Assembly: GCA_030324005.1 (NCBI GenBank)
Contig: JARDVH010000133.1
Span: 23,598,409 to 23,662,408, forward strand
Direction: 5' to 3'
Source of the DNA: Negaprion brevirostris
Taxonomy: Eukaryota
DNA length: 64,000 nucleotides
The notes beneath the pieces are model-generated. The model was not told the origin of the DNA and searched no databases. It saw only the letters and a program-made list of their open reading frames with translations. Below are positions 1 through 64,000 of this stretch, piece after piece. How positions within the stretch are numbered: position 1 is the stretch's first letter; each line of letters begins with the position of its first letter. Position numbers and translations under genes: made by a program.

Positions 1-574
1 TACAAGTCTTTTACGCTGTGATCATTTTACCTGGTTTCCTTTTCGATCCCTCCTATTACCCCTTTAACTTCGACCGGGTACTTTCACACCTTTCTTTCAC
101 CTGGGGAGAGGAGGTTGGAAATGAATAGAATAGAGCTCTCCAGGACTAATGTTCAGTAGCATTGATGTTGACTATAGCGTAGTTATACAGGCATTAATTC
201 CCCCCAAGACTGAGTGTTCTGTTGTTCTAAAACAATCCAATCAAATGATAGTTGGGATCTGCTGGAATTCATCCAAAGATGGTGGCCAAATTTGAAGGGT
301 GCCTGAGGCTGGAATGTAAACTCTGATCCTTATTTTAGGAGTCCAGTACTGGTTACTGCACCTGCAAGCAGGCATCCTTTTACTCCACCTGTGATCAGTT
401 GATAGATGAAAGGCTTTGAGGACTTCGTTGATGAATTAGCAACCTTCTTCGCATAAGCTTAGTTTAGGAGATATTTTGCCTCCAAAGTGGAAGACTGTTT
501 AACTCTCACTGCACTTTGGAGACCAGTTTGAGTAAAGGAGACTGGTAACACTGGGCAGTTGTGGTGTATTTATG

Positions 575-742
575 TAGATAGATAGTGATTTTTAAGGATC
601 GTCTTGACAAATACATGAATAGGATGGGAATAGAGGGATATAGTCCCCGGAAGGGTCGGGGGTTTTGGTCAAGCAGCATGGTCGATGCAGGCTTGGAGGG
701 CCGAAGGGCCTGTTCCTGTGCTGTATTTTTCTTTGTTCTTAG
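575..742 (+). mobile_element. CR1/HER1-type LINE 3' end
   Basis: FKDRLDKYMNRMGIEGY ORF2 end and tail GGGCCGAAGGGCCTGTTCCTGTGCTGTA; same family as 28115-28400 in the opposite orientation. Confidence 0.8.
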
Positions 743-2577
743 TATCATACAGTATATAATAAAATCTCAAACTCTTAAGTGTTCAGATTTAAGCAGAAGA
801 AAAAGGATAATCAGTAATTCACAAAAATATTGATGATTCTGCAATAAAGAATGATGGACTGATAAAGAGCAGGCTGATGGTGAGCATATAAAACAAATCT
901 CTGCTTTGAACCTCAGCACCCCACCCTCAAATCCTTCGATGTTAACCAGTAGATCACGAGCCTTGTATTTCACAGTCCAATAGTGCAAACGTGGGCCAGT
1001 TTGGAATTCACAGGCTGCAGCTAAATCATGTTGAAAAGCATCAGTGAAAATGATAATGATGATAAAGGAAGGAAGTGTTTAACCTCGGGCAGAGACTGCT
1101 ATGAATAAACCAATATCTTTTCTGTTGCCATGACAACAATTTTTTTCCTCAGTTTATTCTCCAGAATTTAAAGCTACGTGTCGTGTTAAACAACCAAAGA
1201 ACATGGTGGGATTCTTTGTGCACCACTTCAGCTGTTAAGAGACAGTGTACTACTGGCTGATGTGACACCTTGAGGGAGCAAAAGTACCAACAAGCCTGTC
1301 TAACCCAGTACAAAACCTGGGACCTACCTCAAATGCCTTGGCTTCATATTTGATGGTGCCATTCACACTGAAACTTAATGGATAGTCTGAGTCTAAAGTG
1401 TAGAGTCTACATTTAGACATATCTGATTCATTTATGCTAGTCATACACATTCTAGACAGCACTTTAGGACACTGTTGTGATTGTGACCTAGTATTCATGC
1501 TGTCTCTTGATTTCCATCTGCAGCACTGCTCTGGGTCCCTACCTCCTGTTGCTGTGATAGTGAATGTCACTGCAAAATGTTTGGGGAATTCCAACATAAT
1601 TAGGAGAACCCATCACACAGTGCAGTAGTATTCAGGTTAGGTGCAAATAAACAGTGATGGGAGCCTTGAAACAGCATGGAATTGGGAGTCTTACTGGTGG
1701 GAAATGAAAGCAAAGTCCATGGATAGGACTAGTGGAACTAGGTATGAGGAGGTGGCAGAAGGCGAGGGCAAAGGGACAACCTAAGCTGTTATAGGGAATG
1801 AATAGAATGTGTCTGTGTAAAATGTTCTGGTAATTCATTAATTTATTTGTGGGATCTTGCTATATGTCAATTTATGCCACATTTGCCTGTACAACAAACA
1901 TGAATTCACATAAAAAGTAGTAATTGATGGTCGGGGAGTATGTTCCAAAGACCTAAGGATAAGATAAGGCACTATATGAATATATGTTTTTGAGGCAAAG
2001 TTTTGGAAGGCTAATTTAAATTTTGCAGCTGTAAGCAGGAGCAACACTGAGCGTTACAACACAAATGAGTACAGTGTGGGAGATGGTTGGTAGATTTGAT
2101 CACTGTTTCATTTCTCAGTGCGTGAAAGCTATGGGTCCTGCCTCATCCCACTTTACCAGGAATGAGTAGTTTCAGTTACTAGCCGGATTCTCTCATTCCA
2201 CTGGCGTGGATATGTTGAGATAAAACATGCACCTCTGGCCTGGTTGTCTCCGCTCTGCCAGGCTGGGGAAATAAATATAAAGCCTGTTATAAATAACTTT
2301 GGTTAAAACCTGGCTCAGTGATGAAATGTGAAAGAGAAATGCAAAGTTAAATAATGTAGAGGTCTAAGGAAGTACTTGAAGTTTAATTAAATTTGCTTTC
2401 ATGTTAATTGATCGAAGGATACACACTGAATTAAAATAGTTTGCATAGTTTTGCTGACGAGTCCCCTGCTTCCTCTTGACCCAAATAAATTTTAAAGAAT
2501 TAAATTTGACCGCATGTATTTTTAGTTCATCATTTTCGACATTTATGTAATTTTGAGTAGCTATCTAGTCTGATTGG

Positions 2578-2917
2578 ATTTTTTTTATTCATTCATGGGA
2601 CATTGGCATCACTGGCTGGCCAGCTTTTCTTGCCCATCCCTAGTTGCCTCAGGGCAGTTTTGTGGCTCTGGAATCGCATGTAGGCCAAATGAGGTAAGGA
2701 CAGCAGATTTCCTTCCCTAAAGGATATTAGTAAACCAGATGGATTTTTCCATCAATCAACAATGGTTTCGCGGTCATCAGTAGACTCTTAATTCCAGATA
2801 TTTTTTATTGAATTGAAATTGCACCACCTGCCATGGCGGGATTCGAACCCCAGTCCTCAGAACATTAACTGACTTTCTGGACTTACAGGCTAATGATAAT
2901 ACCAGGCCATTGCCTCC
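2578..2917 (-). mobile_element. tRNA-derived SINE
   Basis: B-box GGGTTCGAATCCCGCC on the - strand (about 2834-2851); homologous to 27195-27540; 3' tail shared with the LINE end at 63020-63068. Confidence 0.75.
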
Positions 2918-2966
2918 ACTTAATTAACCCATGATTTGGGAAAACTGAACGGGGGTTTTTCAAATC

Positions 2967-3877
2967 CAGAAGCAAGTAAGCTAAATAATAATGATATAAC
3001 ACCAAAAGTTGATTTGAACATATAATTCTTGCTTTTCTGGGTTTGATATTGATTTTGCTGGCTAACAGAACTGTTTACTGTATCTGTGGTGCTGAAAATA
3101 CTCTATATAATTTAGCCAGAAAGATACACTCTTGAGTTTTGTTTGCACACAGTGTATTAAGCGGTGGTGATTGGTCAGTGTACTGTTTTGTAATTCTTTA
3201 GTTCTGATCCATAATACTTCATGATCAGCAACTAAACAGCACCCTAAGAAAATGAGCTTATAAAATNNNNNNNNNNNNNNNNNNNNNNNNNNNNNNNNNN
3301 NNNNNNNNNNNNNNNNNNNNNNNNNNNNNNNNNNNNNNNNNNNNNNNNNNNNNNNNNNNNNNNNNNNNNNNNNNNNNNNNNNNNNNNNNNNNNNNNNNNN
3401 NNNNNNNNNNNNNNNNNNNNNNNNNNNNNNNNNNNNNNNNNNNNNNNNNNNNNNNNNNNNNNNNNNNNNNNNNNNNNNNNNNNNNNNNNNNNNNNNNNNN
3501 NNNNNNNNNNNNNNNNNNNNNNNNNNNNNNNNNNNNNNNNNNNNNNNNNNNNNNNNNNNNNNNNNNNNNNNNNNNNNNNNNNNNNNNNNNNNNNNNNNNN
3601 NNNNNNNNNNNNNNNNNNNNNNNNNNNNNNNNNNNNNNNNNNNNNNNNNNNNNNNNNNNNNNNNNNNNNNNNNNNTAAGCTCATTTTCTTAGGGTGCTGT
3701 TTAGTTGCTGATCATGAAGTATTATGGATCAGAACTAAAGAATTACAAAACAATACACTGACCAATCACCACCGCTTAATACACTGTGTGCAAACAAAAC
3801 TCAAGAGTGTATCTTTTCTGGCTAAATTATATAGAGTATTTTCAGCACCACATCACTATTTAGCTTACTTGCTTCTG
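2967..3877. repeat. Long inverted repeat (foldback) around an N gap
   Basis: 3085-3260 is the reverse complement of 3676-3852 (1 substitution, 1 indel); outer arms 2967-2986 and 3858-3877. Confidence 0.85.
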
Positions 3878-4094
3878 AAACTAACTGCCTTGTTAATGCT
3901 CTAGCATAATGTATACTGTTGGAATTGCCACTTGAACATGATCAAAACTAGTTACTTCAGCTATGTTAACAAATGCAAACAATGTGGCTATGTTGAATAA
4001 CATTACTCCATTGGGATTCAAGTTGAGATGAGCAAGAGCACAAGAGGAGAAAGGCATATAGGGAAAAAAACAGATGATAGTGAAGAAAGGTGAG

Positions 4095-4402
4095 GAGAAT
4101 AATATCGCAACTGTAGAGGATGCAGAGAATAATATAGTAACTGTCGAAGATGTGGGGAGCAATGTTTCAACTGTAGAGGGTGCGGGGAATAAAGTAGTAA
4201 CTGTAGAGAGTGCGGGGAATAAAGTAGCAACTTAAAAGTCTGTTTATTTCTCACACGTAGGCTTATGTTAACACTGCAATGAGGTTACTGTGAAAATCAC
4301 TTAGTCGCCGCACTCTGGCACCTGTTCCAGTACTGTGGAGGATGCAGTGAATAATCTAGCAACTGTAGAGCGTGCAGAGAATAATACAGCAATTGTAAAG
4401 AA
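4095..4402. repeat. Degenerate 30-bp minisatellite (about 7 units, GAGAATAATATAGCAACTGTAGAGGATGCA-like) interrupted by a SINE tail
   Basis: Units at 4095, 4125, 4155, 4185, 4215 (split), 4347 and 4377; insert at about 4233-4332. Confidence 0.8.
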
Positions 4403-4589
4403 TAATGAGGCCAGCAGAGAGAACAGTGGAGACTTTGTGATTAGGGTAGGATGGGCTGGATTTTCTTCTTCTCATTGTCTCCCCGAAAGCAGGTTCGACC
4501 CACAGCGTCGCAATCCTGGCAGATTCTGAATTCATCCCAGAGATCATACTGTTGACACCAGTCTGATCCATGCTGGTTGTCCAGTCAAC

Positions 4590-5990
4590 TGACTCTTAAG
4601 AATTTCTCCACCATGGACGTTCGGCTAACTGGTCTGTAATTCCCCGGATATCGTCTTTCACCCTTCTTATAAAGTGAAATGACATTAGCAATCTTCCAAG
4701 CCGGGGGACGACCCCTGAATCTAAGGAACTCTTAATGTTATAGTCAGAGCATCAACAATGTGCTGTCCTACTACTTTAACACCTTCAGATGGAAATTGTC
4801 AGGTCCTGATGATTTGTTACATTTTAGTTCCATTAATTTCCTTTTTTTCGATGTTTTACTTACTTGAATTGTATTTAAACTGTCCCCGATCCACTATTAA
4901 TTCTCTTGGGACTTACAGCAAGCTATATCTCTGTGCTGTAAATACTGAAGCAGATTAATTACTCAACATGTTTGCCATTTTCCCAGAGTCATTGACAATA
5001 TTCCTACTTCCAGTCTTCAGTGGGTCCACCTTGCTCCTGACCATCTGCTTTCCCTTTAACTATAACATTTCTTCTTATTGAGCTTGATGTCCCTTGCAAG
5101 TCTCCTTTCATAATCCCTTTTAGGGGGTCTTATAAGCCAATTTGTGNNNNNNNNNNNNNNNNNNNNNNNNNNNNNNNNNNNNNNNNNNNNNNNNNNNNNN
5201 NNNNNNNNNNNNNNNNNNNNNNNNNNNNNNNNNNNNNNNNNNNNNNNNNNNNNNNNNNNNNNNNNNNNNNNNNNNNNNNNNNNNNNNNNNNNNNNNNNNN
5301 NNNNNNNNNNNNNNNNNNNNNNNNNNNNNNNNNNNNNNNNNNNNNNNNNNNNNNNNNNNNNNNNNNNNNNNNNNNNNNNNNNNNNNNNNNNNNNNNNNNN
5401 NNNNNNNNNNNNNNNNNNNNNNNNNNNNNNNNNNNNNNNNNNNNNNNNNNNNNNNNNNNNNNNNNNNNNNNNNNNNNNNNNNNNNNNNNNNNNNNNNNNN
5501 NNNNNCATTAAATGTTTCTTCAAATACCCTCCACTGTTCTTCAGTTGTTTAACCCATTAGCAAATTTTCCCAGTTTACGTGGAAAATCTCACGTTTCACC
5601 TCATTAAAGTCAGCCTAACCTAAATCTAAAATAGTAGTTGCTGATTCGTGCTTTTCGCTTTCAAATGCTTCATTGAACTCAATCATGTTATGATCACTAT
5701 TTGATAAATGTTCCCACAAAATTAGGTTACTAATTAAATCTGGATCATTACTAAATCCAGTATTGCTTGTCCCCTTGTTGCATCCAGGTCATGTTGCTGT
5801 GGGAAATTATCCCAGACGCACTCCAGAAATTCACAATCATTCTGACAGCTGCTTGTCTGTTTCTCCCATTCTACGCTAAAGTTAAAGTTCCCATTAATAC
5901 CACTCTGCCTTTGCTATATACTTGCCTAATAATTCTCCTAGAAGTAACCACCTCAGATCTGCATCCTGTATGTCAATTTCTGCTTTTTAA
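4590..5990 (-). mobile_element. Decayed CR1 LINE ORF2 fragments spanning a gap
   Basis: - strand CR1-like peptides such as KRDYERRLARDIK and KGERRYPGNYRPVSRTSMVEK. Confidence 0.6.
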
Positions 5991-6379
5991 TTGCAAATAA
6001 AATTTGAGTTATTTTTCCTCTGTATCCTGAACCATCTTTTCATAAAATGTGTGAACCTGCATTAAACAACTTGCACTGACACGGCATCTTTTAATATAGT
6101 AAAACATCCCAAGGTATGTTTCACTGGAGCATTATAAAATAAAGTTTGATAGAAAGACACAATATATTGGTGGATGAACAAAAGCTTGTTCAAAGAGGCA
6201 CTTTTTAAGAAGAATCTTGAAGGAGGAAAGAGTGGCAGGGAGGTTCGTTGAGGGGATTTCAGAGTTTAAAGCTTAAACATACATAACACTCCAATCCAAT
6301 GTGACAGTTCACATTGAGTCATTCAGATCCTTATGATTAAATACGGTACATACTGCTCTAGGGTGTCCCCCTCCATTTA

Positions 6380-6980
6380 GCTTGCGTACAGTCTGAGCGT
6401 TTTACACTGGTTCTAGCCTCTTGGTGTAAATTGTGGGAGGGCCCTAAACTGCAGCATTTTTCCATTGAGCCTTTGTTGCAGATGCCACAAGCTTAAATGT
6501 ATCACTCAGCATGTGGTACTGAACTTTGAACTGTCATAGTCTGCAACAGTCAGTCACTGGAAAGCCAGTAGGTTTTGGGCAGATGAAAGAATATCTTCCA
6601 CCGAGTTGACGACCTATTAGTGGCAATCAGTGTTTGGTTTGGAGTCTGTCCCTGGGAGCAAACCATTCTGCAAAGTCTCAAGTATGTCACTTGCTGACCA
6701 CTCCCTGATTGACTTGTGGTCAAAGATGTTTTTCTGCACAAACCTTTCCACAAAGGACAGGTAATACAGCATTATAGCAATATAGCAGTCTGTAGTAGCC
6801 CATCCTTTGCAATACTGGACACACAGGGAACCTCATTACGTGCAGACACTTGGTTGTTGTATACAAAGTTTCATGCAGCTATGCATGAAGGTGGCCATTG
6901 GGATAAGGACAACATTGGATGTGTTTCTCCCTGTTCTTTGAAGACTTGTACACTGTGTCCCTGAAGGGATGATCCATTTT
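6380..6980 (-). mobile_element. Decayed Tx1/L1-clade LINE ORF2 fragment
   Basis: - strand peptides RDTVYK, NVVLIPMATFM and YYLSFVERFVQKNIFDHK resemble Tx1-like ORF2. Confidence 0.55.
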
Positions 6981-7119
6981 TGATCCCCAATCAATAATTC
7001 AGTCATCTTATTTCGAGGCAGATGATCTCCAGTTTCTCCACATTACTCTCCTCGTAACCCACACCACTAACATTGGAGGTTTGCCTCGTTGCTGTAATTT
7101 GCACAGCCCCCATACTCTG

Positions 7120-7395
7120 GATTTTGATTTGATTTATTATTGTCACATGTATTGGTATACAGTGAAAAGTATTGTTTCCTGACACTGTACAGACAAAGCA
7201 TACTGTTCATAGAGTACATAGGAGAGGGCACAGGATATAGGGTTACAGTCATAGCTAGGATGTAGAGAAAGATCAACTTAATATCAGATCCATTCAAAAG
7301 TCTGATGGCAGCAGGGAAGAAGCTGTTCTTGAATTGATTGGTACACGACCTCTGACTTTTGTATCTTTTTCCCGGTGGAAGAGAGAATGTCCAGA
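7120..7395 (-). mobile_element. Rex1/Babar-type LINE 3' end
   Basis: (TGATT)n tail then TTATTATTGTCACATGTATT...GCAGGGAAGAAGCTGTTCTTG; same family as 24963-25378. Confidence 0.75.
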
Positions 7396-8737
7396 AGCCT
7401 CTTGAGAATTGGAACTAGACACACAATGGAAGGCGTGAATGGATGAGCACCACAACATTTGATCGTTACCTCCGATGTCCCATGTTCTACTGTTTCAGAG
7501 ATGTTCTCTATCCTATTGGTTTTGTTGGTTGCCTCTTTCTATAGGTTGGACATGTCTAGCATCAAATTTATTAAGGCTCTTCAGCCTCTTGCATCTTCAC
7601 CGATAGCTATTTGCACACCATTTGTTGAGTACACATCACCCATATTCTTCTCCAACAGTATAATTTTGTCTGCATTAAATTAACGTTGCTCTGCTAGCTT
7701 GTATATCCTTCTCAACTCATTATGTATCGGTGCTTTCTGATCTCCCTGTTCCAAAACTGCTCTTTTGGTATAAGTTGCAAAATGGTCCACTCCATTTCTG
7801 AATTCAGATCTTTTTTAAATTAGTGAGAGATGCTTCCACCGTTGAGTTCACAGACACCCAGCTCATTACAACGATAAACACCAGCTCTGACATAGGGTCA
7901 GCTAGACTCAGCGTTGGCTCTATTCTCTCCCCACACATACTGTCAGACCTGCTGAGATTTTCCAGCATTTCCTGTTTTTCTCCCAGCTCATTACTCCCTG
8001 CTCCCCAACAGTTCCCCATTCTTATATAATTCCTCTAAACAGTACTCGTGTTTGCTATATTTCAACCAGCTAATTATTCACTCTGTTTCTACTGCACCTT
8101 TGTGTTTAAATTAACTTTGTCAAAAGTCTCTGGGAAGTCAAGGTACACCACGTCATGGGCATGCAATAGTCCACGGGGTTTGTTACTACTTTAAAGAATT
8201 GAAAAATATCAGTCAGGCTGAATCTTTCCCTTATTTAAGAAATCATTGGATGATGCACTAGGAGAACAACTTGATACTTCTGGATGAGTGAATTAAGATG
8301 GGCTGTATGGCTCTCCATGTTGATAATGATCTTCTGGTCACTTTGCTGGGACCCTGTCGTTTGCCTGACCTCTGAGGTGGAGAATAACACTTGCCGACAT
8401 AAACCAATCATTGTATCATTTAATACAAATTGGAATCAGTTCCTCTCTGCTTGACTGCAGTGCTTGCAAGCCAGTAGAATTGTTTGGATTTGCCTGGACA
8501 ATTTCCAATGGGGAGTATTCAAGCAGTTACCTTTTAAAAGACGAGCCAGATTAAACACTGCTTGATTGTAGAAGCTAAGCTGTGCTCTAGACCACCTCCG
8601 GACAATGTTTTAGAAGAACTGTTAGACTCCCTATAAAAAGGAAACCAATATTTCATTTTGATGTTATGAGTAACATGCATAAATGGATGAATTTTGTTTA
8701 CAATATATTTATTCTCTTATCCCTGTTGTGAATGCAG

Positions 8738-8824
8738 ACGGTGCTCGAGGAACATGCTGATGATGATCAGAAACTGGCCATCACTGGGGTTCCGATTGTA
8801 ACATGGCCAAAGAAGACGGTGAAG
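8738..8824 (+). CDS. KDM2B: KDM2B exon (87 nt), end of JmjC-associated region: [29 protein letters not shown]
   Basis: Acceptor tgcAG (8736-8737), donor GTAAGA (8825), phase 0/0. Matches the recalled human [28 protein letters not shown]. Too short for the ORF track. Confidence 0.93.
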
Positions 8825-9609
8825 GTAAGAACGGATGGCAGCATCATTAACAGACAGAAACACACATGCTTTGCAATATTGAAATCTTTGCGGTTGCAGG
8901 AATGCTAACTGTTCATGTTGATGCAGATTACCAGTTTACTGTATCCAGAACTCTGAAGAATTTTAATATCTTGGTGTTAAAGATGTTTTGCAGTAGTATT
9001 TTCATTCATTTATGTAAATTGTTTCAAGAGTGCTCATGTTGTGATTTGCAGAGAAGGGTTTATTGATCATGTGGTTTCATGTGTCTACAAGTGCATGTTG
9101 ACATTTTGTGTTGTTATATTTTTGCCTTGGGGGTTCATCGTTGAATGTGCTTAAATGACGCAATGTTTATACTTTGTTTGACTTTTGCATGCATTATTCT
9201 TTTGATATCAGGAGTGTATGTTGTTCATGTATAATTTAGAAACCTATTCTATCTGTTAAAGGATGGTAATCAAGTACGTTCATAGAGTTAAATTCAGGAG
9301 GTACATTTCTTTTCACCTTCTGTTTATGAATCAGTTGCTTATGATGAGAGATGCTCATGTTGGGAGATTGGAACAGTTAATGTTCGGCATCCATTGTCAG
9401 CATCAAACGTTCCTTGATATAGCATAGTTAAGCGCCTTGACTCTGCCCTAATGTGTTTCAACTGCTACTTCAGAAGAGTAAACTTTAATGCACCAGTGTG
9501 ATGCTTTTCCACTTCCCACACCAACATTCCTGTGACTTCTCAGAGAGATTGCCAAATTATGGGCAATTTTGTGCTTTGGGGCCATGACAAAGTAATAAAA
9601 AAGGGTTGT

Positions 9610-11200
9610 TGAGGTTGACCTGTACGTAGGTCTTCAAAAGGACTTTAAATAATACTACACAAACTTGTTGCTAAATCAGAACCCGTGGAATTAAAGAAAC
9701 GATAACAACGTACGTAAATAAAAATGATTAAGGAACAGAAAGTAGTCATATTTGAAGCGAAGATGTTGAATATTTTTTGAGCTAAAGTGGACAGGTTCTT
9801 GGTGAGCAAGGGGCTATTGGGGATAGGTAGGATGCAGATTTGAGATTATCAGATCATCCATGATCTTATTAAATGGTGAAGTACAGTCAAAGGGCTGAAT
9901 GGCCTGCTCCTTGTCCATATGTTTGTATGTCTTGACGAGCTGCTGTTTATAGGACTGGAGGAAATTATATAGTGGTGTTCCCTAGAAGGTGACAATTGGA
10001 CAGCTGCTCTTTTTGATCATATATTAATATGGGCCTGGGCATGGGCATCATTTCAAAGTTGCAAATTAAAATTTGTTGTCCGGAATGATGAGGACAGTAA
10101 GCTGGTAAAATAGGCAGGCACATGGCAAGGAAATGTCAAGTGATACATTTTGGTAGAATGAATGAGGAGAGACACAATAAACAAAATGGCATGATTTTAA
10201 ATGGCTGTAATAACAGAGAATTTGGTGTATGTATACAATACTTTGAAGGTAATAGGAAAGTGAAAAAGCTTTTGAAAAAGCATATAGGGTCTTTGGCTTT
10301 ATTAACAGAAGAATGGATTACAGCAGCAAACAAGTTGAGCTATAACTGTACAAAACACTGGTTACACCTCAGCCAGAGCATTGTGTTCAATTCTAGTTAC
10401 TGCCCTTTAGGATCAGTAAGATGTCCTACACACCAGGTTAAAGTCTGACAGGTTTAGTTGGAATCACGAGCTTTCGGAGTGCTGCTCCTTCATCAGGTGA
10501 ACCTGGCGTTGTGAGGCTTCTTACTGTGCTCACCCCAGTCCACAATACACTTTAGGATGGAGGTGAAGGCCTGAGTGTTCAGATGAGACTTACCAGAATG
10601 GTACCAGGGATGAAGGACCTCAGCTGCCGGGAGACAACGGGGGAACTGAAATTATTCTTCTTGGAGCAGAAAAGGCTATGAGGAGATTTGATGGACATGT
10701 TCGTGTCATGAATAGTTTTGATAAATTAAATAAGAAGGCACTGTTTCTCATGGCTAAAGGATTGGCAACCAAGGAACATGGATTTAAACTGATTGGCAAA
10801 AGATACAGAGGCGGCATGAGGACTTTTTTTAGACAGTTGTTTTGATCTTGAATATACTGCAGCAAGTTTAGTGGAAATCAATTCATTTGCAACCATGATA
10901 ATTCAACGTTATTTTGACTTGTGATAGCTGCTTTGCAACAATTGGTCGTGTTGAGTCCTCCTGAAGCTTACTATCCTCATCATTCTTTGCAACAAATTTT
11001 AATTTGCAACTTTGAAATGATGCCCATGCCCAACAGAATATTAATATATGATCAAAAGAGAATTGTGGTATAATGCTTGAAGGGAAAAATTTTCAAAGCT
11101 GTAGAAATTGAATAAAGTGGGACAAATTGGGTCACTAAAGAGTCACTAAAGAAACAGTGAGCAGAATGGTCTCTCTTTCTGCTTTATGCTCTATGAATTT
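9610..11200 (+). mobile_element. Old CR1 LINE remnant (RT to 3' end) with nested inserts
   Basis: Degenerate KCQVIHFGR and other CR1 RT/C-terminal motifs plus a CR1-like tail; Penelope-like insert at about 10415-10545. Confidence 0.65.
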
Positions 11201-11889
11201 GTGACAACTGGAACCATCTTATGAATGCCCAAGTACATTTAATGTAGAACCTTTAGGACCAGCAAGTAGAGGTGACTTTCAAATTCTGTTGGATTCACAC
11301 TGCATGTTCCAAAATGAAAGGTCAGTGCCTTTCCAGTCAAATCCAAGTTTGAACCTCATTCCTAACTTATTAACGAACAGTCAGGGATCAAGGATTGGGC
11401 TATCTGACAGGGAGGCAGGATTGGGCTGTCTGACAGGGAGGCAAGATTGCACCACAAAATAGGTCTACCAAAGAGTCAACCCNNNNNNNNNNNNNNNNNN
11501 NNNNNNNNNNNNNNNNNNNNNNNNNNNNNNNNNNNNNNNNNNNNNNNNNNNNNNNNNNNNNNNNNNNNNNNNNNNNNNNNNNNNNNNNNNNNNNGCAGTC
11601 CAGTTATCACTCTGGACAGGCTGCATATTTCTCAGACCAACAACATTCCAAATCAAACCAGATTCTTGTGGTTTTTCCTCTCCTTGAGGCTTTAATTGCT
11701 GTTTGGATATGGCTTGACAAGTGACGGTTGCCCTCTGACATATTACTTGGGGTTATCCTTCATGTGTAAGCTTAGTGTGTGAGCAGGAATCATAACTGAG
11801 TTAGATTTCGTTCTCACTCCATGTGTACCAGGGTTCCAGATCTCAGGATAATTTTGTTCCGAAAGATCATTCAGTCTGTCATAATGTAT

Positions 11890-12030
11890 CCACAGTAAGA
11901 AATCTCACACCAGGTTCAAGTCCAACCAGTTTATTTGATAATAAAGTTTATTTGATAGTAAATTTGATAACCTGGTGTTGTGAGACTTTTTATTGGTTTA
12001 CCCCAGTTCAACGCTGGCACCTCCGCATCA
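11890..12030. mobile_element. Penelope-like short element with inverted termini
   Basis: CAGTAAGAAATCTCACACCAGGTT...AACCTGGTGTTGTGAGACTTTT inverted arms; related copy at 10415-10545. Confidence 0.55.
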
Positions 12031-12129
12031 TAATGTATCCATGCAGAAACATCCCATAGCACCTCTTTGAAGTTTCCAGTTGATTTTTAAATTGTTCCAA
12101 GATTTTTGTCTCTTGTAACTNNNNNNAAA

Positions 12130-13140
12130 TCTATTGATCACTCATTTTGTGCAGAAAATTCCGGATACTTATCCTAAGTTTTGGCTTTTATTAACAAATA
12201 CCTGTGTCCATCTGTACAACTCACAATTTGATTTGAAGGTATTCTCCATATATTATACTATTATACATATCTCCACAATTTGCCTGGTTTCTTTGTTAAA
12301 AGGTCAAAGTTTCTCCAGTCTTTCCTTTAAACACCGATGAGGTGTCAGCCTCCTACCACTCTGGGGAGACATCCATGCATTGGATGTTGTACTGCAGTGT
12401 CTTGGTAACCAGATGGAACACAGCACTCAACGTGCATTCAGATGGCAGATGATTTGTTCCTTTATTCAACTATTTTGGCATGATAATTCAATATTATTTT
12501 GACTTGTGATGGCTACTTGGCAACGATTGGTCATGTTGAGTGTTTACGAGCAATGAGATGACTTGGGAAGAGGTAGTTAATAGGTTTGCAGCTAAGTATG
12601 CATTTCCCAACACCTAGGGCTCTTGTAATTCTATCCTTGACCATTTCAACACTCCTTAGGTACCCATCTTCCCTTCCTATGTGTAGCACATTAAAACTGT
12701 TTACGTTGGCTTTAATTTGCTCATTTATATGGTTTTTTCAATTTGTTTTGTAAACTGAGTTGTCTTAAGTTGTTCTGAGTTTGTTGTCATTTACAAATTT
12801 GATCAACTTTCAGTGAGGTTTTGAATTAACCGTTGTTATAAATTCAGAATTGTTGTGGCCCCAGTGTACATCTCTGGGATACCTCAAAGCTCTCCACCCT
12901 TTCCCAAATATATTTCTTCCAATGTTTCCCACCTTGCAGCTCATTTCAGACCCATTACCAAGATTTACCCTGAATCTCATCACATTCCTCCTTCGTCTCA
13001 CGGGAAGTATACCAGAAAGTATTTGTATCCTCTATCTTTGTGTTCCAAGACAATCCTTCCATATTGCTTGTTTCTTCCTATGTCAGTAACCCTGAATAGA
13101 CAACCACCATTGGATTTCTTGCCTTCAGTATGCCTTCAAC
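12130..13140 (-). mobile_element. Old CR1 LINE remnant
   Basis: Degenerate CR1 RT and C-terminal motifs on the - strand. Confidence 0.5.
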
Positions 13141-13506
13141 CTTTCCTGCTCTTTCAAGTCTAGCTATTGTCCTTGTGGCAAAACATGCCTATCCCCTTTT
13201 CTGAGCAATTAACTCTCCATGACTTAAATCCCCTGTGATTTATGATCTGCATTTCTAACCCATTTTCTAGCTGTTACTACATCTGTAACCTTGTTTCCTT
13301 CTGCATTATAGAGTCGCGACTGGAATCTGATTGTTACTATTGAACTTCCTGAGAAGCTTCTGAGGTTTTCTCAACTTTTTTTGCCACTTCTACAGCCTGT
13401 ATCCCTGTCACCTTGACTGTTTTACTTAAATATACAGTGATCACTGGTTATTCTCATATTTTGTTTGGTTTGCTGGAGCAGATGTTGAAAAATAGTTTAA
13501 TTTAAC

Positions 13507-13719
13507 CAGGGCTTCCCAAACTGGGGGTCCTGAGCAAATTTTTGCCATGGAGCTTGGATCCATGATCCAAAAGATCCACTGCAAAATTAAGTTTTTAAAA
13601 ATAAGTTAAGACTGAACACAGTGCCCCCACCTCTGACCTTGCACAGCCCCTGCTAAGGGGGTCTTGAAATGTTAAATCTTGAAATGGGGTCACAGTGGGA
13701 AAAACTTTGGGAAGCACTG
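13507..13719. mobile_element. hAT (Charlie-like) MITE
   Basis: TIRs CAGGGCTTCCCAAA / TTTGGGAAGCACTG; 8-bp TSD AATTTAAC vs AATTAAAC (7/8 match). Confidence 0.8.
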
Positions 13720-13969
13720 AATTAAACAGTGGCTTTGTTATCTAAATGGTAAGATAACTAGGAGACATCTAAGGCTGTCCGCTGAGTGAGTGGCTTCTGT
13801 AAGGGCATTGTGCATTTTATTTTCCTAATTTTTGCTGAATTTTTTCAGAACTTTATTGTTTAAAGAACTGTGCCACAATCAGTACCCAATTTCCAAAATA
13901 CACTGTTGCAGCATAAACTGAAAGCAATATTGAGAATCCCATGTATCAAGTGAGAAGCGATTGCCTTGT

Positions 13970-14014
13970 TCAATATTGAGTCATTCAATATTGATTTATT
14001 CAATATTGATTCAG
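13970..14014. repeat. 15-bp tandem repeat x3 with palindromic core TCAATATTGA
   Basis: Cores at 13970, 13985 and 14000; a further CAATATTGA at 13925. Confidence 0.8.
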
Positions 14015-16949
14015 TTGTGCAAGGCACATCATCTGATTTAGTTTCAAGATCTATGGGAGTGTGTTTTAAAAGTCCCACCCTGGGGTAATCAACTCAAACA
14101 GGTGACTTTCCTGAGACTGCTGGGAAGAGCTTGGAACCATGATTGGGTGGAGGGCACTCACTGACAGCTGAGACTCACCCCACAGTACTATATGAGCAGC
14201 TCAAGGGCAGCCAGGAGTCAATGTTCTCAAATCTGTATTTGTCAGCTGAAGAGCTTGAGTATCTTAACTCACTGCTACTGTCTTCCAGTTTTCTATATTG
14301 TCATGTCAAGGTTTATCATGGTAATGTTCGGATATTGTAGTGTTGGGCACAGGATTGAAACTTCAACTCCCAACAGTCTCATAAACAAATTTACGAAAAG
14401 GAGCTGGAAATACCCACCACAATTTTCCAATTTTTGCACTTGTAACGCTAAAGAATTAAATTTTATGTAGTGATTTTTTTCTCCTGAAAATTAAGAATAT
14501 TTTGATGGGTGACAGCAAATTTTATTTGAACATAGTTTGACAAAAATTTGGATGAAATTTTTTGTGTGACTTTGTGACAATTGCTTTTCCCCATTCTGAT
14601 TGGTAGCTGCTCTTCTCTGTAATTGAGTAAAATAGTTTGGACAGCATGAGCAAGTCAGAAAAGCATTGCTCGGATTCTTGTATTATAGTCATATATTTAT
14701 AGTGTGACAGACATTGTACATAGGACTTGTATTTGACGGTTTAAACCAAATTTTTAATAGGCCTATATTTCAATTCCTGTCTTTCTGAACAAACAACAAT
14801 TTATTTGGTTATTTGGTTATTTGGCGAGAAGAGGATTGGGAGAGGTTTAAATGTCAACAACGATTGACAAAGAAGTTGATAAAGAAGGGTAGGAGAAACN
14901 NNNNNNNNNNNNNNNNNNNNNNNNNNNNNNNNNNNNNNNNNNNNNNNNNNNNNNNNNNNNNNNNNNNNNNNNNNNNNNNNNNNNNNNNNNNNNNNNNNNN
15001 NNNNNNNNNNNNNNNNNNNNNNNNNNNNNNNNNNNNNNNNNNNNNNNNNNNNNNNNNNNNNNNNNNNNNNNNNNNNNNNNNNNNNNNNNNNNNNNNNNNN
15101 NNNNNNNNNNNNNNNNNNNNNNNNNNNNNNNNNNNNNNNNNNNNNNNNNNNNNNNNNNNNNNNNNNNNNNNNNNNNNNNNNNNNNNNNNNNNNNNNNNNN
15201 NNNNNNNNNNNNNNNNNNNNNNNNNNNNNNNNNNNNNNNNNNNNNNNNNNNNNNNNNNNNNNNNNNNNNNNNNNNNNNNNNNNNNNNNNNNNNNNNNNNN
15301 NNNNNNNNNNNNNNNNNNNNNNNNNNNNNNNNNNNNNNNNNNNNNNNNNNNNNNNNNNNNNNNNNNNNNNNNNNNNNNNNNNNNNNNNNNNNNNNNNNNN
15401 NNNNNACTTCATCATCACTTGCCAGTCAAAAGAGAGAATAAAATGTATTATCTTTTTTATTTCTTCACAGCAACATTCTACAGACAACTTTCAAAGAAAC
15501 ATAGACCACATTTTAAAATGTTTTAAAATTTAACCTTTAATCATATTTTGTCGGTGAAATTGTCTACGTCCACCACATTATCAACTTTCAGTGCCCCCAG
15601 ACATTACACAGTTAAACATAGAAATCAGGAAGTTGCTGTCCAGGTTTCCCTGTTCCACCGAAAGATTCACTGTAGAAGTGTCTAGTTGAAAGATTCGACA
15701 TTAAAGTGGCATGGTATCAGTCACTGTACTTTGTGATAAATCAACACCAAACTCACCAGAAGGTTTTGCTTGTTCATGCCAGTGTAATTGAACTGTTAAT
15801 GGTGTAAGTTTTAAATTACTGCCAAACACCCTCACCAACATTGAAATTTCTTTAGGATTGAGTTTTAATTAGGAGATTTTTTTTAAAATCTCTTTTTTCT
15901 TTCATCTGCCCTTCTATCTTTCTTGTTCTATTTTGCTTTCTGTACAGGATATGACATTGAATGCAATATTGCACATCCTGGNNNNNNNNNNNNNNNNNNN
16001 NNNNNNNNACAGACTCTGCATGTCTGATTAACAATTCTTCATTCTGGTTAATGAGATACACAGTGGCTTTCGCTGTTCATTGAGGTTCCATATACTCTGT
16101 AGAGGACGAAGTGTCAAAATGACTTTTTAAATACCACAGGTTCCATGTAAAAGCCCATGGAGAGTTTGTGGGCAAGTGTAAGCACAATGAATGGCCAATG
16201 GCACTTGTTATCTGCTGAGAGTAACATCCAGCCCTATATTCCAAAACATTTTTTATTTGGTCAAATGACATTGTGCAGCACATTAGTGCTCCAGAACACC
16301 ACGTCAGGATGTAATTACACTCAGTTTTTGAAATGTGCTGGCATTTTGAGTCAGGCTATTTGACTTCAGGAGGAGTCACAATCCAATTTCACCTGATCTT
16401 GCATTCAAAGACGCATACATCCAGTAATAATCACTTTACTGATTTGTCCTTTTCCTAACAGAGATGCAAAATGTTCAGTTGGAACATAAGCTATACTGTC
16501 ACGCGATCAGGTAAACCATCAAAGGCTGGTGATTAGAACCCTAGTACCTCCCCTTTTTCTTCAGTTCTTTTCTGCAAGTGACAATGCATGTTGAAATTAG
16601 TTTCCTCCTAGTATCATTCTTTCTTCACAAGGCCAGACAGTGAATGCCAGCCGGCCATTCAACCTCAAAAAACCATTATGATGCNNNNNNNNNNTTCAAC
16701 AGGATATTGAATATCAGGTGATAATTGGAGTGGAAACCCTGGCTGATCTTTATCCCTTATTTTCAAGGATCACAGAGGGTAATTTTGGCAAGCACCGGAA
16801 TAAACACAGACAGGGAAACCAACCAGGGACCTTCCTGTTTAATATACCTGTTGGATTTACCAACTGAACAATCAAGCAGCCAGGCAATTTATGTTACTAT
16901 AAAGTTGTAGTTGACTCAGGAGGTCTGCCATTGTTTCCACCATGAAAAT

Positions 16950-18335
16950 ACATCTCCCAGTCCATTTTCAATTTGAAAATTTGCATTCCTAGGTTAAGAT
17001 CTTCCATGGCTTCCCCCTTTCTGACCTCCATCCTAACAACCCTCCAAGGTCTTGCACTCCTCCGATTATTACTCCTTATGAAAAAATATTTGAATTTCCA
17101 GTGACTGTCTGAGAATATCACTTGACACAATTTTAAGTTTTAAGATAATAACAAACAAACTAAAAAGACTAAACAAACTTGACCAAGCACTGTTTAGTAG
17201 ACAACTTACAATTTGAATGACAGAAAAGAACCCCATGCCACTTTTAACACAGCCGACTGACAATCCCCCACCGTGGTTATAATTTATGCTGTCTCTTAAG
17301 TGGACTTTATTCTTTTGTAACGAACTGAAAGCTAGTCTCCATACCCAATGGCCTGCTTCCTTTCCTAGCTGGGTAACTTTCAATCCCAGAGCTGCCTTTC
17401 AGTTTGATGGTTGCACTGGATATTCTTTCCCTCTAATCCAGGGTAGTTGAATGTTACAGCTTTCTTGAAATCCTCACATATTTGGTCTCTTCAGTCTGAG
17501 CATGAGCTCCAGTGCACAACAGGATCAGTATTTTCTCTGCTTAAGGTGCAGGACTGGCCACTTCTGTAATCCAGCATGCCCTCTCAGCTTCTTGCAGATT
17601 GACATGGGTCTACGAAGTTTAGTGATATCTTAGAAAACCTGATAACCCAAAACTTCTGTGGCTTGCTATGGGCTCTTCTCCTTTTGAAGCCCCTCTCTAT
17701 TGCAAGGTGAGAGGGCCACATCCAGGCAGAAATGCGAATTAACTATTTTCTCTCTCCTCAACTCTAGTCGAGCTTGGAATTAAATAAGTAGTTTAAATTA
17801 TAACCGTTAATGAAACTTGACACTCTAAACACCACCTTACACCTCCTTCTGCGATTCAGAGATCTACCCATAGTGAACACAGATGCTGTTGCCATTGTTC
17901 ACAGGTGTAAACAACTTGCAAGTCTCTTGGCTTGATCTCTCGTCCCCTTGGTAACTAAGCTACCTAGGCTTGTTGTCAGGCTGAATTCATAATAGGTCAC
18001 GTATTTGTATTCTTTATTTATTTTACCTTAGATTAAAGAAACAATCTCAAAATGTTATAACCTTGTAAACTTACTGTTTGTAACACATTGCTGATTTCCT
18101 CTATCCTACCATTTACAGCTCTGTGTTAGCTGTCCGGGCCATAGCTCTAGAATTCCCTTCCTGAGCTCTTTGCAAATTATTTTAAGGCAGTCCTTATAAC
18201 TTGCCTGTTTAATCCAGCTCCTGTCCTAAAATTCTCTTATGTGACTTGGTGCCATATTTTGTCTGGTAATGCTTCTGTTAAGTATCTTGGGATGTTTTAC
18301 TGGGTTAACAGCATCATGCAAAGACAAGCTGTTAC
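16950..18335 (+). mobile_element. L2-type LINE 3' end split by an LTR-like insert of about 1 kb (about 17080-18085)
   Basis: L2 tail homologous to 31080-31445 stops near 17077 and resumes near 18088; the insert ends in GTAACA; TSD unclear. Confidence 0.5.
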
Positions 18336-18429
18336 TAAGATAGATCTTTCATAAAGTGGCTTGTGATTATATCTAATTTCCTTCACCCTGCTATGCTCTC
18401 TCTCCCATGATAAATTGACATTGAACATT

Positions 18430-18790
18430 CAGCACCGTTAGTAGTTAGGCAATGCGATAACATTCTTGCCTATATGCCAGAGGTTGTTCATTTAGCCCTT
18501 TATGGCCCAGAGAAGCATAATCCGTTCTTCCAGATCAGAGAGAACACCAAGGCCCTATCTCTATAATCGGATGGATGTAACAGATTTGGAAAAGAATAGA
18601 AAATCCTGCTGGTGTCCCAGACAATGTTTCTCTCTATTCAATATCACTAAAAACACATATCTTGGTAGTTTATATCTTTTGTTACCTTCGGGATCCATTT
18701 TCGTACAAGAAAATGGACATTGAAAACTGACATTGCCCAAATTACAACAGTGTGCTGCACGCAGTAACCCATATAATGCAGAAATTTCCT
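18430..18790 (+). mobile_element. Degenerate DeuSINE (SacSINE1/AmnSINE-like)
   Basis: Deu-like segment GGATGTAACAGAT...GGTGTCCCAGACAATGTTTCTCTCTATTCAATATCACTAAAAACA; compare 56648-56975. Confidence 0.5.
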
Positions 18791-19319
18791 TTGTCCAAAA
18801 GTATAGATAAACTAGAACCGAATCCTTTGATGGTTTTTATTCAGAGACAATAAATATTTTGTCCGTTTTCCTTATTGTTTTGCCAGCTTTTAGCCATGAG
18901 CTGCTGCCAAACCAGACAACAGAAGCTTTATTTTGTGCATTAACTGGACAATGGATTTGAGCAAAAAAAAGTTCACATTTTGGTCATGTGAACCTTTAAA
19001 CTGAACCTTTAAGAGTATGAGTTTCTGTGTCAGCCAACTGGCAGCAGTGTTTATACGGGGGCTGAACGACACGAGAGTGCTTTAACAAATGAACGGAAGC
19101 ATGGAATAATGTTGTAAATGTTCTCTGATTACATCTCCACTCGTTGTGCTCAGTGCATTCAATTCTTCTGGGTTCCGTTGTTGTTTAATATTAGTAATTG
19201 TTAGATGTCTGAGGGTCTGGGGAAGAGCTCTGAAGTCATTTTAGCAGGAGTGATTTGTGAATGTGTCGCGTGTGTGCCCTTACAATGTCATTTCTCCTGC
19301 TGACTCTGGTGTGTAATCA

Positions 19320-19486
19320 CGACCAGCTCTCTATTGTCTGCTTTTCAAAATAACACATCTGCCTCTTTTTGATTGGTCAAATGAAACGGTTCAACCCCAT
19401 CCTGACCTTCCCCTCATGAATATTGATGAGCCTTGAGTGTAGAGGCTGGGTTTATGGTGGAGACTCGTTACTACAGCAGTCCAGCC
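19320..19486 (+). promoter_or_regulatory. Candidate internal promoter/5'UTR of the short KDM2B isoform
   Basis: Reverse CCAAT box TGATTGGTCA (19370-19379) and near-palindrome CTCATGAATATTGATGAG (19413-19430), in a stretch with no recognisable TEs just upstream of the alternative first exon. Confidence 0.55.
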
Positions 19487-19519
19487 ATGTCAGCTTGTCC
19501 CTGGCTGGGCCCATCCTGA
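19487..19519 (+). other. Upstream ORF MSACPWLGPS* in the same frame as the short-isoform start codon
   Basis: gccATGt at 19487, TGA at 19517-19519, 9 nt before ATG 19529. Confidence 0.5.
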
Positions 19520-19528
19520 GATTTGGCC

Positions 19529-19576
19529 ATGTCCCTGAGTGGAGATGATGAGGAGTATGACTCAGACCCAGAGCAG
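19529..19576 (+). CDS. KDM2B: Alternative first coding exon of the short KDM2B isoform (KDM2B-SF-like): MSLSGDDEEYDSDPEQ
   Basis: gccATG start, in-frame upstream stop, phase-0 donor CAG|GTCAGC compatible with the CxxC exon. Resembles the recalled mammalian short-form N-terminus MAMSVSAEDDDYESEPDQ. Confidence 0.85.
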
Positions 19577-20835
19577 GTCAGCTTTCAGCTTTGGTTGTGG
19601 ACGCAGTGGAAGCATTATTTAAAAACAAAACTAGAAAGCCCTTATTGGGGGAAACAATGTCAGAGCCTAAAGTAACTAAGCTGAAGCCAGGCTCTGTTGT
19701 GCTGAATAATGATGGTGGCTGTTCATGTTTTTTAAGGCTGCCAACAGCCTGGTTCGTTTCTTTTTTTTACTGAGGCTTGCTACTTTTAAAGTTGAAACAT
19801 GTGGCATTCTGAGTCCTGCGTGTTTACCTAGGCAGGTATCCGTTACCCAGTTCACAAAGTAATGACCCAAAAAAACCCCTTTTCTCTTCAGGACATTGAA
19901 CAGGCATTTTTGGAGAGTTCATACATATTGTTGGTGTTTGGGATCACCGGCAAATCGACACATGTTAGCGCCTGAAATGTTTCAATAACCATGTTGTGCT
20001 CTTGTGATTTGCAACAGTTTAGTAGCTCCCTTTTGATCCTAGTTTTTCAATAGTGTGTCTCCAGGAAAGATTGTAGTGTTTATACGGCAAAGCAACTTCG
20101 AAAAGAGCGTGGCGTTGCTGCTGTTGCACAAAGTACAGCAGTTGTTTCAATCTGGGACATTAACGCAGCGTGGCCTCCAGTCCGGGGACGGGACTTTNNN
20201 NNNNNNNNNNNNNNNNNNNNNNNNNNNNNNNNNNNNNNNNNNNNNNNNNNNNNNNNNNNNNNNNNNNNNNNNNNNNNNNNNNNNNNNNNNNNNNNNNNNN
20301 NNNNNNNNNNNNNNNNNNNNNNNNNNNNNNNNNNNNNNNNNNNNNNNNNNNNNNNNNNNNNNNNNNNNNNNNNNNNNNNNNNNNNNNNNNNNNNNNNNNN
20401 NNNNNNNNNNNNNNNNNNNNNNNNNNNNNNNNNNNNNNNNNNNNNNNNNNNNNNNNNNNNNNNNNNNNNNNNNNNNNNNNNNNNNNNNNNNNNNNNNNNN
20501 NNNNNNNNNNNNNNNNNNNNNNNNNNNNNNNNNNNNNNNNNNNNNNNNNNNNNNNNNNNNNNNNNNNNNNNNNNNNNNNNNNNNNNNNNNNTCGAGGTCA
20601 TCACTCGATTTTTTTTGTAAATGTTGCTTAATATCCGTATTGATTTCATTGAATTATGTGCTGCTGTGTCAGGGCCCCTGTCTCATGCACCGTATAATGG
20701 ATTCATTGTGAGTGCCAAAAGGAATACTGACTGGGAGAGTTCCTTTAGTCTGTTCCCTCTAGGATTCGGTTTCCTATATAACACCCAGAGAATGTCTGGC
20801 CTGGAATAAAAGGCTATCATTAAACCACCAAACAC

Positions 20836-20965
20836 TCTAAAGTTTAAAGTTAGTTTATTGGTGTCACAAGTAAGGTTTACATTAATACTGCAATGAAGCT
20901 ACTGTGAAATCCCCTAGTTGCCACAGTCAGGCGCCTGTTTGGGTCACTGCACCTAAACCAGCATT
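20836..20965 (-). mobile_element. 5'-truncated V-SINE, alternative-tail subfamily
   Basis: AAAGTTTAAAGTT...GTGTCACAAGTAAGG...ACTGCAATGAAGCTACTGTGAAATCCCCTAG. Confidence 0.75.
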
Positions 20966-21451
20966 CACAAGGAGGTTGGGGGGGAGAGGAGTCTGTTAAG
21001 TTTATTTATTTCCTTTCTTTAAAAATTCTTCCGTCTCATGTGGGGCCAACTGACAAGTTATAGGTTGCTAACTGAAAAGAAGCTTTTTGTTCATATTGAG
21101 ACTGTGCAAGTTGGTGGTGGTCAGAGTAGATTCTTGTCATTGCTGGCACACTATTATGTTGCCTGAGCTGAACTACTGGTACAACATCAGAAGTGTTAAA
21201 CTAACAACTAAGCATGTAACCCATTTCTCCTTCTCCGTGCCCCCTGTATCCCCTTCTATTTCTCCACCAATGCTATCCTCAGATTCAAGGGGAGAACTGT
21301 GTTTATCCATTCTCCTCTTGCATGCATACACTTTGTATGTATGTGTACAAATATTTCTCAATATGTATGTTGCATTGAGCCTCCTTGGTTAGTTAATTGT
21401 CGGCCACTGTTCACCGCTAGATGTGGCAGGACTGCAGAGCTTTGATCTGAC

Positions 21452-21735
21452 CATAGAATCCCTACAGTGCAAAAAGAGGCTATTCAGCCCATTGACCCAG
21501 CACCAACCACAATGCCACCCAGGCCCTATCCCTGTAACCCCATGTATTTACCCTGCTAATCCCCCTGACTCAAATGGGCAATGTAGCATGGCCAATCCAC
21601 CAACCCTGCACAACTTTGGAGTGTGTAAGAAAACTGGAGCATCTGGAGGAAACCCACACAGACATTTGAAGAATGTCTGTGTCATGTTGGAACAATCACC
21701 CAAGGTCAGAATGGAACCTGGGTTCCTGGTGCTGA
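21452..21735 (-). mobile_element. HE1-type V-SINE with CR1 tail
   Basis: CATAGAATCCCTACAGTGC tail, V-domain, partial tRNA-like head. Confidence 0.8.
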
Positions 21736-21879
21736 CACATTGTAGGATGCATGTAGTCTTGTGTTGAAACTTCACCAGGTTACACCTCATTTTTGGTGTG
21801 TTGGGTTCTGCTACTGGCATGCTCTTCTGCAATTCTGATTGAACCAGTTTGGTACAGATTATGGTTGAATACAATTCTG

Positions 21880-23540
21880 TTACTGATGGCCGATAATACC
21901 TAATGGGTTGCAGTTTTAAGCTGCAAGATCTGTTCTGAATCTATCCTATGAAGCATAATGGTAGTGCAACAATATATTGGAAAGCGTCTGGAGGACTTTG
22001 CGATGGCGACATTTACAGATGCAGCTCTGACTGGTAGGTTAGTGAGGTAGGTTTTTCCGTGTTAACACTGCCCTCATCACGTGCTGCAGTCCTGGATATG
22101 TTCTTCAGGACTTGGCCAACTCAGTTACTAGTGGTACTACTGAGCCACTTTTGGTGAGGGATCTTGAAGTCCCCCACCCAGACTACATTTCAAAGTGTTT
22201 CTTCCAAATGTCGCTCAACATGGAGAAGCATTGATTTTTCAGTTGAGGAAGATTTCCTTGCCTATATTTACTACTTATGATAATGAGGTCCAGCGTCAAT
22301 GCTGAGGACCCCTGGAACCACTCACTCTCTGCTATATGTCAATGAACTGCCATCGTTACTGCGTCTGTCCTGGCAATGGGACAGGACTTACCCAAGGATA
22401 GTGATGGAGATGTCTGAGACATTGGTGATAAGGTATGATTTACGACTGCCGGTTTTGTTTGACAGCTGCCTAATTTTGGTACGAGCTCCCAGATGTCAGT
22501 GATGTCTTTGTGGTGTTCATTGGGCATGTTGTTTCTGATGTTGCAGGTGCGTATTCGAAAGCACATCTTAGGATCAGATATAAAACCAATGGTGAAAAAA
22601 GTCTGATTGAGCCTCAGATAGTTGCTAGAGGGAATGATAAAGTTGTTGATTGGGACCAAAGACAAAGGCTTTGATTTTTAGAGGAAAAATTTGCTCATCC
22701 AGCATTGAATATTGACAATTTAATGGAAAGAATGATTGAGTATTGAGATACTGCAGTATTTGATACAGAATCTTTTTGCATTATGGTTTGCTGACATTAT
22801 TATAACTAACTTCTACTATGAATGCATAATCAGAAATGATCAATTTTTTAATAAATTAATATTAAATTAGATTGGCATTAAACAATGCAAAAAAACTGAT
22901 GAATCTGGTAACTTACAATTATCTGAATCAAGAGCACGGTATGTATGATATATTTAAAAGTGTACAGATAGAAGTCTACTTTATAATGATCCTTTTCATG
23001 GCCAATTTCAGAAACAAAACAGACAAGTTAACATGCAGCATCAGCTGCACCTAGAATATTTGCGTCAGGAAGTTGCGGTTTCTTGAAAATAAGCTCATTT
23101 TAGTGCTACTTTCTTGTTTTGCCCATGATGTGCTGAACTAAGGGCCCTTGGCCCCTCATTAGGGTTACTCAATTTAAAGGAAAAAAAGTTTTATTTAGAT
23201 ATATGTCTTTACTTGAGGCATATCATTTTACTCCAGTTATTGTACCTTCTTGTTTACCTTACTTCATCCATAAAATATATTAAGTGCTTCTTCCAAATGT
23301 TGCTTAATATGGAGAAACATTGATTCATCATTTGGGGGAGGTTTCCTTGCCCATATTTCCTTCTCAAGATTGTTAATGAGCTTCAGAGTCAATGCTGAGG
23401 GCTCCTACGACCCACTCCTTCTCCAGTGTATGCCATTGTACTGCCATGTCCAACTTGACAATGGGACAGGACATAACCAGGGATGGTGATGGCAAAGTCT
23501 AGGGCACTGACAATAAGATATGATTCAGTGAATATGACTA
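21880..23540 (-). mobile_element. Decayed LINE endonuclease-domain fragments, including two similar copies (22190-22440 and 23282-23530)
   Basis: - strand LVGDFK and TIPGYVLSH-type APE motifs; same family on + at 61355-61700. Confidence 0.6.
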
Positions 23541-23714
23541 ACTATTAAGTCTTCATCTCTTTCTCCTCTTTGGAAAGGTTTTGTAACATGCATGACATTA
23601 CGGCTTCTAGGGTGAGTGGATGGAAAGTGTGTCATACTTCTGTTTCTGATGGCCAATATAAATTGGGGATCACAGAATTGCTCTGTTGTCTTATCTCAGA
23701 GGAATGATGCCTAT

Positions 23715-24450
23715 TGTGCTCAAGAACAGCTCCTTCCTTGCTGCCATCAGACTTTTGGATGGACGTATCTCGCGTTAAATTGATCTTTCTCTGCATCCTA
23801 GCTATAACTATAACACTACATTCTGCACTCTCTCCCTTCCTTCTCTGTGAATTGTGTGCTTTGTCTGTGTAATAAGACATAGGAGCAGAATTAGGCCACT
23901 TGGCCCATCGAGCCTAGTCCACCATTCAATCATGGCTGATATTTTTCTCATCCGCAATCTCCTGCCTTTTTCCCTATAACCCCTAATCCCCTTATTAATC
24001 AAGAACCTATCTATTTCTATCTTAAAGACACTCAATGACCTGGCCGCCACAACCGCTTTGCTCCACGTAGCAAAGAGTTCCACAGATTCACCACTCTTTG
24101 GCTGAAGAAATTCCTCCTTGTCTCTGTTTTAAAAGATCGTCCCTTTAGCCTGAGGTTGTGTCCCCTCTTTCTAGTTTTTCCTACTAGTGGTAACATTGTC
24201 TCCACGTCCACTCAATCCAGGCCTCGCAGTACCCTCTAAGTTTCAATAAGATCCCTCCTCATCCTTCTAAACTCCAACAAATACACACTCAGAGTCCTCA
24301 AGCTCTTCATTCCAGGGATCATTCTTGTGAACCTCATCTGCACCCTATCCAAGGCCAGGGCACCCTTCCTTTGATACGGTTTTGTGCACAAGAAACAGTA
24401 CTTTTTTTCACTGTATGTTTGTACATGTGACAATAAATCAAATTAAATTT
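23715..24450 (+). mobile_element. Rex1-type 3' end with a nested - strand CR1 (about 23871-24378)
   Basis: Rex tail breaks at TTGTCTGTGT and resumes at GTGCACAAGAAACAG; the insert starts ATAAGACATAGGAGCAGAATTAGGCC and encodes RVQMRFTRMIPGMK. Confidence 0.75.
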
Positions 24451-24962
24451 CTCCTCTGTATCTTGAGATGTGAGAAGAACTTTGATAAGTCTGGCCTCTT
24501 GAGCCTTAAAAGTTGCATTTCAAAAAGATGTTTGAATTGCATTTAACGTGTAAAACATTGATATACATCGGAGCATGTGGTGGAGTGCTCAGAAAAACAA
24601 TTTAAGGTGGACATCAGTATTTATAAGTGCAGGTACTAAAAGGAATGGTATAGGCTCGAAAATTAACCTCGTAGCACCTAAATGCTGTGGTGAGAAGTTT
24701 TGGCGGTGTTTAAAAAGTATGCGCCATGCGAGTTCAACGTATTTCCATTTAAACAAAGAAAATTACAGCACAGGAGGCCCTTCGGCCCTCCAAGCCTGCA
24801 CTGACCATGCTGCCTGACTTAACTAAAACCCCTTATGCTTCCAGGGACCATATCCCTCTATNNNNNNNNNNNNNNNNNNNNNNNNNNNNNNNNNNNNNNN
24901 NNNNNNNNNNNNNNNNNNNNNNNNNNNNNNNNNNNNNNNNNNNNNNNNNNNNNNNNNNNNNC

Positions 24963-25378
24963 CGCAAGGAACTACAAAAGGTTGTGAATGTAGCCCAATC
25001 CATCATGCAAACCAGCCTCCCATCCATTGACTCTGTCTATACTTCCCGCTACCTCAGCAAAACAGTCAGCATCATTAAGGACCCCATGCACCCCGGACAT
25101 TCTCTCTTCCATCTTCTTCCATCAAGAAGAAGATACAAATGTCTGAGGTCACGTATCAACTGACTCAAGAACAGCTTCTTCCCTGCTGCCATCAGATCTA
25201 CCTCGCTCCAAAGTGATCTTTTTCTACACCCTAGCTATGACTCACACTACATTCTGCACTCTCTTATTTCCTTTGCTATGAGCAATATGCTTTGTCTGTA
25301 TAGTGCACAAGAAACAATACTTTTCACTGTGTGTTAATACATGCGATAATAATAAATCAAACCAAAATCAAATCAATC
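24963..25378 (+). mobile_element. Rex1/Babar-type LINE 3' end
   Basis: RKELQKVVNVAQSIMQTSLPSIDSVYTSRYLSKTVSIIKDPMHPGHSLFHLLPSRRRY; (AATCA)n tail. Confidence 0.8.
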
Positions 25379-25451
25379 TGTCTTTGACCACAAAGGATTG
25401 TTCTCCAACTCTACAAAGCTGCCTTTGGCTCTGCAATTGCGTCCCACGTAA

Positions 25452-25732
25452 GGGCACGGTAGCACAGTGGTTAGCACTGCTGCCTCACAGCGCCAGGAAC
25501 TCAGGTTCATTTCTAGCCTCAGATCACTGTGTGGAGTTTCCATTTTCTCCTTGTGTCTATGTGGGGTTTGCTCCGGGTGCTCCAGTTTCCTCCCACAGTT
25601 TAAAGATGTGCAGGTTAGGTTGATTGGCCATGCTAAATTGACCATAGTGTGGGGTTATGGGAATAGAGCCTGGATGGGATTACGGTCAGTACAGATGATG
25701 GGCCCTTCTGTGCTGCAGGGATCCTATGAACT
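25452..25732 (+). mobile_element. HE1-type V-SINE, near full length
   Basis: A-box TAGCACAGTGG, B-box-like GGTTCATTTC, V-domain GGGTGCTCCAGTTTCCTCCCACAG, CR1-type tail. Confidence 0.85.
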
Positions 25733-26739
25733 GCAGCATAAGACATGTCTCTGAGATCACAATGCTAGCTCTAATTCCAGCAACCAACCCTCACCATTCA
25801 GTGACCTATTTTGGCTGTCCCCACTACAGCCAAGTGACATGAAAGGAAAAGATAAAATGTGTATGTCCAACTTTTACAATAGGCAGCTTCAAGCTCTAAT
25901 AGTGAACTTACCAAGTAGTCGAGATAGATTTGATTGAAACACAAAACCTGTTATCTTGACCAGCTCTCAGTTGCAACCTACTACACTCCTCACATCTAAA
26001 ATTACTTAATTGATATACTTGACATTCTTAAGAAGAATGCATGGGTTTTACGCTTTAGTCACATCGGGGGGGTTTTAAACTTGACATAATGTGGAAAGCA
26101 CGCAGTGTAAATAATCTGCCATCTGAAAACCATGGACAACGTAGTAAAAGATCTGGGTGTAAATAACTGCACCTTTTCACTGCTGGCAGGAACTTGCAAG
26201 ATCTGTTTTGGGGCTATTGATAAATCAATAGTTTAGGGGAAAATAACATTAATAAGGAAAACGCAAAAGAAATGTAAATCTGAAACCGAAACAGATTGCT
26301 GGAAGGAGTTAGTGGATATCTGTGGAGAGAGGAAAACAGGTAAATTGATAGTTCAGATGTGTAGTCATCAACACAACATTGGGCTACAATGAAGGGCTCA
26401 CATGTTAACGTGTCTACATAGACACGGGCCAAAAATTGCGCATTTCCATCATTTTCTGCTTCTGTTTTCGAAGAAGCCTAAATGAAGGAAGGAACAGTCT
26501 TTGTTCTCCAGGAAAACAATCTTTCCAATGTCCAATTGCTGAATTAAAGTCCAACTGAGTGGAATTCCGCAGGCTGATCTACTTTGTGAATATGAACAAG
26601 TAGTTACAATAGGGTGAGAGCTAATTATTTCTCACTATTTGTTTAGAGGTGCTGTGCTAAATCATAGTTGGAGATCAATTCATACAATGGCAAAATCCCA
26701 CTGTCACAAAATGATGTAATCCTTAAATAGTTCTCAAAT

Positions 26740-27045
26740 CATCGAATCATACAATGTAGAAGGAGGCCATTTGGCCCATTGAGTCTGCACCAACCACAAT
26801 CCCACTCAGGCCTTATCCCCCTTAGCCCATGCATTTACCCTAGCTAGACCACCTGACACTAAGGAACAATTTAGCTTGACCAATTCACCTAACCAGCACA
26901 CCTTTGGACTGTGGGAGGAAGCCAGAGCACCGGAAGGAAACCCATGCAGATGCGGGGACAACGTGCCACAGACAGTGACCCAAGCCGGGAATCGAACTCA
27001 GGCTTCTAGTGCTGTGAGGCAGCAGTGTTATCCACTGTGCCATCT
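26740..27045 (-). mobile_element. HE1-type V-SINE
   Basis: CCGGGAATCGAAC B-box on the - strand, V-domain, CR1-type tail. Confidence 0.85.
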
Positions 27046-27194
27046 TACTATCCCCTTCAGTGTATTTTAATATTCTATTAGGACACACTGAAGATGTGAA
27101 ACTATATTGTGGCCATAAATGAATGAAGAAAAAATACTAAGAATTAAAATGAAAATGAATTCATCAATGAAATTAAAAAATCATTTTATGTTAC

Positions 27195-27540
27195 TAAGTA
27201 TTAATGTTGCAGGGCTGATAACCTAGAGACCCAGGCTAAATGACAATGGATTTGATGGCAGCTGGTGGAACTTGAATTCAATTAATCTGGAATTAATGGT
27301 GACTGCAAAACCATTATCAATTGTTGCAAAGCCCATCTGATTCATTAATATCCTTTAGGGAAGGAAATCTACCGTGTTTACCTAGTCTGGCCTACAAATG
27401 ACTCCAGATCCACATCAATATGGTTGACTCTTAACTGCCCCTCTAAAATGGCCCAGCAAGCCACTCAGTTCAAGAGCAATTAGGGATGAGTAACAAAGCC
27501 TGGGGCCATGCTGGCGGCACCCACATCCCATGAAATATTT
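27195..27540 (+). mobile_element. tRNA-derived SINE, same family as 2578-2917
   Basis: CCTTTAGGGAAGGAAATCT core and GCAATTAGGGATG...CCACATCCCATGAA tail. Confidence 0.7.
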
Positions 27541-27577
27541 TTAAAAGAGAAACGATATGGCAAATAATGGACATACT

Positions 27578-27915
27578 CTGCTGGATTTTCCAGCCTTGCT
27601 CGAGCAAGACAGGAAAATCCCACCCGAGGTCAATGGATATTTCCATTGTCCACCTGTTGGCCGCTCCAATTCCATGGCACGTGGGGCGGTAAAATTCCCA
27701 TCATTGAAAGAAATCTTCCGGCTCTTCATTGTCGGCAGGATCTTTTGGTCTTGCCCTATGGTACACCCTTGCTGTGAGTTTCCCGGCGGCATAAGGCGGA
27801 GTCAGTGGAAATTCCACTGGTAGTGGCGGGACCAGAAGATCTCTCCATCGGCTAACATCACGCTGCCTCCTGCCGCTGGGAAACACGCCGCAGGGAGGCC
27901 AGAGAATCTCACCCA
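27578..27915. mobile_element. GC-rich MITE-like repeats (two adjacent)
   Basis: GGATTTTCCAGCC...GGCGGTAAAATTCC with short inverted ends; related copies at 44615-44725 and 51824-51952. Confidence 0.55.
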
Positions 27916-28114
27916 CTAACCTAAAGTTAAGAACAGGTATCTGAATCTGGAGAATCACTAAGAGCAGGAACGTCTCTACCTGATTGTAAGACATTTCGTT
28001 TGCAGAAAAGTCTGTGGGGTCTAAACATGATAGCCCTCAAAAATGGGCTCTGGGTCACAATGCATGATTAACCCATGTCTTTTGTTTAAAATAGTATTCA
28101 GTGAGTTGCCTCAC

Positions 28115-28880
28115 TAAAGAACAAACAAAATTACAGCACAGGAACAGGCCCTTCGGCCCTCCAACCCTGCATCAACCACGCTGCCCGACTTAACTAAAAC
28201 CCCCTACCCTTCCAAGGACTATATCCCTCTATTCCCATCTCATTTGTGTACTTGTCAAGACGCCCCTTAAAAGTCTCCACTGTGTCCTTTTCTATTACCT
28301 CCCTCGGCAACGAGTTCCAGGCACTCACCACTCTGTGTACAAAATCTGCCCCGCACATCTCTTTTAAAACTTTGCCCCTCACCCCTTAAACCTATGCCCC
28401 CTAGTAACTGAGTCTTCCACCCTGGGAAAAAGCTTCTGATTATCCACTCTGTCCATCCCCCTCATAATCTTGTAGACTTCTATCAGATCTCCATCGCTCC
28501 AGTGAGAACAAACCAAGTTGCTCCAACCTCTTCTCATAGCTAATGCCCTCCACACCAGGTAACATTCTGGTAAATCCTTTCTGTACGCTCTCCAAAGCTC
28601 CTACATTCTTCTGGTAATGTGGTGACCAGAATTGAACACTATATTCCACTTGCGGCCTCACTAAGGTTCTATAAAGCGTCAACTTGACTTGCCAATTTTC
28701 AAACTCAACACCGCGGTAGATGAAGGCAAGCATGCCATATGCCGCCTTCACTACCTTCTCCACCTGCATTGCCACTTTCAGTGACCTCTATGCCTGTACA
28801 CCCAGATCCCTTTGCCTATCAATACTCCTAAGGGTTCTGCCATTTATTGTATGTTTCCTATCTGTATTAGATCTACATAT
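28115..28880 (-). mobile_element. CR1/HER1 LINE 3' portion
   Basis: LYRTLVRPQVEYSVQFWSPHYQK...LESVQKGFTRMLPG and VVSAWNSLPREV motifs; AAAGAAC-type tail. Confidence 0.9.
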
Positions 28881-28944
28881 CTATATTAGATCATACATAT
28901 TCAGAAAAAGAATGTTGTAATGAATTGTATTTCACTGTGGTAAT

Positions 28945-29590
28945 TTGATTTATTAGTGTCACATGTATTAGTACACAGTGAAATGTATTGTTTCTTGCGC
29001 ACTATGTAGACAAAGCATACCGTTCAGAGAGAGGGGAAATGGCAGAGAATGTAGTTCTACAGTCGTAGCTAGGGTGGAGAGAAAGATCAACTTAATACAA
29101 AGTAGGTCCATTCAAAAGTCTGATTTCAGCAGGAAAAAGGCTGTTCTTGAGTCAGTTGTGACCTCAGACTTTTGTATCTTTTTCCCAGTGGAAGAAGGTG
29201 GCAGAGAGAATGTTTGGGATAGGGTCCTTAATTATGCTGGTTGCTTTGCCGAGGCATTGGGAAGTGTAGACAGAGTCAGTGGATGGGGGTCTGGTTTGAG
29301 TGATGGATTGGGCTACATTCACGACCCTTTGTAGTTTCTTGCAGTCTTGGGAAGAGCAGGAGCCACATCAAGCTGTGATACAACCAGAAAGAATGCTTTC
29401 TATGATCCTTTGTGAAAATTGGTGAGAGTTGTAGCTGATATGCCAAATTTCCTTGGTCTTCTGAGAAAGTAAAGGCATTGGTGGGCTTTCTTAACTATAG
29501 CGTTGACGTGGAGGGAGCAGGACAGGTTGTTGGTGATCTGGACACCTAAAAATTTGAAGCTGTCGACCTTTCTATTTCGTCCCCGTTGAT
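28945..29590 (-). mobile_element. Rex1/Babar-type LINE 3' portion
   Basis: Reverse-complement homolog of 24963-25378, extending into the RT C-terminal region. Confidence 0.8.
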
Positions 29591-30569
29591 AAAGTTAATG
29601 TTGGTTACCATCATGTTTGTGCAAAGAGTTGTTTTTCGCAATGGCATGTTGCACCATGATTAGAGAAACAATGATTAAGCATTGATGTGTTAATTTGCTA
29701 GAAAAGGATTAATGAAGACTCAACAGTAAAGATGATGGGTTGAAAAAGTAAAGTTCTTGAAGTTCAAGATGGTCTAGCCTAAATTAACTGGCAGAAAAGC
29801 TAACAAAAGATCAGCAATAAGAAATGTTCAGATTTTAGTTGTCCAAAGTAAATCTATTCCAATAATTGCAATCAATCTGTTGAAACCAAGTCATGTTTGA
29901 CAACTGATTTTTGTTTGCTGGTGAAAGCAATATGGTAGATATAGACTATATGGATTTTCAAAAGGCAATCAATAAAGTGTCACGAAGAGGTTCATTGGAA
30001 AAACCCAGATAAATGGTAGAGGCATTGGTGGGCTTTCTTAACTATAGCATCGAGGGAATGTGGAGGCACAAAAAGAAAGTTTGATTGATAAACTGAAATT
30101 TGCATTAGTAGACGTGTGTTGTTTAGACTGGGAAAATATTGGAAATTACCCCAGCACTCAGTGCTAAGTGTAGACTGCTTTTAGGTGATTTCGACTGAAA
30201 CAGGAGCCTGCATCTCAAAATTAGCTGATGAGACAAAATGAGAGACTTGTCAAGTAACGAGGAGGGCTGTAGGAAAAGATACTGGATAGGTGGAATGGGC
30301 ACTCAAGTAGTAGATGCAATTTAAAGTGACAAATGTGAGTTATTATATTTCTAGGCAGAAACACAAGAAATAGAAATACTCACTCAAAGAAAAGATGTTA
30401 GTTGGTGAAGATGAATTGAGAGATCCAGGGATTTAAATAGATAATTTCTTGAAAAGTGAGTACCTTTAGATACAGCCCAGTGACATTTGGGATATATATA
30501 TTGACGTAAGACTAAAGAAGAAATGATGAATTTGTACCAAAGGTTGGTAAGGTTACATGCTGCCATGTA

Positions 30570-31445
30570 CTTTTCACATATGCTGATGGCAACCAGCTCG
30601 ACCTTATCACCGTCTCTTGCACACCTCCACTAAATTATCAGCTTGCTTATCTGACCAACATCCAGTACTGAATAAGAGAAATTTCTTCCAATTAAATATT
30701 GGGAAGACTGAAGCCAATGTTTTCTATCCCTGCTCCAAACTCTGGTCTGTAGCAAATGACTTCAATCCACTCCCTGACAGCTTGAGATTAAGCCAGTCTG
30801 ATCACAAACTTGGTGCTACATTTGATTCCAAGTTGCATGCCAACCTCATATTTGTGCCATCACTGAGACCACCTACTTCCACCTCCATAACATTGCCTGC
30901 CTTCACCTTGTCTCTGCTGATCGGCAGCTGAAACCCTGATTCATGCTGTAGTTGCCTCTAGACTTGCCTATTCTAATTGGCTGGCCTCCCATCTGTAAAC
31001 TTCAAGTCATCCAAAACTGTGCTGCCTGAGTCTTACCTCAGAACCACCCTGTGCGTGACCAGCACTGGATCCAGGTCAAGCAACATCTTGATTTTAAATC
31101 CTCATTCTTGTTTTCAAATCCCTCCAGAGCCTCACTCCTGCCTATCCCAACGGTCTTTTACAGCCCAAGGTTCGTGTGCTCCTTAATTCTGATCACTTGT
31201 GCATTCCTATTCATGATTGCTCCCCTATTTGTAATCGTGATTTGGAATCTACCCACTCCCATCTCTCTGCCTCACTTTCCTCCTTTAACACGTTCTTAAA
31301 CTTGACCTCCTTGACCAAGTTGTGGTCATCTGATCTAAGGACTCCTTAAGGCACTTGGTGCTACAGTTTGTTTTATAATGTTCCTGTGAGGCACCTTGGG
31401 ATATTTCCATTACATTAAAGGCCCTATGTAAACACAAGTAGTTGC
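30570..31445 (+). mobile_element. L2-type LINE 3' portion nested in an older CR1 remnant (about 29700-31640)
   Basis: YAD-like start, NFFQLNIGKTEA motif, and L2 tail CACCTTGGGATATTTCCATTACATTAAAGGCCCTATGTAAACACAAGT. Confidence 0.75.
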
Positions 31446-32619
31446 AAGTTCACAATTAAGAATACTGTATATAGTTTTGGATGCCACCATAGGAATAAAA
31501 TGTAATCATGAGGAGAGAGGTTAGGTTAAGTTAATCTGAGCATCATGAGCCAGAAACCAGTGCATCTTTTTTAAGCAAAAATTGGATAAATATCCAAAGC
31601 AGGAGAAGTAAAGACTTCGAGAAGGTAGTAGGCCACTGAGATTTATGTTAAAATAAGCATGGTACTGTGGATGATGGAACCTGAAGCAAGAACAGAGGAT
31701 GCTGGAAAAACTCAGCATTGGAGAGAACCAAAGTTAACATTTCGAGTCCTTAGACTTAGAAACTGGAGAAACTGCAGCAAAAAGTAAGCAACATTAAGAA
31801 CAAAAGACAGGTGGTTATGGTGTGAGGGGATGGGGGCGGGGGCGGGGGGTGCGAGGTTGGTGGTTGGATTAAGGTAGTACATGTATGGGATTTTTTTAAA
31901 AAGTGGAATTTAAGATGAAGGGGGAAGGCCAAAATCTAAANNNNNNNNNNNNNNNNNNNNNNNNNNNNNNNNNNNNNNNNNNNNNNNNNNNNNNNNNNNN
32001 NNNNNNNNNNNNNNNNNNNNNNNNNNNNNNNNNNNNNNNNAGATGACGGGGGAAGCCCAAAATCTAAAGTTGCTGAACTCAATGTTGATACCCAAGGGCT
32101 GCAACATGCTCAACTGGGATTCATGTTGAGTTGTTTGACTAATACCCTCCTCTTGCACTGTAAATCTGAAATGTTCTTTGTAAAATTATACTACATATTT
32201 TTAAGAATCTTACTAATTGGTCTCCCATGGTGTTATATTTTGGTAGTTTGGGTCCAAAACACATTTGTGATGTTTATATGCAAAGTTAAATATATTGCGC
32301 TTGATGCGTGCTATTCCTTTTAAGGCAGTTACAATACACTGACAAGGAAGTGACCTGATTACACATCTGCGAAAAGGAAAACATGAGAAAGCCACTTGCA
32401 AGGTTGACAAGAATTTAGTGGCTATGGGCTTTTCATAGCTGTTTATATTTATATAAATATATATTACATATTTATAATACTGGAATTGGGTTGTCACTAC
32501 TTCATTTTATGCTTAAAGCTCTCTGTTGAAAAGCGTGACGTACATTTAAATGAAACCTTTTTTTGTTTCAAAATTGCATTGCAGGCAGATTGAAGTATAC
32601 AAAGCACTTTGCATTCTTA

Positions 32620-33030
32620 AAGCACTTTTCATCACACCAGCACATCCCAAAGCACTTTGTCGCTAATAAAGTATCTTTGAAGAATAGTTACTGTTGTAAT
32701 GTAATAAGCACCACAGCCCATTTGTACACAAGCAATTGACTATTTACATACTTTATGTGCATACAACACAATGTTCCACAGAAAGCAATCTGATACCGGA
32801 CAAGTATTTTTTCTATTGGCTAGGACACCAGGGACACCTTCCCTGCTGCTGTTTGAATAGTGTATCAGGATCTGTTACATCCAGTTGGGACTGCCAGTGG
32901 GGCCTCAGTTTAATGTTTCATCTGAAAGCCAGTAGCTCCAATATGCAACATTCTTGTCAGGTGTTAGCTTAGATCTTGTGCTGAAGTCTGTGTATTGTGA
33001 CTTAAACCCACAGTCTTCTGCTTCAGAGGT
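32620..33030 (-). mobile_element. DeuSINE (SacSINE1-like)
   Basis: Reverse complement resembles 56648-56975 (GGCTAGGACACCAGGGA...CCCTGCTGCTGTTTGAATAG...GGGCCTCAGTTTAATGTTTCATCTGAAAG). Confidence 0.7.
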
Positions 33031-34388
33031 TGTCATGTTGATAAGTTTGGAAATATCCAGAATTCATATAAGATGAGCATATTTAAAATTAATTAGGATG
33101 CTATTTTTGGTGCATAGGGAAAATTGGCAAGGAATCTCCCTGGACACAATGGAGATGGGTAATGCGGAAGGACTGTGACATATAATTAATTACTTATAAT
33201 GCCTGAAGAGGATGAAGGCACCAGGAAAGGAACTTGAGCCAGGTGGCAATCCACCTGGGGCAGTGTGGAAAGACTGTAAAGGCAAAGAGGGGGATAAGAA
33301 TTCGGAGAAGGGATCAAGCAGACTTGAATTCTCATTAATGGTAGGCCCTGTGGACAAAAGATGGCTGATCATAGTGTCTTATCTCTGTCTTGCTTAACCT
33401 GTCCCTGATATGGTACAACATACCATTTTCTTTCTTAGACTTAACTCTCGTGCCCAATTCTCCTTCATTCCCTTCACTTGGCTCCATTCCTAATTGTTTG
33501 AAAGCAGTCAAAAATATCGAGCCATGGATTCTATTCCTATTCCTATACAGCCATTTCCTAAGTCCCTGAAGGATTTATACTTGGCTCCCAGCTCCTTATT
33601 GTGTTGTCACTTGGTAGCATTAACTGCAGGCATGGAAGCAGCTTCCATGTATATGCAATCAACACAAGGTTCTACTCTGACACTTTATTTCTCCTAGAAC
33701 CAGCTCCGTGAAGTCTGACTGCCTCTCAAGTAAAGAAATTGGGCAAGAAATTGCTTGCAGTTAGGTGTGACACAGGAAGTGTGTTGTGATGACAGGAAAT
33801 GTGCACAGTTGTACAGTTTTTGTTAGACTAATTGATGAGCATTTGAGAAGGAAAGTAATGACAGCTAACGTGAGCTGGATATCGTTCTGAACCAGGGCTC
33901 TATCCCACATAAGAGAGTGAATTGATTCAATGTGGTTGTTAACTCATTTAATGTGTATCCCTCAAAGTGAGTTATTTGCTGAGAATGATTAAATTTACTT
34001 TCCCAAAATGTGAAAGTAAGAGATTTTCAACAAAGAATTACCATCCAGCTATAAAATTCTTGCTTTTAACTTCAAGCAACTTTGAGGGAAAAGGAAAAGA
34101 CAACTACAAGAAAATAAAAGAATTTTTAAACTCCCAATGGTCACTTGCTGCAAATTTCTAATATTTGCTGCACTATTATCATTAAATCTTAGAAAGTAAA
34201 TTATTTTAGAACGTCATATTTTCTCACCGTCTCATGAGAAATTGTCAATCCCAATATTTCAGTCTTATAGTAAATTTGCTAAGTGTTATCATTTGTCGTG
34301 ATGTTGAAAGGACAGTTGGTCTCCCTCCTTGTGTTATACTGAATTTTGGTACTTCTGTGTACAGGCTCTGGGGAAGAAACTGATCTGA

Positions 34389-34775
<387 letters not shown>

Positions 34776-35291
34776 TAGCTCAGTGTGCCTTTGTACATTG
34801 TTTGAAGTAAAGAGTATTTTGAGCACAATAAAACATTGAATGAGGAGCTCCCGGACTATTGCACTGTTCGGTCAATGTGAAAAGGGGGCGTTTAACTCCA
34901 GATCAGGTCTGGTGTGACTCTGAACTGTAAACAAAAAAATAGGGTTTCAACAAATCACCTAAGACACAGCAGGATTATAGGTACACCATCTAATCATCCA
35001 CCCTGTTCTGATTAAGCTAGTTAATAAATTGTTAGACGTTCAACTTTAAAAGGCAGCCAACAGTANNNNNNNNNNNNNNNNNNNNNNNNNNNNNNNNNNN
35101 NNNNNNNNNNNNNNNNNNNNNNNNNNNNNNNNNNNNNNNNNNNNNNNNNNNNNNNNNNNNNNNNNNNNNNNNNNNNNNNNNNNNNNNNNNNNNNNNNNNN
35201 NNNNNNNNNNNNNNNNNNNNNNNNNNNNNNAAGATGTGAACATTTTCTTGGTCAACAAAACACCTTTTTTTTGTCAACGCGTCGTAATTGT

Positions 35292-35552
35292 CGGCAAGGT
35301 GGCACAGTGGTTAGCACTATTGCTTCTCAGCGCCAGGGATCCACGTTTGATTCTCAGTTTGGGTCACTGTCTGTGCAGAGTCTGCAAGTCCTCTGTGTCT
35401 GCGTGGGTTTCCTTCCACAGCCCGAGTGACATGCTGGTTAGGTGCATTGGCCATGCTAAATTCTCCCTCTGTGTACCTGAACAGGTGCCAGCGTGTTGCG
35501 ACTAGGGGATTTTCGCAGTAACTTCATTGCAGTGTTATTGTAAGTCTACTTG
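35292..35552 (+). mobile_element. V-SINE, alternative-tail subfamily; tail continues at 36853-36882
   Basis: A-box TGGCACAGTGG, body, tail ACTAGGGGATTTTCGCAGTAACTTCATTGCAGTGTT. Confidence 0.8.
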
Positions 35553-36852
35553 ATTAGGATAGTCAGCGTGGCTTCGTCAGAGGGAGTTCATGCCTAACAA
35601 ATTTGATTGAATTTTTTGAGGTGGTGACTAGGTGCGTAGACGCAATTAGTGCAGTAAAGGTAGTTTATATGGATTTTGGCAAAGCCTTTGACAAGGTCCC
35701 ACATGGGAGACTTGTAAAGAAGGTAAATATACCTGGGATACATGCACATTATAAAATACTTTGCCATTTGACAAAGTGGATTCAAAATTTACTCAGTTGT
35801 AAGAGACAGAGGGTGATGACAGAAGCTGCTTTAATTACTGGAAGCCAGTGTCCAGTGACATACCACAGGGATCTATGTTGGGCCCCCCTATTATGCGTCT
35901 TTTATATAAATGACATTGATGATTATGTGGGAGGCGGGTAGGATTAGTAAATTTGCAGATGACACAAAGATTGGACAGATGGCTAGCAGTGAGGTGGAGC
36001 GTCTTGGACTACAAGAAGATATAGACAGAATGGTCAGATGGGAAGATAAGCGATAGATAGAATTTAACCCTGAAAAGTGTGAGGTGATATTCCTTGGAAG
36101 GAGTAATTTGACAAGAAAGTACTCAATGAATGGTAGGACAGAAAAGTTCTGTGGAACAAAAGGACCTTGGCGTGTTTGTCCACACATCTCTGAAAGTGAA
36201 AGGGCATGTTAGTAGGGTGGTGAAAAAGGCATGTGGGAGACTTGCCATTATCAATCGAGGCATAGATTACAAAAGCAGGGAAATCATGTTGGAGCTGTAT
36301 AGAATTTTGGTGAGGCTACACTAGAGAGAGTACTATGTGCAGTTCTGGTCGCCACATTATCAGAAGGATGAAATTGCACTAGAGGGGAATGCAGAGGAGA
36401 CTCACCAGGATGCTGCCTGGAATGAAACATTTAAGTTATGAAGAGAAGTTGCATAGGCTTGGGTTGTTTTCATTGGAGCAGAGAAGACTGAGGGGTGACC
36501 TGACTGAGGTATACAAGATTATGAAAGACATGGACAGAGTGGATAAGGAGTAGCTGCTCCCCTGAGTTGAAGGGTCAATCACGAGGGGACATANNNNNNN
36601 NNNNNNNNNNNNNNNNNNNNNNNNNNNNNNNNNNNNNNNNNNNNNNNNNNNNNAGTGGTGATGGCCTGGAACGTGCTGTTTGGGAGGCTTGCCTCGTATC
36701 CTTTAAAAAGTACGTGGATGAGCACTTGGCACATCTTAACAATTGGCTGTGGGCCAAGTGCTGGTAGATGGAATTAGGCGGGAGTTCAGGTGTTTCTAAT
36801 GAATCAGTGTGGACTCGACAGGCCGAAGGGCCTCTTCTTCACGGTCTGATTT
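35553..36852 (+). mobile_element. CR1 LINE (RT to 3' end, disrupted) inserted into a SINE tail
   Basis: SCLTNLIEFFE, VYMDFGKAFDKVPHGRL and SKFADDTKIG RT motifs; flanked by a TACTTG repeat. Confidence 0.9.
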
Positions 36853-36954
36853 TACTTGTGACACTGATAAATAAACTTTAAAATTAATTTTGTGCATTGT
36901 TTTCTGAGCTGTTCTGCAATACTCAATATTGACTGAATTTTTTTCATTAATCCT

Positions 36955-37180
36955 TTTATTATTTGATTTATTATTGTCACGTGTATTGGTATACAGTAAA
37001 AATGTTGTTTCTTGCGTGCTGTACAGGCAAAGCGTATTGTTCATTGAGTACACAGTGGGGAAGGAAAGGAGAGGGTGCAAAACATAGCGATACAGCCATA
37101 GTTAGGGTGTAGAGAAAGATCAACTTAATATAAGATAGGTCCAGTCAAGAGTCTGACAGCAGCAGGGAAGAAGCTGTTTT
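36955..37180 (-). mobile_element. Rex1-type LINE 3' end
   Basis: Same tail as 7120-7395. Confidence 0.75.
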
Positions 37181-37892
37181 GACCCAGATTTCAAAGCTGT
37201 ACTTCAGACTTTCAACTCTGGCCCCTCAAAAACTCAATGTAACCTGTTCAGTTCAAGTGTCTGAGACCTAATGATGTTTTAAANNNNNNNNNNNNNNNNN
37301 NNNNNNNNNNNNNNNNNNNNNNNNNNNNNNNNNNNNNNNNNNNNNNNNNNNNNNNNNNNNNNNNNNNNNNNNNNNNNNNNNNNATCAAAATTTGCCCAAA
37401 GTATATTTTATCAGTTAAATGTACAAAAAGTAGTGTTTGTTCGTTATCAATCTACATGCTTTTCCCATGAAAGGGGAAGGAAACTCCAACAGAGTACATT
37501 TTGTTCCGCATAAATTTTACCAGTTCTAATCAATACAGAAACCCTCTTCTAGGCTGCTTTGATGGTGTAAAATCCCTGAAAACCACCCTAATGGCTGGAG
37601 TACAGCATCCAGAAATAATTTCATCCCCAAAATGCTGAATTCGAAAGTGTTGCATGGCTCTGGAAAACATTAATACAGGTGCACAGTGCAAGAACATTAA
37701 ATCTCAAATAAATTCTAACCCCACAATTTGAAGATAGTTATTAGGAACTAATTACATATGGGAGTAAAATAAAGAAATAACAGTAGGATCACCACATGAA
37801 CGAGAATCTTTCTAAAGATGCTTTATTTAGCTCCAGAAGTTTGGAAAGTAATTTCCTCTTCATCTGCAAGTGAGCCATATTGTTCTCAAGTT

Positions 37893-38170
37893 ATCATACA
37901 GAATCCCTACAGTATAAAAGGAGGCCATTAGGTCCATCGAGTTTGCACTGACAACGATCCCTCTCAGCCCCTAACCCCGCAACCCCATCTTTGCCAATTC
38001 CTCTGACACTAAGGGGCAATTTTAGCATGGCTAATCCTCCTAACCTGCACATCTTTGGTCTGTGGGAGGAAACCAATGCAGACACGAGGGGAACGTGCAA
38101 ACTCCACAGTCACCCGAGGTCAGAATTGAACCGAGTTCCTGGAGATGCGAGGCAGCAATGCTAACCTTGT
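37893..38170 (-). mobile_element. HE1-type V-SINE
   Basis: CR1 tail, CCTAACCTGCACATCTTTGG body, tRNA-like head. Confidence 0.8.
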
Positions 38171-38760
38171 GTCAATTTGTGGAGGCATCATATTGCATTT
38201 TTATTTTGCCTAGAAAACCTTATCCAACTTTAGAATGAAAATAAATGATGAAAGTTATTGTCATGAATTTAGTCAAGAATGTTGTAAGCAAATTATGAGA
38301 GGTCAAAACGTTATTAAGAAGACAAATGAAGACTGCTGATAGTTTATGCAGTAATGTGTAAGTGAATTGGAAATTTACCGGCTGTCATGTAGCCATTTCC
38401 TACTCCAGTTGTTCGCATTTAATTGAATGAACTCTTTAATGCTTAGCTGCTTAGAAGGCATTAAAGCTCGGCATAGGTTGCAGTTAACCTTCTGTTATTC
38501 TTTATAAAATTGTGTTGCAAGAGCCATTTTCGTGTGACTTTGATCTTAATTTTCAGCCAACCTGATAAGAACCATGTCTCCAATGAACCCTCCAATCTAG
38601 TGTCTGGATCTTTAAAATCTCCTAGTGTTAAATCCATATTACTGTCATATTGTTTCATAAGCCTTCAAGTGATTCACTCGTGCCTCTGTGATATATTCAG
38701 AGCAACAAGTTTTTTGACTCCTAGTGGGGGGGCGGGGGGGGGGGGGTTAANNNNNNNNNN

Positions 38761-38805
<45 letters not shown>

Positions 38806-40419
38806 CCCGCCCCCCCGCCCCCCCCCCCCCCCCCGGAGCAGGGCTGGACTGCATCTTCTCGTGCATTATTCGCACAAGCTCAGTTCCAACATAGGTCACT
38901 CAACAATCGCCTTGAGAAGATCCAAGGTAATATTACTTTACCCCGACTTCCCACAGCACTGGACATTGAGGCTGTTTGTCGTACCTGACTACTTTCCTGC
39001 TGAAGATCATTGAACCGTCACGATGAGGGATTAAACATTGGAAAAGCTTGTATAAATCAGTGCAATTGTTGTTCCCCTGCAAATGCTACAATTAAATGAA
39101 TATTAATGTATAAATAATACACCACCTACTGTTTACTCATCCTTTCTGTACTTCATTTTTTCTCTCATTTTGCCATTCACTAATAATACCGTTCCCAGCC
39201 TTCATGGTAGTAGTTAATTTTAGTTGCTCAAAGTGGGGCTGAAGAGACCTCTGCTTTCCCTCCCTCAAAGTGGAGATCTGACGGTTGGATTTTCCAGAAG
39301 GTACAACTATTTTTGCTGATTAGTAGGAACTTGAATAGTATTAAAATCTCCATATAGATAGCTAACATTTTAAAATAAATCTGAACTTCCAGTTAATAGC
39401 TGAAAGAATGACATGGCACAATTTCACGTTTCAAGACTTTTACCATCACAAAAGACTCAAAATGCAAATGACCAACTTTAAGCAACTTTAAACCACAAGA
39501 ACGAACATTCCTATTCTTTTAGCACAATTGAAAACACACTTCACAAATATATTTTACACTGTCGTTTAAGTGGACATTCAATTTTCCTGGAGCCAATCCA
39601 AGGTGATTTTTGGTTCCCTTCTCAGACTGGGTAACCCCAGAGCTGTTTTTCACAGTGAGATTTTTTTCCTCTGGCGCAAATTAAGCAAATCTTGTTGCCT
39701 AATTTTAATTCCTCGTGAATTTGGCCTTTTCAATCTGCATGTGAGGTCTAACCTGCATTCCTTTGTGATGAACCACAGTGCCTTGCTGTCGTAGCCGCTG
39801 CTCCTTTCCCCAAGCCTGGGAAACTAATCTTGTCTGAGAGTTTTCAGGATATCTAGGACCTTTCCCCTTTCAAAGCCCATCAAGATGGCATCATGAATCA
39901 TGGGGGCTTTGTACCCAGCTACCCTTGAGACTACAACTCTCTTCTATCTTGCAAGTAAATGGACAGTTTTTAAAGCAGTTGTTTAAATCCTGACATGCTC
40001 AACACTTCTCTGGGACCTGCAGTCTATCCACTGTTAGCAAATGGGATGCTGTCATTGTCGTTTGAAGCAGCTTGCGCACTCTTCCCAGTAATACAGTCTG
40101 GGAGCCCTTTGATCTTTAGCGATCAAACCATTTAGACATGCTGTCAGGCAGACTGCAAAATAGGTAATAAGTAGTAGTCACATGAAAAAATGTGGTTTGA
40201 TTAGGAAGAGCCAGCATAGGTTTCTAAAAGGGAAGCAAAAGAGCATCTTACCCACAGCCTATCCCTGTAACCCCCACATATTTACCTCACTAATTCTCCT
40301 AACCTGCACATCTTGGGACACTAAGAAATTTAGCATTGCCAATCCACCTAACCTGCCCATATTTGGAGTATGGAAGGAAACTGGAGCACTTGGAGGAAAT
40401 CCACACGGGGAGAATGAAT

Positions 40420-40870
40420 TCTGTTCAGAATTGGCATAAAATTATTATGGAACATACCTCAATGGATCTCCTAACCAACATGCTCCAGTCCAAATTGGAT
40501 GCATTCTGGAAAGTATGGGACCCCTACCTCAAATATACAGGTTCCGTAATATCTGACCTACTCCTACAAGGTTTTCCATAGGCTATGTAACACTGCCTGT
40601 AACGTACTATACCTGAAGGTGTGCACCACTTGGCCACGTTCCGTAATTTTATCCACTTTCCCCCCCCATCCTATTCCTTGTCCTTTTTTTTTTGTATAGA
40701 GTGCCAGATGTACTAAACATACTGAACCAGCTGGGTTTGGCTAACTCCTGTCTTTTTCTATATTTATATATGGAGTAATGTTCAAGCTGTACTGTACCAG
40801 TTTTGAGGGTGTATTGCTTATTTACAAAAATGGAAAAAAGTTAATAAAAAGATATCTAAAAAATATATAT
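40420..40870 (+). mobile_element. L1-clade LINE 3' end, adjacent to a - strand V-SINE fragment (40245-40415)
   Basis: WHKIIMEHTSMDLLTNMLQSKLDAFWKVWDPYLKY resembles a fish L1 ORF2 C-terminus; followed by a 3'UTR, AATAAA and an A-rich tail. Confidence 0.6.
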
Positions 40871-43050
40871 AATTTGTGATTTGGACTCTGCTTTCTACAG
40901 CAGGCAGGCAATATTAGAAGACCTACGCTTCTTATCAACCAAATTTAAATTGTGCGTGTTATATGTGGGGTGTTGCATACAATCTCCTCATTACTGCTGG
41001 CCTATTTTGGAGATAACACGGAATGCCTACAGTACGCTCCTTATCGCTCTGACTGATAGGAAAACACACTGCTTTTTGACCATGTATTTCAGGCTGAATT
41101 GCGATTTGTTAATAATGGGAAAGAACTATGCACAGAAGCATATAAAAAGGAGCAACTGCCCCTTTAATATTTGAACAATTTCCTGACCCCCTGTGGGCAC
41201 GAGCCAGTAGGCCCAATCTAGACTTGAGAATTCCTCATGAACATGTAATTAGGTTAGTTTCAGGAAATTGCATGAGGTTCACAATGTGCAGTCTTGGCAA
41301 ATGCAAAGTTTGCTGTTCTCTGATTCCAGTCATTTTGCCCAGGACCTATGTGCTTATTTTAATTTGTGTTTTCTATACTACCATGCATTTATAGCACATG
41401 GTCACAACAAAGCCAGAAAGACTGCCCAATCCATTAAAACTCTAATTGTTTAACCTGTGTAAATAGTGTTCAGTAAACAGGAATTTGTGGTTAAATTGGA
41501 TAAATGGGATCAATGTTTGTACTGCCACACTGGTTATATTCCCTTGACATAAATATTAAATCAGGTGCACAAATGGCACGAACATTGATTTTAAAAATGC
41601 TTAGCAGCATTTGGACAGTAAGGCACTGCTACGAAGTTCAGTTATTTAATGTATGAAGCTGTGTCAATACCCTGATAAAATACTTTAAGCAATTGGTGCA
41701 TTCTGAATATTGCTGAGTAATCCTGCTAAAACTTCATGCCTGTTTATAAAGGGAAGTGGTGGGAGTATAGCAAAATAGTATTGATACATTTAAAGAAAAG
41801 GTAGACAAGTTATGAGAGATAATAGAGGGCTACAATGATAGATTTAGATGGGAGGAGGCTCAAGTGGATCTGTTTCTATGCTGTATATCAGTGAGAATGT
41901 TCTGTTTTGAAATTGTTCCAGAAGGTTAATTTCGCTAATACTGCGATTACATTGAATGCACTGTGATCGTGAATGGTAGGNNNNNNNNNNNNNNNNNNNN
42001 NNNNNNNNNNNNNNNNNNNNNNNNNNNNNNNNNNNNNNNNNNNNNNNNNNNNNNNNNNNNNNNNNNNNNNNNNNNNNNNNAAATAGCATCAACAGACTCT
42101 CATCAATTTGGAACATGTCTAATACATTCATAGATTGCAGGTGATTTTGTTCTGCCCTTGCTTTGGATCCTGTCTCAGGCATGGCATCTCTTACAGCAAC
42201 CACCTATATTTATAAAATGCCTTTAACGCAGTAAATGAAACAAGAAACAAATGTCATATGAAAAGAATTAATGACTGTGCTGTAGTTAAACGGGTAGGTT
42301 TTGATTTTGCTTTTGAAGGTGGAGAGATAGTTGGCAAGGTGGAAAACTGGAGATATTCACAGTAAATGAGGAATTATTGCAGAGTTGGAAATGAGCTAAC
42401 ACACAGAGCCTGCGGACATTGTAGAAGTAAATTGGCATGGAGTTGTGGACACTTTGGTAAACAAAAGCAGGAATTTTTAATTTCAGTTTATTTTTAAGGG
42501 GGAATCAAAAGACGTTAACTAGAGCAGGAGTGTTAGGGGAGTGGGGATAGCATCGGGAGCCACTTATTAAGCAAGCCCAAGGCTTAGAAAGCCACGATGA
42601 TGTGGGCCCCATGTTATAGGTTATTGAACCTCCTCATGTCTGAAATTAAGAGTGCATCAGAAGGAAGGAGACCAAGTGACCGTCTCTGCCAATGAAGATG
42701 AGATTTTGTAAGAATAATGTATTATTCAATCAGACAGATCAATGGCAAATACTAAATACTGAGTGGGGCAATGTTTTTGTAAATTTGGAGAAAAATCTCA
42801 GCAATATACTGGAGGAAATAGAATTAACTCTGAGATTTTTTACAAAGAGCTTTGGAGTGACTGCAGACTCAAGATTAAGACATTGTGCAAAAGTAATTTA
42901 AAAAAAGCAATCATGTGTTGCAACACACTTGCCCCAAATGGTTTATGTACAATTTTAGAAGTAGCATGGACTAGGAATAACTGCTGTAGGTTATGATGGC
43001 ATGCTGACGTATCACAGATGGCAGTTTTATGATGTTTATTTTCTCTATAG

Positions 43051-43176
43051 CCGGTCTTGCCACATACAGCAGTCTGTCTCATTTGTGGAGAAGCAGGAAA
43101 GGAAGACACTGTGGAAGAAGAGGAGGAAAAGTTTGATTTCATGCTGATGGAATGCTCAATTTGTAATGAAATTGTG
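43051..43176 (+). CDS. KDM2B: KDM2B PHD exon 1, 3' end lost in an N gap: [42 protein letters not shown]
   Basis: Acceptor tctctatAG (43049-43050). The expected HPGCLK and donor fall in the Ns at 43177-43186; the sequence after the gap is unrelated. Confidence 0.95.
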
Positions 43177-43354
43177 NNNNNNNNNNAAATAGATTTCAAA
43201 GGGAAATTGGAGGAAAGTGATTCAAAAGAGTTATCAGCGTGAGAAAGAAGTCTGAAGAAATTTAATTATAAAATGAAACTCTTTTGAATAGCAGTCTCTA
43301 AATTGGACATTTTGATAGTATTTAGCCTGAGATGATGATGGAACCTCAACAAAA

Positions 43355-43647
43355 GTACAGTGGTTAGCACTGCTGCCTCACAGTGCCATGGATCTGTGTT
43401 TGATTCCTGGCTTGGGTCACTGTGTGGAGTTAGCACATTCTTCCTGTGCCTGTGTGGGTTTCTTCTGGGTGCTCCAATTTCCTCCCACAGTCCAAAGGTG
43501 TGCAGGTTAGGTGAATTGGCCATGCTAAATTGCCCCTTAGTGTACCTGAACAGATGCCGGAGTGTGGCAACTAGAGGATTTTCATAGTAACTTCATTACA
43601 GTGTGAATGTAAACCTATTTGCGACTAATAAATAAACTTTAAACTTG
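43355..43647 (+). mobile_element. V-SINE, alternative-tail subfamily
   Basis: CAGTGGTTAGCACTGCTGCCTCACAG head, V-domain, tail ending CTAATAAATAAACTTTAAACTT. Confidence 0.85.
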
Positions 43648-45135
43648 TAAGTACTTGCATTTTTAGAGTACAGTTAATGTTGAAATTTTTCCCAATGTAC
43701 TTTGTTGTCATGAGCCTAAAAGAGCAAATGGATGCCATCCTTAGATAACCTAAATCTTACGTTGGACATATTTTAAAGCAGTGTCAGAACTCATCCGTTA
43801 AACCTGGAAATGTTATTCTATCATGGTTTATAATGTCAAATTATATTTTTTATATGTTGTATATTTTGATGTATTTGATTATGTATTATTTAATTTGTTA
43901 AATAAAAGCAGCAGAATAGTTTTACCTTTTGTAAAATGGTTGGGATAGTCAGTTTAGTACTGTTCAGTACTGCAGCTGAATGCTTGGTGATTAAAAAGTC
44001 TTCATTAAGCCACATTACATAAAACTACAGGTTTGTGAAGTATTCTGATCAGCTTTGAATGCTGCACACACTCCCAGCTGTGAACTGAGATTAAAACAAT
44101 TCTCACTGCACATTTGAGCATGGGTATTATTTTCTGGATTAGGTCTAAACCGAATGATCTGAATCTTGTTTGTGAAGTTGACAACTCCCCAAACCTGGTA
44201 AAGAAATTAATTCAAAGCTGATCGATAAAAAGCTTTTATCAATGTAAGACATTCTGAAGAAGGACGTGAGATTGAAACACATCTGACTTCTGTGTATTAA
44301 ATAGAGATCATTTCAGAAACACATGGTGACTGTGAAATCAGCACTGTGTATCACATCATAGTCACCCAGTGCCATCACTTAATCATGGCTTTCAGCCAAA
44401 CAGTCTTAACTATAAAGAGCTAGCTTAAACAGATTATAGAGTTACCTAAGCTAAGTCCCTTCTGAGGCACTTATCACTAGTTTCAGTTATAATGCAGTGG
44501 CCAGTTGTAATTTTATGACCATGAAATACCACAGGAATTCACAAAATGTCACATCTCTGAAATTACACAATCAAAAGTTCCTCATCATTTTATTACATTT
44601 GAAAATGACCACAGCTGGGATTTTCCAGCCACGCTCACCCCAGGCCAGAAATTCCTGCCTGGGGTCAAAGGACCTTTGCACAGTTTGCCGAATTTTCTGT
44701 CCCGCCTGCTACGGTTCCCCACATGGTTTAAGCTCCCAGGCAATCCACACCTTTGCACTCATCACCCTGCCCTTTCTAATGAAAGGGATTAATGCAGTAC
44801 CATTCATACGAATAATGCAAGGCTACATTACTGGTGACTATAGTTCATGATTTTTGAATAGATCTGTTATTGAAATTTTTATTTAGTGACCTCCTATTTA
44901 CAGTTTTTTGTCAACTTTTTGAGCTTTACGCCAAAGCTTCCAGCAAGTCAGGCAATGCCAATCAGATTAACGTTGTCATTGTATGATGCCCTATATACAG
45001 AATTACTTATCAGTTGCCATGTGTATTTTAATTTTAATCATAAATATTGTTTTGTTCCTTTGTGCTGCTGAAGAATTATCTGTTTATCAGAGTGGACTTT
45101 TAATAATGGTGTTAACTTCCTGCCCTGGTTATTAG

Positions 45136-45222
45136 GTACAAGATGGAGGTGGAGTTGTCAATGAAGAGCTTCCAAACTGCTGGGAATGTCCAAAGTGTAA
45201 TCATGAAGGAAAGACAGGGAAA
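45136..45222 (+). CDS. KDM2B: KDM2B PHD exon 2 (87 nt): [29 protein letters not shown]
   Basis: Acceptor attAG, donor GTAAGT (45223); conserved [10 protein letters not shown]. Confidence 0.95.
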
Positions 45223-46952
45223 GTAAGTTTTAATTAAAGTTTTCTGTCCAGGCCATTTACTGGGAGGGTCACTATACGTTGACGTTCAGCTGCAGTCACT
45301 AGATAATGATGAGGGACCGCGACTTCTCTTTCCTCCCTTCATTGTCTCTAACATTCAGGTAAATCATAGGAGTCTCATCACCACTGTAACAAGTTGGCTT
45401 ACTCAGCCCAGACTAAGAACTAAAGCGGGAACTTAATTATTTCTTGATGACCTGGTGCAAGCTACGTGGTTATGTTTACAAACAGGATAACTGGGGGAGG
45501 CACCGTTTAGAAGGAAAAATATTTTGACAGGGTTTCATGATTCACTGAATAACTCTAAAAGAAGTCTTAGTTGAATGTTAGCATAAAGCAGCTGTCTGCA
45601 TCATACCCCCGCCCCGCTCCAGTCCAATTCAACATGAAATTATTCAGCCAATCAACAAATTGTCTTTAAGTGCTGTGGAAAATGTAGTTTATTCCATCCA
45701 TGTATAGTCATAGGTTGTTGACATTTAAATTAGGCACCTAATTATGTGATATCAGGTGCAAATTGATGACAGTACACTGGTGTCACAATGCATTATGGAA
45801 TATAGAGCATAACGACATTCCCAGGTGTTCAGCAGTCGGTTGCCAACTTCAGCCTGGCCATAGGGTTGAGTGCCAAACAATCTCAGACGATGAGCAAATC
45901 TGCTCATTGGTCAACGCACACATGTGGACTTCACTGCTGCTCATTCTGTGGTGAATAAAAGATCTGGAACATGGTTCTCTTTCAGCTAAGTTTTACCTGC
46001 TCCGCGACACACCATGTTCTGTCATTATGTATGTCAAGCTCATGCACTTTGTGAATACTTGCTTTGTCAATCACTAGCTGACAGTATCTGGCACTGGACG
46101 TGGAATGGAATATGTATGTACAACTGTTGAAGCTAATACAAAGCATCATTGTGGCCACAAAACACAGAATGAAATATGTCCAACAGTGCCACAGGGTCAG
46201 GGTGTCATTACCAGAAGATTGGGAGCAGGTTGACTGTTCTTTCTTTCAGGGAATAGTGCATGTCAAATTAAACTTGAAAAGAAAATGTTTTGACACAGGT
46301 AGATTTGTGGCAGGAATAATTTTCTTTTGGCTGTGACAGTCTCTGAGATGAGAGCAGTGGAGAATGAGGAACCAGTTGATGTATTCTTTAACAGGGTTTG
46401 CAGTAATTGCAACAACCATATTATGTATTTTTTGTTGCATAATCTGGGATTTTGGGAATGCAGGCATGATTATATCAATTTTTCTGTGAAAGTGGAAAAC
46501 CAATTGTTTCTGTTGCAGTACACAAAAGGGAGGTTGGTTGTGATTTCCCATAATTAGGGCTATTATTTTACAATAACCAAATAAATCAAGTTCCATTCCT
46601 TTTGTATGGGAATTATTGATACTTTCAGACTGTGTTCTGCAATTCTGTCTACTTTTTCAAAACTAGCCAGTAGTGACTTTGACTTTAGGAAGGTGTCTGA
46701 TATTCTTTATTACAGCATGATAATGTGGTTGTGTTTGTGAAATTTAGGGCTTATCCACAAGAAACTGTTCAAAAAAAGAAAGCAGGGTAATAATTTTATT
46801 TAAGTCAGGAACTGAATTTTGGAGCATAATTTCTCCACAAATCACTGCTCAGACCCCAACTTGTTCTGAATGAAATTTTGATAATTTTCAATATTTTCTG
46901 TAAGTGGCAGATTTATTTAATTTTCAGCTAATGAAGTACTGTGCAATGCAGT

Positions 46953-47701
46953 TGTTAGCGTATCAGATCAGAAACCCCAAGGTATATTACGAAGCCAGAT
47001 TAGACCCCAACAATTTTCTATTTTGGCATTAGTGTGAGGATAAGATGTTGCAGTCCTAGAGTGATCCTACTGACAAACTAGGAAGCTTTTATCAAACAAA
47101 CTTTATTTAACAACATAGTTTAACTATAACAAATGAATCAGCCTAACATTTAACAATTGAATAGTACTTAAACATGACAAGATACAAGTCTTAAGTGCTA
47201 ATTTAGCGATGTGAGTTCCCATTTAAGCAATATTCCTCTTGTAGACCTAAACCCCCTCTTTAAAATTAGATACCAAAACACAGGCATACTTGCTGTGACT
47301 TAGGTTAGCAGCCTGGAGCTTTCAGAGAGGTCTTTTCAGAGAGAGAGCTGCTGCTTTCTTGTAGTGCAGGCAGTAACTCCCTTTTTGTTTTAAAAATAAA
47401 ACTGAAAATAGTATTTCTTTCCTGCAAGCTTAGCCCTCCCATTAATCACATGACTCTGTCAATCAAATGAACCAGAAGCCTACTCTGAAACCCCAGGGGA
47501 GCCCCAGCAAACACAAATGCCTTACCTCTGCTTAAACAAACACTCCATGTTTACAATGAATATTTATCTTGTTCTCCCAGTCACTAATTTAAAGGTTTTC
47601 CTAGACAAATTGGCACCTGGCAGAACAGATCTGAACACTAAACATACCCCTTACATGAAACATGATATAAATTTATTTCTTAAAAGCACAGTTTTGTCAC
47701 A
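46953..47701. mobile_element. Solo LTR (749 bp), Gypsy/ERV-type
   Basis: Starts TGT (46953), ends TCACA (47701); exact 4-bp TSD CAGT at 46949-46952 and 47702-47705. Confidence 0.7.
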
Positions 47702-48824
47702 CAGTCCATGAGTCCCAAGCTCATTTCTCCAAGGATAGTAAGAAACAGAAAGGAGCAAAGGGGATTCAGTCATTGAATGACTTGATGTTGGCAGATGAGA
47801 AAGATCTTTTGAAGAGATTGTACACTGGACTTCAAAGGTATGCATAAAATGTGATTCATAGATCAGAATATCCTGTTTAACTGCCCAGTTGGTCAATATA
47901 CAAGTGCAAAAATATTATTCCCAATAATAGTGCTTTTTACACCAATTATTTCACAGTTACAGCATTGCCTTCTGTCCCAACACAATAATTCTGGAATAGA
48001 AGAAATAAGTACAGTTTTCCAATTTGGATTACTGTAATGTGGAGTTGATCTCATGGAACAAAACCTCATTGAAACAAATGATGGAGATGTGCACCATGAT
48101 AATCCAAAAGGTGACCTTTCCTTAGAACAGTGGTAATGCCAGTTTTGGCCTAGCTATTAAGAGACCAGTCAGATCAGCAAGGACTGATTCAGTCTTGATT
48201 TGCCCCCATGCTGTTTTCCCTGCAATGTTGTAAAAGCTTCTAATCACTGTCATTCGGAATTTGCTAAGCTTAATGCATTTAAGCTATGCCATGGTTTTCT
48301 TCTACAAATTGCAACAATATACGATGCAACTGAGCGAATAACACACAAAGCGAACCGAGGAAAGGTGGTGGACGCTCTGATAGCTCAACTGAGTTAAGCA
48401 GCTGAGGAGATAAAACAAAAGAAACTACAGAAGCAGTTTATAACTGGAACAGTTACAACTTCAACAGCCAAACAGGCACAATGGTATTGGCATCCTTTAA
48501 TTGTTCTTTCTATGTAGTAAGCAGGATCAGAATGTTCATACATTTTGCAAGGACACATTGGCCATCACTAAGCATGCTGTAATTTTAATGGAATCTGTCT
48601 TTTTACTGTAAGCCAGCCAGAAGGAATGAGCTATCATTTACTTTCATGTTTTTTGGTTAATTCTGAACTCACATGACCTCCTGAGTTTTTCAAAATAGAA
48701 AAATACAATGCATTGCATTGTTTCAGATACATGCTGATGAATATCCTTTGCTGATAACATAGTAGATAATACACCAACATTCTCTCTATAAGTAAAAGGA
48801 AAAAGCTAATGGGAACTGATTTTA

Positions 48825-49137
48825 AAACATAGAGCCACTGCAGTGCAGAAGGAGGGCATTCGGCCCATTGAAGCAGCACTGGTAACAATCCCACCCAGGT
48901 CCTAAACCTGTAACCCCATGTATTTGCTCTGCTAGTCTCCCTGACACTAAGGGCCAATTTAGCGTGGCCAATCCACCTAACCTGCACACTGCTGTGGGAG
49001 GGAACTGGAGCACCTGGCAGAAACTGACACAGAAGCAGCAAACACATACAGACTCCACACAGTCACCCAAGGCCAGAATGATACCCAGGTCCCTGGCACT
49101 GAGAAGCAGCAGTGCTAATCACTGTGCCACAATGCCA
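48825..49137 (-). mobile_element. HE1-type V-SINE
   Basis: Head GCAGCAGTGCTAATCACTGTGCCAC (reverse complement), V-domain, CR1 tail. Confidence 0.85.
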
Positions 49138-49869
49138 GCTCAATGCATGTCAAAAAGAATTAAACAAAGTAAACACTTTCACATCACTGGAATTCACTTT
49201 AATTCTCTTTATTGTTCTAGCTATCCTCTAAGGTGGATCCTGTAAGAATCCACATGGATTCTTCCCTGAACTTTTTCGCTACATGACCCTGTACCTTTAC
49301 ATACCTCAAGACATGGATGCCTCAGTCCCTTGTTCAGGCTGTCAGTAGCTACCCAACTGCCTTCTCATAACTTTCCAAGCTAAATCTGCTGACTGTTTTC
49401 TGCCACAAGGCTCTATGAGGATCACTGTAAATTTCTTCCACAGGCTGCAAACTAGAGCAAATCTTCTAGCTGCTTTTCCCTCTTGAAATCAAAACTCCCT
49501 GCTTCTGTCAACAAACACAGACAAATTAAACAAAAGAACCTTCTAATCCAGGCTCCACAGGAATTGATATCTCTTTGGTAATGTGGCATGCTTTGGGATC
49601 GTTGAAACTAAAATGCAAAAGAATTATTTTACCTTGAGCACAACTATTTCATTCTGCAACCTATACAAATAATTTATATTGTTAATTGAGTTTTTGCACC
49701 TTTCTCCAGACTCCCATGCTCCATTACAAGCTTAGAGATGGATTGTTTATTGTTCAAGTATTTTCACTATCAACTCTGACTTTGCAAGATAAACACAGGA
49801 TATCTTTTAAGTAAAATAAACCTGGGCTTGGTTGAGTATACTTTCCTCCAGTCACCACTACTCTATTGT

Positions 49870-51010
49870 ATTTAATCTCTCAACAGACTTGCATTCCATA
49901 TTCTGCTCTGCAGCCCTGTATCCCTTTCAACTGATTGGAATTAATCTTTCCTCGGTTACATATGTTCACTATTGTTTGCTCCTTGTCCATTTCTAAATTG
50001 CCTTAAACCTAACAATATCATAATTAGCATTTCTTAGCTGTCCCCTCCCTTCATTCCCCAGGATCAGATCCATCATTGTTCCCGCCCTTGTTGGGCTGGA
50101 AAGATAAAGAATGTTTTCTTGTGAATATTTCCAAAATTGCTCCCCATCTTTGTCCTCTACACTATTATTTTCCCAGTTTATGTGAGACTGATTAAAGTTC
50201 TCTATCATTCATCTATCAACGTTGCATCTTTTTGTAACGTGCCTGCAAATTTGCGCCTTGCTTTGGTGACTTATGGTACCTCATAATAACTCCTCCATCT
50301 TTTCTCATTTCTAACTAAACAGCTTCTATATTTGAACCATCGGATATATTGTCTCTTTCCAGTCTGTAACAATATCTTGACTAATGCTGCCATTCCTGAT
50401 TTTCGGCACCTCTCTTCTCCTATCCCTCCATTTCTCCCTTCCCTATCTTCTGAATAATTTGCAGCCTGAAAAAACATTAAGTTCCTGATTTCCTTGTTTA
50501 AACCAAGTCTCTGCTATTGCCTCTATATTGTAATCCCAGTTTATGATTGTAGTTTCCCTGCCTTGTTTATCACATCTACTCATTTACACACAAGTAGTTC
50601 AGACCTGTGACATAGAACATAGAACATTACAGCGCAGAACAGGCCCTTCGGCCCACGATGTTGCGCCGACCAGTTACAAAAACAGTNNNNNNNNNNNNNN
50701 NNNNNNNNNNNNNNNNNNNNNNNNNNNNNNNNNNNNNNNNNNNNNNNNNNNNNNNNNNNNNNNNNNNNNNNNNNNNNNNNNNNNNNTTTCCTCAACCTCT
50801 CTGGAACTTTTAGGAGGTCTATAAAAGACTCTGTGACAGTCTGTGTTTCCTCCTAACATACTCCCCTCCCCTTCCTTGTCTTAACTTTCCTGCTTTTGAA
50901 CTATTTCTTATTCCAATATTTTGTTTTGCCACATCCCCTATGTACCTTGTTTCTTCTCCCAATCCTTCATTCTGGTGCCCCTCCTCAGGCCAAATTAGTT
51001 TAAACACTCC
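49870..51010 (-). mobile_element. Decayed CR1 endonuclease region with a nested younger CR1 3' end (about 50610-50686)
   Basis: NFNQSHINWE, SPTRAGTMMDLILGNE and VFYRPP motifs; (CATAGAA)n tail. Confidence 0.7.
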
Positions 51011-51823
51011 CCCACCATACTTGAGATATTAGTCCAGATGTCCCCCTCCCCTCCTGACCCAATATATCTTACGCACTTATCTCCTTCTCTCAAAGTGGCT
51101 GGGAGCTTTAAATGTACCCAGTTTACAACAGCTGATGTTTTAAAAGGGGGGCATGGTTCGCATTCGCCAAAGCTTCTGCACTGAAGGGACCTCAGGAGCA
51201 GCTACACTGCGCACTTCTCAGGAGGCCCATGTTGAGTGAGAAATGTGCAGATCTAGACCAAGTTAAAAGGAGCTGAGTGGCAGTCTGCTCCACTCCACAC
51301 CACTGAAGATTCTAACCCTGTAGGAACCAATCCCTCCTTCCCCTGAGCTACTTCCAATGTGTTTGGACTCTGAAACTATCCCTATTGAGCCATTTCCCTA
51401 GCCACATGTTAACCTGCCTTCTCTTACCGCTCCCTTTGCTCCCTAGATTATGATATTGGGAGTAATTCAGAAATGTTTTGAAGTCCTGCTTTTCCAGGCT
51501 CCTGAAACTCAGATTACAGAGCGACAAATCTCTTCCTTCCTACGTCATTGGTTCCAACATGAATTGTGACTTCTGGCTGTTTCCTTTCTCATGCGGATCC
51601 ATACCCANNNNNNNNNNNNNNNNNNNNNNNNNNNNNNNNNNNNNNNNNNNNNNNNNNNNNNNNNNNNNNNNNNNNNNNNNNNNNNNNNNNNNNNNNNNNN
51701 NNNNNNNCGGATCCATACCCATTTTGTGATGTATAAATTATACCATGGATCACTGTACTTGTATCATTGAGTATGTATATGCACATATTCCTGATATAAA
51801 GTAGTGATCTTTAAAAGATTATT

Positions 51824-51952
51824 GGGGGGAGTTTTCCCGTCCTGCCCGCCACTGGAATCGTAGCGGGCAAGGGGCGTGGACCATGCCAAGATCCATTTAT
51901 CTCGGGTGGGATTTTCTGGTTTTGGGGCAAGTATGGCTGGAAAATCCTGCCC
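51824..51952. mobile_element. GC-rich MITE-like element
   Basis: Imperfect TIRs GGGGGGAGTTTTCCCG / CTGGAAAATCCTGCCC; related to 27578-27702. Confidence 0.6.
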
Positions 51953-52093
51953 TATATCTGGTATTAATTTCTGCTCTGTTATTTCAATCAGTGTGTAGGC
52001 AGAGTAAAACTATTAAGCATAAACATTACAATGACACCCTAAGACACGAGATATAAAGTTGTATCTGTGTTTTTTCTTCTTCTGGTCTATAAG

Positions 52094-52357
52094 CAGAAAA
52101 GAGGGCCAGGGTTTAAGTATGCCTCCAACCTCCCAGGTTCACTACTGAAGGAGCAGAGGCAGAACAGAGAACACAAGGATTCTGCAGAGACGACCAAGAA
52201 AAAGGGAGACCGTGAGGAAAATTCCAAACGGAGATCAGAGGAGCATCCCAAGAAAAGATCCGATGACTCTGTTCCAAGGAGGAAATCTGAGGATGGGCTT
52301 GTGATGCGAAAACGGAGAGTTTTTGATAAAACATCTGAGCCAATTGCCAGAAAAAAG
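52094..52357 (+). CDS. KDM2B: KDM2B linker exon (264 nt, or 261 nt from the second AG): [21 protein letters not shown]...PIARKK
   Basis: Tandem acceptor AAG|CAG| (52091-52096), donor AAG|GTGCAA (52358). Confidence 0.92.
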
Positions 52358-53890
52358 GTGCAAGAATAAAAACTGAACAATTGATAAAGCAGATTCATAT
52401 AGACAGGATTATTGATGAATGTGCCATTATTAAATAACACTCATCAACTTGTGCACCTATTTAAGATTGTATCTCATGAGATTAATTTTAGTGTTTATTT
52501 TACTACAAAAATTCAGAACCTCATTTAGTAATATTTATTATTTGCAAAAAGCTGATCAAGCTTTTCAATGAAATGCACTGATTTATAGGTCAGTAAGATC
52601 ACTATTGATGAATTCCTGATTCACTGCTTCTCTGTACCATCCCTGCCTGACCTGCCATCGTTCATAGCAGAACCAGGGCAATTGGCAAATATAAATAGGC
52701 ACAGTCTGCATTGTGACCATGATTATTGGTCTGAGTAGAGGAAGGCATTATTCCCTTTTCTGACAGTTTTTTCTTTAGAGTTCCCGTATTAGCTCATGGC
52801 ACTAAATGTGGAATTCACTGCTCTCCTTTTCGTGACTCTTTCTGTGCCTAATTTATCCCAAGTTTTCTGTAAATCTCCACTGCAGACTCCAAATCCATTG
52901 TTCACTGTTCAAACTGTTATAAAATCTGGTTTTCATTCTAGAATACAACAAGCATTATTTGGTTCTTTATGACATAGTTATATAATTTTTTTGTTGCATA
53001 TTGTTTATTTGTCAATGTTTTAGTGAAGTATTAGAACAATCTAAATGTGTGACAACTTTTATTGTGTGGTATTGACAATCTAGTCTGTTGACATGTTATT
53101 CTGTATCAATTTAATGCATGATCCGAGCTGCAATTTGAGTCATGTATGTATGTTAATGTGAGGAGCCATCAAAGTTGAATCTTAATTCTGTCCTCACTTG
53201 ACCATCTCCCTGGTCTGGCAGCACAGAACCACATTGCAGTTTTGCTGCTGCTGTACCAGCTAACTCTGAATGGACTGAAGTTTGAACTTTAGACTTTAAT
53301 CCTCTGTGCGGTTCAGCTAATCACTTCATAACCTTGCTGAGCAATTGGGGAAGACAAAAAATATTCTTAGTAGGGGCAAGAGAAGTCAATTGGTTTTGTA
53401 GTGTTCTAAATCACGCTATTTGAAGCAAAATGTCTTTATTGGTATTTGTGTAATATGGAGGAACAGCCTCCCTATCCTTTCTAAAAATTACCCATCTGCA
53501 ACATGTACTTTGAGTTGATTACAAAGTAACCTAAGCAGTGTACATTGTATTGACTGTGCTGCAATCTGTAAATTGTTATTTTGCCAACTATTCAGTCAAG
53601 TCTATAATTACCAATATTATAAAACCTATTGTTAAGCAATGACTGCTGAATGTCCACATCAAGCATTATGGAACAAGCACTGACCATGCTGGCAGGAAGC
53701 TGAGTGATTGAAAGGCTTTCTTTCACTCTGATGCAAATGGTTGAATTGCTGAAAGCTGTAATAAACAGACTGATTTCTGGAGAAGAACTTCAGTTCATAT
53801 TTCCTGCCAAAGAAACTATTATTCTGGTGTAATAGAATCAGAATGACCTCTGCTGTGACACTGACTCAGTCTGCTTTCTTTTTGTTGCAG

Positions 53891-53929
53891 TTTAAGATTG
53901 GAAAGGAAGAAAAACTGCTGAGGAAAAAG
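53891..53929 (+). CDS. KDM2B: KDM2B 39-nt small exon: FKIGKEEKLLRKK
   Basis: Polypyrimidine tract plus ttgcAG, donor GTATTT (53930). Matches the recalled human LKPGKEDKLFRKK. Confidence 0.88.
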
Positions 53930-54779
53930 GTATTTACTTCATATTTTCAACACGTTGGCTGCTGCAATGTTTCCTTAAGTTCCAAAGCTTTTTAAAATTG
54001 GCATTATGAATCAGTAAACTCCACTGGCATTGTCTAATGCTTGTCTGGAGCAGCTAATGCTCATTGTAATTGATGAAAATCCCTGCTCCATCCATTGAAT
54101 TGATATGATTTTTTTCAGTGCAAGTTCAAATTCATCAAATTCTAAGTGCTTATATGTTCAAAGGAAGCTTTTATTGCATTCCATGTTTGCATTATGTAGG
54201 TGAGCTGGGACTTTAAATTTATGCGAGTGAAAGTTTAAGACTAACAACCACTCTTTTAAAATTTAAAGTGGTTTGGAAATGGATTGCATGCTTTACTTTT
54301 GTTTGGTAACCTGGCTGCTTCCCCACTATTGGAGCAATTTACCAGCGTAGACTTGAGTGCAAAGCTGCAGAGCAAAGCATTGGAAACGAAGTGGGGCTGT
54401 TGCAAAGTTCTGTTCAAATAGTCAATACATTTTGCAATTACTTTTGTGAATAGTGAGTGGGGCTGCAGACAATGTAAGTCTGTGGATGTGGCTTGGGTCT
54501 TAGGGATGCTGGTTGAAAAAAAAATTGCTTCTAATGTAAGTCGCATGGGTACAAGCCCCCATGAAAGATGCCACCAGGACAAATGGTGGACGATGGCTGT
54601 CACAAGGTGCCCTTGGATCAATCTGGTTGTTAGAGACAAATGTCAGATAAATCATTCAGGTCTCCAGGAATAGCAACTTTCTTGAAAATAGACAAATTTG
54701 CTGTTGTCTAAATGCTGACACATTAAAATTACAATATTGATCCTTCTAATGGAGTTATTGATGTATAGTTCAGTGAGCC

Positions 54780-55420
54780 ACTTCAGTTATGTGATGTGAT
54801 GTGAGAGGCTGGGTTCATTTTGCTGGTAGAGAAGGTTCAGAGAAGAGTTAATAGAAGTGTTCAAAGTTATGAAAGAGTGGCAAGGGAGAAGTTCATTCTG
54901 CAGGATGAACTAGAGGAGACAGATTAATTGAAGCATAGAACATAGAACATTACGGCGCAGAACAGGCCCTTCGGCCCACGATGTTGCACCGACCAATTAA
55001 AAAAGCAATGACCCTCTAACCTAAACCAATCNNNNNNNNNNNNNNNNNNNNNNNNNNNNNNNNNNNNNNNNNNNNNNNNNNNNNNNNNNNNNNNNNNNNN
55101 NNNNNNNNNNNNNNNNNNNNNNNNNNNNNNNTCAGAGTCCTACTGTTAGCCCTATACTCTACACATCTGTTATTCCTGCCAAAGTGAATTACCTCACACT
55201 TTTCCGCAGGAAGAAATGAGGTTTTTTTTAATGTAGAGAATTGGTGTGATTCGGAATGCAGTACCTGAAAGAGTGGTGGAAGCAGATTCAGTGGTAACTC
55301 TTGGAAGGAAGTTGGATATTGATGATGAGGGAGGAGCGGAGTAAGATCAATTTGATAGCTATTTCAGTGAGCTGGCGTAGGCATGGCCAAAGTCAAATGG
55401 CCTCCTTTGATACTATGATG
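54780..55420 (+). mobile_element. Old CR1 3' end with a nested - strand CR1 (about 54934-55208)
   Basis: CR1 C-terminus and tail interrupted by (CATAGAA)n-ACATTACGGCGCAGAACAGGCCCTTCGG. Confidence 0.65.
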
Positions 55421-56647
55421 ATGATACGAGCTATTTATACCTTTCAACACAAGTGATTAAAGTTTGTTAAATGCGACATGGTTGCGTGGTGTGTACTCCA
55501 GTAGGCTCTTTAACTGTGAATCCAAGCCTATCCATAGAACCGTATAGTGCTGAAAAAGGCTATTCGGTCCACTGAGTCTGCATCAAAGCCCAACCGCATG
55601 CTCCCAACCTATCTTTGTAACGCTGCGCATTTACCATGGCCAATCCACCTAACCCACACATCTTTTGGATTATGGGAGGAAACTGAAAATTTCCATATTT
55701 AGGTCTATCTTATTCCACATTGTCTATTCCCAAAGGCAGCCTTCCCACCACCCCCATCAATAATCTTCAAGATCCCCTCTCTTGGCCACTCTTCTTGTAC
55801 AATCCTGGACAATGAATGTTGACTGTGGAAGCAGCATCACAGCAAATGCCAAATCTGTCCTCATCCAATGACCCCACAATATCAGATTTCAGTAAGGATA
55901 TCTGAATTACATGTTTCCAATCAAATCTTATCTTTTTCTTCCCTTACACTTCAGCGAAATCCTAGCCCTTTCCCCGAAATAGAGTTCAGCTAATTCCGTA
56001 TAGGTGAGAGATGAGTCCTGGAACCCCTGTGCATTTTGAGTTGCCTGCTATGTAGTGCTTTTCCTGCTGAGTCAGAAAGGGACGTTTCATTTTCCTTACA
56101 GATTTCTACACCAATTTTTTTAACAGCTCATTTAAAACATCCTTTGGGTAAACTTTTAATTAACTCGCCTGGGGTATTTCATTGGTTTAGTTCCACATAT
56201 GACCACATTCAGCCACTACTCAGCCTTGCTTTCTACTTCTGAAACATTTTTTATTGATTACCCCATGATATATTATAAGTCTCAACACAAGTTGCAAGAA
56301 TTCAGTGACTGTTCATCAATTGTATCTTCGCACAATTTATCTTTTTCCAGAAGGCAGAAGCTGAACCACAAAAACCTGTTGGCTTGCGGCATTGAATTTC
56401 CCTTCAGGCTGTTATGTTAGATGATCTTTTGGAAATAGTTGTTTCATGTGCTGTATCTTCAGTTCATGATTCGTAGTAACAATTGATTTCATATCACGGC
56501 TTGGAGGAAAAGGGAAAGCATGCATCCAGTCAGACTGTATATTTAATTCTGTTAGCAGATCATCATGGGTATCCTGTTACTGGTTGCTAGGCTTCAAGTA
56601 ACAGAATCATGTTGTAACTAGCATCATGGGCTGTTGGAGATGCACAG

Positions 56648-56975
56648 TCAGAAGGTTGTAGGTTTAAGCCCCACTTGCGTGACTCGAGCACAAAAATCAA
56701 ACTTGACACTTTGGTGCAGTATTACTGAGGGAGTGCTGTATTGCTATTTTTCAGATAAAATGTTAAATCAAGGCCTTGTCTGCTCCTTCACATAAAAGTA
56801 AACGGTCCCACAGCACTATTTCAAAGAGTAGCAGGGAAATTATCTCGATGTCCTGGCCGATATTTATCCCTCAATCAACATCACAAAAGCATTTCCAAAA
56901 TGTTTCAATGGCTGTAAAACAATTCTAGATGTGCTTTGGTCATAAAGTGATAATATTAATGCAAGTCTTTCTTTA
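56648..56975 (+). mobile_element. DeuSINE (SacSINE1/AmnSINE1-like)
   Basis: tRNA-like head GAAGGTTGTAGGTTTAAGCCCCAC; Deu domain GCACTATTTCAAAGAGTAGCAGGGAAATTATCTCGATGTCCTGGCCGATATTTATCCCTCAA; L2-type tail. Confidence 0.8.
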
Positions 56976-57053
56976 TATCATTATCCATTGTTGTTGCTGC
57001 TCATTTTTTAAAATGTTAAGTGTGAATTTCATATAGTTAATTTTTTTCAACAG

Positions 57054-57733
57054 AAAAAATCCTTGCAGCCAAATGAAGACCACCCACCAGCTATCAAAGC
57101 ATTGCGAAGTATTAAGCAGGAGCCTGAGGATGATCCACCAGAGACACCTCAGAAAACAAAGGAGAGTGACCAGTCCAGATCGAGCTCTCCAAGAGCTGGT
57201 CCCAGCACTGAAAGTGCAGAGACCAAGGAGAAGAAAAGCGAGAGATTTAAAGAAAAACGCAAAAAGCGATTGCACAATAAAGAACTTAGTAAAGAACTTA
57301 GTAAAGAACTCAATCAGGAGATTCATAAAACTGAGACTAGCCTGGCAAATGAGAATCACCAACCGATTACATCTGATGGAGATAGTTAAAAATTCGAGAA
57401 GCCTAAACGACTGCTGGCAAACAGTGAAAGGTTGCACAGGTTAAGCAAAGGGTTAAATGGAACTCCCAGGCTCAGAAATCAGCTTACCACGAGTTTGAGG
57501 CGGGCTCCCAGGGTTATCTCCCGCCCACCGCCCTCTGTGTCCCCAACTAAATCTATTCAAATGGAGCGACATGTGGTGCGGCCTCCCCCTGTCAGCCCAC
57601 CCCCGGACTCTCTGCCCCTTGATGATGGCGAGGACCATGTGATGCAAAGGGAAGTGTGGATGGCTGTGTTTGGCTACCTTAATCGCAAAGATTTATGTAT
57701 TTGCATGAGAGTCTGTAAAACCTGGAACAGATG
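57054..57733 (+). CDS. KDM2B: KDM2B large linker/F-box exon (680 nt) with one in-frame TAA at 57387-57389
   Basis: Acceptor caacAG, donor TG|GTAAGT (57734, phase 2). Track ORFs 57063-57389 and 57432-57737 are in one frame. F-box segment [29 protein letters not shown]. Confidence 0.93.
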
Positions 57734-58544
57734 GTAAGTTTTAATTTAGTATTTATTGTCCTGAATTGAGAGGAAGCAAGCTCTTTTTGCAAAAATTGAA
57801 ATATCATTCTCTTTGTGCCCAAAATAAACTTGCATTTGTAAACTTGTTAAAAGTGCTATCAGTGTGTACAATACCTACACCCTCAATTTCCAGTGGTCTG
57901 CATCTTCAATACTAATTAAGCAACAATTAATATGGGCCCACTTTCGCCTTTCTCCAATATCTTGACTGACATATTAGATTTTGGATTAACTAACCTTGAT
58001 CTGATGGCAGGCTGATAATATACGGATGGTCTGATTTCTCACTGTCACTGATCACAGGTTGTCAAAGTAATCAAGCAAAGGTGAAACTTTCACCTGAGCG
58101 GAGGAGCTTCAGCAGTGTATGTTAGCTTATGGCATATTTCCTAACTTACTGACATACAACAGACCATGGCTTTTTACACATGGGGAGAAATGTAATGTCT
58201 GAAGTTTAAAAGTCCTATTAAATCAACTGTTACAATTGCCAATGATTGACAAGAGACTGAGAAAAGATGCTTTAACATTTGGGCTACAGATTATTCTACT
58301 TTAATGGTTACGCCACTTTTTTTAAACTTTGGATGAGCCACTGCATAATTTCAGCAGCTTCAGTTTTTCCTTCTTTTCAAATTTAGGCAGAGAATTGTAC
58401 CTTAAACTTTATCTGCTCGGTGTTCCTGCTAGCCTGTCATACTGCACATACCTTTTCAGTTAATATTTGCAAAATGTTTACACCATAGTATTAAAAAGCT
58501 TTGAGCTGATTTTATTGCCACATTATGTTGTGCAGCGGGATTGC

Positions 58545-58695
58545 AAAGTTTAAAGTTTATTTATTAGTGTCACGGGTAGGCTTACTTTAACACTGCAATG
58601 AAGTTACTGTGAAAATCCCCTAGTTGCCTATTTGGGTACGCTAAGGGAAAATTTAGCATGGCCAATGCACCTAACTAGCACATCTTTCAGACTGA
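58545..58695 (-). mobile_element. 5'-truncated V-SINE, alternative-tail subfamily
   Basis: AAAGTTTAAAGTTTATTTATTAGTGTCAC...GTGAAAATCCCCTAG. Confidence 0.8.
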
Positions 58696-60138
58696 TATTT
58701 ATACTGTTATCTTAATGCTACAGTGGCTGTTAGACTTTTGTACATGAAACCATTCAACATGAGGCAACACTACCTGTAGAAGTAGGGTGCTTTTGATTTG
58801 AGAGGCAGAGAATATTGGAGGAGAATTGGCTTGCACTATTCCTGAGCTCCTCCTAGCAGCTGCTTAAAGAGCAGCATCGGTGGTACCTGAACAGAGGTTT
58901 CTGCATGCTTCCACGGGCACAATGAATGCACAGAGAGGAAGAATCCTTAGCAGGGATCAAATGCAAGCAGAAAATTTTACTAGAAGTTATATTTTGAGGT
59001 AGCAGGCACACCTCTAATTTTTGTTCACCCCTGGCCCTCTTGTAGGTATTGACTCTTTCTGGGACACGGCTCCACATTGTGTGTTGTTAGCTCCTGAACA
59101 GCTTGTCCAAGTGCTGATTGTTGAGCAGTAAAGCGAACCAGAGAGTTGGCAGGCTCCTTGACGATGGATCCTGTCCTACCATGACATTCTTGGAAATACT
59201 AAGAACTCTTTGCTCCGGGGGAAGGAGAGGACTATTGGTTAGCGATTAAGAGTGAAATAAAAATTTTTCTAAATGCTTTGCTGGCCCAGGGTTTCTTAGT
59301 TGAAATCAATGAACCTGGCACAGATTGGGGATAGAACCTGATACCTCAGTGGCTTGTATGCCTCCCTGCTGTAGGCATTTAATTAACCTACAAAAGCATT
59401 GCTGCTGACCTTGGTAATCCCTTGTCAAGAGAGATAAAATTACTTCACATGACTTTATTGGTCACAGAAATACGTACTTGGTGAGGTTCAGCGTCCAGTA
59501 TTCACTCAATGCAATGAGGTGCTTTAGGTGCACCGAGCAGTGCAAAGTCGATTTTGGGACTTGCGCTGCCAGTTAGCAAGGCTGCAGTCTGATAGCAGAG
59601 CCTCACTGAATTTGAATCTTTGCNNNNNNNNNNNNNNNNNNCTGCTGTAATTATAGTATAAATACTTGAACAAAGAACAACACAGCACAGGAAACAGGCC
59701 CTTTAGCCCAACAAGCCCATGCTGCCATTTTAACATTCAGTGAGTGACTCATTCCAATCCAAACGACCCTGGACTCTGTGCTCTGTTCCATGATCAGTTT
59801 GGGTCATTTTATCCAATTTACTGAATATTGGTTTAATGTTGGTGAGAAACTGAAAATAGCATTGCACCAAACATCATGTAGTATAAATGTTTGCTTAAAT
59901 TAGTCTTAACAATTATTCTGTATCGTTGATATAATGTTGTGATGCATATACTATAGTTGTGAGAAAAAGCGGTGAGAACGAAATTAATAATAGTTACAAG
60001 TTGCAGCACATTTTATTTCTGCGGGCTGGTGCAACTTATGTAATTAGTTACACTTTTACCAAATAACTTCGTCAGATCAGCCCAACACATTACTGAATTC
60101 TAACTGATCTGAAATCTGACTCTTCTATTATAGTATGA

Positions 60139-60588
<450 letters not shown>

Positions 60589-60709
60589 TAAATATAATTT
60601 CCACTAAGTACTGTTCTTGGTCTTGTTTTCTATCCAGTAACTTGAGCCCGGTAATTTACAGAATTTTATTCTTCTGCCTTTTCAATTTGGGACCGTCACC
60701 TGGTGTGAC

Positions 60710-61010
60710 TCATAGAATCATAAAAACCCTACAGTTCAGAAGGATGCCATTTGACCCATCGAGCCTGCACCAACAACTATCCCACCCAGGCCCTATTATT
60801 GTAACCCCGTGTATTCATCCNNNNNNNNNNNNNNNNNNNNNNNNNNNNNNNNNNNNNNNNNNNNNNAAGGGCTAATTTAGCAAACCTAATCTGCACATTT
60901 TGTGGAGTGTGGGAGGAAATCAGAGTGCCCGGAGAAAACCTACGCAGATACAGGGAGAACGTGTAAACTCCACACATTGACCCAAGGCAAGAATTGAAGC
61001 TGGGTCCCTT
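60710..61010 (-). mobile_element. HE1-type V-SINE spanning a gap
   Basis: CATAGAATCATA tail, V-domain, B-box remnant. Confidence 0.75.
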
Positions 61011-61354
61011 TATGATTTATCTCAGTAGATCAGAGTGCAATGAACGTTTGGTTCTCACTGATTTTGCCCTGATTTGCAACAAGAAAAGGCACATTGCTTT
61101 GTAAGGGATACCAGATCTGCTTACAGGAAGGGTCTGTCACAAAACTAAGGGAATGTCTATTGTAAAAATCTATTGTAACATTTTTACCACCAGAGGTGAT
61201 AGCTCTGTGGGACATAGTCATGAAGGAATAACCTCAGCGTTGACTGCAAGCCAATCTCGTGGTATCAAGTCAAACATTCTAAGGAAACATTCTACTGATC
61301 AACACCTATATTTTCCCTCAGCTAATGAATTAGGATAGTAAGAACACTGGAAAC

Positions 61355-61700
61355 TTCATTGTCCATTACCAAGAGCGGCTCAGTAGCACCATTACTGACT
61401 GAGTCCTGTAGGACGAAGCTGTTGGACTGGGCAAAAGGCCAATGGTGAGATAACCAACAAGCAGGAGAAACTGCTCCTCACCAATCTACTTGTCGGGGAT
61501 GTACCTGTCCATGACAGAATCGATAGGAGTGTTTACCACACAATCTTCATGGAGACAAAGTCCTGTTTTCACACTGAGGACCCCTCCCCTGACCCCAACA
61601 CCATGTGTATGGCACTAGATTCCTGCAGATCAGAACAGATCTAACTGCTCAAAACTTGGCAGCAATGAGACGCTATGGAACATCAGCAACAACAGAATTA
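61355..61700 (+). mobile_element. LINE endonuclease-domain remnant
   Basis: LLLTNLLVGDVPVHDRIDRSVYHTIFMETKS APE C-terminal motif; the probable family 3' end is at 62660-63070. Confidence 0.6.
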
Positions 61701-62039
61701 TTCCAAGGGGCAGTGTCCCAACCTTTTTCAGCTGTTTGATCTATGACCTTCCCTCTATCAAAAATCAGAACTGTGAAAGTTTGCTGGTGATCTTTGTTGA
61801 GTTACAATTGCAACTTCTCAGATGGAGAAGCAGTTCGTCAGTGTGCAGAATGAACTGCATTCTGGCCTGATGTGATACGCAATATTCAGATCTCAAATGC
61901 CAGACAATGACCATCTCCAACAAGAGAATATTGGAACATAGGATGTAGGAGCAGGAGTAGGTTATTTGATCCTTCAAACCTGCTCTGCCATCCATAAACC
62001 TAATAGGTTATCCATTTAAGTTCAGAATCACCTAGAATC

Positions 62040-62650
62040 AATAGGATTCTCCCTGTATATTGATAAGACATTCAGTTGGAGCTCTTCTTCATACTTCTGG
62101 ATATTCTCCTCTTCACAGTTGTAATTCTTTTCTTCTATGGGTAAGTTTGTTTTGTAGACTGCATCTTGTTCTTTCCTTGATAGCACCCAAATTCTTCTTC
62201 TGAATGTTCTTTTTGGGGGAAGCTGGCGCAGCCTACCAAGCTTTTGGTAATGTGACTCAGTTTGCCACAATTCTTGCATTGATTATCTTTGCTCCAAGCA
62301 CGCACTCGCTGAATGGCACATCTGTGACATTCTTTTTGCTGTTTTGACTTCTTTATGGGCAGTTCCCAACTTGTGGATATTCATCCTGGCACCATGTTCT
62401 GACGGCTCTTTAGCTGCCATTCCACTGATACTGCGATTTTTACTGCTGACAATAAAGTCAAAGCATGTTCAGTAAGCAGTCTTCCCTGGATTGCCTCATT
62501 TTGGAGACCACAGACAATTTCGAAGATCTTCTAATGATTCACCAAACTCTCAATGTTGTGCCAGCATTTTTGAGATTGCCACAAAGAACAATGCTTTCAC
62601 CTTCTGTTTGATTCCTTCAGTGGAACCTGAACCCTTCTGCAATGATCAGT
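62040..62650 (-). mobile_element. Decayed Ty3/Gypsy gag remnant
   Basis: - strand LAQH*EFGESLED, GLQNEAIQGRLLTEHALTL and the zinc-knuckle-like DNQCKNCGKLSH. Confidence 0.6.
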
Positions 62651-62659
62651 GGTTAATTG

Positions 62660-63070
62660 CCAAGCCCCTTTTAACAGCACCTCCCAAATCCAGGACCCCT
62701 GCCACATAGAAGGGCAAGGGCAGCAGGTGAACGGGCACACCACAACATGCAAGCTCCCCTTCAAGCTGCACATCATCCTGATTTGGAAACATATTTCCAT
62801 TCCTTCACATTTACTGTGTCAAAATNNNNNNNNNNNNNNNNNNNNNNNNNNNNNNNNNNNNNNNNNNNNNNNNNNNNNNNNNNNNNNNNNNNNNNNNNNN
62901 NNNNNNNNNNNNNNNNNNNNNNNNNAAAATCCTGGAACTACCTCCCTAACGATACTGTGGGAGCACCTTTATACACATACACTGCAGTAGTTCAAGAAAC
63001 TGGCTCATTACCATCACCTCAATGGCAATTAGGGATTGCTAATAAATGTTGGCCTTGCTATGAATGAACA
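62660..63070 (+). mobile_element. LINE 3' end (CR1/L2 group)
   Basis: KSWNYLPN motif and GGCAATTAGGGATTGCTAATAAATG tail. Confidence 0.7.
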
Positions 63071-64000
63071 GGAAAAAAATGAAGGACTTGCTTTCCCTTC
63101 CAGTTACTGAGTTTTCTGCTGTTGCCTTTCAAAGTCTGTACTAAGCACAGAAGGTTTTGTACATCTCTTATCCAAGTACAATGTTCACTGAGGACAGAAA
63201 ATAAGAAGCATTCATTGAGCCAAAGAAATCCCCTTGGGGCTTGAATTCAGCTGCACAGCACAGAAATATTACAGTTGACAGAGTGCCATTTGTTTTTAAA
63301 TGGAATGAGTTTGAACAGTACCTACTAGGTAGGTAGTTGGGCAGAGATTTATTTGTCTTCGATGGAATAGTGGTAAGTGAATAAATTAATTAGCCTTTTG
63401 CCATCTAATGAACGTAGTTCAAATGTTTTGTATTCCATCTGAATCTTTGTGCTGGAAGCATGGAAAGGGAACAGGAAATATTATCTATGGGTGGACCCTG
63501 TTGACGTTAGAGATTACTTCCTTAATTTGTTAATCAGTATTTTTGCAAGGTAAATAAACTTAAATTCTCCAAACCTGTGTTATGTAATAGCAGGACTCAA
63601 TCTATCAGCTGAATAATTGCTAATATGGTCCATGTTCCGACATTTCTGTGAACAGCTGTTTTGTGTTACCTTTGCTTTGTTGGCTGACTGTAATGTCAGA
63701 TTTTCATTCCATAGTTCTGATTTTACATCCTTGCACACTATGTCCTTTAGTGAGGTCAATTTGACTTTTGTTCCATTATACTTATTATCATAACTGTCAG
63801 AGTAGATTATTTTCTCTGGTGATTACAACGTAGGTGATGAGCTAATTATGACATTTCAGAGTGCTTTCTAGTTTTTTATTTAAGTACTTGTGCTGTCCTT
63901 GGCAGTGCATTAGGTTGCCTTGGGACACCTATCTGTGTGTTCTGTTCTGAACAGGAATTATTAATAAGAATGATTGTAAAACACCTTTAGGTTATTATGT

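Follow-up and report, generated by a model that had tools for sequence, protein, structure and literature searches.

A probable first exon of the KDM2B short isoform in a shark, and its likely kinship with FBXL19 and a fourth KDM2 gene of cartilaginous fishes

The large intron lying 5' of the CxxC exon of KDM2B in the shark Negaprion brevirostris harbours a 16-codon, acidic exon that is, on the strength of sequence comparisons, very probably the counterpart of the mammalian KDM2B short-form first exon and likely to work alike. The stretch analysed here, referred to as the window, is 64,000 nucleotides long. Similar peptides open proteins of other vertebrate KDM2 genes, and the short form is likely to predate jawed vertebrates. 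Taken jointly, the comparisons favour, with reasonable rather than full confidence, a history in which the short form was invented at the founding of the vertebrates, with a first exon older than both the split between jawed and jawless vertebrates and the duplication by which KDM2B and FBXL19 parted. In that case the short isoform would have been frozen into genes as FBXL19 and as a fourth, unrecognised KDM2 ohnolog retained by cartilaginous fishes, a partition repeated by teleost kdm2ba after the teleost genome duplication.

The mammalian short form, KDM2B-SF or FBXL10-2, is established (Boulard 2016, PMC4888662; Vacik 2018, PMC7000146). According to the available text of three reports, it exists in mice, where deleting the promoter together with the first exon removes it, and is able to recruit PRC1 (PMC4888662, PMC7000146, bioRxiv 10.1101/561571). 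The conservation of the short form is left open in the accessible part of Vacik et al. (PMC7000146), and the accessible part of PMC12361114 presents mammalian data only.

As judged from its sequence, the gene in the window is KDM2B, not KDM2A or FBXL19. About the 3' two-thirds of the gene, on the plus strand, fall within the window, and the closest named proteins are those of Mustelus asterias. Exons of the JmjC region lie 11-40 kb upstream of the window (C133:23558521-23587505) and are followed by those encoding the CxxC and PHD regions as well as the F-box and LRR regions. The last long-form-only exon, located by tblastn of the Mustelus long form, occupies 8732-8824, with an approximate start and a donor at 8825; as it ends AAG|GTAAGA at 8824/8825, the intron runs from 8825 to 34427, which bears out the 25.6 kb given in the preliminary description. 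Downstream, on the same strand, are the shared CxxC exon (34428-34652, from sequence and tblastn), serving as acceptor for long-form and short-form first parts, and a series placed by tblastn: PHD exon 1 (43051-43176), running into a 10-base N gap; PHD exon 2 (45136-45225), a linker exon (52091-52357) and a short linker exon (53888-53929), all three given as tblastn limits; a large F-box exon (57054-57733); and the first LRR exon (60187-60351). Two more LRR exons lie 2-4 kb past the window end, and the last KDM2B exon was not found in the 60 kb searched, 20% of which is N. The window CxxC exon is 100% identical to a Mustelus KDM2B-like sequence that itself falls in the KDM2B clade (94/99), and this clade has support of 90/97 in a smaller tree without the Mustelus row. 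By eye, the window also contains a short tandem repeat region (4062-4471), a tract of G/C runs surrounding an N gap (38674-38900) and, in many intronic stretches, degenerate LINE/SINE-like fragments typical of shark introns.

The coding part of the candidate first exon, MSLSGDDEEYDSDPEQ, extends on the plus strand from an ATG at 19529 to 19576 and ends CAG|GTCAGC. The earlier span of 19529 to 19582 was correct for the coding exon but took in six intronic bases, namely the phase-0 donor GTCAGC (19577-19582, plus strand). The previously described combination of an acidic 16-codon exon, an upstream in-frame stop and a phase-0 donor agrees with the sequence: an in-frame TGA is present at 19517, and the predicted junction from 19576 to the acceptor TTACAG|AAT at 34427/34428 opens the frame NRAVGRPK...RQCIA, the other two frames being closed. 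The exon hence sits in phase in the intron directly 5' of the CxxC exon, as a short-form first exon should. It had been thought absent from the open reading frames of the region, but is contained in a 51-aa stop-to-stop frame (19520-19675). Bony-vertebrate short forms begin M-A-M/L; the first of these methionines is absent in the shark, which has TTG at 19523, so that the second is the predicted start. Two further in-frame ATGs lie upstream, at 19454 and 19487, both closed by the TGA at 19517. The latter, 42 bases before the main ATG and in frame with it, opens a putative upstream ORF of 10 codons (19487-19519, plus strand).

With only 48 bases, and with eight ATG-started, stop-free frames of 10-30 codons ended by AG|GT in the intron, a chance micro-ORF has to be considered. 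Among these eight, the candidate has the highest share of aspartate and glutamate (0.44; next 0.17). Alignment to the mammalian short-form first exon had been set beforehand as a test, and the best match in the 64-kb window to the 18-mer opening the mouse short form is the exon at 19529 (E 2e-7; next 0.08). Its peptide is identical to that of mouse KDM2B-SF (NP_001365794.1) at 8 of 16 positions, and six of the eight differences are exchanges between aspartate and glutamate. Against independent short-form starts E values range from 2e-7 to 3e-13, and these, together with near identity to an annotated shark isoform, refute a chance origin, which retains practically no probability.

That isoform is the basking-shark kdm2bb isoform X19 (XP_078410330.1, 737 aa), in which 15 of the 16 first-exon residues are identical to those of the window. 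The two share the same junction, the residue following it being H in the basking shark and N in the window; however, XP_078410330.1 comes from another species and is an automatic, predicted (XP_) model for which no published result was found. Together with the homology to mouse, it supports the identification of the exon as the short-form first exon of KDM2B in cartilaginous fish, while the epithet 'hidden' was overstated, since the RefSeq model already includes it. Pfam domains in this protein comprise CxxC, PHD and F-box, with no JmjC, and its LRR region is identical to that of mouse at 213 of 241 positions; with its exons mapped to the window, the predicted short-form product has no JmjC and retains CxxC and PHD along with F-box and LRR. 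An AlphaFold2 model of the basking-shark short form has a mean pLDDT of 50.8, with residues 1-147, known zinc fingers included, below 50, too low to inform on the peptide.

Among the best 120 of 706 matches in a protein search with the CxxC exon, JmjC-less proteins from mammals, a marsupial, birds, lizards, a catfish and the basking shark open with the same acidic peptide, immediately ahead of the CxxC exon, and the window peptide aligns with the short-form starts of mouse, marsupial, bird, lizard, teleost and basking shark. The motif was absent from the 70 residues preceding the CxxC start in all 123 long forms; one loose match, P0287, was discarded as a long-form start without the aromatic residue. 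In bird short forms (P0030, P0045, P0048, P0051) the first-exon peptide ends in a Glu-Pro/Gly-Pro insertion, with the acidic core kept. When residues 1-42 of the basking-shark short form served as query in a word-limited search, eight proteins came up, none of them a further short form. Some observations count against the short-form reading. The basking-shark model, itself a prediction, has no companion among the listed shark KDM2B proteins: no short form occurs among 15 listed members of a 184-member shark cluster or in any of seven chimaera members. The donor GTCAGC is non-consensus, and there is no CpG island at the exon (GC 0.44 and CpG o/e 0.37 in 19001-20000), unlike at the paralogous exon described below.

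The exon lies within a near-invariant block (19250-19644, plus strand) that likely comprises the promoter and 5' UTR, including an ATTGG at 19372-19376. Two related organisms show 1 and 0 listed changes over its 395 nt and 5 and 8 changes over 306 nt of flanking sequence (Fisher p 0.06 and 0.001, with the borders of the block chosen afterwards). The start, frame and donor of the exon are intact and unchanged in both. This near-invariance of the entire block, the conservation of upstream non-coding bases and donor between paralogs, and the absence of the peptide from bony-vertebrate FBXL19 could be accounted for if the exon, while real and homologous, were retained chiefly for its role at the DNA or RNA level (as promoter, 5' UTR or upstream ORF) with the peptide as a passenger. 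This appears unlikely, though it deserves some weight, given the retention of frame, start, phase and acidity from hagfish to mouse, the six aspartate-glutamate exchanges among eight differences between shark and mouse, and length changes that preserve the frame. The earlier proposal that the acidic peptide is itself under selection is supported by acidity-preserving conservation, but the bony-vertebrate FBXL19 proteins examined lack it.

A TAA at 57387 stands in frame in the F-box exon, and a further G-to-T change occurs at 57393; these would make annotation call KDM2B broken. All four sequencing runs inspected (from at most three samples) read G at both positions, including the near-identical X1, where the site lies 15 bases from a contig end, so the two changes are likely to be assembly errors. 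Although the TAA and the lack of a CpG island could be read as signs of a relic exon that is silent in N. brevirostris, or of a gene disabled by the stop at 57387, the four runs and the unchanged start, frame and donor in two relatives leave such a reading very improbable.

A second CxxC exon in the genome, on contig C140, is 74% identical to that in the window and belongs to a JmjC-less, fourth member of the KDM2 family (G000:C140:39232724-39327534, minus strand), whose only RefSeq name is 'KDM2B-like'. A 14-codon exon, MALSPDDEDYDTSQ, lies 63 kb upstream of this CxxC exon and has the same donor, CAG|GTCAGC, identical in all six intronic bases. The two first exons align as DNA (score 80 over 123 nt, vs 17 +/- 8 in 2000 shuffles), and the 50 nt of UTR before the start alone score 27, a value that 2000 shuffles never reached and that 2 of 13504 genomic tiles did. 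Both genes also retain an upstream ATG, at -42 in the window and -44 in the paralog, with AGCCATG as its context and TGGCTGGG after it; in the window it is in frame and closed by a stop, whereas in the paralog it is out of frame and overlaps the main start. A 24-nt pattern matches only these two exons genome-wide, albeit circularly, having been built from them. The first-exon region of the paralog is CpG-rich (o/e 0.77), and no JmjC match was found within 400 kb around the gene (14% N). The gene is represented by 14 proteins from 11 cartilaginous fishes, chimaera included, all without JmjC and 13 of them starting with the peptide; its LRR region is identical to that of mouse KDM2B at 146 of 241 positions.

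This paralog resembles KDM2B in its homologous first exon, donor and upstream ATG, and in having an ORAI gene head-to-head, but differs in being short-only, in forming its own clade (100/100) and in its CpG-rich promoter. At each locus the head-to-head neighbour is an ORAI-family gene, and the contig also carries a BCL7 gene and a CARP-type gene; the latter is 42 kb past the window end on C133 and at a distance of 3 Mb on C140. We take these neighbours to be ORAI1 and RNF34 for the window locus, and ORAI2 and RFFL for the paralog; the shared neighbours fit those of genome-duplication paralogs. A 163-codon open frame, resembling an Ig-type exon by eye, lies on the plus strand between the paralog and its ORAI gene (G000:C140:39496379). 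Elsewhere, an intronless ORAI copy (L028, G000:C31:16066171-16066746) closely resembles the ORAI gene of C133, has several substitutions at conserved sites and is probably a retrocopy.

An initial identification of the C140 gene as FBXL19 was rejected, as the two form separate clades and coexist in horn shark and sawshark; the orthology to FBXL19 thus did not hold. Since each of these species carries KDM2B, the C140 gene and an FBXL19-like gene, the C140 gene counts as a fourth. Nor does it appear to be a shark-specific duplicate of KDM2B, an arrangement rejected with p-AU 0.0004 (groups having been named after seeing the trees). Trees were built from 411 columns of the CxxC-PHD and F-box-LRR regions, with the first exon left out and mis-modelled stretches masked in seven rows. 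With 37 rows and LG+G4, KDM2A, KDM2B (including both teleost copies), the C140 gene, FBXL19 and the cyclostome proteins each formed a clade, and the last three grouped together with support of 97/94. In a smaller tree under a mixture model, with 11 near-duplicate, long or gappy rows dropped, this grouping had support of 96/92, and that of C140 with FBXL19 alone 80/75. The AU test rejected the placement of cyclostomes with KDM2B (p 0.03; groups again named after seeing the trees), and rejected neither C140 with KDM2B (p 0.10) nor the monophyly of the gnathostome genes as a whole (p 0.10). Beyond the tree columns, both C140 proteins and all four FBXL19 proteins checked share a linker signature, ER[FI][KR][RQ]M with a serine run after it, which was absent from three KDM2B and two cyclostome proteins. 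The C140 gene, laid out like FBXL19, is likely to be its sister, and the trees favour placing the JmjC-less cyclostome proteins on the FBXL19 side.

The close resemblance of short forms to FBXL19 was noted by Long et al. (PMC3685328), and Dimitrova et al. (PMC5997449) refer to two paralogues of KDM2A in vertebrates, amounting to three paralogs; the available portions of both note the resemblance in domains and make no mention of a shared first exon. FBXL19 has the same domain layout as the KDM2B short form but is a separate gene, never has JmjC and recruits CDK-Mediator (PMC3685328, PMC5997449). A profile search showed that the FBXL19-like proteins of sawshark and horn shark start with a homologous peptide, MALSPEDEEQ. 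Similarly, two JmjC-less lamprey proteins (XP_061417833.1 and XP_078729786.1) start MANLS[AT]DEEDY, and two JmjC-less hagfish proteins contain MATLSADEDEF behind a 43-residue leader. FBXL19 of goby, alligator and sturgeon starts at an inner methionine, the peptide being absent, so the peptide is dispensable in that lineage; FBXL19 itself was not found in the N. brevirostris assembly. Teleost kdm2ba proteins begin with the same exon peptide and lie within the KDM2B clade. As all 22 listed are without a JmjC Pfam domain (727-835 aa, 18 of 22 with the motif at the start), kdm2ba is apparently, among the proteins listed, a short-only duplicate. These entries are listed as P0190-P0243 and P0246; for teleost kdm2bb there are long forms as well as what is probably a short form (P0218).

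The presence of the peptide in lamprey and hagfish, along with the trees, indicates that the claim of a two-promoter architecture older than the split between cartilaginous and bony fish holds and was probably too cautious. It might be countered that the exon originated in a single lineage once duplication had occurred and reached the others through gene conversion or late rediploidisation, the two-promoter state then being younger than the first vertebrate genome duplication. Such a history would suit the failure to find the motif for KDM2A, whose C110 locus is 60% N (84101 of 140000 bases) and yielded no CxxC exon, and in 0 of 32 invertebrate-like proteins, which is weak evidence as all are long-form models, with no amphioxus or tunicate protein identified among them; it would also suit the p of 0.10 for C140 with KDM2B. 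The lamprey and hagfish peptides, divergence between the paralogous exons as expected for old duplicates, and the linker signature of C140 and FBXL19, absent from KDM2B and cyclostomes, make it quite improbable.

Under the favoured, ancient origin, the exon would already have been present in a JmjC-bearing gene before the KDM2B and FBXL19 lineages, and jawed and jawless vertebrates, parted. As KDM2B would owe its JmjC to invertebrate KDM2 and has the exon in common with FBXL19, the C140 gene and cyclostome genes, their shared ancestor most simply had both starts. Duplicates would have kept the short unit alone at least twice: one lineage, giving FBXL19 and the fourth chondrichthyan gene, would have lost the JmjC half, and teleost kdm2ba would have done so again. 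In N. brevirostris, an internal promoter would start a transcript at the window exon, splicing to the CxxC exon, to yield a predicted product of about 740 residues without the demethylase domain. Of six sequencing runs none is recorded as RNA, and those aligned to the window showed no splice joints, which is neutral for this prediction. By analogy with work in mice, this protein may bind unmethylated CpG through CxxC and bring PRC1.1 through its F-box/LRR end; more speculatively, the acidic tail beside the basic lead-in to CxxC might tune DNA binding or protein stability.

The bare claim that sharks have a KDM2B short form is modest, as RefSeq already predicts it. The literature searched, which included few subscription papers, held no report of a shark short form, the shared first exon, the fourth paralog or a JmjC-less kdm2ba, though the ohnolog database of PMC13450315 may list these genes; nothing on these questions appears in the available portions of PMC10912607, PMC2579438, PMC9916924 and one supplement of PMC13450315. 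What merits follow-up is the extension, namely an exon of likely pre-gnathostome age through which the short form is linked with FBXL19 and the fourth KDM2 gene. If true, an enzyme-free, CpG-reading scaffold would be as old as vertebrates and would have been repeatedly split off as a gene of its own, giving FBXL19 a concrete origin and adding a fourth vertebrate KDM2 gene. Teleost kdm2ba would then offer a ready-made 'short-form-only' locus for genetics, and attention would be drawn to an unstudied, conserved acidic peptide and its upstream ATG.
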